DNA of 64,000 nucleotides, taken from assembly GCA_963663765.2 (NCBI GenBank), contig CAXXUA010000015.1:224001-288000 (forward strand), read 5' to 3'. Below are positions 1 to 64,000 of the stretch, in pieces. This stretch comes from Candidatus Poribacteria bacterium (GTDB taxonomy: Bacteria > Poribacteria > WGA-4E > WGA-3G). The first letter of the stretch is position 1; each line of letters opens with the position of its first letter. Below the pieces are notes generated by a model. That model made no database searches, was not told the origin of the DNA, and was given only the letters and a program-made list of their open reading frames with translations. The position numbers were made by a program, and so were the translations under genes.

Positions 1-370
1 GCGGATAATAACTGTTCGGTTCAAGTTCAACAGCACGTTCATAAGAATTGACTGCATCCGTTTCTTTTCCAATACGTTTGTAGATATGTCCTAAGATAAG
101 ATGAATATTAGTGTCATCAGGTTTTTCTTCTGCTTCCGATTGAAAATCTGCTAACAATGCATCTAAACCAGCACCCTCCAAGTATAATTGATAGAGACGG
201 TCAAAAGTACTCCCCTCTTTCGGCTTGTTCCTGAGCATCAATTTGTAGCGTTCAATTATCTGTTTGTCGTCTGTGGCATCTTGGGCAATGTTTAAGGCAG
301 TGAAACAGAGGGATAAGGTAAGGATACACAACGATAATACCAGTAAAATGCTTAACTGTCGACTATACAT
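1..370 (-). CDS. Tetratricopeptide-repeat protein with N-terminal signal peptide (5' part; runs off window start)
   Basis: Manual translation from ATG at 370: MYSRQLSILLVLSLCILTLSLCFTALNIAQDATDDKQIIERYKLML...IHLILGHIYKRIGKETDAVNSYERAVELEPNSYYP. TPR-like LGxxY...A...Y..A..L.P pattern. Not in the ORF track because it is open at the edge. Confidence 0.8.
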   Translation of the reverse strand, partial: MYSRQLSILLVLSLCILTLSLCFTALNIAQDATDDKQIIERYKLMLRNKPKEGSTFDRLYQLYLEGAGLDALLADFQSEAEEKPDDTNIHLILGHIYKRIGKETDAVNSYERAVELEPNSYYP

Positions 371-920
371 AGAATGATCCTCTTATGAAAACGCAACGGG
401 TTAGTGAGTCTTTCACGACTAACATTTCTGCAATAGTTTTGCTTATATATATTATGACGCGATTTTGTGCAGGTAAGGGTGCATATTTTTTAGTTGTTGA
501 AGAATTACTTATTATGGTGGAACCAAAGAATAACTGAACATTCCCACGGTGGAAACATTTAGGAAACCGTTTAATGAACATGAAATATCATAGATAATTG
601 TACTTAATTGATAAGACTATGTCAAGTAAAAATCAGGACAGACGCAAATTGACGGAATTTATCTTTTACAGAAGGTAGGTGTGGTTTCCTAACCGCACTG
701 GATTACTAATCAAAATTACCGAAATTATTTATTCATCTTCATATATGGGGGTTAGGAGAGTGGAAAAAAAGTCATCATTTCAGTTTTTTTATCTCCACAC
801 TCCCGAACGCAATCGCATGTGAGTTCATATTAAGTAAGACATAAAGATATCGTAAATTAATGAAAGAAAGGAAGATAATTTGTGTTCTGATTCACAAATT
901 TATATTCTTTATATTACTCA

Positions 921-1853
921 TTATTGTAAATTATATGGAGAAATGTAAACTTCGTATTTAATTGGTTCTAATGTTAATGGATTTATACTATAATCCCATC
1001 CCATAAACTCTTTTAATTCTTCGTCCGATGTATTTAAAACATCAATAGTAATTAAAGGAGCATCAGCATCCGATGTTCTACTAAACCCAGAAGTTACTTT
1101 TGAATCGATACCAATATATCTAAACTCATACTTTGTTCTTCCCTTTACAAAAAATGGCCGTCCATCTTTTAAAATTATTTTATTCCAAGCGGGACTCATA
1201 ATCCCCATTTCCACCTGCCATGTGGCTATTAATGGATTCTCATTTCCTCTTGGTACATGTAAATCCGCTTCAAGTACTTGACCCATAATTTCAGGAAATG
1301 CCCAAGTCTGTTCATATTGCCATTCAGGACGTCCAAAACCAAAACCCAAATTAAGTGTTAAACGAAGATCATTTTCAGCATAAACACGGTACATTTTTTC
1401 ATATTCTATGAACTTACCCCAAATATCGACCATAGGTCTATTCTTATTTTGGTATTGAACAATATTTTGAAGTAAAGCCTGAAATTGTTTGCCTTTTTCC
1501 TCAAGATTCTCAATTTCAGGAGGGTCTTGATATCCAGCATAAACATCAAGATTAAGTTCTGGTGGGAGCTTGAGTTCTTCAGGTATATCATCAGGCACTG
1601 ATGACGGTGGTAATGCAAAACTTACTCCAACAAATTCTTTAACTCTTTTAAATTCTCCAGTTGATTCTCCTACTTCGTCTGTAGCTTGCACCTGATCAGG
1701 GGGTTGTTCTGTTTCTGTCTCCGTTTTGGGTTCTGGGTTGGAGTGCTCCCCCTTGAACTGTTTCATGTCTACATGCAAGTAGATTTGTAATGCCGCGAAG
1801 CCGACTACAAGAAGCGCGAGTCCGCCTATTGCCCACTGTAATTGTTTTGTCAT
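921..1853 (-). CDS. Membrane-anchored hypothetical protein, paralog of 5847-6551 (shared N-terminal ~57 aa, unrelated C-terminus)
   Basis: 310-aa ORF with SD AAGGAG, N-terminal hydrophobic helix and Pro/Glu/Thr linker. N-terminus nearly identical to 5847-6551. Confidence 0.8.
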   Translation of the reverse strand: MTKQLQWAIGGLALLVVGFAALQIYLHVDMKQFKGEHSNPEPKTETETEQPPDQVQATDEVGESTGEFKRVKEFVGVSFALPPSSVPDDIPEELKLPPELNLDVYAGYQDPPEIENLEEKGKQFQALLQNIVQYQNKNRPMVDIWGKFIEYEKMYRVYAENDLRLTLNLGFGFGRPEWQYEQTWAFPEIMGQVLEADLHVPRGNENPLIATWQVEMGIMSPAWNKIILKDGRPFFVKGRTKYEFRYIGIDSKVTSGFSRTSDADAPLITIDVLNTSDEELKEFMGWDYSINPLTLEPIKYEVYISPYNLQ

Positions 1854-2000
1854 GTCAATAACTCCTTATTTGTGTGTCCCCTTGCGAACTTAATGAGTCT
1901 TGCTGGCAAGGTTCGGTTGCTACGGGGTTGATGATCCCCCGTTCAGGTAAAATGTGGTTACCAGTATATCTCCTTTGTGATATATTGTTTAGATAAAACT
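1854..2000 (-). promoter_or_regulatory. Conserved 5' leader (copy 1) of the paralogous gene family; possible structured RNA or leader peptide
   Basis: Aligns by eye with 6552-6699. Contains GGGG-N8-CCCC and CTTGC-CA-GCAAG hairpins and a second SD followed by a 14-codon uORF ending STP*. Confidence 0.5.
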
Positions 2001-2061
2001 TTATGTTATCCAATGATGCAAACTCTAAATCAACATATCGCTATGAAATATCCTTAATAAG

Positions 2062-2538
2062 TTAAAGACACAGTTTTAGACCGAATTCGTATTCACTATA
2101 ACTTCTGTCTATACGTTTTTGTGCCTTATCCAGCATCCACTCATTAAAATTAATAGAAGACAAAATCTTTTCACGGCTCCAAGTAAAAATAATTTGCGTC
2201 GCTATTTCCTCACCCGTTAAGTAGCCAGCTAAAACTGCAGGCGCATTTGCTACTTCTTCTCCAAGAGAAAAATAATTAACAATAACCGTAATAACAACTC
2301 CACCCGTAACAGTAATAACAGCTTGTGCTTTGCCTTGTTCAATAGCATCTTTGTTATCAATATAGTCATCAATGAGGCTATCTAACGCCTCATGTATATC
2401 ATTGTAATCTACTATCGCCTGATCAACAGTCTTTCTCTTTGCAGACTCTAACTCATCTTTCTCTGTGTGGATCACCGTGGATGATCCATAGGTAATATTT
2501 TGATAAGAAAAGATAGACAATAGACAAACAATAGACAT
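2062..2538 (-). pseudogene. Putative secreted hypothetical protein, 5'-truncated by the IS
   Basis: The apparent ATG (2536-2538) lies inside the IS left TIR. What remains starts with a partial signal-peptide-like stretch and has a hydrophobic Gly/Val-rich segment. Confidence 0.55.
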
Positions 2539-3569
2539 TATATAAATTTAAATTACAGTTGATTTCTGGCATAATAAAGAAAATTATGCTTTGGAGATTA
2601 ACTCATGAACAGATATGATGAAATCAAGGATGATCCGGGTAAGTTCCAAAAACTAACGGGTTTTACGACTGAAGAATTTTTGGCACTTCTTCCGATTTGG
2701 ACGACACATTTTTTAGCGTTTGTCTCTACAAAAACACTTGATGGTCAAGAACGAAAAAAAACGGCGTTATACCACTTACAAAAATAGTCGTTTGTCAAAT
2801 ATGGAAGATAAACTTCTGTTTATTTTGATTTATCTACGACACGCATGGACCCAAGATGCTCATGGTATGTTCTTTGATATGTCTCAACCTGAGACATATA
2901 AATGGATACACCTACTTTCACCGATATTAGACCAGGCATTAGATGAACTCGGTGAGTTGCCATCTCGTGAGACAACTCCTGATACTTTTGAAAAAGAGAC
3001 AGCTGTTGAAAGTGACACACCGGCACCCGAACATTTTTTCCAAGATTGCACAGAGCGTCCGATACAGCGTCCGAAAGACCAAGAAGCTCAGAAGGACTAT
3101 TATAGTGGCAAAAAGAAACAACATACTGTAAAGAATAATCTGCTTATTAATGCTGCGTGCAGGGTATTGGTATTGTCTCCTACTTACAAAGGCAGCAGGC
3201 ATGATAAACGTATTGCCGATGAAACAATATCTTTTTTGCCAAGTGGTAGTTATTTATACCAAGATTCCGGTTTTTTAGGTTTTAATCCTGCTGGTATTAC
3301 TGTTGTCCAACAGAAAAAGAAACCCAAAGGTGGTGAACTGACAGCAGCTGAAAAAGCAAGAAACCGGGAAATATCGTCTATCCGTATCCGTGTAGAACAT
3401 GTGATTAGTAGTGTCAAAAGATACCGCATAGTCAAAGACAAGTTGCGCAATTGGAAACAAGGGTTCAGCGATTTAGTCATGAAAATCTGTTGTGGATTAC
3501 ATAACTTTCGTCTAAACTTCAGACCTTGGTGTTATGACAAACATTTCGATTAAACTTATATAATGTCTA
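2532..3569 (+). mobile_element. IS5-family (DDE_Tnp_4, ISL2-like) insertion sequence
   Basis: 19-bp TIRs TAGACATTATATAAATTTA (2532-2550) and TAAACTTATATAATGTCTA (3551-3569), one mismatch, enclosing the transposase. Confidence 0.85.
2605..3553 (+). CDS. IS5-family transposase split by a +1 frameshift at an A8 run (2754-2761)
   Basis: ORF1 (FQKLTGFTTEEF) plus ORF2 with HTH (DKLLFILIYLR...FDMSQ) and DDE motifs DCTERPIQRP, YYSGKKKQHT, HD, DSGFLG, NREISSIRIRVEH. A7 instead of A8 gives a continuous RKKRRY frame. Confidence 0.85.
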
Positions 3570-4091
3570 ATGTCTAATATACACATCTTCAATGAAATCA
3601 ACAGGGATGTCGCTCATTGCGTGTTGTGCTTTTGGAATGGCGATTGGATCGTGTGCACGGATATTTGCACCTTCAGCAACGAGTTGACGGATAATATCAA
3701 GTGATGGTGCTTCTCGAATGTCGCCTGTATTCGGCTTAAAGGCGAGGCCGAGGATACCGATAGTTTTCCCACTAAGCGTTTTCAAAACATCGCGTAACTT
3801 TTGAACGATTCTTATGTGCTGTTGAAAGTTAACCGTTCGTGCAGCCTCTGTAATCGGCATCTCGTATCCAGCTTGTGCTGCAACACCTAATAGAGCTGCG
3901 GTATCTTTCGGGTAGCAGCTACCACCCCAACCCAGACCAGCACGGAAGAATCGATGTCCAATCCGTGAGTCAAGCCCAATACTGCGTGCCACCTCTGTGA
4001 CATCTGCACCGACATCCTCACAAAGAAAGGCATCATTGCTGTTTGCTCCGACTACGATCCGAGCTGGATAGAATTCCCCATGTAATGCCAA
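3567..4091 (-). pseudogene. ugd: UDP-glucose/GDP-mannose dehydrogenase fragment (central and partial C-terminal domain)
   Basis: Motifs GLDSRIG, GWGGSCYPKD, ILGLAFKPNTGDIREAPS. N-terminal NAD-binding domain absent; C-terminus cut at the IS right end. Confidence 0.8.
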
Positions 4092-4163
4092 ACGTACCTG
4101 TTCAAAGTTTATGATTTTCTTTCGTCACGCTTTTTCTCTTCAGGTTTGGAAGGCTCATCTGTA

Positions 4164-4580
4164 TCAGTTACCTTCTAAAAACTTCATGAGAACTTCGCTC
4201 TTTTCGCGGCTTTCTGAAGTAATTACCTTTCTAGCTTTCATCGTCTTTATAAGTCTCGCCCCAAACTTCTCCCGGAAAACGACCAAACGTTTGTGCCTCT
4301 CTGTACGTTTTTCCTCCGTAGATGCAGAATCGGGCAGTTTTGACCTCATGATTTCGGGCAATTCTGCTATTATCTCCCTACCGAGTTGAAGCGCTACCTC
4401 CTTTTCTTTTGGATCGTCAATGCATTCTATGAGGGTCGGATCTTCTTCACATTCTTTAAGAAGACGTTGTAATTTATCTAACTCTTGTTGATGTAATGCC
4501 TCGTGTGCTTCCGCTTCCGCTGTCTTTTCAGAATCATCAGAAGTGGGTTCAGGGTTCACAAGCAATTTCTTAGTTCCCAT
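4164..4580 (-). CDS. Hypothetical protein (charged, helical)
   Basis: ORF with strong SD AAAGGAG before MGTKK; no recognisable motif. Confidence 0.55.
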   Translation of the reverse strand: MGTKKLLVNPEPTSDDSEKTAEAEAHEALHQQELDKLQRLLKECEEDPTLIECIDDPKEKEVALQLGREIIAELPEIMRSKLPDSASTEEKRTERHKRLVVFREKFGARLIKTMKARKVITSESREKSEVLMKFLEGN

Positions 4581-5288
4581 TTTGATTCTCCTTTCACCGC
4601 ACATTCATGATAAATGTCGGTTGAATTCTTTCCAGTAAAGCTGTTGTACCCAACCGGAAATAGTTACCTGAGTAAGATTGAGTCTTTTGCTGATTTTACC
4701 ACAATTGTCCTTGAAACGTCGAAAACACAAGCATCAACTTTTGATGGACTTACAGATACCTCGACTGATAACAGTAACAGACCATTTGAGTATACGGTTG
4801 CTATATCAAAAGAGCCTTTCAGTTCTTACATATACCCAATTTTCTACTAAATGGTTCACTCGTTAAGTATTTGATTCATGTTTCCCATTGAAGTGCCATA
4901 AGCACCTAATTTATATCTCAGTTGAAAATGTCAGCTGGACACTTCGCTATGTGCTACAAGGGGTTATGTTATGTTTCGCTTCACTTAACTTCCTCTCCTT
5001 TTGCTATTCCACTTCACCCTGTAGGTATTTCATTGTCTCTTTTTTTTAAAGTCTCCTTTTTTGTATGTAAACTGATTTTCCAAAGAATTCACACGTACGT
5101 GTTATCCAAACGGATAAGACAACCATACCTAAATAAATTTAACACCGACTAAAAATGTGTACAACTAAACAATATAGTGCAACTGCATGGAAATCCTCCG
5201 AATCATGCGGGTTGCTGTCACTTTTATGAATGATAACATTTCTACAAAAAAAATCAAGAAAAAATCCTACGGATATTTTCAAAGTTCT

Positions 5289-5600
5289 TCAGATAGCGCT
5301 GATCAGTCGCATATTCAGGGAAATGATCTGCTCTCCAATCTTTATCGTCATACCCAATATATTTTGTCCCTTCATCGGTTGTTTTGCTTGAGAAGACCAC
5401 CAGTTAGATATGTAGGAGATATCCTCTCCATAACGGAAAACAAAGGTATCATCCACACTGATGACAATACACAGACGCGATAGAGTAGAAGCACTTTTGA
5501 TACAGCCTCCCGTAGCTCCTCTAACGCATGAGATCTTCCGCCCGTTCTGTGTACCCTGATGGAAGTTTCGGAAGTATACTTCTTTCTATATCGACCGAAA
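5289..5600 (-). pseudogene. DDE transposase remnant (IS4/IS701-superfamily-like)
   Basis: Manual translation: ...TLSRLCIVISVDDTFVFRYGEDISYISNWWSSQAKQPMKGQNILGMTIKIGEQIISLNMRLI*. Has a first catalytic hhhDDT motif; frameshifted and truncated. Confidence 0.55.
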
Positions 5601-5666
5601 ATTTTTGATAATATACACTGCTAACCCACATTCCGCACCTGTTTTTACAGAATTTAAATTTATATA

Positions 5667-5788
5667 CAGGACTTACGCAGTTTTCATGATTTGATGAAGA
5701 ATTATGACGAAAATGGTGTAATTTTCAGCATTTTTTAGGTTTCCAGCGCGCTTACAAAGCGCGCCTACCGTTGGGTGCGTAAGTCCTG
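5667..5788. mobile_element. MITE family A (TIR CAGGACTTACGCA), 5-bp TSD ATATA
   Basis: TIRs and TSD read directly; internal GTAG-REP hairpin GCGCGCTTACAAAGCGCGC-CTAC. Confidence 0.9.
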
Positions 5789-5846
5789 ATATAATGTCTA
5801 ATAAATGTAATATGTACGACTTTACGAAGCAACTAAACCTCATATT

Positions 5847-6551
5847 TTATTTGAAATAAGAATCCCAATCAGGATCCCAATCAGAAATGTGCATTGGAAA
5901 ATACTCAGATCGCCATAGTGCGTATCCACTTTCCGGATCATAGTGTGTATACTGAGTACGAACTCCAGTCCAATTTATTTTACCTAAATCCAGTTTTCGA
6001 GCTATGCTCATAGTACCGGATTTATATTTGTCACGGATTTCATACAACAGATCAAAATAATCTCTCGATGCCTTTTCAAATTCAGGTGTGCCTTCCGAAT
6101 AATAAATGCTGAGATAGCTTTGCTTGGCGAGTTCTTGGGCCTCCGTGTCATCAGGTGGAAATGGCGGTATCCATTTCGCGCTCCAGTGTCCGCGTTCTTC
6201 TGCTTGCAGGCGAAGTGCTTTCACGGGATTTGTTTTGAGCAGCTCCTCGTGAAATGTCAAGGAACCTTCAGGAAACGGCATAGGTTCTTTCTGTGCTATC
6301 GGCACTTCATGCCAATAGTCACCGTGCCACTCATACTTACGTCCATCATCTGGCGGTGGTGGTCTGTTATCCACTTCAGGCACTTGCACCTGGTCGGGGG
6401 GTTGTTCTGTTTCTGTCTCCGTTTTAGGTTCTGGATCGGCAAGTTCCTCTTTGAACTGATTCATGTTTACATGCAAGTATATTTGCAATGCCACAAAACC
6501 GACTATAAGAAGCGCAAGTCCGCCTATTGCCCACTGTAATTGTTTTGTCAT
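5847..6551 (-). CDS. Membrane-anchored hypothetical protein, paralog of 921-1853
   Basis: 234 aa; same MTKQLQWAIGGLALL TM segment and PEPKTETETEQPPDQVQ linker, then YEWHGDYWH and a different C-terminal domain. Confidence 0.8.
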   Translation of the reverse strand: MTKQLQWAIGGLALLIVGFVALQIYLHVNMNQFKEELADPEPKTETETEQPPDQVQVPEVDNRPPPPDDGRKYEWHGDYWHEVPIAQKEPMPFPEGSLTFHEELLKTNPVKALRLQAEERGHWSAKWIPPFPPDDTEAQELAKQSYLSIYYSEGTPEFEKASRDYFDLLYEIRDKYKSGTMSIARKLDLGKINWTGVRTQYTHYDPESGYALWRSEYFPMHISDWDPDWDSYFK

Positions 6552-6699
6552 GTCAATAACTCCTTATATGTGTGTTCATTTGAGAACTTAATGAGTCTTG
6601 CTGGCAAGGGAAGGTTGCTACGGGGTTGATGGTCCCCTGGTCAGGAATAATATGGTTACCAATTATATCTCCTTTTTGATATATTATCAAGATAAAACT
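6552..6699 (-). promoter_or_regulatory. Conserved 5' leader (copy 2) of the paralogous gene family
   Basis: Homologous to 1854-2000, with the same hairpins and uORF (6618-6662). Confidence 0.5.
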
Positions 6700-6704
6700 A
6701 TGAG

Positions 6705-7859
6705 TTAATATCCTGTAATGCTGATAACATCTCTACTTGCTGCAGAACGATAACCAGCACTTATTACCGCTACAGAATGTGCTGCAAATTCAGAATTCAT
6801 CTCACTCTCTACATCATTTTCAATACAATCTATAAAAGCACTAAATTCATTCTGTGCATCATTACTATTGCCAATATCCATCCAGTGTTGTTTCGGTTGC
6901 ATCCCAATCTCAGATTGCGTGCTACTCCACATCCCCATTGGATCCAATGGGTGTGGTTCCGGTGATATAAACGCGGGTTCTGTTGAAAAGACTTCTAATC
7001 GGTCTATAGAAGCATCAAAAGTTAGTGTTGCATCAGTCCCAACAAGATGTACTTTCCGCACGCCACCTTGTGCGTGACTTTGCCAACCATACCGTCCAGC
7101 AGCGATTGTTGCTGTGACACCATCTTCTAATGTTAACACCATTAGTCCAAAATCTTCTAAATCGCACTTATAGTGTTCTTCAAAAAAGTAGTTTGCAGTA
7201 CCGCAATAAACACTCTCAACACGTTTTTGTGTCAACCAGTTCACCATTGACACAGCGTAGACACCGATGTCAAACATTTCAGGCTTTGCTTCTACGAAAC
7301 TGTATCGTTCCAGTGTAGGTTTTTGTTTGCGCTTTTTTCCAATAGGAGCAGTTCCTGGATGCCCTTTTGCAAATAGGACATCACAATGAAGTGCTTGAAG
7401 TGTTCCAATATGTCCTTTGTTCAATCCATGTTTTACCTTTTTTGCCCACGAACTGTGGACATTGCTAAACATCTGTGTCTTAATGTTGTTTTTCTTCACA
7501 GCATCAACAATATCCTGTGCTTGTTTAGCATTGAGTGCCATTGGTTTGTCAAGATATATGTGCTTTCCAGCTTCAGCACATTTCACCCCGACACGTCCAC
7601 GTCTTTCCACTTCGGTACATAGACTTACTATATGAACATCATCACGTGCTAAAGCATTATCAAGGTTGGGTATATATGGCAGTTTTAATTCATCAGCGAG
7701 GGAACGACCTAATGCAATCCGTTCTTTAGGTGCATCCACTTCATCAGCAAAAGCAATGAGTTGGCAACGCGTATCATTTGCAAATAGATGAGCGTAGTTT
7801 TCTTGATGTGTGCGATGTCCACCGAGTAATAGGACTCCGTACTTTTTGTTCTTATTCAT
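6705..7859 (-). CDS. Gfo/Idh/MocA family oxidoreductase
   Basis: AGKHIYLDKPMA motif, FDIGVY (DxGxY-like), C-terminal AGYRSA. Confidence 0.9.
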   Translation of the reverse strand: MNKNKKYGVLLLGGHRTHQENYAHLFANDTRCQLIAFADEVDAPKERIALGRSLADELKLPYIPNLDNALARDDVHIVSLCTEVERRGRVGVKCAEAGKHIYLDKPMALNAKQAQDIVDAVKKNNIKTQMFSNVHSSWAKKVKHGLNKGHIGTLQALHCDVLFAKGHPGTAPIGKKRKQKPTLERYSFVEAKPEMFDIGVYAVSMVNWLTQKRVESVYCGTANYFFEEHYKCDLEDFGLMVLTLEDGVTATIAAGRYGWQSHAQGGVRKVHLVGTDATLTFDASIDRLEVFSTEPAFISPEPHPLDPMGMWSSTQSEIGMQPKQHWMDIGNSNDAQNEFSAFIDCIENDVESEMNSEFAAHSVAVISAGYRSAASRDVISITGY

Positions 7860-8304
7860 GCAGATCCTCTACTTTGATTGGTTGATTAGATGCAAGAGCG
7901 TTTGCGATTGTTTCGGATAATTCGTTTGACTTTCCGATTCCTGGAGGATTTCCACTTAGATTGTGTCTACCCATCGGTGTTTCATAATAGATTGTACCTC
8001 TATTGCCGATCAACATAATGTCAATTGCTGATTCAACATCTACGCGATTGACACACAAAACAGCCATTTGACCACCTGCAAATTGCACCATTACAGTTAT
8101 CTGAACTTTATCACCATCACCTTGCGCATATATGCTTTCTGGTTTAGATGGCATCCATGAATTTGATAGTGAAAAAATTTCTGCTGCAGATTGAAGTAAG
8201 TCTGCTGTATCACTAGCGACATGCAGTACACATCTTAGAAATACAGGACTTCCAATCCGTTCTTTCTCAATCACAGTGTCAACTGCTATTTTCAATAATT
8301 CCAT
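7852..8304 (-). CDS. Small protein resembling a Gfo/Idh/MocA C-terminal domain
   Basis: IGSPVF...PESIYAQG...ITVMVQFAGGQMA...IMLIGNRGTI. Overlaps the start of the downstream oxidoreductase. Confidence 0.65.
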   Translation of the reverse strand: MELLKIAVDTVIEKERIGSPVFLRCVLHVASDTADLLQSAAEIFSLSNSWMPSKPESIYAQGDGDKVQITVMVQFAGGQMAVLCVNRVDVESAIDIMLIGNRGTIYYETPMGRHNLSGNPPGIGKSNELSETIANALASNQPIKVEDLHE

Positions 8305-8375
8305 ATAGAATCCTTGTTATTCAAACATAGAAAACATTTGACTGTTCTGAAACTTTGTGCTAAATTTATTCTAAA

Positions 8376-8498
8376 CAGGACTTACGCAGTTTTCATGATC
8401 CTATCAAGAATTAAGACGAAAACGATGTAATTTTCAGCACTTTTTAGGGTTACGGCGCGCTTACAAAGCACGCCTACCGTTGGGGTGCGTAAGTCCTG
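8376..8498. mobile_element. MITE family A, TSD CTAAA
   Basis: CAGGACTTACGCA...TGCGTAAGTCCTG flanked by CTAAA on both sides. Confidence 0.9.
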
Positions 8499-8571
8499 CT
8501 AAATTCGTTTTGACTTTTTCTGCCCATTTACTATCAATCTATACATTTAATTCAACTAATGGAGGACAACT

Positions 8572-8937
8572 ATGGCGTTAAAAACACTACAAGAACTTGT
8601 TGCTGAGGCGAAAGCGCATGTTGGTCAAATTTCACCGGACGAACTTACTGATGCTGGAGATACTGTTATCCTATTGGATGTACGTGACGAACCTGATTAC
8701 GAAGAAGAACATCTCCCGAATGCGGTTTCACTCCCGCGCGGATATATTGAGCTTGATATTGATGAAGTTACGACAGATGAAAACACACAAATAGTTACGT
8801 ATTGTGGTGGTGGCACACGAGCAACACTTTCTGCACACACACTAAAAAACATGGGTTTCAAGAATGTTTCAGTCTTAACTGGTGGATTCCGCGGTTGGAA
8901 AGCAGCGGGACTTCCAACTGAAGCAGAAGATAGTTAA
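8572..8937 (+). CDS. Rhodanese-like sulfurtransferase (single domain)
   Basis: LLDVRD...HLPNA, active-site YCGGGTRA, LTGGFRGW; SD GGAGG. Confidence 0.92.
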   Translation: MALKTLQELVAEAKAHVGQISPDELTDAGDTVILLDVRDEPDYEEEHLPNAVSLPRGYIELDIDEVTTDENTQIVTYCGGGTRATLSAHTLKNMGFKNVSVLTGGFRGWKAAGLPTEAEDS

Positions 8938-8994
8938 GTCAATTGGCATATAAAATAGCATAGTTTGGAAAACATGTCAATTATTGAGTTTATT

Positions 8995-9039
8995 GTCATT
9001 CGGACAATTCATTTATTGTAAATAAATATTCCGAATGAC
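8995..9039. promoter_or_regulatory. Inverted repeat between the rhodanese gene and potD (terminator or operator)
   Basis: GTCATTCGGA...TCCGAATGAC, 10-bp perfect arms. Confidence 0.35.
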
Positions 9040-9066
9040 GTTTCTAATACATCAAAGGAGGGTTGG

Positions 9067-10134
9067 ATGTTACAAAAACTTCTCAACAGTTTCAGTTCGC
9101 GCTATTCGGTATGGTTATCTGTTCATTTGGGATTAATTCTATTACTTGTTTTTCTCATTGGATGTAGCGATCAGAAGGAAAAACTGAATGTGTTCACTTG
9201 GGCAGGTTATGTCAATGAGGAAATCCGTACTGGATTTGAGGAAGAATTTGGAGTGACTGTCATCGTCGATACTTATGGTACCAATGAAGATTTACTCACT
9301 AAGTTGTCCGCAGGTGCAACAGGTTATGACATTATTATGCCGTCAGACTATATGGTGACAAGGATGATTGATGAGAATCTATTAGCAGAACTGAACCATA
9401 ACAATATACCCAATTTTCAAAACCTCAATCCAGTTTTCCTTGATAAGTATTTTGACCCAAAAAACAAATATTCTGTTCCATATACTTTTGGTACTGCTGG
9501 GATTGCTTATGACTCTACAGTAGTATCACCTGCCCCCGACAGTTGGTCGGTATTTTGGGATGAGCAGTATAAGAACAAATTTAGTTTGCTTGATGATCCA
9601 CGGGAAACACCAGGCGTTGCCTTGAAACTTCTCGGTTATAGCATCAATACAACTGACTTGGAACAACTTGGACAAGCAAAAGAAAAACTCTTTGAACAGA
9701 AACCGCTTGTGAAACAGTATAAGAGTGAAGCGGAAGAACTATTAATTGCTGGAGATGTTGTCATGGCACACTGCTGGAGTGGAGATGCATTCCGTGCTGC
9801 AGATCAAAAACCGGAGATAAAATATGTCATTCCAAAAGAGGGTTCAAGCCAGTTTATAGACAACGTGTGTATACCAAAAGATGCACCGCATAAAGAATTG
9901 GCAGAAAAGTTTATTGATTACCTACTTCGTCCAGAGATTAATGCTAAAATTACGACCTTTACCAAATATGGAACTTGTGTTGAAGGTGCAAAAGAACATT
10001 TGCCAGAAGAATTGCAAAAGCACGAATATATTTACCCATCTGTAGAAGTAATAAAAACACTTGAGTGGATAAAAGATCCTGGTGAGTTTTTACAACAATA
10101 TAATCGAGTCTGGGAAGAAGTAAAAGCAAGATAG
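9067..10134 (+). CDS. potD: Spermidine/putrescine ABC transporter substrate-binding lipoprotein (PotD/PotF family)
   Basis: LNVFTWAGY, GYDIIMPSDY, YSVPYTFGTAGIAY, YVIPKEG, FIDYLLRPE; lipobox LIGC. Confidence 0.9.
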   Translation: MLQKLLNSFSSRYSVWLSVHLGLILLLVFLIGCSDQKEKLNVFTWAGYVNEEIRTGFEEEFGVTVIVDTYGTNEDLLTKLSAGATGYDIIMPSDYMVTRMIDENLLAELNHNNIPNFQNLNPVFLDKYFDPKNKYSVPYTFGTAGIAYDSTVVSPAPDSWSVFWDEQYKNKFSLLDDPRETPGVALKLLGYSINTTDLEQLGQAKEKLFEQKPLVKQYKSEAEELLIAGDVVMAHCWSGDAFRAADQKPEIKYVIPKEGSSQFIDNVCIPKDAPHKELAEKFIDYLLRPEINAKITTFTKYGTCVEGAKEHLPEELQKHEYIYPSVEVIKTLEWIKDPGEFLQQYNRVWEEVKAR

Positions 10135-10142
10135 TTTTCTAA

Positions 10143-10324
10143 CAGGACTTACGCACCGAACGGTAGGCGGGGAATGCCTAAAGGCGAATGCGCGTATGGC
10201 ATTCGCCATGATTCATACCGTTGATTTGGTGCTTTGTAAGCGCGCTGGAAACCTAAAAAATGCTGAAAATAACATCATTTTCGTCGTAATTCTTGACTAA
10301 AACATGAAAACTGCGTAAGTCCTG
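10143..10324. mobile_element. MITE family A, long variant, TSD TCTAA
   Basis: Same TIRs; extra GAATGCC...GGCATTC hairpins inside; TCTAA duplicated. Confidence 0.9.
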
Positions 10325-10450
10325 TCTAATAAAAGAGTTAAACTGATGAGACTTTGGATTACACTGAATATCAATTGCGTAACCCTTTTGAAGTAATTTT
10401 GCAAATTATTTCATGATTCTTTGCGTTTTATTTCTTTGAAGCTATTTTAG

Positions 10451-10594
10451 CTAGTGTTGAGTCAACATACTATTGTAGGTCGAGATTCGGAGATCGCTCC
10501 TACAGAAGTCTTGTGTATTGTGTGTATTGTAGGAGGGAACTCCGATTCCCGACTACTTTTTAGACCCATCAATAAACACTTGACTAAACACTAG
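10451..10594. mobile_element. MITE-like element (TIR CTAGTGTT(G/T)AGTCAA) carrying two GTAG-REP hairpins
   Basis: CTAGTGTTGAGTCAA...TTGACTAAACACTAG; inside are GTAGGTCGAG...CCTAC and GTAGGAGGGAA...TTCCCGACTAC. Confidence 0.6.
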
Positions 10595-10666
10595 ATGCTT
10601 TGATAATCTACTGTATGACTTGAAAGATGAATTTCATGTGTATCTAATACTCGGTTTTATTACCAG

Positions 10667-11153
10667 GGGTGTGTATAGTTTTTGCACAAACATCCCACTC
10701 TCCATTGTAGGGCAGGTCTCTGTGCCCCGCCGCAACTGATTAAATGAGAGATTGCGGACACAGAGTCCTAATGAGTTTTGACGTTCAAGTTGTGTATTCG
10801 TAGGGGTGTGGTTTCCACACATGATCTACGCAAACTCAAAAACCAAACGGGTTGGGGAACCCAACCCCTACGAATTCAACTACCGATTTTGATTGTCAAA
10901 CGTCATTAGGTGTCAATATAAAGAAATATTGTTAATATTAACCATATTCTTCAGTCCCGTAGGGACGATATGTTTATAGAAATACATATCCCACCGTCTC
11001 TTTAGTCCTGTAGGAACGATATGTTTATCCTTCTATGTCGTTCCTACGGAACTAAAGAGAGGGGATGTGATAACGTCTTTCTATAAACATTGCGTCCCTA
11101 CGGGACTAAAGAGAACAAAAGTTTGTACCTCTGTGCAAAAACTTTACACACCC
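10667..11153. mobile_element. MITE family C (TIR GGGTGTGTA(T/A)AGTT), 9-bp TSD TAT(T/C)ACCAG, with nested REP clusters
   Basis: GGGTGTGTATAGTTTTTGCACA / TGTGCAAAAACTTTACACACCC. Inside are several GTAG hairpins and four AGTCCCGTAGGGACGA-type units. Confidence 0.8.
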
Positions 11154-11391
11154 TATCACCAGTTATCAAATGACAAAAGGCAAATTAGAGGGTATAGTTC
11201 AATACCTTCGCCATTTTTGAGTGTTTCAGTTGAATGAGTATATAGTGTTGTTCTACCATTGCTTTGTGATATTGTTAGGATTACATAAATAAAAATTACT
11301 TCAGGTTTTCGTTGAAGTATTTTTAATTATCATAGTGTCTAATTTGACAATAGAAATGACTATATCAGCAATCTGACAGAATAATTTATAT

Positions 11392-11474
11392 GCACAATCT
11401 GGAAGAATGTGCTACAACTACCCGCACAATCTGGAAGAATGTGCTACAACTACCCGCACAATCTGGAAGAATGT
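11392..11474. repeat. Tandem repeat, 32-bp unit x about 2.6, each unit a GTAG-REP-like hairpin
   Basis: Unit GCACAATCTGGAAGAATGTGCTACAACTACCC; the minus strand reads GTAGCACATTCTTCCAGATTGTGC. Confidence 0.85.
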
Positions 11475-11687
11475 CTATTATTGGCGAAGGTATTGATAGT
11501 TAATACACATTAGAAATGGAAGAATTGGATTCAGACACAAGAAAATCAAACTACAGTAAAGTAAACAGGTAGCATCATGTATCAATTGGAATTGGAAAGT
11601 AACCTTTTTCATTGAGAAAAAATAGAAAATTCAATAAAATGATTATTAAACTACAAAATATATTGTAACCATAGTGATTCATTACTT

Positions 11688-11843
11688 ATACCATTTTCAT
11701 GTGATAATGTCTCATTATCAGCGGAAATCTGGTAGGAGCGATCTCACGGTCGCGACCGGGAGGTCGCTCCTACCGAAGAGAGTAACCCCCTGCCAGTAAA
11801 CAGTAGAATTCCTTAATGAGACAAGATTTATTTGAATTGGTAT
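11688..11843. mobile_element. MITE family F (copy 1) carrying a GTAGGAGCGA REP doublet
   Basis: Nearly identical in reverse complement to 45626-45781; ends ATACCA...TGGTAT; inner IR GTCTCATTA...TAATGAGAC. Confidence 0.8.
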
Positions 11844-11885
11844 TAGATAATGTTAAGATTTGTATGGAAAGAACAAGGATTATTC

Positions 11886-13199
11886 ATGTATAAACTTCAT
11901 AATTATATCACAAGTCTGATAGTTATAATCTGTATCATAACTATCCTATCAACCGCATCAGCCCAATATCTGCTTGTTCCAATGGATCAGAAACAGACGA
12001 ACCATCTCAAGGCTTATGGACTAACATATTGGGCATTAGATGTGCCTCGCGAATACAAATGCTATTGGTGGTTGAACTACCGTGACGGTGCATTTGTCAT
12101 TCCTGACGGGGAGAATGTCCGCCTACGCGCAGCACAGATGGGTGTCACCGTTGAACAGATGAGTGCTGCAGATTATCAAACTATCAAAGAGACTACCATA
12201 GAAACCGGTAATATGGATGAGATTTTGCTGGAGAAAGCACCAAAGATTGCTGTTTATGCCCCTCCAGAGGATACACAATATCGTGATCCTTGGGATGATG
12301 CTGTCAAAATCGCACTGGAATATGCCGAGATACCTTATGACCAAATATGGGACAAAGAGGTACAACGCGGTGCATTACACACAGACGGATATGACTGGCT
12401 GCATCTACACCATGAAGATTTCACGGGACAACATGGAAAATTCCATGGGAGTTATTCCCACCAAGTCTGGTATCAACAACGCATGGCACTCTTTGAAACC
12501 GCAGCAAAGGAAGCAGGATTCAAGACTGTGGCTCAACATAAAGGACAAACTGTACAGGATATTGCAGATTATGTTGCAAAAGGTGGGTTTATCTTTGCTA
12601 TGTGTTCAGCACCCGAAACCTTGGATATATCCTTAGCAACAAAAGCCGGTAGAATTGATATAGTTGATCCTGTCTTGGATTCAACGCCACTTGATCCAAA
12701 CTATCAAAAAAAGTTGGATTTTACGCGAACATTTGCATTTGAAAACTTTATACTATACCCAAACCCAAATCGGTATGAATTCTCTGACGTTGACAATCCG
12801 AAGCCAGATCTAAGTCCACAATCCGGTGTTGAGAATTTCAAACTTTTTGAGTTCTCTGCAAAACATGATCCAATTCCTACGATGTTGACACAAAACCATG
12901 TAACCGAAGTTCGCGGATTCCTTGGACAAACAACTTCCTTCAATACTGATAAAGTTCACAAATCCGTCACGATTTTAGGAAAAATTGAAGGTACAAACTA
13001 TGTAAAATACATTCACGGTACATTAGGTAAGGGAACATTCACTTTCCTCGGTGGCCACGATCCAGAGGATTACAGACATCTCGTTGGGGAGGGTAAGATT
13101 CCAACGAACTTAGACCTACACAAACATTCACCCGGTTATCGGTTGATACTAAACAACATCTTATTCCCAGCAGCTCGCAAGAAACCGCAAAAAACATAA
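11886..13199 (+). CDS. Conserved secreted protein of the family often labelled 'asparagine synthetase B' (function unknown)
   Basis: Signal peptide; LVPMD..QTNHLKAYG, DWLHLHHEDFTGQ, FAMCSA, GGHDPEDY, SPGYRLILNNILFPAA. The canonical AsnB architecture is absent. Confidence 0.75.
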   Translation: MYKLHNYITSLIVIICIITILSTASAQYLLVPMDQKQTNHLKAYGLTYWALDVPREYKCYWWLNYRDGAFVIPDGENVRLRAAQMGVTVEQMSAADYQTIKETTIETGNMDEILLEKAPKIAVYAPPEDTQYRDPWDDAVKIALEYAEIPYDQIWDKEVQRGALHTDGYDWLHLHHEDFTGQHGKFHGSYSHQVWYQQRMALFETAAKEAGFKTVAQHKGQTVQDIADYVAKGGFIFAMCSAPETLDISLATKAGRIDIVDPVLDSTPLDPNYQKKLDFTRTFAFENFILYPNPNRYEFSDVDNPKPDLSPQSGVENFKLFEFSAKHDPIPTMLTQNHVTEVRGFLGQTTSFNTDKVHKSVTILGKIEGTNYVKYIHGTLGKGTFTFLGGHDPEDYRHLVGEGKIPTNLDLHKHSPGYRLILNNILFPAARKKPQKT

Positions 13200-13221
13200 A
13201 AATTAACCTTAAACAACAAGA

Positions 13222-13471
13222 AGGGTTATTCAGTTTTCAATTTATTAAGTAAATTCTATCACAGTCATTAATCCTTGAGTTAGTTTTTTTGGGAGTTAAT
13301 TACACACTTGCACAGGTAGGAGCGACCTCCTGGTCGCGACTGTTTTGATTCATGTCCTTTATACGGTCGTGACCAGGAGGTCGCTCCTACCAAAGAAAAG
13401 AATAGGATACTTACATGACAGCCAATATGGTAAATTGTAGAAATGTAAACTTATTTTCAAATTTTACCATA
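13222..13471. mobile_element. Composite of a MITE family E end (GGGTTATTCAGTTT) and MITE family D with a REP doublet
   Basis: 13222-13300 matches the reverse complement of 42290-42371; 13296-13471 matches the reverse complement of 21563-21740. Confidence 0.7.
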
Positions 13472-13501
13472 AATGCTATTCACTGATAAGCAAAAGCAAA
13501 A

Positions 13502-15607
13502 ATGAAAGCAACACTTGCAACATGCAACCTAAATCAGTGGGCACTTGATTTTGACGGTAACTGTGATCGTATCATAGAATCTATAGAACTTGCAAAAGCA
13601 GCTGGTGCAAAGTATCGGCTTGGTCCAGAACTGGAAATAACCGGTTATTCCTGTGAAGACCACTTCCTTGAGGAAGATACATTACAACACAGTTGGGAAT
13701 CACTTGCACGTATAATCAACGGTGGATATACGGATGGTATTTTATGCGACATCGGAATGCCAGTGATGCACAAGAGTGTCCGATACAACTGCCGAGTCTT
13801 TGTCTGTGATGGCAAAATCCTGCTCATACGTCCCAAAAAGATACTCGCTGCGGAAGGGAATTACCGAGAACCAAGATGGTTTGCAGCATGGCAGAAAGGA
13901 TGGACGACAGAACCTTTCCAAGTACCACCTCAGATTTACGAAATTACAGCAAACAGAACAGTACCGATAGGGTGCGCGGTCATCGTGACACACGATACAA
14001 TTATAGCATCCGAAACATGTGAGGAATTGTTTGCTCCACATTCACCACACATAGACCTTGCATATAACGGGGTTGAAATAATTGCAAATGGCTCGGGTTC
14101 ACATCACGAACTCCGTAAACTTGATACGCGACTATCACTTATTTGTAACGCAACTGACAAATGTGGTGGTGTCTACCTATACGCAAATCAACAGGGATGT
14201 GATGGGGGAAGACTTTACTTTGACGGTTGTGCTTCCATTGCGCAAAACGGAGAAATACTGACACAAGGTTCACAGTTTTCTATCAATGATGTAGAAATCG
14301 TAACCGCAACAGTAGACCTTACAGATGTCCGTTCCTATCGCGGTTCAAGAATGAGCGGCGCTGTACAAGCAAGCCATGCGACTAATATACCACAAATCTA
14401 CGTTGACTTTGATATCAGGGATTCCAAAGAACGTCCTGTCACTATACCAAAAGCACATCTCAACATTCACACACCAGAGGAAGAGATTGCACTCGGTCCT
14501 GCTTGTTGGTTATGGGATTACCTCAGACGATCAGAAGCAGCAGGTTATTTCGTTCCGCTATCGGGAGGTTCAGATAGTGGTGCTGTCGCAACTTTAGTTG
14601 GTTCAATGTGCCAACTCGTTGCTAAAGGTATCCTTGATGATGTGCCACATGTCATCAGAGATGCAGAAAAGTTGTTGGGTACTGAATATATCCGAAACAT
14701 AAAAACGAATTTCAATGATCCATCATTAGCTGCACAGAACATCGCCAATCAACTGCTTTACACATGCTATATGGGAACTGCAAACAGTTCGCGGGAAACA
14801 CGACAGCGCGCCAAAGAATTGGCAAGTGAAATTGGGTGTTACCACTTAAATATCAATATGGAATCACTCGTCATAGCATTGCAGAAACTCTTTACTAACA
14901 TCACGGGTAAAACACCAAAGTTCAAAACTGAAGGTGGCAGCTCTATAGAAAATCAAGCACTTCAAAACATACAAGCGCGTCTGAGAATGGTTATCAGTTA
15001 CCTATTCGCACAAACATTACCGTGGGTTCGTAAGAGACGAGGTACGCTGCTTGTACTAGGCACAGGAAACGTTGACGAAGCCCTGCGCGGTTACCTCACC
15101 AAATATGATTGCAGCAGTGCAGACATCAATCCTATTGGTAGCATCAGTAAAACGGATCTTCGCAGCTTTCTCAATTGGGCAAAAGAGCATCTTGGTTACC
15201 CAAGTCTTGGAAATATCTTAGATGCACCACCCACAGCAGAATTAGAACCTATCACTGAAACATACACGCAAACCGATGAAGATGACATGGGAATGACTTA
15301 TGAAGAACTTAGCCAATTCGGGCAGTTGCGTAAAACACATCGATGTGGTCCTGTAAGTATGTTCAAGAAACTTGTGCAGGAGTGGGAACATATACCTCCA
15401 AGCGAAGTTGCTGATAAAGTCAAATGGTTTTTTCAACACTATGCAATCAATCGGCATAAAATGACAACATTAACGCCTTCATACCATGCTGAACCCTATT
15501 CACCAGACGACAACCGGTTTGACCTGCGCCAGTTCCTATATAATACGCGATGGACTTGGCAGTTTCGCAAAATTGACAGGTTGGTAGCGGAGATGAATAA
15601 CGAGTGA
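13502..15607 (+). CDS. nadE: Glutamine-dependent NAD(+) synthetase, eukaryote-like (QNS1/NADSYN1 type)
   Basis: Nitrilase-family glutaminase domain (GPELE, RPK, ETCEELF) fused to a synthetase domain ([48 protein letters not shown]). Confidence 0.95.
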
Positions 15608-17238
15608 ATGTAATGCTTTTATCACTATTCAGTAAAAATTCATTGACACTTCTTTTCCTGACAGTCATCTTTCTACTTTCATTCATGTGTTCCGTTTATG
15701 CAGTTCCGAATGTTCAACTCAACTTTGACGGTTGGGTGATGGAAGCACTCACAAGACTTGAAAATGTTGGCGTAATAGACGGCTTTCATAGGAATTCATT
15801 ACCACTATCACGTACCGATGTAGCAAGGATCGTCCAACGAACTGATGAGCGAATTAAAGCAGGTGATGTCGTTGTTTCACAGATAGACAGCCAACTCTTG
15901 AAGAAACTAAAACGCGAATTTCAGATTGAGATGCTCCAATTAAATGTTCAGATATCTAAACGGAAAACATACATTCGAATTCAACCTGAATTGCGTGGTG
16001 TGAATGAGGAAATTGCACCTGTACTTCAAAGTGGATTTCACTTTGCTCTCGGCAACAGAAGGAACAACTTGACGATATATTCCGAATTAGAATTATCTAA
16101 CTATGAACAGGGAACTGATTTCGTTGAGAGTTACTTTCTGCCTGATTCGCCACCACTACTAAAATCTGCAGACCAACGTTTTGAAAGATTGCGGGGAGAT
16201 TATATCGTAGACTTCAAGAGAAGTTATCTGCAATACCAATTGATGCCGTTCGGTGATGCAGAATTAGACATATTAGTGGGTAGAGATTTCGTCCATTGGG
16301 GAGCAAGTCCTAATAAATCTGTTGGAATTTCAGATAACTCACCATCCTTTGAACTTATACGTTTAGCAGGTACTTTTCCATGCAAAATTGGTACACTCAA
16401 ATTTACTGCGTTCTCTACCCAACTCAATTCAACGTGGTTTGACGATGGTGAAACCCGTTATCTTGCAAAACGCTATCTCAGCGCACATCGGTTAGACTAC
16501 CAATACAGCGATTGGCTTGAAATTGGTGTATCAGAATGGGTGCTTTACGGTGGAGATGTTCAATCTGTAGAATGGAACTATCTCAACCCTGTCATACCGT
16601 ATTATGCCGTTCAATACAATGCTAACAGAGATGATAACCTAATGCTCGGATTTGACGCTGCAATACGACCCTTGGACGGTGTCCGACTCTATGCAGAATG
16701 GGTCGCAGATGATTTTCAATATAACCCAAATACCGATGACCCCAATGCAGTTACTTGGCTTACAGGTCTTGAATGGTATCCGATACTGACAAAACGACAA
16801 CTTGGCATACATACGGAATATGTCCATGTCAATCGATGGGCATATACGCACCTTGATCCCGATAACCAATTCACACACTACGGAACGATGATTGGACATC
16901 CAATTAGCACGGATGCGGATTTATTTACTTTACGACTGTCTTATCAAGCTACGTCTTCAACACTGCTTGAAACACGTATAAGTCATCAACGTAATGGTGA
17001 AGCTGATATTACAGACCGCTTTTACGGTGAAGATTATGAGAACATTCCATTTCCTTCAGGAGTAGTCGAACGACTCACCGAATTTCGCATCGGATGTAAA
17101 TACAGACCTATTATTGGAATAAACGGTTCAGTTAATTATGGTTGGCGACATATTCAAAACAGCGAACATAAACAGAATATTTCAAAACAGCAACACCGTA
17201 TAGTTTTCCTGTTTGCTTATGCATGGGGTAATTCATAG
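15604..17238 (+). CDS. Capsule assembly Wzi-family outer-membrane protein
   Basis: Signal peptide; [35 protein letters not shown]; terminal aromatic residue. Overlaps the nadE stop. Confidence 0.75.
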
Positions 17239-17241
17239 TAG

Positions 17242-17943
17242 GTGACACTCATGTTGAAGATGACAAAACGCACTGTCGTGAAAATAATTATCTTCACGAT
17301 ATTCATAACTGGTTTCGTTGTTTTTATCCGTGACTGGACCGGGGTACGTCTTCTTATTGTCTCTCCAAAGATACTTAAATACCGTCCTATAATTCAAGAA
17401 CATGCTGTGAAACATCAGTTAGATTGGCGGCTTGTTACCGCACTAATCGTTCAAGAATCCGGCTTTAATGAACATGCTGTGAGTTCCGCTGGCGCAAAAG
17501 GATTGATGCAACTGATGCCTGAAACGGCAAAAGAACTGGGTGTCACTGACCCCTTTGTGTCAACTGAAAGCATCGCAGGAGCAACCCGTTATCTTCGCAG
17601 TTTATACGATCTCTATACCCAGAGTTCGCATCCAGATCGTATTCGCATCGCTTTAGCCAGTTATAATGGTGGACGCGGGCATATCAAAGATGCACAACAG
17701 GTTGCCTTACGTAAAAACCTTGTTCCCCATAAATGGAAGAGTATCAAAACCAGTTTGGGTTTACTCACAGTAAATGATAAAAAAATGCATGCTGAAATAT
17801 GGGAGTCAAGCACACCGCCACACGGCTACTTCAACGGATATCCTGAGACACGAAATTATGTTAAACGGGTGATGCAGTATTATGATAGGTTGTGCTTTTA
17901 TTCTGATATTGTAAGGGGTGTGAAATCAATTTTGAGTTCATAA
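17242..17943 (+). CDS. Lytic transglycosylase (SLT domain, MltF-like)
   Basis: ALIVQESGFN, GAKGLMQLMP, ALASYNGG, ETRNYV. Confidence 0.92.
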   Translation: MTLMLKMTKRTVVKIIIFTIFITGFVVFIRDWTGVRLLIVSPKILKYRPIIQEHAVKHQLDWRLVTALIVQESGFNEHAVSSAGAKGLMQLMPETAKELGVTDPFVSTESIAGATRYLRSLYDLYTQSSHPDRIRIALASYNGGRGHIKDAQQVALRKNLVPHKWKSIKTSLGLLTVNDKKMHAEIWESSTPPHGYFNGYPETRNYVKRVMQYYDRLCFYSDIVRGVKSILSS

Positions 17944-18045
17944 AACAATGGTTTGATAAATGAGAGGACAAGTTAACCTTTATTCTGTTTCTTCTAAGTC
18001 TTACTTTTCCAAAATTCCTAAGACAAACTTATGTGCCATTGACCA

Positions 18046-18162
18046 GGGATATTCAGTTTTCCTAATTTTTGGATTTTTCCAAAAAGAACCCCGCGGTAGG
18101 AGCGACCTCCCGGTCGCGATTTTCTCACAAAAATGTGAAAAATGGTTAAAACTGAATAACCC
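18046..18162. mobile_element. MITE family E (TIR GGG(A/T)TATTCAGTTTT) with one GTAG-REP
   Basis: GGGATATTCAGTTTT...AAAACTGAATAACCC enclosing GTAGGAGCGACCTCCCGGTCGC. Confidence 0.7.
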
Positions 18163-18165
18163 TCG

Positions 18166-20625
18166 CTATTGACTACTACACAGTTCATTTAAGGGGACAA
18201 CACGATCAGTACCAGCAGGTAAATACGCCAAAATCATACCATCAACAGGCAGACTACGATCAGCAACAACTCCCGTACTTCGTTCTGCTGTCAACCCTTT
18301 GGAGAGAAGAAGATAAAAAGTATCTTTATACCAACCCGGTGTCGTGAAGAAATTACCTTGACCTTTTGAAATTACAATATCAGCTTCCAACAGAGCATTG
18401 AGGAATTCAGGTGTCGCATTATAGAGATTAGTACCAATCGTCTTCGCTCCTGACGACATGAGTGTGATTGCACCGTCCTGAATAGCACTTTGAATCTCCT
18501 CAAATTGCGGGTAATTTGTAATCTCATGTAATTCTGCTAACGTCACATCATTGCTTGCGTTGTCTACCTTTCCAACTATACATAGACGATGTCCACAACC
18601 AACGAGTTCCTGTATGAAAGCCATATCAAAGATTATTTCTCCATCGTTGTCCGCAAGCCACAAAATCTTTTGAGAGTGAGCATCTAATACTTTTTCCTGA
18701 AATTGATCATAACAATCAATAGCAAAGGGGGTTATTACCGCAGCGCGAAGTGCTTGAGAAAAATAGTCAGGATCAGCATTTATTTTTTGGACGACGCGCG
18801 CACTACTATAGTCAATCACGTTACCAGCAACAACAAGCTTTAACCTTGTTAACCAATCGTTATCCCAAAACTCTGGTATCAAATCAAGGGCTGTTTTCCG
18901 AGCTTTGAGTTTATCGTCATGATAGGGATTCAGGTTACCAGTATACAGATCCACCATCTCAAAGATCGTTCCCCATAGTTCCTCAGGGGTAAGTGACTCA
19001 ATCAGATAATTACCATTTGAAAGCTGCATATCCAAGAGTGTATCTACCGCATTGCTCACAGTTTCCTGCACTTTGGAGTTGCGCGTTGCACGAGGAATCA
19101 ACTCAGTTGCACTATGGGAACGAACATGCTTTCGAAGGTTCTCCCAATCCGGTAAATCCTTCTTTTCACCAAAAGTGAAAACACCCGGTCTATAATTCGC
19201 TGGTACAATTTGCTTGAAAAGGGAACTTGGAACTCCGATAGGAGATTCCGCAGGAGGTACACCTAACCTGTGATTCTTCAACCTTACACCAGATGGGATG
19301 ACTGTTGCATGTGCTTGAATGTCTGTAAGGTTGACTTTACTTCCAACGGTAACACCATCAAAAATGCAGTTATTGATAGTACTTACAGTGGCAATACCAC
19401 GAACAGGTTCTGAAATCACTGAGGGTAAGGTGTTCATCTCAAATGTCGTATCGGTAGCAGTGACATTCTGCAAACCAATGGAATCACCAACGTTTGTTGT
19501 ACCCTTTAGTGTAACATTTTCCAATCTACAGTAATCACCGATGGCAACATCTTTCCCGATATGAATTCTACCGAGGAGATAACATGCAGTTCCAATTTCA
19601 ACGACTTCGCTACCTAAAGTAATCTGAGCAGCAGGATCGACTCGTATGCCTTTTCCAGCAAGGAATTCGCGTGTCTTAGCAAACATCGCAGCTTCACCTG
19701 ACAGCACATTTGACCAGCGATTTACGCCTGACAAGACTTCACCACGATAGATAAATGCATTCGTCTTTAGTCCATCTTCATAGCATAAGCGAATAAGATC
19801 GACGTGATGCAGTTCGTTCTTTCGGTTTGCATGCGGCTGCAAACGATGGATACGTTCCAGTAACGCACTCTTTCGTATGATTGTGATGCCAGTGTTGGTA
19901 TATGCTTCGCTCCGTTCTAATCGCTGCCACATCTCTACTTTTTCTAACTCTGACATGTCATACCATTCTTTTGTACCAATGAACTTGTTGTCAGTATCAA
20001 AAAAGAGACCGCCTTTATCAATCACTGTGTCAGGTATTTTGCCACATAGTGTGACATCAGAATCGGTGAGGATATGAGATAACAGAGTTTGGACGAATAT
20101 GGTCCGGTCTAAGAAAGGTTCGTCACCGAATGCCACGCCAACCCACTCTGCATCTGAGTCTTGTATCTCCGGTAGTGCTGCTTGCAACGCACCACCTGTG
20201 CCGTTCATCTCTTCTTGGATGCAGGGGACGGCATTTTCACCTAACATGCAATTACGTATATCACTTTCTGCTATCCTTGCTGCCATTTGTGGATTGATAA
20301 CTATTATACGTGGACGATTTCCGGGCAAAAATCGACATGACTGCTGCAGCATGTTCTGCTCTCCAAACACAATATCTAATGTCTTACTCATCTGTCCTGT
20401 GGGATCAATTCGTGTTCCTTTCCCTGCTGCAAGCACAACCCATTGCGGTGAAAGGTAACTTTCAAGGACATCTACTGGAAGTGAGTTAAGGTGGGAGATT
20501 AAGTTGTCTTGGGTAACATCATCGGTATCAGTTACATCTTGAATTTTGCAACCGAGTATGTTTTCAATTAACTCTGTCTTATCTTCCGTTAATTGTGCTT
20601 TGGAGTTGAGCATATCATTACTCAT
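18166..20625 (-). CDS. Fusion protein: GlmU-like nucleotidyltransferase + short left-handed beta-helix + ARMT1/DUF89 phosphatase
   Basis: VVLAAGKGTR, IQEEMNGTGGA, GDEPFL, GVN; hexapeptide-like region; C-terminal AGNVIDY, LADNDGE, NDVT, ISKGQGNF. Start placed at MSND (SD GGAG). Confidence 0.8.
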   Translation of the reverse strand: MSNDMLNSKAQLTEDKTELIENILGCKIQDVTDTDDVTQDNLISHLNSLPVDVLESYLSPQWVVLAAGKGTRIDPTGQMSKTLDIVFGEQNMLQQSCRFLPGNRPRIIVINPQMAARIAESDIRNCMLGENAVPCIQEEMNGTGGALQAALPEIQDSDAEWVGVAFGDEPFLDRTIFVQTLLSHILTDSDVTLCGKIPDTVIDKGGLFFDTDNKFIGTKEWYDMSELEKVEMWQRLERSEAYTNTGITIIRKSALLERIHRLQPHANRKNELHHVDLIRLCYEDGLKTNAFIYRGEVLSGVNRWSNVLSGEAAMFAKTREFLAGKGIRVDPAAQITLGSEVVEIGTACYLLGRIHIGKDVAIGDYCRLENVTLKGTTNVGDSIGLQNVTATDTTFEMNTLPSVISEPVRGIATVSTINNCIFDGVTVGSKVNLTDIQAHATVIPSGVRLKNHRLGVPPAESPIGVPSSLFKQIVPANYRPGVFTFGEKKDLPDWENLRKHVRSHSATELIPRATRNSKVQETVSNAVDTLLDMQLSNGNYLIESLTPEELWGTIFEMVDLYTGNLNPYHDDKLKARKTALDLIPEFWDNDWLTRLKLVVAGNVIDYSSARVVQKINADPDYFSQALRAAVITPFAIDCYDQFQEKVLDAHSQKILWLADNDGEIIFDMAFIQELVGCGHRLCIVGKVDNASNDVTLAELHEITNYPQFEEIQSAIQDGAITLMSSGAKTIGTNLYNATPEFLNALLEADIVISKGQGNFFTTPGWYKDTFYLLLSKGLTAERSTGVVADRSLPVDGMILAYLPAGTDRVVPLNELCSSQ

Positions 20626-20731
20626 TAAAATGCATTCTCCAGTTTTATAAGTAATAAGGCGTGCATCCAAGTAAATGGTCATAAGGACACACGCCTTGTT
20701 TCTTGTATATGACAATCCGACAGATTAGTCT

Positions 20732-21544
20732 TTAGTCTTGCTTGAGGTCTCCCCAAGTGGTTGCTAACTTTCCAGTTGGTTCAACGGGAAGGACACCAGA
20801 TGCTAATTCATCAATTTCGTTTGCATCTATGACTCTATTGTAAAGACGAACTTCATCAACGAGTCCGGTCCATGATGTGCCATTGTTATCTTTAGCACCC
20901 CTACCGATCACGAATTTGGAAGCTTTAGAGATTTCACCTTGGGCAGCGGCAGAATTGAACACGGGTTCATCAAGTACACCGTCAATATAGAGTGAAAGGA
21001 CTTCACCACTTTTCCATGTTAGAACGATATGTTGCCATTCTGTAGTCTGTGTGTTGTTTGCACTCTCATACCTTTGGTCACCACTTGTAGTTGAAATACC
21101 TGCTTTGATTAGGTTAGTACCACCACCTTTGAAATCCCAACTTGCGGAATCGTAGCGTAGCGTAAACACATCGTCTGCTCCCGCAGGATCTATACCATGA
21201 AAAATACCAAAGTCGTGCGGTGCAGTATCGGATTTTACCCAAACAGAGACGGAAAATTCCTCAAGTCCGTTGATATAGTCTGCACCATCTGCATCTTCTG
21301 CGGAACTTGCAGACCCATCAAGTCTCAAAGCACCACCAATTTTTCCTTCGTCAGTTGCCCAAGCGGCATTACCAGTCAGTTCTGCATCGTTTCCATTTTT
21401 GCTATCATCTGTTGCTGAGGTACCGGATGTTTCATCAAAGGGATAGTAAACGATTAAACCATCGTTAATACCTGCACTTGCAATTGCACTGAAATACACA
21501 GCGAATATGAGAGTAAATACTATAAGCAATAGTTTGTTACGCAT
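20732..21544 (-). CDS. Secreted LamG/concanavalin A-like domain protein with C-terminal PVEPTGKLATTWGDLK motif
   Basis: YYPFDE, GKIGGALRLDG, EWQHIVLTW, GLVDEVRLYNR. True start MRNK (SD GGAGG); the ORF-track extension lies in a MITE. Confidence 0.9.
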   Translation of the reverse strand: MRNKLLLIVFTLIFAVYFSAIASAGINDGLIVYYPFDETSGTSATDDSKNGNDAELTGNAAWATDEGKIGGALRLDGSASSAEDADGADYINGLEEFSVSVWVKSDTAPHDFGIFHGIDPAGADDVFTLRYDSASWDFKGGGTNLIKAGISTTSGDQRYESANNTQTTEWQHIVLTWKSGEVLSLYIDGVLDEPVFNSAAAQGEISKASKFVIGRGAKDNNGTSWTGLVDEVRLYNRVIDANEIDELASGVLPVEPTGKLATTWGDLKQD

Positions 21545-21562
21545 TTTTTCCTCCAAAATAAC

Positions 21563-21754
21563 TATGGTTAAATTTGAAAATAAGTTTACATTTCTACAAT
21601 TTACCATATTGGTTGTCATATAAGTATTCTATTCTTTTCTTTGGTAGGAGCGACCTCCTGGTCGCGACCGTTTTGATACTTGGTCACCATACGGTCGCGA
21701 CCAGGAGGTCGCTCCTACCTGTGAAAATGTGTAATTAATTCCATAATTTACCAT
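21563..21754. mobile_element. MITE family D with an inverted REP doublet
   Basis: TATGGTTAAATT...AATTTACCATA; GGTAGGAGCGACCTCCTGGTCGCGACCG...CGGTCGCGACCAGGAGGTCGCTCCTACC. Confidence 0.8.
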
Positions 21755-21845
21755 AATCTAAAAACAAATTAATTAGTTTAATCTTGTTTTTTCATAGTAG
21801 ACGCACTACGAAGTACGCCTACTGTGTTATAATCCATAAGTGGTT

Positions 21846-22661
21846 TTACCATAGATGTTTTAGGTTACCCCAAACAGTTACTAATTTGCCACGCGCTTCA
21901 ACAGGGGTAACATTAATGCCTGATGCTAAGCTTGTAATTTCTGCTTCGTCTAGTACCCTATTGTAGAGATGGACTTCGTCAATCAGACCGTTCCATGAGG
22001 CGTTGGCATCTTTGCCACCTTTTCCGATCACGAATTTTGTGGCATCGGTGATTTCACCTTCCACGCCATCGTTATTATCGGTTGGCTCATCAAGTTCACC
22101 ATTAATGAAGAGAGCGATTTGGTTGCCACTACTCCACGTTATAATAAGGTGTTGCCATTCTGTAGTTTGTACCCCGCTTGCACTTTCATACTGTTGTGGA
22201 CCACCGGTTGTATTAATGCCTACTTTGATAACGTTTGTACCGCCTCCAGTAAAACCAGCGGAATCATAGCGTAGCGTAAATACAACATCTCCTCCATCAG
22301 GATCAATGCCGTGGAAAATGCCTCTATCGGAGTTATCCGCTGCGGATTTTACCCAGACTGAGACTGAAAAAGCAGTAAGTCCATTGATGTAGTTTGCCCC
22401 ATTGCTATCTTCAGCGGAACTACCAGCGCTGCCATCAAGCTTCAAAGCACCACCAATTTTTCCACCGTTTGGTTCCCAACTAGCACTACCTGTAAGTGTT
22501 GCTTCGTTGCCATTTCCTAACACGTCAGAAGCAGTTGTTCCATCCGATTCATCAAATGACCAATAGACAAGTAAACCATCTTGTAAACTCGCTGCTGCAA
22601 CATAACTGAAAAAAAGCATAACGAAAAGTATGAAGAGTGGAAGTATAAACCATTTTTGCAT
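21846..22661 (-). CDS. Secreted LamG-like protein, tandem paralog of 20732-21544
   Basis: Same motifs (FTLRYDSA, QTTEWQH, DEVHLYNR) and C-terminal PVEARGKLVTVWGNLK. Confidence 0.9.
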   Translation of the reverse strand: MQKWFILPLFILFVMLFFSYVAAASLQDGLLVYWSFDESDGTTASDVLGNGNEATLTGSASWEPNGGKIGGALKLDGSAGSSAEDSNGANYINGLTAFSVSVWVKSAADNSDRGIFHGIDPDGGDVVFTLRYDSAGFTGGGTNVIKVGINTTGGPQQYESASGVQTTEWQHLIITWSSGNQIALFINGELDEPTDNNDGVEGEITDATKFVIGKGGKDANASWNGLIDEVHLYNRVLDEAEITSLASGINVTPVEARGKLVTVWGNLKHLW

Positions 22662-22828
22662 TTTATATTCTCCTTATTGCTCCAATGTACGGGAACTTTG
22701 ATACATACACTGAATGAAATAATTATATCAACTTAAGATGCTGCCTAACCAACAATTTTGGTTAGGCTCCTAAAAATTCTATATCGAGGCATATTGAAAA
22801 CTAAATTTCAATTAATTTTTCAACTGTA

Positions 22829-23052
22829 ACGAGTTGTGCTAAATAACTGTATGTTAATCAATGTTTCACATAAACATGACGTTGGCAGGTGTACTTCATA
22901 GTTTGTAACGATCTTCAGTCCCGTAGGGACGATATGTTTATAGAAAAACGTCATAGTACATCCTCTTTAGTCCCGTAGGGACGATATGTGTGCATTATAA
23001 ACCTAATATATGTAAAAACTTTGAAAACAATGAGCTAACTAGCACAAGTCGT
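22829..23052. mobile_element. MITE family B (TIR ACGA(G/C)TTGTGC), TSD AACTGTA(A)
   Basis: ACGAGTTGTGCTA...TAGCACAAGTCGT with two AGTCCCGTAGGGACGA units; reverse-complement match to 30878-31102. Confidence 0.88.
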
Positions 23053-23239
23053 AACTGTAATATATGTATTATATCATGTATTAACTTGTTCTGTCAAAAT
23101 TGACTGAAATATAATCTAAGTTGAAATAAGTGGAGATGTTATCATTGATAATCCGAATACAATCTTGCACAAAACCTCTCTGGAAATTGTGCCTTTGTTG
23201 GTATCCTATATTTTGCATTTATAATCAGTGGCAGCGTAT

Positions 23240-24706
23240 TTAGTCGCTATCGCCTAATTCTGTTTGGATATTTTGAAACTTTTCCAATGCAGTCTGTAAA
23301 TTCTGTGTGATTTCTGCGGCTAATATATCAGGCGTTGGAAGGTTTGCTATATTCTCAAGTGAATCCTCTTTTAACCAGAAGATATCAAGGTTAGCGTGTT
23401 CGCGTTTTGTAAGTTCCTCGTAACTGAATGCTCGAAAACGTTCCGTTTCAACCCGTTTGTACCTGTTCTCTGGATTATAGACATTTACGAAATCCTGTAT
23501 ATCACTGTCGCGTAAAGGATTTGTTTTGAGTGTGAAACGTTTGTTTGTCCGTAGGTCATAGATCCAGAGTTTCTGTGTCCACGGTTCCTGATGTGCATGA
23601 CGTTTGTCAAAAAAGAGGACGTTTGCTTTTACACCTTGCGCATAGAAGATACCAGTAGGCAATCGTAATAGTGTATGGACATCAAATTGTTTTAGTAATT
23701 GCCTGCGAATTGTTTCTCCTGCACCCCGTTCAAAGAGGACATTATCGGGGAGTACTACAGCAGCACGACCGTCTTCCTTTAAAATCGTTTTGATGTGCTG
23801 TAGGAAGTTAAACTGTTTATTTGAAGTTGTTGCCCAAAAATCGTCGCGTTCATAGGTATGTGATGCCTTGCTACGTTTTTCACCGTCGGTGGTGATTGTA
23901 ACACTACTCTTGTTCCCAAATGGAGGATTAGTCAGCACCATATCGTAACGTTTACTTGGATCTTTGCCAAGACTATCGTTGGTTGTGATAGGACTCTCTG
24001 CACCATCAATTCCGTGTAGGTATAGATTCATCACACAGAGACGGACAACGTTATCAACGATGTCTGTTCCAGCAAAAGTCTGAAATCTGAGGAACTTCTT
24101 CTGTTCATGGGTTAATGTGGGGCGATATGTTTCTGAAATATACTCATAAGCAGCGAGAAAGAAACCACCTGTACCGCACGCTGGATCACAGATCGTTTTC
24201 ATTGGTTTCGGTTGCATCACTGCTACGATTGCTTTGATAAGTGGACGAGGTGTGAAATACTGCCCTGCACCGCTTTTGGTATCTTCAGCGTTTTTCTGTA
24301 AAAGTCCCTCGTAAATTGTGCCTTTGACATCAGCTGCCATCCCGCTCCAGTTTTCTGCATCAATGAGCTTGATAAGCCGTTGAAGGTGAGCGGGAGTCTG
24401 TATGCGATTTTGTGATTTTCGGAAAATAACACCAAGCAACCCTTTCTCATTACTCAATTCGCGGAGAATTTTGACATATTGATTCTCTAACTCGGCACCG
24501 CTCTCTTTGAGTAGACTTTCCCAATCCAAACCAGCAGGTATTTTAGACGAACTGTTAGTAGGTAGTTTACGTTGTTCGTCAGCGAGTTTGAGAAAAAGCA
24601 GATACGTGAGTTGTTCTACGTAATCTCCGTAACTGACCCCGTCATCTCGGAGAACATTGCAGAAATTCCATAGTTTTTGAACAATTGTTGCTGATTCGTT
24701 TGGCAT
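23240..24706 (-). CDS. hsdM: Type I R-M N6-adenine methyltransferase subunit
   Basis: IVQKLWNFCNVLRDDG, GAGQYFTPR, DPACGTGGF, NPPF, LRLPTGIF. Confidence 0.96.
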   Translation of the reverse strand: MPNESATIVQKLWNFCNVLRDDGVSYGDYVEQLTYLLFLKLADEQRKLPTNSSSKIPAGLDWESLLKESGAELENQYVKILRELSNEKGLLGVIFRKSQNRIQTPAHLQRLIKLIDAENWSGMAADVKGTIYEGLLQKNAEDTKSGAGQYFTPRPLIKAIVAVMQPKPMKTICDPACGTGGFFLAAYEYISETYRPTLTHEQKKFLRFQTFAGTDIVDNVVRLCVMNLYLHGIDGAESPITTNDSLGKDPSKRYDMVLTNPPFGNKSSVTITTDGEKRSKASHTYERDDFWATTSNKQFNFLQHIKTILKEDGRAAVVLPDNVLFERGAGETIRRQLLKQFDVHTLLRLPTGIFYAQGVKANVLFFDKRHAHQEPWTQKLWIYDLRTNKRFTLKTNPLRDSDIQDFVNVYNPENRYKRVETERFRAFSYEELTKREHANLDIFWLKEDSLENIANLPTPDILAAEITQNLQTALEKFQNIQTELGDSD

Positions 24707-24714
24707 CTTTGTGA

Positions 24715-25203
24715 TTACTCTCTTTCTGCTGTGAGTGTTTGGTGATAAAGTTTATCACTAATTCGCGTTCCATGGAAGCGAAGATCATCAAGTATTGGTT
24801 TGATTGCTGGAATGACACGCCGCGCTTTCGCGACACGTAGAACACCAACTGTTCCAATCACAGATAAGCCTTTTGCGATTGCTACTTGTCTTGCCACGCG
24901 GTCATCAATAATGACTCTTTCTGCGCCAATTTCTTGAGCAAGCACAATAGCACCGCACTCGCCTAAATCAATCAGTGTTCGGTTGTGAAGTATTAAGACT
25001 TGATCTTTATCTGTTACCGGTTGGCAGATGATCCAATCTGCCGATGCTACCTCCGCCGCACCGGGCTTTCCAACTCCATTAACAACGACTTCAGTATAAA
25101 CTTCCTCTGGAATGTAGATTGAACGGTATACTTCCCGCAGTAGTTCTAACCGATTGATTTTGGAGAGTGCTATCAACGGTGTGCTATTCGTAACTACCTT
25201 CAT
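24715..25203 (-). CDS. DUF3368 PIN-domain protein
   Basis: VVTNSTPLIAL, IPEEVYTE, DLGECGAI, IIDDRVAR, GTVGVL. Confidence 0.88.
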   Translation of the reverse strand: MKVVTNSTPLIALSKINRLELLREVYRSIYIPEEVYTEVVVNGVGKPGAAEVASADWIICQPVTDKDQVLILHNRTLIDLGECGAIVLAQEIGAERVIIDDRVARQVAIAKGLSVIGTVGVLRVAKARRVIPAIKPILDDLRFHGTRISDKLYHQTLTAERE

Positions 25204-25490
25204 GATTCAGATTCATCAAAATCTTTTAACGCGTTTTTAACTTCAGCGTCTAACGTTTCTTCCGTAAGACTGTCGTCAAAAGGGGAGATTCCGGCTTCAT
25301 ACATCAGCTCCGAGAGATCCCATCTTGAAATGTTTAGCAGCCCTGCCGCTCTACCAGCACTGATGTCACCTTGACGCAAAAGTTCAAGCACAAAAGCTTC
25401 TCGCGCCTTGCACTCAGCATCAATTTTGTGCTGCAGTAAGACCTCATCAAGCGGTAATGTAAATCGGACTTCAACTTCTGTTTTTGCCAT
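25200..25490 (-). CDS. UPF0175 family protein (HTH; putative antitoxin partner of DUF3368)
   Basis: LELLRQGDISAGRAAGLLNISRWDL...GI; 4-bp overlap with DUF3368. Confidence 0.85.
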   Translation of the reverse strand: MAKTEVEVRFTLPLDEVLLQHKIDAECKAREAFVLELLRQGDISAGRAAGLLNISRWDLSELMYEAGISPFDDSLTEETLDAEVKNALKDFDESES

Positions 25491-25529
25491 GTGGGCACCT
25501 CAGTTGTTTCTAAATTTCTATAAGAAATC

Positions 25530-25640
25530 GTTTATCAAATGCTTTTTTCAGAATATCAAATGCTTTTTTCAGAAATTCGGATTTCGTCTAATTCGCGCTG
25601 TACCTGTTTCTGAAACAGCACTTTGTCTTCAGCTCCTCAT
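25530..25640 (-). pseudogene. Remnant (third copy) of the 5' end of gene 28995-29408
   Basis: 25577-25628 encodes DKVLFQKQVQRELDEIR, near-identical in DNA to 29313-29364; a ~21-bp direct duplication and a stop follow. Confidence 0.75.
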
Positions 25641-25681
25641 GTGTCTTCCAATCTGCAATCACCTATTAAAATATGCATATC

Positions 25682-25954
25682 CTATATCTTGTCACGCTTT
25701 TCCATATTACATGGACGACACAGCAAAATCATATTATTCCATACAGTTAATCCACCTTGAGAGTAAGGTTTAATATGATCAGCCTCAAGCTGCTGAAAAC
25801 CTGCTACTCCTGCGAAACCCTTATTGCAATTTGGGCATACATATCCGCCACGACTATCATTGAAGTTTCTGCGAAAATAGGATTCTTTCCAGATACTCGG
25901 AAAATACCGATTACGCGGATCCCTTGTAGGAAGATTAGATGGCTGTGAACTCAA
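25682..25954 (-). CDS. Small HNH endonuclease
   Basis: CPNC...EADHIKPYSQGGLT.WNN..LLCRPCN..K; translationally coupled to the DUF262 gene. Confidence 0.9.
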   Translation of the reverse strand: MSSQPSNLPTRDPRNRYFPSIWKESYFRRNFNDSRGGYVCPNCNKGFAGVAGFQQLEADHIKPYSQGGLTVWNNMILLCRPCNMEKRDKI

Positions 25955-27224
25955 TATGGGTGTTTCTCCACAATACTTGACAAGAGAACTTTTGCTATAT
26001 TACATTGAGCATTCTGTCCTCGTGTACCTTTCCATCTACCTCTCGCTTCTGGATATCCTTCTTTTTCACCAAGCCATTTAGCTCCTGCCCTACGTGGAGA
26101 GCGTATAAACTCACTTATCGCATCCCATGCATCATGACTCAACTTATTCACATCAAGATCCAATTCAACCGCAGCACCGATCAACAATGCTGTTTGCTTA
26201 TATTTATCAACACTCGCCCCTGGCATGCCGCGTCCAAGTATTGCTTCTATCCAAATTGCAAAATTCTGAAAATCCTTTTCAAGACCATTTCCGTATGTTG
26301 GGAAAATTGGTTCTCAATTTTGTGTATCAGTAAATTGTAGTTGTGCACAAAATGTATCAAGTGCTTGTTCTGTTGACCCATTATAGGTCATCGTAAGATG
26401 CTTCATTGTGTCTTGATTTGATATGAGCGTGTCCAACCTTTCTCTATGCGAAAACACAAGGTACCATAAAAACATTGCTGATGGCGTTTGTCCTTTTGCT
26501 TGTGCTTTTCCATCCCACCACTCAGACCAATATTGACAGGCAACTGGGTACTGAGCCCAAGGATTTTCAACTCCCTTCTTTTGAGCAGCTGCTATCATTC
26601 GTTGCGAAGAAGATGTATTTGAATAGATGCCTGCAAGTCGGACAAAATAAACTGACTTAGACTCACTGTAATATGAAAGTCGTATATCTTGTGCTGTTAG
26701 AGGCGTGCCTCCTTCGTTGATACGCCGGAATATTTCAAGTTTTGTGCCAAGATCAAGACGGGGAGGTAGATAGATAATTGTGAGAGGATAGTCATTAAAC
26801 ACTCTTTTAAATTTTTCATCCAGGTCTGAATACTTTTTCCCACTATAGTGTACACTTTGAGGAGAAAGATAATTAATGTCATCAGCTGCTTCTAAACAAA
26901 ACACGTTGCTCTCATACTTTCGAATCGTATTCAATCGCTGCTGACCATCAATGACTTCAATTGATCCGGTATCTTATCTTCTAAAAAAAAGAGTGCTGGT
27001 GTAGTCAAATTATTTAACAACGATTCAATAAAAAGAGATTCTTTGCGACGATCCCACTGCTCTGCATCTCGTTGATAGTCAGGGATAACAATCCTTTCAT
27101 TTTTCAAACGACTAATGATTGTTTCCACGTTTTCACTTTGCGTGCGAGTCGGGTCGCTAACGATTGGTCCAATGTCTATGTTTTCTTTAGTCATATTTAT
27201 ATCCATCACAAATTCAATATACAA
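25951..27224 (-). pseudogene. DUF262 (GmrSD/ParB-like) protein, broken by one frameshift and one in-frame TGA
   Basis: IPDYQR...W...ESLL, (V)IDGQQRL, EIFRRINEGGTPLT. Frameshift near the T8 run (~26983-26990); TGA at 26314-26316 is in frame with 25951-26226. Confidence 0.85.
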
Positions 27225-27291
27225 ACAGTTGACTATATGTCACGATTGTTGTTACATCTCTCAACACTTCGTAGTTGAGGTTACTAATATA

Positions 27292-27590
27292 ACGACTTGT
27301 GCCAGTTAACTAAATGTTTATACTAAATTCACATATATTGGGTATGGTATATAAACATTTCGTCCCTACGGGACTAAAGATCATCCAAAGCAAAAGAAGG
27401 ACGGTTAAATCCTCTTGTCTATGTGAAGTAAATTTTAATAAATAGCAGGACTTACGCACACAACGGTAGGCGTGCTTTGTAAGCGCGCCGGAAACCCATA
27501 AAAACGCTGGTAAAGGCATCATTTTCGCCATAATTTATGATTAAATCAAGAAAACTGCGTAAGTCCTGAATAGTTATTTAGCACAAGTCG
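27292..27590. mobile_element. MITE family B containing a nested MITE A
   Basis: ACGACTTGTGCCAGTTAAC...TTATTTAGCACAAGTCG, with an A-family element inside. Confidence 0.8.
27446..27568. mobile_element. MITE family A, TSD AATAG
   Basis: TIRs intact; AATAG duplicated. Confidence 0.9.
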
Positions 27591-27710
27591 CTACTTTCAG
27601 GCAATTGGTAATTTTTTCTGTACACGAAACTTGTCTATGACTGGGTTTTTCCGAAGAAAAAATTACCAATTTTACCAATTAGTAACTTAACGTAAATTGA
27701 GCAATATCCT

Positions 27711-27881
27711 GATTTGTGCCAGTTAACTAAATTTTTATACTAAATTCACATATGTTGGGAATGATATATAAACATTTCGTCCCTACAGGACTGAAGATCG
27801 TTTCAACCTATGAGGGACACCTGCAAAACGTTATGCTTATGTGAAACAATGGTTTACATAAAGTCATATAGCACAACTCGT
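27711..27881. mobile_element. MITE family B (degenerate left end)
   Basis: GATTTGTGCCAGTTAAC...TAGCACAACTCGT; interior matches 27300-27380 and 31000-31100. Confidence 0.75.
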
Positions 27882-27944
27882 TATATAGGTAATAGTCAAA
27901 AAAATCAAAATCTATTTCCAAACAATATAAAATAATGAACCGAG

Positions 27945-28402
27945 TCAACTTTTCATCTGGCGGAACAGCCATGCCGAGTCCTTGTATAGAGGACATAAGG
28001 TATTTAACATTGGAAGGAAACGGAAAAGCTCAACTAAATCAGTTAATTTACAAGTGCCTTTATCTTTTTGTCCGTTTCCTAAAGATGTTCCATAAATAAC
28101 TTTGTTGTCTCCATATACACTTATTGTACCGATTCCTTTAACGTGCTGTGATCGCCATTCAAGTCCAATTCCACCATCTGCTAACCAACCGAAATCTGGC
28201 ATAGGTACATTGTTATAAAAAAGTTTCTCTAATAAGTATCATCATAAGCAGAATCTGGCACAGGATCAATTTCATTGTCCAAGGCATAAGCGTTCTCAGC
28301 TTCTTGTCGGATTTCGTCGAATTCGCGCTGCACCTGTTTGCAAAACAGCACTTTGTCTGTTGGCGGTAACGGGAGAGCATGTTCCTTTTGTCCGGTTTCC
28401 AT
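27945..28402 (-). pseudogene. Frameshifted paralog of 28995-29408
   Basis: METGQKEHALPLPPTDKVLFCKQVQREFDEIRQEAENAYALDNEID..., frameshift near 28235, then MPDFGWLADGGIGLEW...SVYGDN. Confidence 0.8.
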
Positions 28403-28436
28403 ATTATTGTACCTTTATGAATGTTAAGAAAAAGAG

Positions 28437-28980
28437 TTATTCTGTTGGTATTAGCACTAATTTACTGGCATGAGCAAGCTTAGTTGCGATGGATCTTCGC
28501 GCTTTTCTGTCTGTAGGACTTTTCTCTACCGGAAAAGGTGTTATGTTCGCGTGCCTTTGAGGCGGTTCATCTGGTACAACTTCAAGACTATTCTCATAAA
28601 CAACGGCAGCGGAAAGATCAACTCTTGCCTTTATTGGTCTTTCTGCTGTTTGAACATATTCCCGTCCAATTTCCCATATCTCATTTTTTGAAAGTTCTTC
28701 ACTGTCATTGAGTCCCGAAATGCGAAACACGGATATATCAATACGTAAGGACTTACGCAAAAACTGTAGGCGTGCTTTGTAAGCGCGCCGGAAACCCATA
28801 AAAACGCTGATAATTGCATCATTTTCATCATAATTCTTGATTAAATCAAGAAAACTGCGTAAGTCCTGTACGTTTTCTATGTGGAAGAAAAACGTCGGGC
28901 TTAACTCTATTAGTTACAACTGAAAAATGACTACTATAGCGAATAAAACGGGTGAGTGTCTCACCCGGTGAAACATTCAT
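28437..28980 (-). pseudogene. Hypothetical protein (possible ADP-ribosyltransferase-like toxin) interrupted by MITE A
   Basis: Removing 28747-28868 and one TACGT copy restores one ORF: MNVSPGETLTRFIRYSSHF...RVKPDVFLPHRKRIDISVFRISG...PDEPPQRHANI...LIPTE. Confidence 0.75.
28747..28868. mobile_element. MITE family A, TSD TACGT, inserted in a CDS
   Basis: AAGGACTTACGCA...TGCGTAAGTCCTG flanked by TACGT. Confidence 0.9.
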
Positions 28981-28994
28981 AACAACAATCCTTA

Positions 28995-29408
28995 TTAGAG
29001 GATATTTGTTAATGTTGTGAGAAAACCTGACAACACTGGAGTATCTGATAGTTCACAGATGCCTTCCAATTGACGTTTTTCTTCAAAGTAGGCATTATAG
29101 ATGACAAGATTGTCACCATATACCCCCATTGTTACCGTACCTTCATCTAGGTGCCATCCAATACTAAGACTACCATCTTCTGCCCAACTAATATCGGGCA
29201 TGGGAATCTTGTAATTACAAAGGAACTCTATCAAAACAGACGCATCATTGTATGCTGAAGTCGGGATTAGGTCAATCTCGTTATCCAAGGCATAAGCGTT
29301 TTCAGTTTCTTGTCGAATTTCGTCTAATTCGCGCTGCACCTGTTTGCGAAACAGCACTTTGTCTGTTGGCGGTAACGGGAGAGCATGTTCCTTTTGTACA
29401 GTTTCCAT
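28995..29408 (-). CDS. Hypothetical protein (PDI..EDGSLSIGW); probable partner of 28437-28980
   Basis: Intact 137-aa acidic ORF, 14 bp upstream of the next gene; two further copies in the island. Confidence 0.75.
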   Translation of the reverse strand: METVQKEHALPLPPTDKVLFRKQVQRELDEIRQETENAYALDNEIDLIPTSAYNDASVLIEFLCNYKIPMPDISWAEDGSLSIGWHLDEGTVTMGVYGDNLVIYNAYFEEKRQLEGICELSDTPVLSGFLTTLTNIL

Positions 29409-29436
29409 AATATTTCACCTATCTAAAATGATTACA

Positions 29437-29676
29437 TTATTTCAAGAGACGTACAAATCCTGCTTGTTCAAAGTGGTGATCTGTTGTCAAAGCTTCAGTT
29501 ATGTCACGCTCTTCCATCGCACCAAAACTAACAGCGTCAACGAGACTCCACTGTTTATCTAATCGATTTGCAAGAAACTGCCATGCTTTCTCGTCCAATG
29601 ATTCGTTTATGTGGACAATTTCAACCCAGTCAAAGGCATTCGCCCACCCGGATGTATCAACGAAAACCTCATTCAT
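29437..29676 (-). pseudogene. VapC/PIN toxin with a probable internal in-frame deletion
   Basis: VFVDTSGW and SLVDAVSF...ALTTDHHFEQAGF are present, but only ~79 aa remain against the usual ~130-140; the central T..V..E region is missing. Confidence 0.75.
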
Positions 29677-30112
29677 CCTCATCTCCCCATAATTCTGCTA
29701 ATAACGCGTCACCAATATAGTCATCGTGACGTTCACCGATATCTGTGACATCACATTCCAACGTTCCCAGCAAGGCGATGAGCGGATCCGGGTGATCTTC
29801 GTAAGGTCCTTTAACCACGCGTGTCTTTGGACGAACTGGATTCTTGAGACGGTATTTTATTTCTGTGACATCTAAATCCAGCGTACCTGCTAATGCAAGA
29901 AGTGGATCAGTTTCTTGTGTTTCTTCAACTCTATCTACCACATCTTGTTTTTCGTCTTCAGATTCTCGTGTGTCTTCAAACTTACCATGCATTGATGACA
30001 CTTGTTGCTGTAAATCGTCAATAACATCAAGCTTTTTATTTATATCCCGCATCCACTGTTCTGACTTAGTGATAAATGTTAAGATATGTTTTTGGAATTC
30101 CTGATCGTTCAT
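29669..30112 (-). CDS. Putative antitoxin of the PIN toxin, with an internal DPL.AL.GTL repeat
   Basis: DPLLALAGTLDLDVTEI / DPLIALLGTLECDVTDIGERHDDYIG; overlaps the PIN start. Confidence 0.65.
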   Translation of the reverse strand: MNDQEFQKHILTFITKSEQWMRDINKKLDVIDDLQQQVSSMHGKFEDTRESEDEKQDVVDRVEETQETDPLLALAGTLDLDVTEIKYRLKNPVRPKTRVVKGPYEDHPDPLIALLGTLECDVTDIGERHDDYIGDALLAELWGDEDE

Positions 30113-30258
30113 CAGATTCTCTTTTAGATTTCGGGCAATGGATAACTTCCTTACGCGCAGATTGTAACTAAGCAATCTACTATTTTACATATCGAGATTT
30201 TAGCATAAATCCGCATTAAATACAACACGAATTCTCCGACCTTGATGAAAGATGCCCT

Positions 30259-31904
30259 TCAGTCAAGCAGAAGTGACAACTGCGTTGCCGAAGTAGGTAT
30301 TTTCGCTTTTGTTGTCCTCTTTTTTCGTTTCGGTTGCTGCTCTTTTTTCTCTTTTCGGATTTTCTCTAATAGGACACTTGCTGTTTCATCGTTCGGGTCT
30401 TGCGGGACAAGTTTACCAGAAAACCCATGCTTGAGGATAGACTGTCGCAAACGTTCCGCGCGTTTCAGTTCTGCTCCGATAGTTGCTTCTGCCGCATCAG
30501 CGACTGAAAGGTGACGCTCAAGTTCAGAAACAATCTGTTCCTGTTCGGTAAGCGAAGGAATTGGAACATTACCTTTAGTGAAAAATTACGGGAAATCCCA
30601 CCAACAGTAGCCCCTCGAAAGTCTGAGAGAATCTCTTTCTGTCCTTTGCTGCTAAAGAGATAAAAAAACACAAATTTTGGCATAGCTTCTTCTGGATCAA
30701 CCCGAACAATAAAAAGGTGTTCATAAACTGTGGCATGTTCATGTGGAAAACTGTCATCAACAAAACTGGTTTTTCCGGTCGTCGCGCCATCTTTCACGAC
30801 AATAATATCGTTTGGGTTAATCTGTCCTTTGTTTAGTGATTTAAAATACTTTTCAGGAACATATTTTATCTTTTTAAACGACTTGTGCCAGTTAACCCAT
30901 TGTTTTCAAAGTTTTTACATATAGTAGGTTTATAATGCACACATATCGTCCCTACGGGACTAAAGAGGATGTACTATGACGTATTTCTATAAACATATCG
31001 TCCCTACGGGACTGAAGATCGTTTCAAACTATGAAGGACACCTGCAAAACGTCATGCTTATGTGAAACAAAGATTAACATATAGTTATTTAGCACAACTC
31101 GTTTTTTAAAGTTAAAACTACCTTCATCATTTAAATGTTCACCTCCGAGACTCGGTATACCTTCAGCAATACCACGTACCCCGCCGCGCGGACGCGAACC
31201 ACTTTCAAGCGTGATGAATTCACTCAGTTTCCCACTTTTCCAATTATCAGAATCCCCTTCGCGCCATTCCTTTGTCAACTCCCCTTCAAAAGCATCTTTG
31301 AGAAGTGATTGACGGTACCGCTGCACTTGCACTTGTGCTTTTTTGAGGTTATCAACTGTTGCGTCTAATTGTATAAATAAAGACTCTAACTTGGCTACGA
31401 TAAGGTGTTGTTCTGGTAATGGAGGTAATGGCATTTCCAAGTCAGTAAGTGCTTCTGTCCCCAATCTTAGTCTTCCTGTTCTGCCTTTCATTCTCGCGGT
31501 AAGCAAAGCACGGACATCAGAAGATAACAAATAATAGAAAAGATAAATTTTATCAGTAACACCTTCAATTTCACGAATTGGAATTACCTCAGTTGTTGCA
31601 ATACCAAAGGGTGTTGACAAATCCTCAATGATACTTTGTTGCCATTTTCAAAAGATGGAGTAATTTTAGCGAGAAGGATATCTCCTGGTTCAAAATAAGT
31701 TCCACTACTAAGTTCATCGGTTGGTTTGAGTCTAAATTCTTTAGAATATAACGTGGCAATTGGAATCAAGCTCATCGGCACAAACGGGACTTCATTATAT
31801 TCAGAATATCGTAAGTCTCTCGGTTTCTTTGTAAATTTCGCAATCTCATTAAATCTTACTATCTGCCAATGCTCAGGCAAATCCATCAGATTCATTTTGC
31901 TCAT
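30259..31904 (-). pseudogene. hsdS: Type I R-M specificity subunit, disrupted by two 1-nt deletions and a MITE
   Basis: DLPEHW, GDILLAKITPSFENG, PLPPLPEQ..IV, RQSLLKDAFEGELT; second TRD (VKDGATTGK); RQSILKHGFSGKLVPQDPNDE. Breaks near 31640, 30878-31102 and 30572. Confidence 0.92.
30878..31102. mobile_element. MITE family B inserted in hsdS, TSD TTTTTAA(A)
   Basis: Excision restores the frame GSFNFKKIKYVPEKYF. Confidence 0.92.
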
Positions 31905-31912
31905 GTGTTCCT

Positions 31913-33316
31913 TTACAATATATTCGTGAGACGTTCTCCGATGGAACGCAGTACTTTTTTCATGTTGCGCGGTTCATTCAACGTGTCCGGCTTAGGTGTA
32001 GTGGTAGCGTATGAAGCGTGCGGCTCCAGTCTCTCCTCAAAACGGTTATAGAGTGTAACGGTGGTCCATTGAGCCGTTTCATAATTTGGTGCTGGTAGGC
32101 CGAGGTTTTCCATTTCTTGTCGCATTTTCCTTGTGCCTTCACTTAAAGCCCGGACCATAGGTTCACCGCGTTCATCTTTCATAATGCGCATCCAATCAAC
32201 AATCTTCTGATTTCGCAGCACAGAACTAAGCACTGTATCTGCAAGGCTAAAGTGCCGTGGTACTTCCTGGGGGATGCCACCCGGATTTTCCACCACTAAA
32301 CCATTCCGATATGCAATGCAATGAATCGGTGCGTTGACTCCATAATCTCTATGAATAACAGCGTTCACGACTGCTTCATCAACAGCAAAGAGTGGATATT
32401 CGGGATCTTCAATGAATCCACCGTTAGAACTCCGTCTTATCATTGTGCGGAAGAGGGCAGAATCTCTAAAAAAGGTTCGCAATTTACGAATAATGTTTGG
32501 AAGTGCGCCGTCGAAATCCTTATCAAAGGTTGTCGTGCCACGGTGCCCTGCCTCTTCAACGTCAACTTCAAAACGTAAAACTCTAACATGCGCTGTTGGA
32601 AACTTCTTACGAGGATTTGAAGCAAAAAAGAGGTAACCTGCATTAGTGAAAGCGCATTTTTCACCCTCTATTTGCATAATGGCATCTATGTTTAAGAGAA
32701 ATGCCTCTGTACTATATTCATATTGGGCCCCTCTTGTTTCAAGAAACGCATTTTTGAATTCCTCAACTACTCCGTTATCAAGTTCATCGGGGTTGTAGGG
32801 ACAGCAGTAGGACGTTTCAAAATCAACTACCTTTTTTTCACGTTTAAGTTGTTCACGATCTTGTTCAGTTAATGCAAGGTTTTGTGCGCCAACCCTTTTC
32901 CATGCTTTTGGAAAATCTGCGAATGTTTCACAAATAGCATACGGTGTCCACGGGGTATAAAGTAGATGCAATCGTTTTCCATCCGAATTAGGTAATTCCA
33001 CGTCTTGCACCTGTGTTGCGTGGTTACGTAAATCCAATGTGCCTTGTAGGATGCTATTCATCGTTTGTTCATTAACATGCTGTGTGCCTTTGATGGTGCC
33101 ATCGTCATCGATACCAAGAACCAAGAGTCCGCCTTCTCTGTTGCGGTTCGCAAAGGCAGAGATGCACTGCTTAATCTTGTCTCTCAGTGTGCTGATTTGA
33201 TTGTTGGTATCTATCCGAATCTCTTTTCGTTCGAAATACTGCCCCTCAAAATCAGCAGATTGTAGAAAATCAAGATACTCTAAAGGATTATCAAAAACAT
33301 CTTTTGGGTTTGGCAT
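31913..33316 (-). CDS. AlbA_2 (Schlafen-like) + HATPase_c_4 ('RecG C-terminal') protein
   Basis: EGQYFERKE, ISAFANR.GGLLVLGIDDDG, EAVVNAVIHRDY, VENPGG, RN, GTRKM. No obvious C-terminal HTH. Confidence 0.85.
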   Translation of the reverse strand: MPNPKDVFDNPLEYLDFLQSADFEGQYFERKEIRIDTNNQISTLRDKIKQCISAFANRNREGGLLVLGIDDDGTIKGTQHVNEQTMNSILQGTLDLRNHATQVQDVELPNSDGKRLHLLYTPWTPYAICETFADFPKAWKRVGAQNLALTEQDREQLKREKKVVDFETSYCCPYNPDELDNGVVEEFKNAFLETRGAQYEYSTEAFLLNIDAIMQIEGEKCAFTNAGYLFFASNPRKKFPTAHVRVLRFEVDVEEAGHRGTTTFDKDFDGALPNIIRKLRTFFRDSALFRTMIRRSSNGGFIEDPEYPLFAVDEAVVNAVIHRDYGVNAPIHCIAYRNGLVVENPGGIPQEVPRHFSLADTVLSSVLRNQKIVDWMRIMKDERGEPMVRALSEGTRKMRQEMENLGLPAPNYETAQWTTVTLYNRFEERLEPHASYATTTPKPDTLNEPRNMKKVLRSIGERLTNIL

Positions 33317-33453
33317 TATGACACCTCTTTGGCGTGTTTTCAAAATTGCGGTAAATTAGTTTATCGTATGCCCACAATTTTAGCACAAACTGTATGCGAA
33401 TTCAAGCGTTTTAGACAGGCAATAGCGACCTGAGGCGCTTATATAAAGCGAAA

Positions 33454-35874
33454 TTAAGAAACTAATTTCTCTGTGAGATCCGTTAGCATATCGTCTAAAT
33501 CATCTCCGAAGAGTTGCATGGCTCTTGCTACACCGCCGCGCTGCGCGAAAGGTGTGAACTCAAAATCATTTATTTGAAAACCGAGTGATGTGGCAATGCA
33601 TTCCTGAATCAATTGAAGCCAGTTTACTTGTTCTGGTGTGAAGTATTTACCCTCTAACCATTCTTCAAAATGTCGGTTGACGATTAAACTAAAAGGTTCT
33701 AAAATACTTGTATATTCCATAGCAAAACGGACTAATGATATGAAGTCTGTTAGCAGTATTGTAGATCCATGAACTCTTTCTGGTGACCTTCTTTGATAAG
33801 CCATCCATAATGACTCACGACTGAGACTGCTGGAATGCTGTTGCAATGCTTGTTTAAGTTCTTTTAAGTTGTCTTCACTCAGTGTACCTTGTAATACTGG
33901 AAGTTCACACAATATTTGTAATGCTGTCAAGTCATCTACATTTTCATGTATAAACCTTTTAAAGTCGTTGATAACATTAGCAGCCTGTGTGAAACTTTCA
34001 GGATCAAATCCTGTTTCAATAACTCTGTCTCTGCTTACATCATCCATGAGTTGGTTAGGGTCTCTTGGAGGAGGTCCGATTGGTTCATTATTTGAAGGTT
34101 CACCTTGTCGCGCTTGTGAATCAGTTTTAACGGATTCATAGACACCGATAGCATCAACGATAATGAAATGGGTTTTTGCAGTCGCATCACTCGTCACAGA
34201 ACGTAGATCGTCGTTATTGATCGTCCGTACCCCTCTCCCGATCATCTGCTCAAAATATCCACTTGATCGGACAGACCGCATAAAGACTAAACACTCAAGC
34301 GGTTTAATATCGGTGCCGGTAGAAATCATGTCTACACTTACAGCAATACGTGGATTGAATTGTGTGCGAAATTGCCTGATCAGATCCTCAGGTTTATCGC
34401 TTGTGTAGGTGATCTTTTGGCAAAAATCATCGCCTCTTGCAAAAACTTCACGGACAATCCTGACAATATCTTCTGCATGGAAATCGTGTTTTGCAAAAAT
34501 AAGTGTTTTCGGCACTTTCACCCTACTTTGAAAGAGTTCTGTGAAGAGTACGTCCTTGAAAGTCCGAATAACTGTACGAATCTGGTCTTCTGCTACTACC
34601 TCCCGATCTAATTGATTTCCTGTATACGTTTCATCTTCAACTAACTGCTCCCATGTAAGTCTGCGCGTCTCTCGATCCCGTCTTGCGACATAACTTCCCT
34701 CCGCAACTGTGCTACCGCTTTCCGTGATTTCGGTTTTAATCCGATAAACGTAATAACCGACATTTACTTTGTCTTCAATAGCCTGTTCGTGTCGGTATTC
34801 ATAAACAAGATTCTGATTGAAAAAGTTGAGCGTTTGTGAGTATGGTGTTGCTGTGAGACCGAGAATGAAAGCGTCAAAATATTCTAATACATGCCGCCAT
34901 TTACCGTAAATAGAACGGTGGCATTCATCAACGATGATAAGATCAAATGTATCAATAGGAATGTTCGGATTATAGATAACTTCTTGGGATGGTGATTCTT
35001 CTGTTTCCTGTTCAAAAGTGGAACTTTCCTCATCATCCGACTCGTATTCAGTGTCATCTGTCAGCATTGAGTAGAGACGTTGGATAGTGGTAATACAGAC
35101 AGCACTTGCTTCGTCAATTACGTTGCTGGAAAGGTGTTGAACGATATATAAATCAGTAAATTTCCTGACATCATCGGGGGTTGTGTAATTTTGAAACTCA
35201 CGTAGTGCTTGTCTACCAAGATTGTTGCGGTCTACTAAAAAAAGAACGCGTTTGACATTAGCAAATTTGATAAGTCGGTATACACTGCTAACTGCGACAT
35301 AGGTTTTTCCGCTGCCTGTTGCCATTTGGATTAAGGTGCGTGGGTGAGATTCTAAAAAGGATTTTTCAAGTACAGTAATTGCGTTAAACTGGCAATCCCA
35401 GAGATTACCTTGTACTAATTCATGTTCAAGGAGATTCTCTTTAAGTCTCTGCCGAAGGGTTTTGGGTTGAAGTGCGTCTCGGAGTGCCTGTGGAGTATGG
35501 AATGTAAATACTGGTCGGGAACTGGAGTCTGGGTCACGTTTATCCTGAAAATAGGTCTCCACGCCAGTAGATGCGTATAGAAAAGGGCATCCCTGTAACG
35601 TTGGCAAAGTATCGGGTAGACTGGCGTGATACCGTTCTGCTTGTTGGAGTGCACCCCCAAGCGTCTTGCCTTCTTTTTTTGCTTCTATGATGCCAACTGC
35701 AACCTCATTGATAAAAAGAAGATAATCTGCACTCTGATCGTCTTGCAACGGATATTCGCGGACAACAACACTAAGAGGAGCATCTGTTGCACGTTCAGCA
35801 TAATTCTGGATCTGCCATCCTGACGCTTCCAGCATGCTATCAATGTTTTGGCGTGCGTCACGTTCATTTTTCAT
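33454..35874 (-). CDS. hsdR: Type I restriction endonuclease subunit R (EcoEI-like)
   Basis: AD...IIEAKK nuclease motif, MATGSGKT, DECHRS, GLTATP, ISTGTD, QMIGRG; EcoEI-type C-terminus. Confidence 0.95.
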   Translation of the reverse strand: MKNERDARQNIDSMLEASGWQIQNYAERATDAPLSVVVREYPLQDDQSADYLLFINEVAVGIIEAKKEGKTLGGALQQAERYHASLPDTLPTLQGCPFLYASTGVETYFQDKRDPDSSSRPVFTFHTPQALRDALQPKTLRQRLKENLLEHELVQGNLWDCQFNAITVLEKSFLESHPRTLIQMATGSGKTYVAVSSVYRLIKFANVKRVLFLVDRNNLGRQALREFQNYTTPDDVRKFTDLYIVQHLSSNVIDEASAVCITTIQRLYSMLTDDTEYESDDEESSTFEQETEESPSQEVIYNPNIPIDTFDLIIVDECHRSIYGKWRHVLEYFDAFILGLTATPYSQTLNFFNQNLVYEYRHEQAIEDKVNVGYYVYRIKTEITESGSTVAEGSYVARRDRETRRLTWEQLVEDETYTGNQLDREVVAEDQIRTVIRTFKDVLFTELFQSRVKVPKTLIFAKHDFHAEDIVRIVREVFARGDDFCQKITYTSDKPEDLIRQFRTQFNPRIAVSVDMISTGTDIKPLECLVFMRSVRSSGYFEQMIGRGVRTINNDDLRSVTSDATAKTHFIIVDAIGVYESVKTDSQARQGEPSNNEPIGPPPRDPNQLMDDVSRDRVIETGFDPESFTQAANVINDFKRFIHENVDDLTALQILCELPVLQGTLSEDNLKELKQALQQHSSSLSRESLWMAYQRRSPERVHGSTILLTDFISLVRFAMEYTSILEPFSLIVNRHFEEWLEGKYFTPEQVNWLQLIQECIATSLGFQINDFEFTPFAQRGGVARAMQLFGDDLDDMLTDLTEKLVS

Positions 35875-35925
35875 CTATGGTATGGTTTTGGACGGGTACA
35901 AAGACCCGTCCCTAAGGTTATTATA

Positions 35926-36083
35926 TAGGACTTACGCAGTTTTCTTGATTTAATCAAGAATTATGATGAAAATGATGTAATTATCAGCATTTTTATAGGG
36001 TTACAGCGCGCTTACAAAGCACCAAATCAACGGTATGAATGCCATTTAGGCATTCACCGCCTACCGTTTTTGCGTAAGTCCTG
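35926..36083. mobile_element. MITE family A long variant, TSD TTATA
   Basis: TAGGACTTACGCA...TGCGTAAGTCCTG with TTATA duplication. Confidence 0.9.
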
Positions 36084-36096
36084 TTATAGGTAGAAC

Positions 36097-36852
36097 CTAT
36101 ACATTACAGACATCATAAGCATGTTGCATTGCGTCAAACGCATCACCTTTGGGACTAAACTCGTGTCCGACATAAAGGTCGTAGTCTGTCTTTGCGATAG
36201 CACGCATCACGGCAGGATAATAGATTTCCTGTTCATCATCAAGATCGCGACGTCCTGGGTTTCCTGCAGTATGGAAATGTCCGATATATTTAATGTAGTC
36301 CGTGATATTACGGATGAGGTCACCTTCCATAATCTGCATGTGGTAGATGTCGTGAAGTAGAAGTGCACGCGGTGAATCGATCCCTTTACAGACTTCAACA
36401 CCCCACACTGTTTTGTCACACTGATAATCGGGATGGTTGACTTTGCTATTGAGTAGTTCAATGCACAAGTTGACACCCTTTTCCTCAGCAGCTTTGGTAA
36501 CACGCGACATTCCAGCAATCGTATTGTCACGACCTTCTTCATCGGATCTTCCTTCTCTATTACCTGAAAAACAGATGAGACCGGGGATGTCGTTTTCCGC
36601 TGCGATGTCAATGTTTTTAAGCAGTTCATCTTCAATCCTGTCGTGGTTATCCGGATTGTTCAATCCTGATGGAAGCGATGAATGTCCAACGATGATCGCA
36701 ACCCGCATTCCATTGTCTTTCACAACGGACCAGAGATCTGCAGGTAGCATCTCAACAGATTTATAGCCGATTTCTGCAGCTTTTTTTATCACATCTACGG
36801 GGTCTCTGTCTCGACGGAAACCACCAAAACAGATGGATTGATTAATAGGCAT
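36097..36852 (-). CDS. Hydroxypyruvate isomerase-like TIM-barrel protein
   Basis: LICFSGNR, IELLNSKVNHPDY, DIYHMQIMEGD, GHFHTAGNPGR, GHEF. Confidence 0.88.
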   Translation of the reverse strand: MPINQSICFGGFRRDRDPVDVIKKAAEIGYKSVEMLPADLWSVVKDNGMRVAIIVGHSSLPSGLNNPDNHDRIEDELLKNIDIAAENDIPGLICFSGNREGRSDEEGRDNTIAGMSRVTKAAEEKGVNLCIELLNSKVNHPDYQCDKTVWGVEVCKGIDSPRALLLHDIYHMQIMEGDLIRNITDYIKYIGHFHTAGNPGRRDLDDEQEIYYPAVMRAIAKTDYDLYVGHEFSPKGDAFDAMQHAYDVCNV

Positions 36853-36951
36853 AATAGTATCTCTCTTTGCTAAGAGGCAGCAATTCACTGCCCCAATATC
36901 TTGTTAATTGATTTTGTGTGAATTTACACACTAAGCTTGAATTATGATTGT

Positions 36952-37917
36952 TTAAAGGTCAATAGCTTTACCGGTTCTGAATGATGTACTTGCAGCCAGC
37001 ATGATGCGAAGCGTTTGTAATGCATCGCTATATGGTGATAAGATTTCTGAATCATCCCCGCTCTTGACAGCATCAATGAAGACACGGTCGCGGTCTTTTC
37101 CACCACCACCTTGTAGTGGTTCTGTTTCTCCTGAACGGTTCACGTTGTTGGGTCCACCGACGGTAACAACCAATCCTCGTGTGAATACCTCAAGATGTAC
37201 CCGTCCGAAGCCTTGCATTGCACATGCTGAAACGATATTAGCGACAGCACCATTCTCAAACTCGATGTTCACCATACTGATGTCGTCAACGTCGTAGTTT
37301 TCCACGTGGGTCATACTACCGCTGTTAGCAACACCGTGTACGGTTTTACCATCACTGTCAACGAGAAAACGGCATAGGTCAAAGATATGGGTTGTTTGCT
37401 CAACGTGCTGTCCACCAGATTGCGCACGAACACGCCACCATGGCGTTCCTGGCATACCACCTATCCAATAGCCGAGTGCACCAAGTATCTGGGGTTGTTC
37501 ACCCAGCATTTTCTTGGCGTTTTGTGCATTACCGCCATACCGCCAATGATAACCTACACTTGTGATAACACCAGTTTCTTTGATGTAGTCATTGATGATA
37601 ATTGCAGGTTCAAGTTCACTATGTATCGGTTTTTCAATGAACATTGCGATGCCTTTTTCACAAGCGATTCGTTCCTGTTCACCGTGTGCAAACGGAGGCG
37701 TGCAAATATAAACTGCATCCAGTTCCTCTTTATCGTACATCACACGGAAATCGGAGTAAGCGTTACCGCCGTACTCTTCGGCGCGTCCTTTAGCACGGTC
37801 TTCAGAAATGTCGCACATCGCGCAAAATTCAACATCTTCAAAGTTATCTTTCAGGTTACGCATGTGCGCTCCTGCCATGCCACCTGTTCCAATAAAACCG
37901 AGTTTAACTTTATCCAT
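36952..37917 (-). CDS. Gfo/Idh/MocA family oxidoreductase
   Basis: GFIGTGGMA, ICTPPFAH, FIEKP, SGGQHVEQTTHIFD. Confidence 0.92.
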   Translation of the reverse strand: MDKVKLGFIGTGGMAGAHMRNLKDNFEDVEFCAMCDISEDRAKGRAEEYGGNAYSDFRVMYDKEELDAVYICTPPFAHGEQERIACEKGIAMFIEKPIHSELEPAIIINDYIKETGVITSVGYHWRYGGNAQNAKKMLGEQPQILGALGYWIGGMPGTPWWRVRAQSGGQHVEQTTHIFDLCRFLVDSDGKTVHGVANSGSMTHVENYDVDDISMVNIEFENGAVANIVSACAMQGFGRVHLEVFTRGLVVTVGGPNNVNRSGETEPLQGGGGKDRDRVFIDAVKSGDDSEILSPYSDALQTLRIMLAASTSFRTGKAIDL

Positions 37918-38070
37918 ACTTTCTCCTTAAAGATTAGGTCGTAACGAAAAATCCATAAAATTTTTAATAGTTTATCAAATATGAACATTTATTGCAAGCA
38001 ATATGAATATCTGATATAATAATTTAGGTGAATTATCAGACAAAAAATAGACCCCAACAGGAGATAATAT

Positions 38071-38862
38071 ATGGGTTTTAAATTTGGATATAGCACGTTA
38101 CGTTGGCAACAACCAGATTTTGAGCAGTTATTAACACAGCTAAAGGATGCTGGTTGGGATGGTTGGGAGATGCGACAATCCTTAGAGTGGGCAGGAACAC
38201 CGAGACGTATACGCCGGATGTGTGAGAATGTTGATATGCCGGTCGCAGCTGTTACAGCACGAGGGTTACCGATTGACAAAAACTATGAGCAGATGGAAAT
38301 CAATAAGCGAAGAATTGATTTTGCAGCAGAGGTAGGAGCAGATTGTTTCATGTTTATGGGGGCAGGAAAACCGAAAGACCGACCTATTGACAACGCCGAG
38401 CTTGCGAAACTCGCTGATGTTTCCGAAGAATGGGCAGAATATGCATCACGATACGGATTAGAAGTCTGTTATCATATCCATACCAACACCACAGTGGATT
38501 CAATAGAAGATTGGGCAAAATATATGAGCCTACTTCGTAAATGCAAACTGTGCATAGACGTGTCACATTCAGCACTATGGGGATTTGATCCGATTGAATC
38601 AATTCAGCGATATAAAGATGTACTTGTGTATGTTCATCTACAAGATTATTCAGGTTACACAGGTGGGAATGGAAGTACCTACAATGTGGATTGGGTTGAT
38701 GTGGGTGGAGGAGATGTGATGGATTTTCCCGGTATTATGTCAACATTGGAAGAGCTAAACTTTGACCGATGGATTACTGCATGTCCGGGCACAGTGGAAG
38801 ACCGCACAGATGAAGAACGTATGACAGTTAATCGTGAATATTTGCAGCAATTGGGATATTAA
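38071..38862 (+). CDS. Sugar phosphate isomerase/epimerase (IolE-like TIM barrel)
   Basis: GWDGWE, CYHIH, LCIDVSH, YVHLQD, VGGGDVMDF. Confidence 0.82.
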   Translation: MGFKFGYSTLRWQQPDFEQLLTQLKDAGWDGWEMRQSLEWAGTPRRIRRMCENVDMPVAAVTARGLPIDKNYEQMEINKRRIDFAAEVGADCFMFMGAGKPKDRPIDNAELAKLADVSEEWAEYASRYGLEVCYHIHTNTTVDSIEDWAKYMSLLRKCKLCIDVSHSALWGFDPIESIQRYKDVLVYVHLQDYSGYTGGNGSTYNVDWVDVGGGDVMDFPGIMSTLEELNFDRWITACPGTVEDRTDEERMTVNREYLQQLGY

Positions 38863-38883
38863 AAGGAATAGGAGACAAAATAC

Positions 38884-40701
38884 ATGAATGAATCGGGTGG
38901 TGAAATCCGCTCTATCCTTGCCACAGATTGTGGCAGCACAACGACAAAAGCAATTCTCATTGAAAAGCGCGGTGATGAGTATCAACTTATTGTGCGCGGT
39001 GAAGCTCCAACCACTGTTGAAGCACCTGTTGAAGATGTAACTGCAGGTGTCATCAATGCTATCACAGAAGTTGAAGAACTTGCTGGACGCAAGTTGCTTG
39101 ATAATGGTGTGATCATCAAACCACAAAACGGAGATACAGGCGTTGATATTTATATATCCACCAGTAGTGCGGGGGGTGGGTTGCAAATGATGGTTGCAGG
39201 TGTTGTACGTAATATGACTGGGGAGAGTGCTGAACGGGCAGCACTTGGCGCAGGGGCAATAGTAATGGATGTAATTGCCTCAAATGATAAACGTTTACCA
39301 CATGAAAAAATAGAGCGGATACGACAGTTACGTCCTGATATGTTTCTACTTTCAGGAGGTATTGATGGAGGTACTACCTCACATGTAGTAGAATTGGCAG
39401 AGATCATTGCAGCGGCGCGCCCACAACCACGACTCGGGATTGCGTATGAACTGCCACTGATCTATGCGGGGAATAAAGACGCTCGTGAATTGATTACTGA
39501 GCGTTTAGACGATGTGATGGCATTGCAAATAGTGGACAATCTCCGACCAGTTTTGGAACGTGAAGACCTAATGCCAACGCGTCACAAGATTCAGCAGCAG
39601 TTCCTTGAACACGTGATGGCACAAGCACCGGGTTATAAAAAACTTATTGATTGGACAGATGCCCCGATCATGCCAACCCCTGGGGCAGTCGGTGAAATCA
39701 TTCAGACCGTTTCATCACAACAGGATATTCAAGTCGTTGGTGTTGACATCGGTGGTGCTACAACCGATGTGTTTTCGGTATTCAAAAACCGTGATGCTGA
39801 AGCGATTTTCAACCGTACCGTGAGTGCTAACCTCGGCATGAGTTATAGTGTCTCCAATGTGCTTGCTGAAGCAGGGATTAACAATGTCATGCGATGGGTG
39901 CCTTTTGATATTGAAGTGGGTGACCTACGAAATCGTGTCAAAAACAAAATGATCCGTCCGACTACGATACCACAAACCTTACAGGAATTGGTTTTAGAAC
40001 AGGCAATTGCAAGAGAAGCACTCAGGTTGGCTTTTGAACAGCATAAACAGTTGGCTGTGGAATTGCGTGGTGTGCAACAGCAACGTACAATCTCTGAAGC
40101 ATTTGAACAAGCAGGGAGTGGACAGACACTCGTGAATATGCTAACCTTAGATATGCTTGTTGGTAGTGGAGGCGTTTTATCACATGCACCACGACGTCAG
40201 CAGTCAATGTTAATGATGATTGATGCATTTCAACCTGAAGGTGTAACACATCTTGCAGTAGATAGCATTTTTATGATGCCTCAACTTGGTGTGTTAGCAC
40301 AAGTCAATGTTGAAGCGGCGACACATGTTTTTGAACGTGATTGTCTGATTCATCTTGGAACTTGTATTGCACCCATTGGTACTGGTAAAGATGGAGAAAC
40401 ATGCTTGTCCTTAGAACTTAACATTCCCGATAAATCCACTGTGAGTGAAGAAATTCCGTTTGGAGAACTTCGTTTATATCCTCTCAATATCGGTGAACAA
40501 GCCTCTGTGAAACTCCAACCTTCACGTAAGTATGATATGGGGGCTGGACGGGGAACCCTTGTAGAAACAACTGCAATGGGTGGCGTGGTTGGACTGGTTA
40601 TTGATACCCGCGGAAGACCCCTTGAAATACCAACGGATTCTACAAGACGCGTGGAACAGTTGACAGAATGGCAGGAAGCATTGGACACATATCCAACATA
40701 A
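38884..40701 (+). CDS. Glutamate mutase L (GlmL)-family ASKHA ATPase
   Basis: ATDCGSTTTKA, STSSAGGGLQM, LSGGIDGG, VDIGGATTDVFS, GSGGVL. Confidence 0.85.
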   Translation: MNESGGEIRSILATDCGSTTTKAILIEKRGDEYQLIVRGEAPTTVEAPVEDVTAGVINAITEVEELAGRKLLDNGVIIKPQNGDTGVDIYISTSSAGGGLQMMVAGVVRNMTGESAERAALGAGAIVMDVIASNDKRLPHEKIERIRQLRPDMFLLSGGIDGGTTSHVVELAEIIAAARPQPRLGIAYELPLIYAGNKDARELITERLDDVMALQIVDNLRPVLEREDLMPTRHKIQQQFLEHVMAQAPGYKKLIDWTDAPIMPTPGAVGEIIQTVSSQQDIQVVGVDIGGATTDVFSVFKNRDAEAIFNRTVSANLGMSYSVSNVLAEAGINNVMRWVPFDIEVGDLRNRVKNKMIRPTTIPQTLQELVLEQAIAREALRLAFEQHKQLAVELRGVQQQRTISEAFEQAGSGQTLVNMLTLDMLVGSGGVLSHAPRRQQSMLMMIDAFQPEGVTHLAVDSIFMMPQLGVLAQVNVEAATHVFERDCLIHLGTCIAPIGTGKDGETCLSLELNIPDKSTVSEEIPFGELRLYPLNIGEQASVKLQPSRKYDMGAGRGTLVETTAMGGVVGLVIDTRGRPLEIPTDSTRRVEQLTEWQEALDTYPT

Positions 40702-41037
40702 TAAGAAACCTTTGATTGACACCTATTGAACGGTACAATAGATTGCTAAGGTTTGTGAATCGGTGAACACATCTAAGAATTATAATTTATTACTTTACAA
40801 AATATCAGATAAATGGTATTATACTGTTGTATTCAACAAATCATAATATATACCTACATATTATGGTAGTCACCCCAAAACAAGAATACAATATTGGGAC
40901 GATTTTCCCATCTACAGAAGTGAAAATTATCATTTACGACAGATATTGTTTTCACTTCATACTCTTTATTCATAGGGGATAATTTTATATTCAATTATTT
41001 TGATTGTAGTTCTAACATATTATTAAGGAGAAAAAAT

Positions 41038-41868
41038 ATGAAACTTAAACACTTTTTTTTCATAACAATTGTGTTTTGTATTGGTTTGGGATTAAGTGTC
41101 ACGGACTTTGTATACGCTGTAGGTGAAGCGAATGTTAAAGGTGGACCTTTGGAAGAAGCTGAATTTTTCCAAAATCCACCAGGTATAATCGACGAAGACC
41201 ATTCAGGTTTTAACACATGGATCAGCAAATGGTACGGCCCTAGTGGTAACTACACAGAGAGTGGTGGTCCGGGGTCAGTCATAAAGCGGGATCTTATTGA
41301 TGAGGGAACTAACGGAGAACTGACGCAGGAAGAACTCTCCACACTTGCCGGTTTGCAGAAGACACAAAACAAAGTTACAGATATTAATTGGGATAATCAC
41401 GGAGGTACCCGTGAATGGACTGTCTTTGAACTGGATCCAAACAGTGATAACAACATGAATAGAGGTGGTCCTGCTGATAACATAGACATCTATGGGATCA
41501 TAGTGATTGACTCACCCAAGACTATGACATCTGTGATGTCCCCCGCACACGATAATAACGCCCAGATATGGATCAATGGGGAAAAATGGTACTACCATTC
41601 TGAATGGACTGGTGCTGCAAAAAAGGTTGACTATAACGTTGAAATTGAGTTACAAAAAGGAGCTAATGTACTTCTATATCGCGTGAGTGAAGGTGGTGGC
41701 GGTGCATACATGAATTTGCATTTTGACGATGCAACACATGATGCAGTTGATATCTATCCGGACAAAGCTACAGATAAAGCAAGTTTTTTCACTGAAATCG
41801 CTGGTGTGCTTCCAGTAGAACCCAGAGGAAAACTTACTTCAATTTGGGCAGATATTAAGAGAAAATAG
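41038..41868 (+). CDS. Secreted protein (PA14-like beta-sandwich, tentative) with C-terminal PVEPRGKLTSIWADIK motif
   Basis: Signal peptide; HDNNAQIWING...ELQKGANVLL; same C-terminal motif as the LamG proteins. Confidence 0.75.
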   Translation: MKLKHFFFITIVFCIGLGLSVTDFVYAVGEANVKGGPLEEAEFFQNPPGIIDEDHSGFNTWISKWYGPSGNYTESGGPGSVIKRDLIDEGTNGELTQEELSTLAGLQKTQNKVTDINWDNHGGTREWTVFELDPNSDNNMNRGGPADNIDIYGIIVIDSPKTMTSVMSPAHDNNAQIWINGEKWYYHSEWTGAAKKVDYNVEIELQKGANVLLYRVSEGGGGAYMNLHFDDATHDAVDIYPDKATDKASFFTEIAGVLPVEPRGKLTSIWADIKRK

Positions 41869-41953
41869 TTTACATTCAATTACTTTACTGTAATTGGACA
41901 ATCACAAGTTAATTCTGTGTGTCCATTTCTACAGTAACGTATGAACTAAACAA

Positions 41954-41990
41954 AATTGGGCAACATACGACACACTTATGTTGCCCAATT
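41954..41990 (+). terminator. Stem-loop downstream of 41038-41868
   Basis: 14-bp perfect stem AATTGGGCAACATA / TATGTTGCCCAATT. Confidence 0.5.
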
Positions 41991-42289
41991 CTATGTTGAA
42001 TAAAAGAAAATTTTGGAAAAGTTTTGTGTGCATTACCTTACCCATCCTAAAATCCTTGGTTTTGCAGTGTTTTTAGCACGATATTGTCATAATCACCAAA
42101 TCAAGGGAATGAAAGCCTTTTGGTATACCTACCCTTGAATTGACATAATCAGTGCCTTCAAAGCATTCAGTGTTCTTGACAATACAGTATTCAGCCGTAA
42201 GAAATCAAATAATTGATAGCAGATAGCCGATAACCGATCTCACAAACCCATTGTAAACCTATTGAAAATCCTGGTTCAGATAAAGAATG

Positions 42290-42371
42290 AGTTAATTCCC
42301 AAAAAATAAGAAAACTCAATGAATAACGAATGTGATAGAATTTATTCAATAAATTGAAGACTGAATAACCC
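42290..42371. mobile_element. MITE family E fragment
   Basis: Ends in GACTGAATAACCC; reverse-complement match to 13222-13300. Confidence 0.6.
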
Positions 42372-42563
42372 TGCCCAATAATTTAGATTAATTGACTTCA
42401 AGCTATAGACCATGTATAATAAACAATAATAAACACAAACTTAAATGAGGCGGACGTATGTCAGGTTAGAATACCTATCTATCGGATTGAGTTCTGCATG
42501 TGTCCCAACTCATAAAACCAGCAAGTAATTACAATAGATTTATTACATCCATCATAAAACCTA

Positions 42564-42686
42564 TAGGACTTACGCAATTTTCATGATTTGATGAAGAATT
42601 ATGACGAAAATGTTGTAATTTTCAGCATTTTTTCGGTTTCCAGCGCGCTTACAAAGCACGCCTACCGTTGGGGAGCGTAAGTACTG
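42564..42686. mobile_element. MITE family A (degenerate), TSD AC(C/T)TA
   Basis: TAGGACTTACGCA...AGCGTAAGTACTG. Confidence 0.8.
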
Positions 42687-42706
42687 ACTTAAAAAATGAG
42701 AAAAAT

Positions 42707-44734
42707 ATGCAACAACAGAAACCTCAAGATCAGACTTTCACTAACACTATTGGCATGCAATTCGTTAGAATTGAACCAGGAACCTTTATGATGGGGTCTG
42801 CAGATGCAAATCTCTCAGATGAACTAATAGAAGGCAGGACGCATTTGAGAGATGGAGATTGGGACGAACAGCCAATTCATCAAGTCACCCTTACTACACC
42901 ATTATATCTGGGTATGTTTCAGGTGACGAATGCACAATACGAGGAATTGATACCAAATCATAGGAAACTACGCGGCAAATTAGGCTTCTCAAGGAACGAT
43001 GATGAAGCTGTTGTTTTCGTAGATTGGCACGAAGCAACACATTTTTGTGAATTGCTATCTGAAAATGAGGGTATTCACTATAGGCTACCCACTGAAGCAG
43101 AATGGGAGTATGTATGTAGAGCAGGAACGACTTCGCATTTTCATACAGGTGATACTTTACCGGATGTATTTCGCAAGAACATCTGTGAAAGTTGGTATCC
43201 TGATGAAGGTCGCAGTCGAGGAGAAGATGAAATAGTACCTTTACACGTCGGTAAAACACATCCGAATGCATGGGGTATATACGACATGCATGGAAACGTT
43301 GAGGAGTGGTGTCAAGATTGGTATGGGGCTTATGAACAACAATCGCAGATTGATCCTGTAGGTCGCGAAAGTGGTTTGTATCGTGTGACCCGAGGTGGTA
43401 GCCATTCAACTTTACTATGTTATCTACGTTCGGCAAATCGCATGGGAGCATTACCTGAAGATAAACACTGGTACATTGGATTTCGAGTCGTATGTGGGGA
43501 ACTACCAAAAACATCTTCACTACATCCTACACCAAAAGTAGCGTTATGGGGTCGTAATGTTAAACAGGATTCAGCAAGTGCGTCAACACCTGAAACCCCT
43601 TACTTTGCAGAACCCATACCTTTTGTCCGAATTCCAGAAGGATCAAATGGTCCACTGTTTTCAAATCACAATCACGTACCTGGTATTGTGGAATGTCCAA
43701 ACGGTGATATGTTTGCAGCGTGGTATTCTTGTGTAACCGAACGGGGACGCGAGTTGACAGTCGCTGCAAGTCGGTTACGTTATGGTGAAACGGAATGGGA
43801 TCCTGCTGAACCTTTTTGGGGTGCTCCAGATAGAAACAATCACGCAACATGTTTGTGGTGCAATGAGAATGGTAGGATATATCATTTTAACGGCATTTCT
43901 GCTGCAGCGACATGGGGTCCTTTAGCGTTAGTGATGCGTTATTCTGATGACAATGGAGCAACATGGTCTGAACCACGCTTTATTTCACCTGAACATCGTT
44001 TGCGGCACATGCCGATTGCCTCTGTGTTCCGAAGACAAGACGGCTCAATACTTCTGGCATGCGATGCAGTCAGTGGAGGTAACGGAGGGACAGCAATTTG
44101 GATTAGCGAGGATGATGGTGAAACCTGGTTTGATCCAGGTGAAGGACAACCAATGCCTGAATTTGCTTCGGGCAAAACAGGGGGATGGATTGCGGGGATT
44201 CACGCTGCTGTAGTGGAATTATCGGATGGTAGGTTAATGGCGTATGGACGAGGAGATACAATTGAAGGTCGTATGCCAAAAAGTCTATCTGCAGATGGTG
44301 GCAAAACTTGGCATTACAGTCCAAGTCCATTTCCACCTATTTCTGGGGGGCAGCGCTGTGTGTTCTTACGTCTAAAAGAAGGACCTATTTTCCTTGCATC
44401 TTTTACAGGTAGCCGAAAGACACCTGAAACGATGTCTATTGTTGATGAAACTGGTAATGAACGTCCTGTTACAGGACTATTCAGTGCGCTCTCTTATGAT
44501 GATGGCGAAACTTGGACACATATCCGCATGATATCCGATGATGGACCTGACCGAGAAGTTGAGACGATGGATGGACGTCCATTCATAATGGGTCTGAATA
44601 GTGCTGAACCCGGAGGTTATCTCGCTGTCTGTCAAGGAAGAAATGGGATTATACATCTCATAAGTAGTAAACAGCATTACAGATTTAACTATAAATGGTT
44701 ACAAGAAGTTCCGCCAGCAGGTGTCAGGAAATAA
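42707..44734 (+). CDS. FGE-sulfatase (SUMF1-like) domain fused to a BNR/sialidase-like beta-propeller
   Basis: YRLPTEAEWEY.CRAG, PNAWGIYDMHGNVEEW, RGGS, GFRVV; Asp-boxes YSDDNGATW, ISEDDGETW, LSADGGKTW, LSYDDGETW. Confidence 0.9.
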   Translation: MQQQKPQDQTFTNTIGMQFVRIEPGTFMMGSADANLSDELIEGRTHLRDGDWDEQPIHQVTLTTPLYLGMFQVTNAQYEELIPNHRKLRGKLGFSRNDDEAVVFVDWHEATHFCELLSENEGIHYRLPTEAEWEYVCRAGTTSHFHTGDTLPDVFRKNICESWYPDEGRSRGEDEIVPLHVGKTHPNAWGIYDMHGNVEEWCQDWYGAYEQQSQIDPVGRESGLYRVTRGGSHSTLLCYLRSANRMGALPEDKHWYIGFRVVCGELPKTSSLHPTPKVALWGRNVKQDSASASTPETPYFAEPIPFVRIPEGSNGPLFSNHNHVPGIVECPNGDMFAAWYSCVTERGRELTVAASRLRYGETEWDPAEPFWGAPDRNNHATCLWCNENGRIYHFNGISAAATWGPLALVMRYSDDNGATWSEPRFISPEHRLRHMPIASVFRRQDGSILLACDAVSGGNGGTAIWISEDDGETWFDPGEGQPMPEFASGKTGGWIAGIHAAVVELSDGRLMAYGRGDTIEGRMPKSLSADGGKTWHYSPSPFPPISGGQRCVFLRLKEGPIFLASFTGSRKTPETMSIVDETGNERPVTGLFSALSYDDGETWTHIRMISDDGPDREVETMDGRPFIMGLNSAEPGGYLAVCQGRNGIIHLISSKQHYRFNYKWLQEVPPAGVRK

Positions 44735-44735
44735 G

Positions 44736-45626
44736 ATGATACTACCGTTTCAAAATCAGAATGTTGAGGTCAAAACAGAACTTAGGGAAAGTAATGATAT
44801 AATAGAATATCCAGGAAAGCTGCACGAAAGGATAGAAGAAGATGGATATTTGTTAATTCGTGGATTACATGACAAGGATACTGTCCTTGCGGCGCGGCGA
44901 CAAATTCTGGAAAAGCTGAACCAAAAAGGAATGATTGCACCTGATAAACCCTTAATGGATGGCGTTTTCAATACGGATTATCCTGAACCCACATCAACAG
45001 GTTCCATGTTAAATAAAGACATGACTCAGATATCTTCTTTTAAAGCAGTGGTTGAAGGTTCACCTATTTTGAACTTTTTTAAGTTTTTTCTTGGTGGTGA
45101 AGTGAGGACGTTTGATTTCAAATGGTTGCGCACTGCCGGTCCCGGCTCCAGCTCTCCAATCCATTACGATATAGTTTTTATGAGTAGAGGCACGCAAAAC
45201 CTATATTCCTGTTGGACTCCTTTTGGTGATGTCGCGTTGGAAATGGGACCAATAGTCTTTTGTCTGGGATCACACAGATTTGAAAAGGTTCGACAAACCT
45301 ATGGACAATCTGATGTTGACCGAGACTTGATTGAGGGGCATTTCAGTGACAATCCGCTTGATATTGTTGATACCTTTGGAGGAGAATGGGCAACGACTAC
45401 ATTTTCTGTTGGTGATGTTGTCATATTTAGTATGTATTTAATGCATGCTTCTCTCGTTAATACATCTGACAAAATCCGAATAACTGCGGATACACGTTAT
45501 CAACTTGCATCCGAACCTATTGATGAACGTTGGATTGGTGAAAAACCGAAAGGCCATTACGCTTGGAAGCAACCAGATGCAAAGATTGAGTCGTTGGATG
45601 AATCACGTCGTCGGTGGGGTATTTAA
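44736..45626 (+). CDS. Phytanoyl-CoA dioxygenase (PhyH) family 2OG-Fe(II) enzyme
   Basis: EEDGYL, HYD, WTPFGD, GSH, GDVVIF...H.S..N....R. Confidence 0.9.
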   Translation: MILPFQNQNVEVKTELRESNDIIEYPGKLHERIEEDGYLLIRGLHDKDTVLAARRQILEKLNQKGMIAPDKPLMDGVFNTDYPEPTSTGSMLNKDMTQISSFKAVVEGSPILNFFKFFLGGEVRTFDFKWLRTAGPGSSSPIHYDIVFMSRGTQNLYSCWTPFGDVALEMGPIVFCLGSHRFEKVRQTYGQSDVDRDLIEGHFSDNPLDIVDTFGGEWATTTFSVGDVVIFSMYLMHASLVNTSDKIRITADTRYQLASEPIDERWIGEKPKGHYAWKQPDAKIESLDESRRRWGI

Positions 45627-45781
45627 TACCAATTCAAATAAATCTTGTCTCATTAAGGAATTCTAATGTTTACTGGCAGGGGGTTACTCTCTTCGGTAGG
45701 AGCGACCTCCCGGTCGCGACCGTGAGGTCGCTCCTACCAGATTTCCGCTGCTAATGAGACATTATCACATGAAAATGGTAT
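45626..45781. mobile_element. MITE family F (copy 2)
   Basis: Reverse complement of 11688-11843. Confidence 0.8.
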
Positions 45782-45828
45782 AAGTTTTATTTCTACCATT
45801 TCTCATAAATAAACATGGGTTTGAGTTT

Positions 45829-46917
45829 ATGAATAGCGATTCATTAGAACAAACAAAAAGCAGAAATGCAAAATTTGTTCCATTTTTTCTCATTTTAATA
45901 GCAGCGCTCGCGATTGGTCTTGTGATAAGGCATTTCACGAGCAATCCTCAAGAAACCATTGGTGGATCTTGGGAAGTATACTTTAGTGATGTATATGCAG
46001 GTGAACTTGCACCTGATACGCCGAATACACTGGACAAGCGATTGATTGAAAAGCTTGCTTCAGCACAAACGCAAATTGATGGTGCTCTATACGATCTGGA
46101 TTCAACGCCAATTGCAACTGCTTTGATCAATGCACATCACCGTGGTGTTAAAGTTAGAATTTTTACAGAGAATGACAATGCGGATGAAGATGAAATTAAG
46201 CGATTGTATTCTGCGGGGATTCCCGTTCGTGACGATGCTGATAATGACGGGTATATGCATCATAAGTTCTTTGTAATTGACGAAAGGTATGTTTGGACCG
46301 GTTCTTACAACACAACCTATAATGGTGCATATAAAAACAATAATAACGTTCTGTGGTTTGACTCAATTCCTTTAGCAATCAACTTCTCAAAAGAATTTCA
46401 TAATATCTACTTTTCTGAAGAAAACGGTAATATCACTGATGCGAATGTTCCACATCCGCATGTGACTCTGAGCGATGGGACACAGATTTTTACATATTTT
46501 TCTCCTGAAAGTGATACAGTTACACCGATATTGCAGGAGATAAATTCTGCGATCAAGTCAATTCATTTCATGGCTTTCTCTTTTACACAAGATAGCATTG
46601 GACAAGCGATGTGTGACCTTTTTCAAAATGGAATTCTGGTGGAAGGTATTTTTGATGAAAGTGGAATAAACAAATATTCAGAAAACGAGAAAATGAAAAA
46701 CGCAAACATGTCAGTAGTTATTGATACTGGAGCAGGTGTAATGCATCACAAGGTAATTATTATTGATGCAGACAGAGTTATAACTGGTTCGTATAATTTC
46801 TCAAAAAATGCAGCGACTCGTAATAGCGAAAACCTTCTGATTATCAAGGGAAATAACAAAATTCCTGAAATGTTTCTTGAGGAGTTTCATAGAATAAGAG
46901 GGAGTATATCACAATAG
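45829..46917 (+). CDS. Phospholipase D family protein with two HKD domains and an N-terminal TM helix
   Basis: MHHKFFVID...TGSYN and MHHKVIIID...TGSYNFS. Confidence 0.92.
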   Translation: MNSDSLEQTKSRNAKFVPFFLILIAALAIGLVIRHFTSNPQETIGGSWEVYFSDVYAGELAPDTPNTLDKRLIEKLASAQTQIDGALYDLDSTPIATALINAHHRGVKVRIFTENDNADEDEIKRLYSAGIPVRDDADNDGYMHHKFFVIDERYVWTGSYNTTYNGAYKNNNNVLWFDSIPLAINFSKEFHNIYFSEENGNITDANVPHPHVTLSDGTQIFTYFSPESDTVTPILQEINSAIKSIHFMAFSFTQDSIGQAMCDLFQNGILVEGIFDESGINKYSENEKMKNANMSVVIDTGAGVMHHKVIIIDADRVITGSYNFSKNAATRNSENLLIIKGNNKIPEMFLEEFHRIRGSISQ

Positions 46918-46948
46918 TTAGAAATAAAATCATCGTAAAGTCGACTCA

Positions 46949-48079
46949 TTACCGTTCTCCCAATTTTATAGAATAAGACTTCACATGATTGTTTCTTTGA
47001 ATCTTTAACTTTATTCTTGTGTTAGGTGATTCGCTCCCAACACACCTTAGCAGGTCTGGAAATTTCTGCACAGGAGTGTTATTAAATTGAAGTATTACAT
47101 CTTTTGGTAATATTCCACTTTTGTGTGCTGGACCGTTTGTTACAACACTCGTAACAAAAACACCGAATTCATTTGTATCAGTTTCAACCCCCAACCAACC
47201 CCGTGGCACTTTACCATGCTTTATTATTTCAGATGAAACGAATTTTACTGTCTCTATAGGCACAGCAAAAGTAATTTCAGGACGATTTAATAAATCAATA
47301 GGAAGTTGGAAAGGAATAGTGAATTCACCCTTGGTTTCAGCAGTAATTTTCGGATGATTCAATATTTGCATGGGTAACTGTAGGGGAAACGAGGGTTGAT
47401 TATGGGGTTCGGAGAGAACTGCAAGTATCATTCCTACGACCTCACCTGAGGTATTTACAACAGCACCACCACTGTTTCCTGGAGAAATTGGAGCATTGAT
47501 TTTAATCAATTCATTACAAGGGTGTGCTGGTAAGGTTTCCTTACCACTAACAATGCCGAATGAAATGATTGGATTTACCCCATGCGATCTACCTATCGTA
47601 ACGACCCATGAACCTGTATCAATTCGTTTTGAATTACCAGACTTTATCTGCATCGGCAATTTCTTCTCTGTCTTAAGCACAACAAGATCCGTCAATTCAT
47701 CCATACCTACAATTTTGGCTGGAATACTCACGTTATTGTTTAAAGTAACTACAATCTTATTGGGTTTCAAATTAAACGTTGTCGTTGCAATGTGTCCCTC
47801 TTTATCAAGAACAAGTCCTGAACTAATGTTTTGAGAGATGGTTTTCATCTTGTTGTTTTTGCCTGGAAGTTGTGTAGTTTTTGTTTGTGTTGCAATGACC
47901 TTGACTACGTTGGGGCGCGATGTAGTGACAACTTTCTTGAATTCATTTTCAAGCTGCTGCAATACAGTTTCAATTGCGTAAATTGTTGAAGCACTACTCA
48001 AGAGAACAATTAGGATACATGCACAAAAAATGCTGATTGTATTAAAAATGTTTTTCTTTAAATATCGTTTTGCTTTCAT
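46949..48079 (-). CDS. HtrA/DegP-like trypsin domain + PDZ protein (catalytic His apparently missing)
   Basis: SSGLVL...GHIATTTFNL, TDLVVLK, ISPGNSGG, RGWLGV PDZ. Confidence 0.88.
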   Translation of the reverse strand: MKAKRYLKKNIFNTISIFCACILIVLLSSASTIYAIETVLQQLENEFKKVVTTSRPNVVKVIATQTKTTQLPGKNNKMKTISQNISSGLVLDKEGHIATTTFNLKPNKIVVTLNNNVSIPAKIVGMDELTDLVVLKTEKKLPMQIKSGNSKRIDTGSWVVTIGRSHGVNPIISFGIVSGKETLPAHPCNELIKINAPISPGNSGGAVVNTSGEVVGMILAVLSEPHNQPSFPLQLPMQILNHPKITAETKGEFTIPFQLPIDLLNRPEITFAVPIETVKFVSSEIIKHGKVPRGWLGVETDTNEFGVFVTSVVTNGPAHKSGILPKDVILQFNNTPVQKFPDLLRCVGSESPNTRIKLKIQRNNHVKSYSIKLGER

Positions 48080-48083
48080 TGAC

Positions 48084-48638
48084 CTATAATCCTCCAGCTA
48101 AAGATGGGGTGGTGTAACTTACTCGTTTTAGGATATATTGCTGTTGCATGGGTTGATTTGAATTTGTTCCAATCAAATCAGATCCTTCCATACCCCTTGG
48201 AAAAAATTGGTCAGTTATAACATTTTGTAGTTCTTTTGCACTAATGTTATCAGGATAAACTATAGTATCATTAGACTGTGTTTCAGCATTAAAAATGGCA
48301 TCATAATAATAGAAGGTACCTGCACCTGCTAAAACCAAAATTAGCACACTACCAATTGCCCATTTTGGTATTTTAAACAGATCATATACTCGCTGCCAAA
48401 ATGGTATGTTTTTTATTGTTTCCTCTGAGATTCGTTGCAATAATAACGGTACGAAATTGGGTGCGGGATCAATCTCTGGTAGTTGTTGGGTTGCTTTCAC
48501 AGATGCTTGAAATAGATTATATTCTTTCTGACATGAGGCGCATTCTGCCATGTGAGACTTAAGTTGGTGTAAAATCTGTTTGTCAAGGGTGTCCTCAAAA
48601 TGTGCAGAGAAGTATTCCTTAGCCTGTAAGCAGTTCAT
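48084..48638 (-). CDS. Zinc-finger (zf-HC2) transmembrane anti-sigma factor
   Basis: MNC...HMAECASC; single TM helix; coupled to the sigma gene. Confidence 0.9.
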   Translation of the reverse strand: MNCLQAKEYFSAHFEDTLDKQILHQLKSHMAECASCQKEYNLFQASVKATQQLPEIDPAPNFVPLLLQRISEETIKNIPFWQRVYDLFKIPKWAIGSVLILVLAGAGTFYYYDAIFNAETQSNDTIVYPDNISAKELQNVITDQFFPRGMEGSDLIGTNSNQPMQQQYILKRVSYTTPSLAGGL

Positions 48639-49243
48639 AATAACTCCATAAATGATTTTAGTTTATCTTTCAACATCAATCGTGCTCTGTTGATACGTGA
48701 TTTTGTTGTTCCGTTAGGCAGTTCAAGTATTTTGCTGATTTCATGGTAACTTAGTCCTTGTATATCTCGTAGAATCAGCGGAAAACGATATTTTTCTGGT
48801 AATTCCGCTATAGCTTCTTGCGTAGCTTTTAGGAGTTCCTTCCGTTCAATAGCAACTTCTGGTTGGAAGGCAGCGTTTGCTGGTGCGGTTGCGATAAGGT
48901 CAATTTGATCTTCATTACCACCAGATATTTGTTCGCTTGTAATGACATTATCAATACGGTACCTGTCTCGTCTTCCTCTGTTACGAATTTCATTCTTGCA
49001 TAGGTTTTTCGCGATGAAGTACATCCATGTTTTAAACTGTGCGCGACCCGGTTTGTATCTATTTGCAGCCTTGAACATACGTATAAACGTATCCTGTGCT
49101 AAGTCTTCAGCATTATCCCTATCCCCGATAAACCTTGCTATGAAATTAACAAGTGGTTTATGATGCCGTCGTACTATGCTGTTAAACGCGTCCTCATCAC
49201 CTTTTTGAAAGCGTTGCATTAGTTCATCATCTGATTCTGCCAT
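48635..49243 (-). CDS. ECF RNA polymerase sigma factor (RpoE/SigW-like)
   Basis: AEDLAQDTF, FKTWMYFIAKN, GLSYHEIS..L....GTTKSRINRAR. Confidence 0.95.
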   Translation of the reverse strand: MAESDDELMQRFQKGDEDAFNSIVRRHHKPLVNFIARFIGDRDNAEDLAQDTFIRMFKAANRYKPGRAQFKTWMYFIAKNLCKNEIRNRGRRDRYRIDNVITSEQISGGNEDQIDLIATAPANAAFQPEVAIERKELLKATQEAIAELPEKYRFPLILRDIQGLSYHEISKILELPNGTTKSRINRARLMLKDKLKSFMELL

Positions 49244-49435
49244 TCGGCACCTCCGGCGATGCTTTCATAAATATACACACCAAACAGTATATTTAGTTGC
49301 AAGTTATTTCAACTATATTGTTTGGAACGTAAATTAATGGCAGACGCTTACAACTTGACATCAGGTTGTTTTTTGTTTATGATTATCACATTAATATCGT
49401 TATTCTTGGTTAAAATGATAACAGCATTTACAAAA

Positions 49436-49476
49436 TAATATATTATTGTCAAATTCAATCTGACAATAATATATTA
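49436..49476. promoter_or_regulatory. Perfect 16-bp inverted repeat in a divergent promoter region
   Basis: TAATATATTATTGTCA-N9-TGACAATAATATATTA. Confidence 0.5.
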
Positions 49477-49538
49477 CCATAAAAGGTTTAAGAGTGTCAA
49501 ATTCATGTAGATAGTATCAGTTTGAAAGGGAGGTCTTA

Positions 49539-50108
49539 ATGTTCGATCAGGTATTACAAGAGGTAGAATCACAGTGTAGAGAACAGCGGATTCCTATGTT
49601 GGGTCCGGAAAAAGCGAAATTTCTCGCTGAGAGTGTCAGGAAGGCAAAACCGTCTCTGATTGTTGAATGTGGAACAGCAATCGGTTATTCTGGAATGTGG
49701 ATGTTACGGGAGTTAAAAGCTGCTGGTTCTGGACGTGTAATTACAATTGAAATAAACGTTGACCGTGCAGAACAAGCACGCGGGAATTTTGAACGAGCAG
49801 GGGTTGCTGAACTCATAGATTCTCGTATCGGTGATGCACAAGAAATACTAAAAACTATCAACGATCCAGTGGATTTCCTATTTCTTGACAACAACTTTGA
49901 TAACTATTATCCATGTTTTCAGGTCATAGAACAACAACTGACGAATCCTGCTACAGTATTGGCAGATAACGTTGGAATCGGTGCAGATGCCATGGCGGAT
50001 TATCTTGAACATGTCCGCAAAAACTATGTTTCGGAAACACATTGGTTTGATATTGATCTACCTTGGGTTAAAAAGGATGCAATTGAGGTAAGTATATACC
50101 GTCGTTAG
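49539..50108 (+). CDS. Class I SAM-dependent O-methyltransferase
   Basis: VECGTAIGYSG, ITIE, GDA, DFLFLD, ADN. Confidence 0.9.
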   Translation: MFDQVLQEVESQCREQRIPMLGPEKAKFLAESVRKAKPSLIVECGTAIGYSGMWMLRELKAAGSGRVITIEINVDRAEQARGNFERAGVAELIDSRIGDAQEILKTINDPVDFLFLDNNFDNYYPCFQVIEQQLTNPATVLADNVGIGADAMADYLEHVRKNYVSETHWFDIDLPWVKKDAIEVSIYRR

Positions 50109-50128
50109 GTTTTTTGTAAGGAGGACCT

Positions 50129-52831
50129 ATGACATACATTTTAAATAATGTCGCGAGATTAACTTCACCAGATGATAATGTTGCTATTGCAACGCAAAAA
50201 TTAGATGCAGGTTTAGATATACATCATAACAGCAAGAGTTTCAGTTTGTCCCATACAATTTTGGAGGGACATCGTTTTGCAATTCAACACATAGCAGAAG
50301 GAACTCCATTGCTTTCTTGGGGGTTACCATTTGGTTACGCTTCCTGTTCAATTGTTCCCGGTAATTATGTTTGCAATCAGAAGATGCTTGATTCGTTGTC
50401 AATAAGAAATTTGGATTTTGCATTGCCATCCACCCCAAACTTTACTGATTCTATGCAACCCTATCGTATTGATGAAACTAAGTTTCGTGCGGGTAGACAG
50501 GTAGAACGTTATGCTGTTCAACGAAATTATATGGGGTTTCGACGGGAAGGTAATCGTGGTGTAGGAACACGGAACTACATTGTAGTAATGGGAACAACTG
50601 CACGAACCTCCAGTTTCGCTAGAAAACTTGCGGATAAATGTTCAGGTGATACCCAAAACTTATCCAATATAGATGGTATTGTTCCTGTTACGCATACTGA
50701 AGGTGGAGAGGGTATTACACCGAATAACATTGAGATGCTACTTCGGACGCTTGCTGGATTTACTGTACATCCAAATATCGGTGCTATTCTCTTAGTAGAC
50801 TACGGAACAGAAGCAGTCAATAACGACATCCTAAAGGAATATATGCTGCGGCAGGGATACGATCTTAACAATGTTATACATAATTTCTTTAGAATTGAAG
50901 GTAGTTATGACGACAACTTAGCGATTGGAACACAGATTATTTCTGGTTGGTTGGATCCTGTAAATAGCTTTACCCGTACTGAAGAGTCATTAGAAAACAT
51001 CAAGATTGCTTTGCAATGTGGTGGTTCAGATGCTTTTTCAGGTGTATCTGGTAATCCACTGGCAGCTTATGTCGCGAAGGAGGTAATCCGTTACGGTGGA
51101 TGTGCGAATCTTGCTGAGACAGATGAACTCATTGGTGCGGAAGCATATCTGCTTCAGAACGTTCGTGACTTACATACAGCGAAGAAGTTTCTTGATACCG
51201 TTGAGCAGTTTAAGGAACGTGTGGAGTGGCATGGACATTCAGCAGAAGGGAATCCATCTGGCGGAAACAATTTCAGAGGATTATATAACATTGCAATTAA
51301 GTCTATAGGTGCTGCAATGAAACGTCATCCTGATGTCTGTCTTGATTATGTCATAAATTACAGTGAGTTGATGGACAAACAGGGTTATTATTTTATGGAT
51401 AGTCCTGGCAACGATTTAGAAAGTATAGCAGGGCAAGTTGCATCTGGTTCAAATATGATTTACTTTGTCACTGGCAATGGTTCCATCACAAATTTCCCTT
51501 TTGTACCTACAATTAAAATCGTTACGACGACTGGACGGTATAAGATGCTTGAAAAAGATATGGATGTAAACGCTGGTGCGTATCTTGATGGAACACCCAT
51601 GGAACAACTCGGTGAAGAGATGCTTGATCTCACCGTGAATGTTTCCTCAGGGGAACGTTCAGTTGGAGAAAAAGCTGGACATTCTCAAGTTTCGTTGTGG
51701 CGTGATTGGAAACAGACAGCTATTATTGATCTATTACCAGTACTTGAAGAAACTAAGCTGATGTCGGGTGAACCAGTGCATATAGAACCTATAGATAACG
51801 AAGAGATTTCTACAAAAGATTATACTTTTCGTGCATTTCAAACACCAGATGGGTTTCGCAGTAATCAACTGGGTTTAATCTTACCAACAAGTCTCTGTTC
51901 AGGTCAAATTGCACAGATGATTGCAAATAGATGCAACAATCAACTCATTACTACATCGCAAGAAACTAGTGCATCAAGCATACAGAAACAGCATCAGATC
52001 ACACGTTTTGTGGCGCTTGCACATACAGAAGGTTGCGGCGTTTCAAGTGGACGCACGGAAGAGATTTACAACCGTACAATGATCGGACACTTGACACATC
52101 CAACAGTTGCACTCGGTCTGCTTCTTGAACACGGTTGCGAAAAAACACACAACGATCATGTTCTATATGAAATACAGAAATTGGGTATCTCACCAGAAAA
52201 GTTTGGATGGGCAAGTGTGCAAATGGATGGCGGTATTGATGCTGTTATAGAGAAGGTGCAAAGCTGGTTTGTGAATAAACTTGTAGAAAAACCTGCAATT
52301 CCCGTTGTTGATGCTGGAATGGAACATCTACGTATTGCTTTAACTTCAACCGGGGAGGTAACAGAACAGATTTCACAAGCTCTGATGCAAGTTCTAAATG
52401 TTATCGTCAATGCGGGAGGTACTGTCGTTGTCCCCGCAAATGCCACATTTCTTACAGATAATTTTGCATCTTTCCCAACCTTAGCTTATGGACAACGTGT
52501 TGAGAAAAAAGGTTTTCATATCATGGAAACACCTTCCAATCAACCGACAGAAACCTTGACTGGGTTAGGTGCGACTGGAGTTGAATTGGCATTAGCACAC
52601 ATTGTCGATGCACCGTTGCAGTCACATGTGATGGTGCCACTTCTTCAGATTACAACTGATTTGCCAACACAAACACGGTTTGAAGCAGATATGGACTTAA
52701 CATCGGTTGATACTGAACAAGTGTTGAATTTAATTATGTCAACTGCATCACGACAGTATACCCCAAAGTTACACGGAAAAGGTAATACTGATTTTCAATT
52801 GACACGTGGTCTGTTAGGTGTTTCAATGTAA
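50129..52831 (+). CDS. UxaA/GarD-family dehydratase (SAF domain plus duplicated dehydratase domains)
   Basis: DDNVAIA, GHRFA, VGTRNY, HTEG, QCGGSDAFSG, GNPSGGN; a second, degenerate module ALAHTEGCG...LLLEHGCEK in the C-terminal third. Confidence 0.88.
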   Translation: MTYILNNVARLTSPDDNVAIATQKLDAGLDIHHNSKSFSLSHTILEGHRFAIQHIAEGTPLLSWGLPFGYASCSIVPGNYVCNQKMLDSLSIRNLDFALPSTPNFTDSMQPYRIDETKFRAGRQVERYAVQRNYMGFRREGNRGVGTRNYIVVMGTTARTSSFARKLADKCSGDTQNLSNIDGIVPVTHTEGGEGITPNNIEMLLRTLAGFTVHPNIGAILLVDYGTEAVNNDILKEYMLRQGYDLNNVIHNFFRIEGSYDDNLAIGTQIISGWLDPVNSFTRTEESLENIKIALQCGGSDAFSGVSGNPLAAYVAKEVIRYGGCANLAETDELIGAEAYLLQNVRDLHTAKKFLDTVEQFKERVEWHGHSAEGNPSGGNNFRGLYNIAIKSIGAAMKRHPDVCLDYVINYSELMDKQGYYFMDSPGNDLESIAGQVASGSNMIYFVTGNGSITNFPFVPTIKIVTTTGRYKMLEKDMDVNAGAYLDGTPMEQLGEEMLDLTVNVSSGERSVGEKAGHSQVSLWRDWKQTAIIDLLPVLEETKLMSGEPVHIEPIDNEEISTKDYTFRAFQTPDGFRSNQLGLILPTSLCSGQIAQMIANRCNNQLITTSQETSASSIQKQHQITRFVALAHTEGCGVSSGRTEEIYNRTMIGHLTHPTVALGLLLEHGCEKTHNDHVLYEIQKLGISPEKFGWASVQMDGGIDAVIEKVQSWFVNKLVEKPAIPVVDAGMEHLRIALTSTGEVTEQISQALMQVLNVIVNAGGTVVVPANATFLTDNFASFPTLAYGQRVEKKGFHIMETPSNQPTETLTGLGATGVELALAHIVDAPLQSHVMVPLLQITTDLPTQTRFEADMDLTSVDTEQVLNLIMSTASRQYTPKLHGKGNTDFQLTRGLLGVSM

Positions 52832-52883
52832 TCCAACATCACAGAAATTTACAATTCCTTTATATGACCTAGTATTTTATTTA

Positions 52884-53042
52884 CAGGACTTACGCAAAAA
52901 CGGTAGGCGGTGAATGCCTAAATGGCATTCATACCGTTGATTTGGTGCTTTGTAAGCGCGCTGGAAACCTATAAAAATGCTGATAATTATATCATTTTCA
53001 TCATTATTCTAGATTTAATTAAAAAATAATGTGTAACTCCTG
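52884..53042. mobile_element. MITE family A long variant, TSD ATTTA
   Basis: CAGGACTTACGCA...TGTGTAACTCCTG with ATTTA duplication. Confidence 0.88.
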
Positions 53043-53086
53043 ATTTAATCAATGTATATTAATGTATATTATAGGGAGAATGACAA

Positions 53087-53764
53087 ATGAGCTACAAAGC
53101 AATAGAATCAAAGTTTATCGCAACACCAGAAAAGGGTGAGGTTTCTTCACTGTTGATCAGACCTGAAAATGCAAAATGGATTTTAGTATTGGGACATGGA
53201 TCAGGTACGAACATGCGCAGTTCAACGCTCCAAACTATTGCCGAAAGATTAGCAGATATAGATTTTGCCACGTTCCGCTATCAGTTTCCATACATGGAAC
53301 GTGGCGGAGGCGGGAGAGAATCAGAGGCGGTTGCGTTGCAAACTGTCCGTTCTGCTGTAGCTGCTGCACATGAGGTTGCAAGCGACCTACCCATCTTTGT
53401 CGGTGGACATTCCTATAGTGGACGCATGTCCTCAATGTCCGCTGCGAAGGAACCTATTGAGCATGTCAAAGGTCTTGTGTTTTTTGCATTCCCGTTACAT
53501 CCTTCAGGTAGAGAAGGAATAGAACGTGCTGAGCATCTTAGTGATGTCACTATCCCAATGTTGTTTTTATCTGGAACTCGCGACAAGTTGGCAAAGCTTG
53601 AATTGTTAGAACCTGTATGCGAGAAACTTGGTGACATAGCAACGTTACATCTATTGGATACCGCTGATCACGGATTTAAAACGCTCAAACGTCGTAATAC
53701 GGAGGAAGACGTTTTTGTTGAAATGGCACGGGTCTTGAGTGAATGGGTGGAGAATCCGTATTAG
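53087..53764 (+). CDS. Alpha/beta hydrolase (KANSL3/Tex30-like)
   Basis: LGHGSG, GGHSYSGR, FPLHP, SGTRD, ADH. Confidence 0.88.
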   Translation: MSYKAIESKFIATPEKGEVSSLLIRPENAKWILVLGHGSGTNMRSSTLQTIAERLADIDFATFRYQFPYMERGGGGRESEAVALQTVRSAVAAAHEVASDLPIFVGGHSYSGRMSSMSAAKEPIEHVKGLVFFAFPLHPSGREGIERAEHLSDVTIPMLFLSGTRDKLAKLELLEPVCEKLGDIATLHLLDTADHGFKTLKRRNTEEDVFVEMARVLSEWVENPY

Positions 53765-54725
53765 TCACAGATGTCTCTTGCGAATTTAGAGTGCTAATTT
53801 CTTTGTCAGTGTGTCCATCTCGGATACTAATTGTTCCATTTTTGTCACCTACAGCAAAGGCAAAGATTACGTCAATACCGTTTTCTAAACTGACATGAGC
53901 ATCAGTTTCAAGATTCCACTTATCTGGAGTTGGAAGCTTCTCCATTTGTAGCCAAATCTTATATTTTTCAAGTTTAGGGATTGGCAGCTTTGGACTGTAT
54001 GTAGCAATTTGTTTGTTAGTAGTAATATCCCAAAGCCAAATGGTACCCCTCAAATTCTGAATCATCAACGTTTTGCTGTCGTTTAAGAATTTTAAAAACT
54101 TAAGTGATCCGCCTGGGATAATGTGTATTGATCCAGTTTCACCTTCGCTAAAAAAATCACCAATTCTCACATCTTGGTTAGCAGGAACAATGTGAGTAGA
54201 CCAAGTGCCATCAGAAAGAAATTTATATAACCTTGCAGGACTGATAGGCATTTTAATTGTCAGCAATTGTTCTCCTGTCTTTCCGTTCCAAATTCGGATT
54301 TTGGTATCATAACCGCTGCTTGCAATATAATTGCTGTCAGGCGAAAACTTAACGTTTGGAATAGCGTATTCGGTTTTATCTTCAAATCCTGTTAGCAGTG
54401 CGATTTCGGACTCTGTTTCAACATCAATAAGCCATACCCCTAAAGGTCCCGCAATTGCCAAACGAGTACTGTTGGGTGACAGCACCATATCAGTTACTGC
54501 ACCTTTCCCAAGTCTACGTTTTGCACCTTTCGGTAAATTCCACCGAGTATAATCTGCTTGATCATCTATGACTTGATTGGATTCTTGTACATTTTTTTCA
54601 CCTGTTTCAGACTGTGCTTCTAATCTGTTTTGACTGCTAATTCCAAACATTAGCACAATCAAAACTAAACAAAATGTACCTATAATCAACGGGTTCAAGG
54701 TAATTATATTTCTTACTTGTATCAT
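53685..54725 (-). CDS. WD40-repeat protein, probably C-terminally truncated
   Basis: RWNLPKGAKRRLGKG, FSPDSNYIASSGYDTKIRIWN, IWLWD. The last 80 bp overlap the convergent hydrolase gene. Confidence 0.75.
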   Translation of the reverse strand: MIQVRNIITLNPLIIGTFCLVLIVLMFGISSQNRLEAQSETGEKNVQESNQVIDDQADYTRWNLPKGAKRRLGKGAVTDMVLSPNSTRLAIAGPLGVWLIDVETESEIALLTGFEDKTEYAIPNVKFSPDSNYIASSGYDTKIRIWNGKTGEQLLTIKMPISPARLYKFLSDGTWSTHIVPANQDVRIGDFFSEGETGSIHIIPGGSLKFLKFLNDSKTLMIQNLRGTIWLWDITTNKQIATYSPKLPIPKLEKYKIWLQMEKLPTPDKWNLETDAHVSLENGIDVIFAFAVGDKNGTISIRDGHTDKEISTLNSQETSVTNTDSPPIHSRPVPFQQKRLPPYYDV

Positions 54726-54982
54726 TGACTCATCCTAATCTTGATTAGACTTTTCCAATAAAGTACTTTACAATATACTCAGACATACGACGTTAATTCC
54801 TGTGCATTATTTTATTGTAAAGCATCACTTAAGTCAATTAGAGTTTTATGTAGGAAATGGGGTGTGTAAAGTTATGGTTACGGGACGTAGGGGCGGGAGT
54901 CTCCCCGCCCGAACAGAAGTTTTACGCGGGCGAGGAAACCTCGCCCCATAGGCGTCAATTTAAGAAAAAAGTGTTGGTGTTT

Positions 54983-55061
54983 CTCTTGTGTTAGGGGTTT
55001 TCAACCCCGATTTGAGAGGAAAAGCGCGTAAAATCGGGGTTGAAAACCCCTAACACAAGAG
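54983..55061. repeat. 31-bp perfect stem-loop, copy 1
   Basis: CTCTTGTGTTAGGGGTTTTCAACCCCGATTT / AAATCGGGGTTGAAAACCCCTAACACAAGAG. Confidence 0.9.
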
Positions 55062-55089
55062 GTCAAAATCCTTAAATTGACGCTTATGG

Positions 55090-55715
55090 GGTGCGCTTAC
55101 AAAGCACTCCTACCAGCGGGGGCGCGGCTTACAAAGCATGCCTGCAGGTGGGGGTGAGGATGGCGCGCTTACAAAGCACGCCTGCAGGTGGGGGTGAGGA
55201 TGGCGCGCTTACAAGCACGCCTGCAGGTGGGGGGTGCGCTTACAAAGCACGCCTGCAAGAGGGATAAGAGGGGTGCGCTTACAAAGCACGCCTGCAGGTG
55301 GGGGGCGAGGATGGCGCGCTTACAAAGCACGCCTGCAAGGGAGTGCAGTTGAGGGGTGCGCTTACAAAGCACGCCTGCAGGTGGAGGGTGGGGATGGCGC
55401 GCTTACAAAGCACGCCTGCAGGTGGGGGGTGCGCTTACAAAGCACGCCTGCAAGAGGGATAAGAGGGGGGCGCTTACAAAGCATGCCTGCAGGTGGGGGG
55501 TGAGGATGGTGCGCTTACAAAGCACGCCTGCAGGTGGGGGTGAGGATGGCGCGCTTACAAGCACGCCTGCAGGTGGGGGGTGCGCTTACAAAGCACGCCT
55601 GCAAGGGAGTGTAGTTGAAGGGTGCGCTTACAAAGCACGCCTGCAGGTGGGGGGCGAGGATGGCGCGCTTACAAAGCACGCCTACCAGCAGGGGCGCGCT
55701 TACATAGCACGCCTA
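55090..55715. repeat. Array of 17 REP-like hairpins GG(T/C)GCGCTTACAAAGCACGCC separated by short recurring G-rich linkers
   Basis: 17 CTTACA cores counted, 31-42 bp apart. The unit is the same hairpin as in MITE A. Confidence 0.92.
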
Positions 55716-55716
55716 T

Positions 55717-55795
55717 CTCTTGTGTGAGGGGTTTTCAACCCCGATTTGAGAGGAAAAGCGCATAAAATCGGGGTTGAAAACCCCTCACACAAGAG
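55717..55795. repeat. 31-bp perfect stem-loop, copy 2, with a compensatory T-A to G-C change
   Basis: CTCTTGTGTGAGGGG...CCCCTCACACAAGAG. Confidence 0.9.
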
Positions 55796-56075
55796 GTGAA
55801 AATCCTTAAATTGACGCATATGGGGCGAGGAAACCTCGCCCCTACGATGTCCACAGTTCCGTAACGTCAAGTAAGCTTTAATAGAAACTGGACGGACTTC
55901 TTTTAAAATCTGGGTTTCTACAAAAACTTTACACACCCTAGGAAATGAAGCATTCTTGACAAAAAAGAAAAACATGTATAGAATCTCCATGAAAGAACTG
56001 GGATAGAGATTGAATTCAAATCAATAAGCTTTTATCTCCATGAGTCACACTGACTACATTAGAAAGGAACAGATT

Positions 56076-57422
56076 ATGATTCAAACAGCATATAGAGAAA
56101 AGTATCGTCCGCAATATCACTTCACACCGAAGACAAATTGGACCAACGATCCGAACGGTTTGATTTTCTACAAAGGTGAATATCATCTCTTTTTTCAGCA
56201 CAATCCATTCGGTATCAATTGGGGTAACATGACGTGGGGTCATGCCGTGAGTCCCGATCTTGTTCATTGGAAACAACTGCCCCACGCTATCCATCCTGAT
56301 GAACTTGGTACGATATTCTCAGGTTCTGGTGTTGTGGACTGGAACAATACTGGTGGTTTCCAGACTGGTGACGAGTCAGTGCTGGTTGTCTTCTATACGT
56401 CAGCAGGAAGTCATGCACCAGAGAAGGTGCCGTTTACACAGAGCATTGCATATAGCAACGACCGTGGACGCAGTTGGACGAAATATGAAGGTAATCCTGT
56501 GATTGAGCATATTGTTGCAAGCAACCGCGACCCGAAGGTAATCTGGCACGAACCTACACAAAAATGGGTGATGACACTTTTTCTTGATGGAAATGACTTT
56601 GCCTTTTTTGGTTCTACAAACCTAAAGGAATGGGAACGACTCTCAGACATTAAGATTCCAGATGGTGAATGTCCAGATATATTTGAACTTGCTGTTGATG
56701 ATGACCCTAATAATACCAAATGGGTATTCTGGGGTGCAGGTGGCAAGTATTATATCGGTGAATTTGATGAAACGACGTTCACACCAGATGGCGAAGCACT
56801 ACGAGCAGATTATGGCAGAAACTTTTATGCTGCACAGACTTGGAGTGACATTCCAGAATCTGATGGTCGTCGCATCCAAATTGCTTGGATGAACGGTAGC
56901 AATCCACCTGACATGCCTTTTAATCAGCAGATGAGTTTCCCGTGTGTTTTAACGCTTTGCACTACTTCAGATGGTATACGACTGTTTCGTGAACCTGTCG
57001 TAGAAATTGAGAACATCCATAACTATACACATGCATGGAGCAATGTTACCCTTAATCCTGATGAGAATCTTCTTGCTGGATTGACAGGTGAGTTGTTTGA
57101 TATTCGTGCTGAGATAGAACTCAATGATGCCACTGCTGTAGGGTTTAATATACGCGGTCAAGATGTCAGGTACGATGTTGCAGAAAAGCAGTTGACATTC
57201 CTTGAAAGGAGTGGCCCTCTCTCACCGCAAGATGGCAAAATCCAGTTGCAGATTTTGGTTGATCGTATTTCCATAGAAGCTTTTGGCAATGCTGGTGCAC
57301 TTTCTATGACATCATATTTTTTGCCAGATTTAGAGAACGCTGATATCAAGATTTATTCGGAGGGTGGTCCAGTGACTTTGACTTCGTTGAAGGTTCATGA
57401 ACTTAATTCATCGTGGGTGTAA
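56076..57422 (+). CDS. Glycoside hydrolase family 32 (levanase/beta-fructofuranosidase)
   Basis: WTNDPNG, HLFFQHNP, WGHAVS, FSGSG, RDPKV, ECPD, FYAAQTW. Confidence 0.95.
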   Translation: MIQTAYREKYRPQYHFTPKTNWTNDPNGLIFYKGEYHLFFQHNPFGINWGNMTWGHAVSPDLVHWKQLPHAIHPDELGTIFSGSGVVDWNNTGGFQTGDESVLVVFYTSAGSHAPEKVPFTQSIAYSNDRGRSWTKYEGNPVIEHIVASNRDPKVIWHEPTQKWVMTLFLDGNDFAFFGSTNLKEWERLSDIKIPDGECPDIFELAVDDDPNNTKWVFWGAGGKYYIGEFDETTFTPDGEALRADYGRNFYAAQTWSDIPESDGRRIQIAWMNGSNPPDMPFNQQMSFPCVLTLCTTSDGIRLFREPVVEIENIHNYTHAWSNVTLNPDENLLAGLTGELFDIRAEIELNDATAVGFNIRGQDVRYDVAEKQLTFLERSGPLSPQDGKIQLQILVDRISIEAFGNAGALSMTSYFLPDLENADIKIYSEGGPVTLTSLKVHELNSSWV

Positions 57423-57447
57423 TTAGTCATCAGTTTTGACAAATAGC

Positions 57448-57858
57448 CTATGAAAAAACCGTCGCTGTTAGGTTGCGTTTTCCACCATGATTACGGAATT
57501 CACACAGATAGATTCCCTGCCAAACACCTATATTTAGACTATGGTTAGTAATAGGGATGGAAACATCAAAGCCTACAAGCGACGCTTTGATATGTGCAGG
57601 CATGTCGTCATCACCTTCTATTGTGTGTTTATAGTATGCTTCACGTTCCTTGATGAGACGATCGAAACTATTTGCGAAATCCTCACGTACTGTGGGATCA
57701 GCATTTTCGTTGATTGTAAGTCCAGCTGATGTGTGCTTTAAAAAGAGATGGAGAATTCCTGTTTCTGGTAGATTCTCAAGCGATTTCACAATTTCGTCAG
57801 TGATTAGATAAAAACCACGTGGGTATTCAGGTAGGGTTATCTCAATTTGTTGGATCAT
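57448..57858 (-). CDS. yjbQ: YjbQ (UPF0047) family protein
   Basis: HTSAGLTINENADPTV, HTIEGDDDMPAHIK, GVWQGIYLCE. Confidence 0.92.
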   Translation of the reverse strand: MIQQIEITLPEYPRGFYLITDEIVKSLENLPETGILHLFLKHTSAGLTINENADPTVREDFANSFDRLIKEREAYYKHTIEGDDDMPAHIKASLVGFDVSIPITNHSLNIGVWQGIYLCEFRNHGGKRNLTATVFS

Positions 57859-58041
57859 TTGTGTGACTCCGAGACGGTAAAACCAATATTGATTTATGAT
57901 TTGGATCGTTACTAAATTCATGCAATCATAACACATTTCAGTGTAATTTCAAGGAAAATTGGTGATTGAACTGTTTGACAATTAAATTGTTGTAGGATAT
58001 AATAGTGTATCACTATAAGTTCTAATTATAGAGGTAATATT

Positions 58042-58352
58042 ATGGATAAACAGATTACTTATTGGTCAAAAAAACAAGGAATTGGAGAATCTTATACCTT
58101 CCAAATTCAAGAGAACGGTCAAGGATGGGTAGGATGGATACAAGAATATCCAGAAGTAAATGCAATGAAAAGAACGAGAGAAGAATTGTTAAGTACATTG
58201 GCAATTCAGTTTGGAAAAGTTTTAAAAGTATACGAGAAGCAAGAAAAATGTGGGATAAGCAATTTGAAGAAGACGTAAAAACTGGAAAACTTGACCGATT
58301 CGCTGAGGAAGCACTTGAAGATTTTAAAACGGACAGATGCGAAGAGATTTAA
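58042..58352 (+). pseudogene. Antitoxin (HicB-like N-terminus plus WDKQFEED..GKLD C-terminus), frameshifted
   Basis: Two overlapping ORFs carry the N-terminal part (GWVGWIQEYPEVNA..TREE) and the C-terminal part (WDKQFEEDVKTGKLDRFAEEAL). Confidence 0.7.
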
Positions 58353-58603
58353 GACATGTAAAAACCCAACGATTTAGGGTACTTTATAACGATCTTCCAA
58401 GTTATATCCAGCAAATTGCAGATAAGAATTTTCATCTCCTTAAACAGAATCCATGACATCCATCTCTAAACTTTAAGAAAGTTAATACATATTAGTCCGT
58501 AAGAGTAGGAATAAATTATCGTACACTTGCTTATGAAAAAGAAGGAACTTACTTCTGGTTTTGGATTGGAAAGCATGATGAATATATACGGTTAATACAA
58601 TAG
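58337..58603 (+). pseudogene. ParE/RelE-like toxin with two nonsense mutations
   Basis: MRRDLRHVKTQRFRVLYNDLPSYIQQIADKNFHLLKQNP*HPSLNFKKVNTY*SVRVGINYRTLA...FWFWIGKHDEYIRLIQ*. Confidence 0.82.
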
Positions 58604-58634
58604 TAATAAGTATTTCTGTTTTTCTCAATCCAGT

Positions 58635-59366
58635 TTAACCTCGACCAATATAGAGTTGTCCGACAGGTAACACCGTTGCTTCCAACATATTGATATTCGG
58701 AGGCAGTGTCGCCATAAGGACAGCAGCTTTTGCAAGTTCGTCAACTTCCATCATCGGTTCAGAAGGTGGATATGGCTTGTCCTGAACACGTTCAACAAGC
58801 GTATTACCCGGTTGCAGGCAGCTTGCAGTTATCCCGTGTGGTCTTCCTTCAAGTGCTATGACCTGAGTCAATCCCCATATACCAAACTTACTTGCACTGT
58901 AGGGCGCACTTCTTGGACGGACTCGGTGTGCAGAGATACTGCCAACGTTTATGATCCGTCCCCCTTGACCTTGTACCTTCATAATCCGCATCGCTTCTCT
59001 TGAACAGAGAAAAGGTGCACGTAGATTTACTCCGATCACCTTGTCCCATGCTTCTGTTGAAAGTTCATCTATCGGACCGCCATCAAACGCACCAGCATTG
59101 TTGACAAGAATATCCAAACGTTCATATTTTGACATCGCTTTTTCAAAGAGTGCGATTATTTGATCTTCCTCGGTGACATCAGTAGGCACAGCAAGTACTT
59201 CTGTTCCTATTTCGCGAAGTTCATCCGCAGTTTTTGTCAGTAATTCAGTATTTCTTGCAGCAATTGTTAGCTTAGAACCTTCCGTAGCAAAACCCTTTGC
59301 AATTGCTTTCCCAATTCCTCTGTTGCCACCTGTTACAATCGCAACTTTTCCATCTAATTTTCCCAT
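58635..59366 (-). CDS. Short-chain dehydrogenase/reductase
   Basis: TGGNRGIG, LVNNAG, YSASKFG. Confidence 0.95.
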   Translation of the reverse strand: MGKLDGKVAIVTGGNRGIGKAIAKGFATEGSKLTIAARNTELLTKTADELREIGTEVLAVPTDVTEEDQIIALFEKAMSKYERLDILVNNAGAFDGGPIDELSTEAWDKVIGVNLRAPFLCSREAMRIMKVQGQGGRIINVGSISAHRVRPRSAPYSASKFGIWGLTQVIALEGRPHGITASCLQPGNTLVERVQDKPYPPSEPMMEVDELAKAAVLMATLPPNINMLEATVLPVGQLYIGRG

Positions 59367-60077
59367 ATAGATTTCTCCTTTACCAATTCCAACAAGTAAC
59401 CTTCCGTTCTATTTGCTTGTACCTTTTCATTTGCAAGCCGCATTGACTTGAGATGTGCATGTAGAAATGCTAAATCATCAGGTGTATCAACATCGTACCA
59501 AGGCGGTAGCAGCGTTAACTTCGCTGATACTGTATGGACGCGCTCAACTGTCTGCAGGAATACATGCTCAGTACTCCAAGCAATGTCTTCAAAAGTGTAT
59601 GGCACCATTGTATTTAATTTGTTTGTAGAAAATCCGATGAGGTAATAGCCACCATCCATACTTGGTCCCAGAACAACATCAGAAGTGTTAAGGCTGTCAA
59701 TCCCTTGTGATACATAAGATAGTGGAAGTGTAGGACTGTCAGAACCTACAAATAGTATTTTATAATAACCTTTCTCAGCTGCCCACAGTGTTGTGTTTGT
59801 TAGACGTTCACCAAGGTCAGTGCCTTTTTGTGGAACATAGGTAAAACCATCACCAATTAAATGCTGTAAATCAGATAAACCTTCCGGTGGTGCATAAGCA
59901 ATGATGAAATCTACATTACAAAGCATCTTGATAGTCTCACACCAATCTAATAGAAATGTACGATACAATGACGCTGCTTGTATTGGAGATAATGTTGGAA
60001 TTAATCTTGTTTTGACTTGATTCGGTTTCGGGTTTTTGGCAAAAAACGATCAAGCATGTATCAGCTATTATTTTCAT
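59354..60077 (-). pseudogene. TIGR04282/DUF2064 glycosyltransferase-like protein, frameshifted near the N-terminus (T6 run)
   Basis: LIVF[AK]NPKPNQVKTRL needs T5 rather than T6 at 60041-60046; QKGTDLGER, GSDSP, LGPSMDGGYYLIG, WST, DVDT. Confidence 0.75.
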
Positions 60078-60097
60078 CGTATGTGACAATCAAAGAG

Positions 60098-60814
60098 TCA
60101 AACATTGGTAAAATACTCTGGATGATTTGATGTAATACCTTGAACACCATATTTCAACAATTCACGCATTCTTCTTACGTCGTCTACTGTCCAACTCCAA
60201 AGAGATATTCCACGTCTGCGGACTTCAAAAGCGAATTCCGGTGTAATTATTTGGTGATTTACGTTTAGTAAATTACTTCCAATTGAACCGAGTTTTTGAC
60301 AAAGATGAACAGGATTTGTGTTACCATTTCCACTTCCAATTAACCATCCCGTTGGTATTTGTGGTTCCATTGCGCGTGCTGTTTCTATTACTCCTATTTG
60401 AAATGATATGATAACAACCATCTCAAGTAACTTCATTTCAGTAATCTTGTGGACAACCGATTTAGTAATTGCACTATCCTTTATTTCCAAGACAGCAATT
60501 GTTGTGCCTGTAATACATTTTAATGCTTCTTCCAGTGTAGGGATTGTTTCATCCGCGAATTGTGGACTAAACCAAGTTCCTGCGTCTGCTTGTTTGATAG
60601 TGTTTAGAGTAGTTTGGTTTATATGTCCAGTGATGTTTGTAGTTCGGTCTAATGTTGGGTCGTGAATTGCTACGATTTCACCGTCAATTGTTCCATGCAA
60701 GTCAAGTTCAATTGCATCTACACCAATATCAATAGCTTGTTTGAAAGCAGCACAAGTATTCTCTGGTGCGATTCCAGATGCACCGCGATGTGCAATCCGA
60801 ATCCACGAGTACAT
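60098..60814 (-). CDS. Glycerophosphodiester phosphodiesterase
   Basis: IAHRGAS..APENT, ELD, HD.TLDRTT, WTVD, GITSNHP. Confidence 0.93.
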   Translation of the reverse strand: MYSWIRIAHRGASGIAPENTCAAFKQAIDIGVDAIELDLHGTIDGEIVAIHDPTLDRTTNITGHINQTTLNTIKQADAGTWFSPQFADETIPTLEEALKCITGTTIAVLEIKDSAITKSVVHKITEMKLLEMVVIISFQIGVIETARAMEPQIPTGWLIGSGNGNTNPVHLCQKLGSIGSNLLNVNHQIITPEFAFEVRRRGISLWSWTVDDVRRMRELLKYGVQGITSNHPEYFTNV

Positions 60815-60820
60815 AATTTC

Positions 60821-62260
60821 TTAATCCTTTTTAGTAGTAATGTTGTGTTGTTTTATCTTTTTTATGAGTGTGGTTCGACTCATTCCAATTAATTCTGCTG
60901 TTTTACTGTGGTTATTTGAACATTCATCTAATGCAAGTCTTATGATGGTCTTATCTAATAATGTGATGACACTGTCATAGATTTTTTCTCCACCGTTTGC
61001 GATAGCTGCTTTAGAAATGTCTTGAATGACAGATTTAAGTAATGTTTCCAACTGAAGCGACTCAGGTATGGTTTCTGTTATATTTGTATGGATTTCTGTG
61101 GGTAAGTCTTCTGGTAGTATTACATCTGAGCGTGAGAATGCAGCAGCACTTCTAAGGCAATTCTCCAACTCGCGAACGTTACCGGGCCAAGAGTAATTTT
61201 GTAAGAGTTCCATACCTTCATCAGAAATTCCCCGTATAGGTTTACCGATGTCATTTTGTATTAATTGCAGGAAATGGGTAATAAGTAAAGGAATATCCTT
61301 TTTTCGCTCTCTTAGGGGAGGAAGATGAAGTGAGATACGTTTGAAACGGTAGTATAAATCAGGTCGGAACTGACCAACATTTACCAATTGTCTTAATTCC
61401 TGATTGGTAGCAGCAATGACTCGGACATCAACTTTTAAGTTGTGAGTTGCGCCTAATCTTTCAATTTCATGTGTCTGTAATACCCGCAGTAATTTCACTT
61501 GCAATGCTGGACTCATATTTGCAATTTCATCAAGAAAAAGTGTGCCGCCGTCTGCGAGTTCAAACCTTCCGGGTTTACCTTCTTTTTTTGCATCTGTAAA
61601 TGCTCCAGGTTCGTAGCCGAACAGTTCGCTCTCTAAGAGTTCATCTGGTAGCGCCCCACAGTCAACGGGAATAAACGGCATATCTTTACGTTCGCTACCT
61701 GCATGAATTGCGCGTGCAACAAGGTCTTTTCCGGTGCCGGTTTCTCCTTCAATAAGGACTGTTGTGGTATTACTTGCTAACACACCGATGAGTTTGTAGA
61801 TTTCACGCATCTGTTCGCTTTTTCCAACGAGGTGATGTCCGCGTTTAACCGATGATGTATCAAGTTCTGTTTCAATCGGTAAAGTGCTTCTGACAGACTG
61901 CGTTTTAAATGCGCGTTCAAGAACGCTTTTCACGACATTCAAGTCAATCGGTTTTGGAACAAAATCAAATGCATGTAGACGCATCGCTTCAATAGTTGTC
62001 TCAACATCATCGTATGCAGTAATGATGACTACAATGACTGATGGATGATGTGTTCTAATCTCTGCTAAAGCGTCTAAGCCGCTCATTCCAGGTAAATTCA
62101 CATCGAGGAAAACGATATCAGGTTTGTCTGCTGCGATGCGGCGCAATCCTTCTTCGGCGTTGCTTGCGATGCTGGCAGCATGCCCTGCATCCTCAAGAAA
62201 CTGCTTAAATGCCCAACAGATTTTCTCATCATCGTCAATCACCAACACATTTTTCATCAT
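60821..62260 (-). CDS. Sigma-54-dependent response regulator (NtrC family)
   Basis: REC domain (IDDD, FLDVNLP), GETGTGKD, ESELFG..GAFTDA, FLDEI, WPGNVRELEN, C-terminal HTH. Confidence 0.95.
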   Translation of the reverse strand: MMKNVLVIDDDEKICWAFKQFLEDAGHAASIASNAEEGLRRIAADKPDIVFLDVNLPGMSGLDALAEIRTHHPSVIVVIITAYDDVETTIEAMRLHAFDFVPKPIDLNVVKSVLERAFKTQSVRSTLPIETELDTSSVKRGHHLVGKSEQMREIYKLIGVLASNTTTVLIEGETGTGKDLVARAIHAGSERKDMPFIPVDCGALPDELLESELFGYEPGAFTDAKKEGKPGRFELADGGTLFLDEIANMSPALQVKLLRVLQTHEIERLGATHNLKVDVRVIAATNQELRQLVNVGQFRPDLYYRFKRISLHLPPLRERKKDIPLLITHFLQLIQNDIGKPIRGISDEGMELLQNYSWPGNVRELENCLRSAAAFSRSDVILPEDLPTEIHTNITETIPESLQLETLLKSVIQDISKAAIANGGEKIYDSVITLLDKTIIRLALDECSNNHSKTAELIGMSRTTLIKKIKQHNITTKKD

Positions 62261-62278
62261 AGTCACCGTGTAATGTCA

Positions 62279-63562
62279 TTATGTCTTTTTTCGTGGTCCA
62301 CCTTCTATTGAGAGTAGAAAGTTTTTTCCATCTTCACTCATCTCAGGTTCTGTCGGTTCAGTTACTTTTTCTTCAAGTTTTTTCTTTAGTACCGGGTAAG
62401 AATCAACAATTGGTGTTGAATGAAGAGTAGTTAAAGCGGGTATATTTGATTTTGCAGCTGTGATTGCAGCTTCAAGTCGCTTGTATTTTTGTTCAATTTG
62501 TGTTGCGTCCCGTTTTTTAAAATCAGGTAAGATTTTATCAGCAAAGAGTTCTAAAGATTCACATATATCTTCATGGCGATTCATTCCTGCTTGTTGAATA
62601 AACACTACCTGATCTACTCCTGCATTTTCCATTATTTCTAAATGTTCTCTGACTTGGTCAGGTGTCCCGATTCCTGCCCGGGCTTCTGCTGGTCCTTGTT
62701 CGGATTGTTTATACAAACTCCATATATCAGTTTCACCGGGAATTTGTGATCCGTTGTAGTAGTAATGTGCAAGTGCAAACCGGAAGAAACGCAAACCATC
62801 TAAACCGCGTTCAATTGCAGTTTCTTCGTTTTCATGGCATGAGAAACCTGAGACCATCGCAATGTTAGGGTTGACCCTCTGTGTCAAAGGTGTGCATTCC
62901 TTCTCAAAAATCTCGTAGTATTCTTCAACCCAGAATTTAGCATCGTTGGCATCAATAAAGGCGAATGTCAGTGCGCCTAACCCGTATCTTGCAGCAAACC
63001 GGATGCTGTCTCTGCTTGAACAAGCTACCCAAGGTGGGGGATGTGGCGTTTGCAGCGGTTTAGGTACAACATTGCGAACTGGCATTGAGAAGTGTTTTCC
63101 ACCATATCCTGCATAAGGTGATTGCACCATCATTTTTGCGGTTTCACGAGTACATTCTTCCCACATCTCTCGTTTACACTTTGGATCAACGTTGAAACCA
63201 CCAAGTTCCATGTGAGATGCAGATTCACCTGTTCCCCATTCTACACGTCCGTTTGACACCAAATCAAGCGTTGCGATCCGTTCTGCGACTCGTGCGGGAT
63301 GGTTGTAAGCAGGTGGCATCAGGACTATACCATGCCCAAGTCGTATCTGTTTTGTGCGTTGGCTGCATGCGGCGAGGAATACCTCTGGTGCGGATGAGTG
63401 TGAATATTCCTCAAGGAAATGGTGCTCTACCTCCCAAATATAGTCAAATCCGATTTTGTCCGCTAATTCCACTTGGTCTAAGGCATCTTGAAATATTTTA
63501 TGTTCTGCCCCCTCGTGCCATGGTCGTGGGAATTGGTGTTCATAAAACAACCCAAATTTCAT
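62279..63562 (-). CDS. LLM-class flavin-dependent oxidoreductase (luciferase-like)
   Basis: MKFGLFYE, WEVEHHF, HPARVAERIATLDLVSNGR, PKPLQTPHPP. Confidence 0.93.
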   Translation of the reverse strand: MKFGLFYEHQFPRPWHEGAEHKIFQDALDQVELADKIGFDYIWEVEHHFLEEYSHSSAPEVFLAACSQRTKQIRLGHGIVLMPPAYNHPARVAERIATLDLVSNGRVEWGTGESASHMELGGFNVDPKCKREMWEECTRETAKMMVQSPYAGYGGKHFSMPVRNVVPKPLQTPHPPPWVACSSRDSIRFAARYGLGALTFAFIDANDAKFWVEEYYEIFEKECTPLTQRVNPNIAMVSGFSCHENEETAIERGLDGLRFFRFALAHYYYNGSQIPGETDIWSLYKQSEQGPAEARAGIGTPDQVREHLEIMENAGVDQVVFIQQAGMNRHEDICESLELFADKILPDFKKRDATQIEQKYKRLEAAITAAKSNIPALTTLHSTPIVDSYPVLKKKLEEKVTEPTEPEMSEDGKNFLLSIEGGPRKKT

Positions 63563-63618
63563 GTGATATTGATGTTTCCTTTCATTATACTTTTATGACA
63601 TTCTGAATGTATCAACTA

Positions 63619-64000
63619 CTATCCAAGTGCTTGCATTTCTTCTTCCGTTAACTCCCATTCAAAGATGTCTAAATTCTCACGTAAGTGTGCTTCTGAACCA
63701 GATTTTGGAATAGTAATGATACCTTTCTGTACCAACCACCGCAATGCGACTTGTGCTCCGGTCTTACCGTACCGATTACCGATTTCTGCTAATTTCGTGT
63801 CACCTACGATATTCCCTGCGCCGAGTGGTCTATGTGCAGTTATGGGAATATTAAGAGTTTCACAAAATATACGTAGCTCTTCTTTATTATGACGAATATT
63901 GTATTCGACCTGATTTGTACAAATCGGAAGATCAGAAATCTCACATGCCTGTTTTACCTGTTCAATACTGAAATTACTGATGCCGATGCTTCTCACCTTA
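63619..64000 (-). CDS. Aldo/keto reductase (3' part; runs off window end)
   Basis: RSIGISNF, NQVEY, AQVALRW, IPKS...RENL. Confidence 0.92.
   Translation of the reverse strand, partial: KVRSIGISNFSIEQVKQACEISDLPICTNQVEYNIRHNKEELRIFCETLNIPITAHRPLGAGNIVGDTKLAEIGNRYGKTGAQVALRWLVQKGIITIPKSGSEAHLRENLDIFEWELTEEEMQALG

Follow-up and report, generated by a model that had tools for sequence, protein, structure and literature searches.

The stretch of DNA analyzed here (the window, 64,000 nucleotides) covers positions 224001–288000 of contig C15 in a 6.35 Mb genome of a Candidatus Poribacteria bacterium, which was assembled in 15 contigs and is estimated to be 97.8% complete. An open reading frame on the forward strand of the window (13502–15607) starts with ATG and encodes a protein of 701 amino acids, here referred to as P0001, with zero internal stops. 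The features of the locus are the following:

11850–13199, + strand: conserved upstream neighbor of 449 aa without a Pfam or NCBIfam match; at f1 and f2 family loci a homologue (69–95% identity) adjoins NADSYN
13502–15607, + strand: gene for a NADSYN1/Qns1-type two-domain glutamine-dependent NAD+ synthetase (P0001), assigned from the ORF, its translation, Pfam and the PDB match
13514–14341, + strand: N-terminal nitrilase-type glutaminase domain, aa 5–280 (Pfam PF00795 CN_hydrolase, 120.7 bits)
14507–15328, + strand: PP-loop NAD synthetase domain, aa 336–609 (Pfam PF02540 NAD_synthase, 100.9 bits; TIGR00552, 99.7 bits)
15329–15604, + strand: C-terminal extension, aa 610–701, common to eukaryotic NADSYN1 (gapless alignment with human 6ofb, residues ~606–695)
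15604–17238, + strand: gene for a Wzi-like outer-membrane capsule-assembly protein (Pfam PF14052 Caps_assemb_Wzi, 75.8 bits)
17242–17943, + strand: gene for an SLT-domain lytic transglycosylase (Pfam PF01464, 84.8 bits), syntenic in many f1 loci

When P0001 was compared with all PDB chains, the top match was the human enzyme (6ofb_A, 874.7 bits, E 4.9e-262), and residues 2–698 of the query were colinear with chain residues 5–695. An initial annotation of the window, made from the sequence alone, had claimed a close match to human NADSYN1; the full-length alignment bears this out, and all six motifs that it quoted are present in the translation. A protein atlas comparison again returned a eukaryotic likeness. 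The C-terminal extension contains the stretch [15 protein letters not shown]...[11 protein letters not shown]. Among the other PDB chains, the NadE of Cytophaga hutchinsonii (3ilv) scored 208.8 bits, that of M. tuberculosis (3dla) 72.5 bits and dimeric bacterial NadE chains about 35 bits (Burkholderia 4f4h, 36.6), and the nearest ordinary bacterial NadE shared ~29% identity with P0001. Of the NCBIfam equivalogs for bacterial NadE, the two best gave 156.9 bits (cut-off 473) and 129.6 bits (cut-off 479); with scores under the curated cut-offs, P0001 falls outside classical two-domain NadE (PRK02628 / PRK13981 equivalogs), and the claimed difference from typical bacterial NadE was upheld. We confirm the product of ORF 13502–15607 as a NADSYN1/Qns1-type enzyme and not a typical bacterial NadE.

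Conservation of key residues was assessed against the human enzyme, in which the glutaminase triad is formed by Cys175, Glu45 and Lys114 with Glu125 as a second glutamate, and whose tunnel-constriction residues Tyr123 and His203 are described as conserved across eukaryotes (Chuenchor et al., 2020, PMC6946656). Alignments showed that Cys173, Glu43 and Lys112 of P0001 correspond to this triad and Glu123 to Glu125. The YRE loop of P0001 reads EGNYRE (118–123), with Y121 aligned to human Tyr123, and the PP-loop motif SGGxDS is present as SGGSDS at 354–359. Residues E43, K112, C173, E123, Y121 and H201 were invariant in 26/26 aligned bacterial eukaryote-type sequences, as were S354, G355, G356, D358 and S359 of the PP-loop. 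The Tyr123 position is occupied by Tyr in all 26 bacterial copies and in 29/30 eukaryotes, compared with 0/5 outgroup NadE sequences, four of which have His and one Phe. The His203 position (H201) does not discriminate, since His was found in 26/26 bacterial copies and also in 4/5 outgroups.

Because P0001 is ~60% identical to characterized eukaryotic enzymes, we infer that it works as they do, and our combined best explanation includes that it would be a working glutamine-dependent NAD+ synthetase of eukaryotic type. Glutamine would be hydrolyzed by the nitrilase-type domain (Cys173-Glu43-Lys112), and the ammonia would travel along a tunnel inside the protein to reach the PP-loop domain, predicted to adenylate nicotinic acid adenine dinucleotide (NaAD) and then to amidate it to NAD+. 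The genome also encodes NadD (178.9 bits, over the cut-off) and NadA (278.3 bits), and these ordinary bacterial enzymes probably feed substrate to P0001.

The gene immediately downstream had been described in the initial annotation as Wzi-like and as overlapping the synthetase gene. The Wzi assignment stands on the Pfam match given above, and the overlap of 4 nt with the NADSYN stop codon holds if the putative GTG start is real. The Wzi-like ORF is syntenic in loci of families f1 and f2 of the window's order (40–82% identity), and the order 449-aa gene/NADSYN/Wzi-like/SLT is kept in both families, with neighbor identities of 40–95%. This gene order was not found in f3, f4 or other phyla; one f3-type locus (L075) retains the Wzi-like gene. 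The GC content of the NADSYN gene is 0.438 and its GC3 0.363, with GC3 values of 0.32–0.38 in the neighboring genes.

Two points raised by the initial annotation were whether another nadE is present in the genome and how far the enzyme extends across the Poribacteria. A PF02540 profile search of the window genome (G000) returned three further matches, namely GMP synthase, MnmA and a PP-loop ATPase of 289 aa; because these are other enzymes, P0001 is the only NAD synthetase found there. Database relatives at 68–84% identity are named Candidatus Poribacteria bacterium, and strong homologues (63–91% identity, E 0 to 1e-182) were present in 41/41 sampled relatives. In a scan of the phylum, strong homologues were recovered from 158/159 genomes of the window's order, including G000 and with closed chromosomes among them (f1, 111/111; f2, 11/11; f3, 28/29; f4, 7/7). 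The single miss (G070, 95% complete, 260 contigs) is likely an assembly gap, since NAD synthetase of any type is absent from that genome. Among the 17 Poribacteria genomes outside the order, the match was weak in 16 (E 1e-6 to 1e-10), and G047 (73% complete) had none. Classical NadE, at 186–269 bits, was found in 8 of the 9 out-of-order Poribacteria that were scanned with PF02540, in the form of single-domain ORFs of ~270–330 aa and/or two-domain ORFs of 544–589 aa. The order-wide presence of the eukaryote type, together with classical NadE in the other orders, therefore argues for a replacement at the base of one order.

Bacterial holders also occur outside the Poribacteria. Proteins named as Chloroflexota first surfaced in a search with the metagenomic relative P0123; the initial annotation was silent on the enzyme type in Chloroflexota and Trueperaceae. 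A scan with the Chloroflexota protein P0377, using one genome per GTDB species, returned 171 relatives, the best 80 of which were classified. By title, these best 80 of 171 loci comprised 50 Poribacteria, 28 Chloroflexota, 1 Trueperaceae and 1 'uncultured bacterium', the latter having exactly the same protein as an f3 Poribacteria genome; further bacterial or archaeal holders could be found among the remaining 91. Among the names on the Chloroflexota records are Ardenticatenaceae, Promineifilaceae, Ca. Leptovillus affinis, Caldilineaceae, Anaerolineae and, once, Chloroflexia. Three records from outside the Poribacteria consist of one chromosome each (4.2–6.8 Mb), which argues that these holders are not mis-binned, and in five non-Poribacteria holder genomes the eukaryote type was the only strong PF02540 match.

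Counts outside the Poribacteria were made at a threshold of E ≤ 1e-100. An even sample of the phylum of the Chloroflexota genome G176 yielded 1/401, the centre genome itself, and the order of G176 yielded 1/56 genomes. For two further Chloroflexota genomes the corresponding orders matched in 33/167 (G179) and 2/151 (G177), and the order of the Trueperaceae genome (Deinococcota) in 1/151. PRK02628 was over its cut-off in 0/61 genomes of the order of G179, which therefore supplied no outgroup for the trees. In the Trueperaceae genome, NADSYN is followed directly by a cytidylyltransferase-like (NadD-like) gene, and no transposase or integrase was detected among the 10 neighbor proteins scanned at Trueperaceae, Chloroflexota and f4 Poribacteria loci. 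Given the classical NadE in sister orders and the small minorities of holders in Chloroflexota and Deinococcota, every bacterial holder group looks like a recipient.

The relationship of the bacterial copies to the eukaryotic enzymes was examined in trees that included named eukaryotic sequences from 8 fungi, 4 animals, 6 Archaeplastida and 7 SAR in addition to 5 transcriptome proteins, a set without sponges, vertebrates, Amoebozoa or Excavates. By exact look-up, 8/30 of the 50%-cluster representatives could be named. NadE sequences ~29% identical, taken by tblastn from plasmid/chromid records of Vibrio, Hymenobacter, Spirosoma and Phocaeicola, served as outgroups. A tree of 61 rows and 697 columns (IQ-TREE, LG+C20+F+G4 PMSF, quick search) separated the eukaryote type from the outgroup with an SH-aLRT of 100 and placed 26/26 bacterial copies in one clade (SH-aLRT 93). 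Within this clade, f4 branched first (95), and the Chloroflexota and Trueperaceae sequences formed a subclade (99) nested among the Poribacteria, which may reflect passage of the gene from Poribacteria to Chloroflexota; constraining the Poribacteria to monophyly was 10.5 lnL worse but not rejected (AU p 0.08). The neighbor of the bacterial clade in this tree was Archaeplastida+SAR (85), i.e., the bacteria lay inside the eukaryotes.

A second set of 39 rows was analyzed with a careful search. It left out Phocaeicola (branch length 10), V. vulnificus, L049, 3 Poribacteria and 6 Chloroflexota rows and 12/30 eukaryote rows, the longest branches among them, and 3 unnamed representatives were added. 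The bacterial clade was recovered with UFBoot/SH-aLRT of 94/86, and the eukaryote type again stood apart from the NadE of Vibrio, Hymenobacter and Spirosoma (100/100). Here the bacterial clade, again inside the eukaryotes, had Opisthokonta as its neighbor (86/90) and the eukaryotic backbone was otherwise a polytomy, so that the position of the clade shifts with taxon sampling. When the eukaryotes were constrained to monophyly, lnL rose by 20.6 over the quick free tree in the 61-row set (p-AU 0.82) and fell by 4.4 relative to the free tree in the 39-row set (p-AU 0.10). The outgroup branch measured 6.6–9.2 substitutions per site and joined the longest eukaryotic branches (trematode, myxozoan, ciliate). 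The root is unreliable because the outgroup branch is very long and attaches among these sequences, a pattern expected from long-branch attraction. No indel linking the bacteria to any eukaryotic subgroup was present in the alignment searched, and the sole indel between bacteria and eukaryotes was one linker column.

In FastTree runs, unnamed metagenomic sequences fell with diatoms, Rhizaria, red algae or green algae, and no additional bacterial group appeared. Four long-branched metagenomic sequences (P0271, P0193, P0264, P0263) were positioned at the base of the tree. P0263 was rejected as an outgroup after a homologue search placed it as a divergent branch of the eukaryote type instead of an ordinary bacterial NadE; P0463 and P0464 were likewise rejected, being of eukaryote type and placed among diatoms. 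A metagenome scan with P0271, in which five loci with wrong ORFs (branch 6.33) were disregarded, missed the contig of P0271 itself and returned long contigs that group with green algae or stramenopiles and no new bacterial holders. Across these analyses one result is firm: the bacterial copies belong to the eukaryote-type branch, as a single clade that joins at or near the deepest eukaryotic splits. P0001 is thus not placed in a broad bacterial clade well outside the eukaryotes, and the grouping with eukaryotic NADSYN/Qns1 (100/100), along with the two AU results, is compatible with both origins put forward in the initial annotation, a eukaryote-to-bacterium transfer or a bacterial sister clade.

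We favor, with a probability of about 0.6, an old single eukaryote-to-bacterium transfer with displacement of the native gene and later spread between bacteria. A eukaryote that branched off at the base of the eukaryotic radiation, or close to it, would have given its NADSYN once to a bacterium, and the acquired gene would have displaced classical NadE in the ancestor of the window's order, the other Poribacteria orders keeping NadE. Vertical inheritance within the order would have followed, and the bacterial NADSYN may later have crossed phyla into some Chloroflexota and one Trueperaceae lineage, again as the sole NAD synthetase. A single old transfer is the more economical account because the holders look like recipients, the fused form is characteristic of eukaryotes as a whole according to De Ingeniis et al. 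(2012, PMC3376133), and the bacterial clade is single and shallow. The same paper proposes that the eukaryotic branch came from bacteria, which would fit a different reading, namely that the bacterial clade was never eukaryotic and represents either an ancient sister of the eukaryotic enzyme or a descendant of the bacterial donor to the eukaryotic stem. The AU tests allow eukaryote monophyly in both sets and the constrained tree is the better one in the 61-row set; moreover, the bacterial stem is very short (0.04–0.06 substitutions per site), introns are absent, composition is not odd, and the clade joins where Opisthokonta and Archaeplastida+SAR part. The separation of Opisthokonta from Archaeplastida+SAR lies near one commonly proposed root of the eukaryotes. 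However, the enzyme is ancestral in no bacterial phylum, being restricted to one order of a phylum whose other orders have classical NadE and patchy in Chloroflexota and Deinococcota. In addition, the bacteria form one shallow clade and not a grade around the eukaryotes, and the long stem from NadE to the eukaryote type is unbroken by any bacterial sequence of known origin. We consider a never-eukaryotic clade a real, if unfavored, possibility; its fuller version, in which the Poribacteria/Chloroflexota/Trueperaceae clade is a surviving sister or donor-side relative and eukaryotes took up NADSYN from such a bacterium shortly before their last common ancestor, is only slightly less likely.

Two other explanations fit the data far less well than the old transfer. 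Poribacteria are known sponge symbionts, and the initial annotation had set the gene in a probable sponge symbiont, a context in which a sponge or other animal host might recently have passed the gene to sponge-associated Poribacteria. The best 50%-cluster representative (P0122, 58% identity) does group with an insect sequence, but Lygus and P0122 form their own group inside Opisthokonta (99/99), and in a set without a named sponge sequence the bacterial clade never fell with animals. Identity to animals (53–58%) is not above that to fungi or Rhizaria (59–65%), the gene is common to all four families of the order at 63–91% identity, and it also occurs in Chloroflexota labelled Ca. Leptovillus, Promineifilaceae and Ardenticatenaceae. 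A recent animal donor is thus highly improbable, and nothing in the sequences compared ties the enzyme to a sponge host. Contamination or mis-binning, with a eukaryotic contig or gene misassembled into bacterial genomes, would explain the eukaryote-like sequence itself and nothing else. Against it, the gene is interior to the C15 stretch with bacterial genes on both sides, the same synteny recurs in dozens of independent assemblies that include single-contig chromosomes of 4–7 Mb, and the eukaryote type is the only NAD synthetase in these genomes. Synteny and closed chromosomes refute this explanation, to which we assign a negligible probability, and the initial judgment that contamination is unlikely proved sound for a gene that lies on the chromosome in a gene order shared by many genomes.

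Essential housekeeping enzymes with a single gene copy, NAD synthetase among them, are considered to move between domains only rarely. In the present case, a whole bacterial order, along with scattered lineages of two further phyla, has a version ~60% identical to that of eukaryotes as its only NAD synthetase. The enzyme family is already known, as is the displacement of a housekeeping gene by one acquired from another domain, and eukaryote-derived glutaminyl-tRNA synthetase in bacteria is an interdomain replacement of this kind. That case likewise involves a eukaryotic-type single-copy core enzyme as the only bacterial version; it differs in the enzyme concerned and in that the range of NADSYN is narrow, with one order and scattered lineages. 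Should the transfer be true, the locus would offer a clean, ancient example of a bacterial gene supplanted by its eukaryotic counterpart, which then spread among bacteria. If instead the clade is a sister or donor, it would represent the nearest bacterial kin of an enzyme universal in eukaryotes and bear on the origin of eukaryotic NAD metabolism, and on the donor side these bacteria would mark the source of that enzyme. Full-text literature searches, which returned passages of PMC3376133, PMC7196632 and PMC6946656, found no paper on this enzyme type in Poribacteria or Chloroflexota.

Compared with known systems, P0001 is closest to the eukaryotic octameric glutamine-dependent NAD+ synthetase represented by human NADSYN1 and yeast Qns1, designated branch II in PMC3376133. 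It has the same domain order, length and C-terminal extension, as well as the same Cys-Glu-Lys triad, second glutamate, YRE-loop tyrosine and PP-loop motif; unlike these enzymes, it is encoded on a bacterial chromosome beside envelope genes, and the bacterial copies form their own clade. The closest ordinary relatives found, the NadE of Cytophaga hutchinsonii (3ilv), Spirosoma, Hymenobacter and Vibrio, share the fused glutaminase-synthetase architecture but differ in identity (~29%, 209–233 bits), in branch length (6.6–9.2) and in having His or Phe in place of Tyr123. M. tuberculosis NadE (3dla; PRK02628) and dimeric NadE2-Gln (PRK13981; Burkholderia 4f4h) have the reaction and domain logic of P0001 and differ from it at 72.5 and 36.6 bits, respectively. 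In practical terms, the bacterial copies may offer soluble, intron-free orthologues for studies of the human-type ammonia tunnel. The NCBIfam equivalog models for bacterial NadE rate the eukaryote type far under their cut-offs.

Across the Poribacteria loci of families f1 and f2, the eukaryote-type NADSYN gene always has the same immediate upstream neighbour, represented in the window by:

11850-13199, + strand: gene for a 449-aa protein whose N-terminus is hydrophobic

Homologues of this protein in the f1 and f2 loci show 69-95% identity, and searches of the 449-aa sequence against Pfam and NCBIfam profiles returned no match. Further along the window, past the lytic transglycosylase (SLT) gene and on the opposite strand to it, lies:

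18166-20715, - strand: 849-aa open reading frame, downstream of the SLT gene

Inspected by eye, its sequence looks like a nucleotidyltransferase-like N-terminal part fused to a further C-terminal domain.

A scan of the phylum's genomes recovered the NADSYN homologue as two or three separate matches in nine genomes, all of one family (G089, G091, G119, G126, G129, G130, G134, G161 and G174), with best E-values of approximately 1e-182 to 1e-191. In G161, for example, residues 321-699 were matched within a 734-aa open frame. Either an insertion in the linker between the two domains or a frameshift may account for the split matches. A small group of metagenomic proteins (P0263, P0401-P0403 and P0418; 646-678 aa) was also observed in the eukaryote-type branch. 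The synthetase domain is the sole domain in their precomputed Pfam list, and the glutaminase domain at the N-terminus may have decayed in these proteins.

Outside Poribacteria, the eukaryote-type NADSYN gene on a Trueperaceae chromosome (locus L085) is directly followed at its 3' side by:

L085 6237-6806, + strand: 190-aa cytidylyltransferase-like (NadD-like) gene

Given this adjacency, the acquired NADSYN is a member of an NAD-biosynthesis pair on this chromosome. In Vibrio parahaemolyticus and V. vulnificus (L125 and L129), a Cytophaga-like nadE is positioned directly downstream of pncB; the replicons bearing both genes (plasmid or chromid records) are approximately 0.9 Mb in size and are annotated as plasmids.
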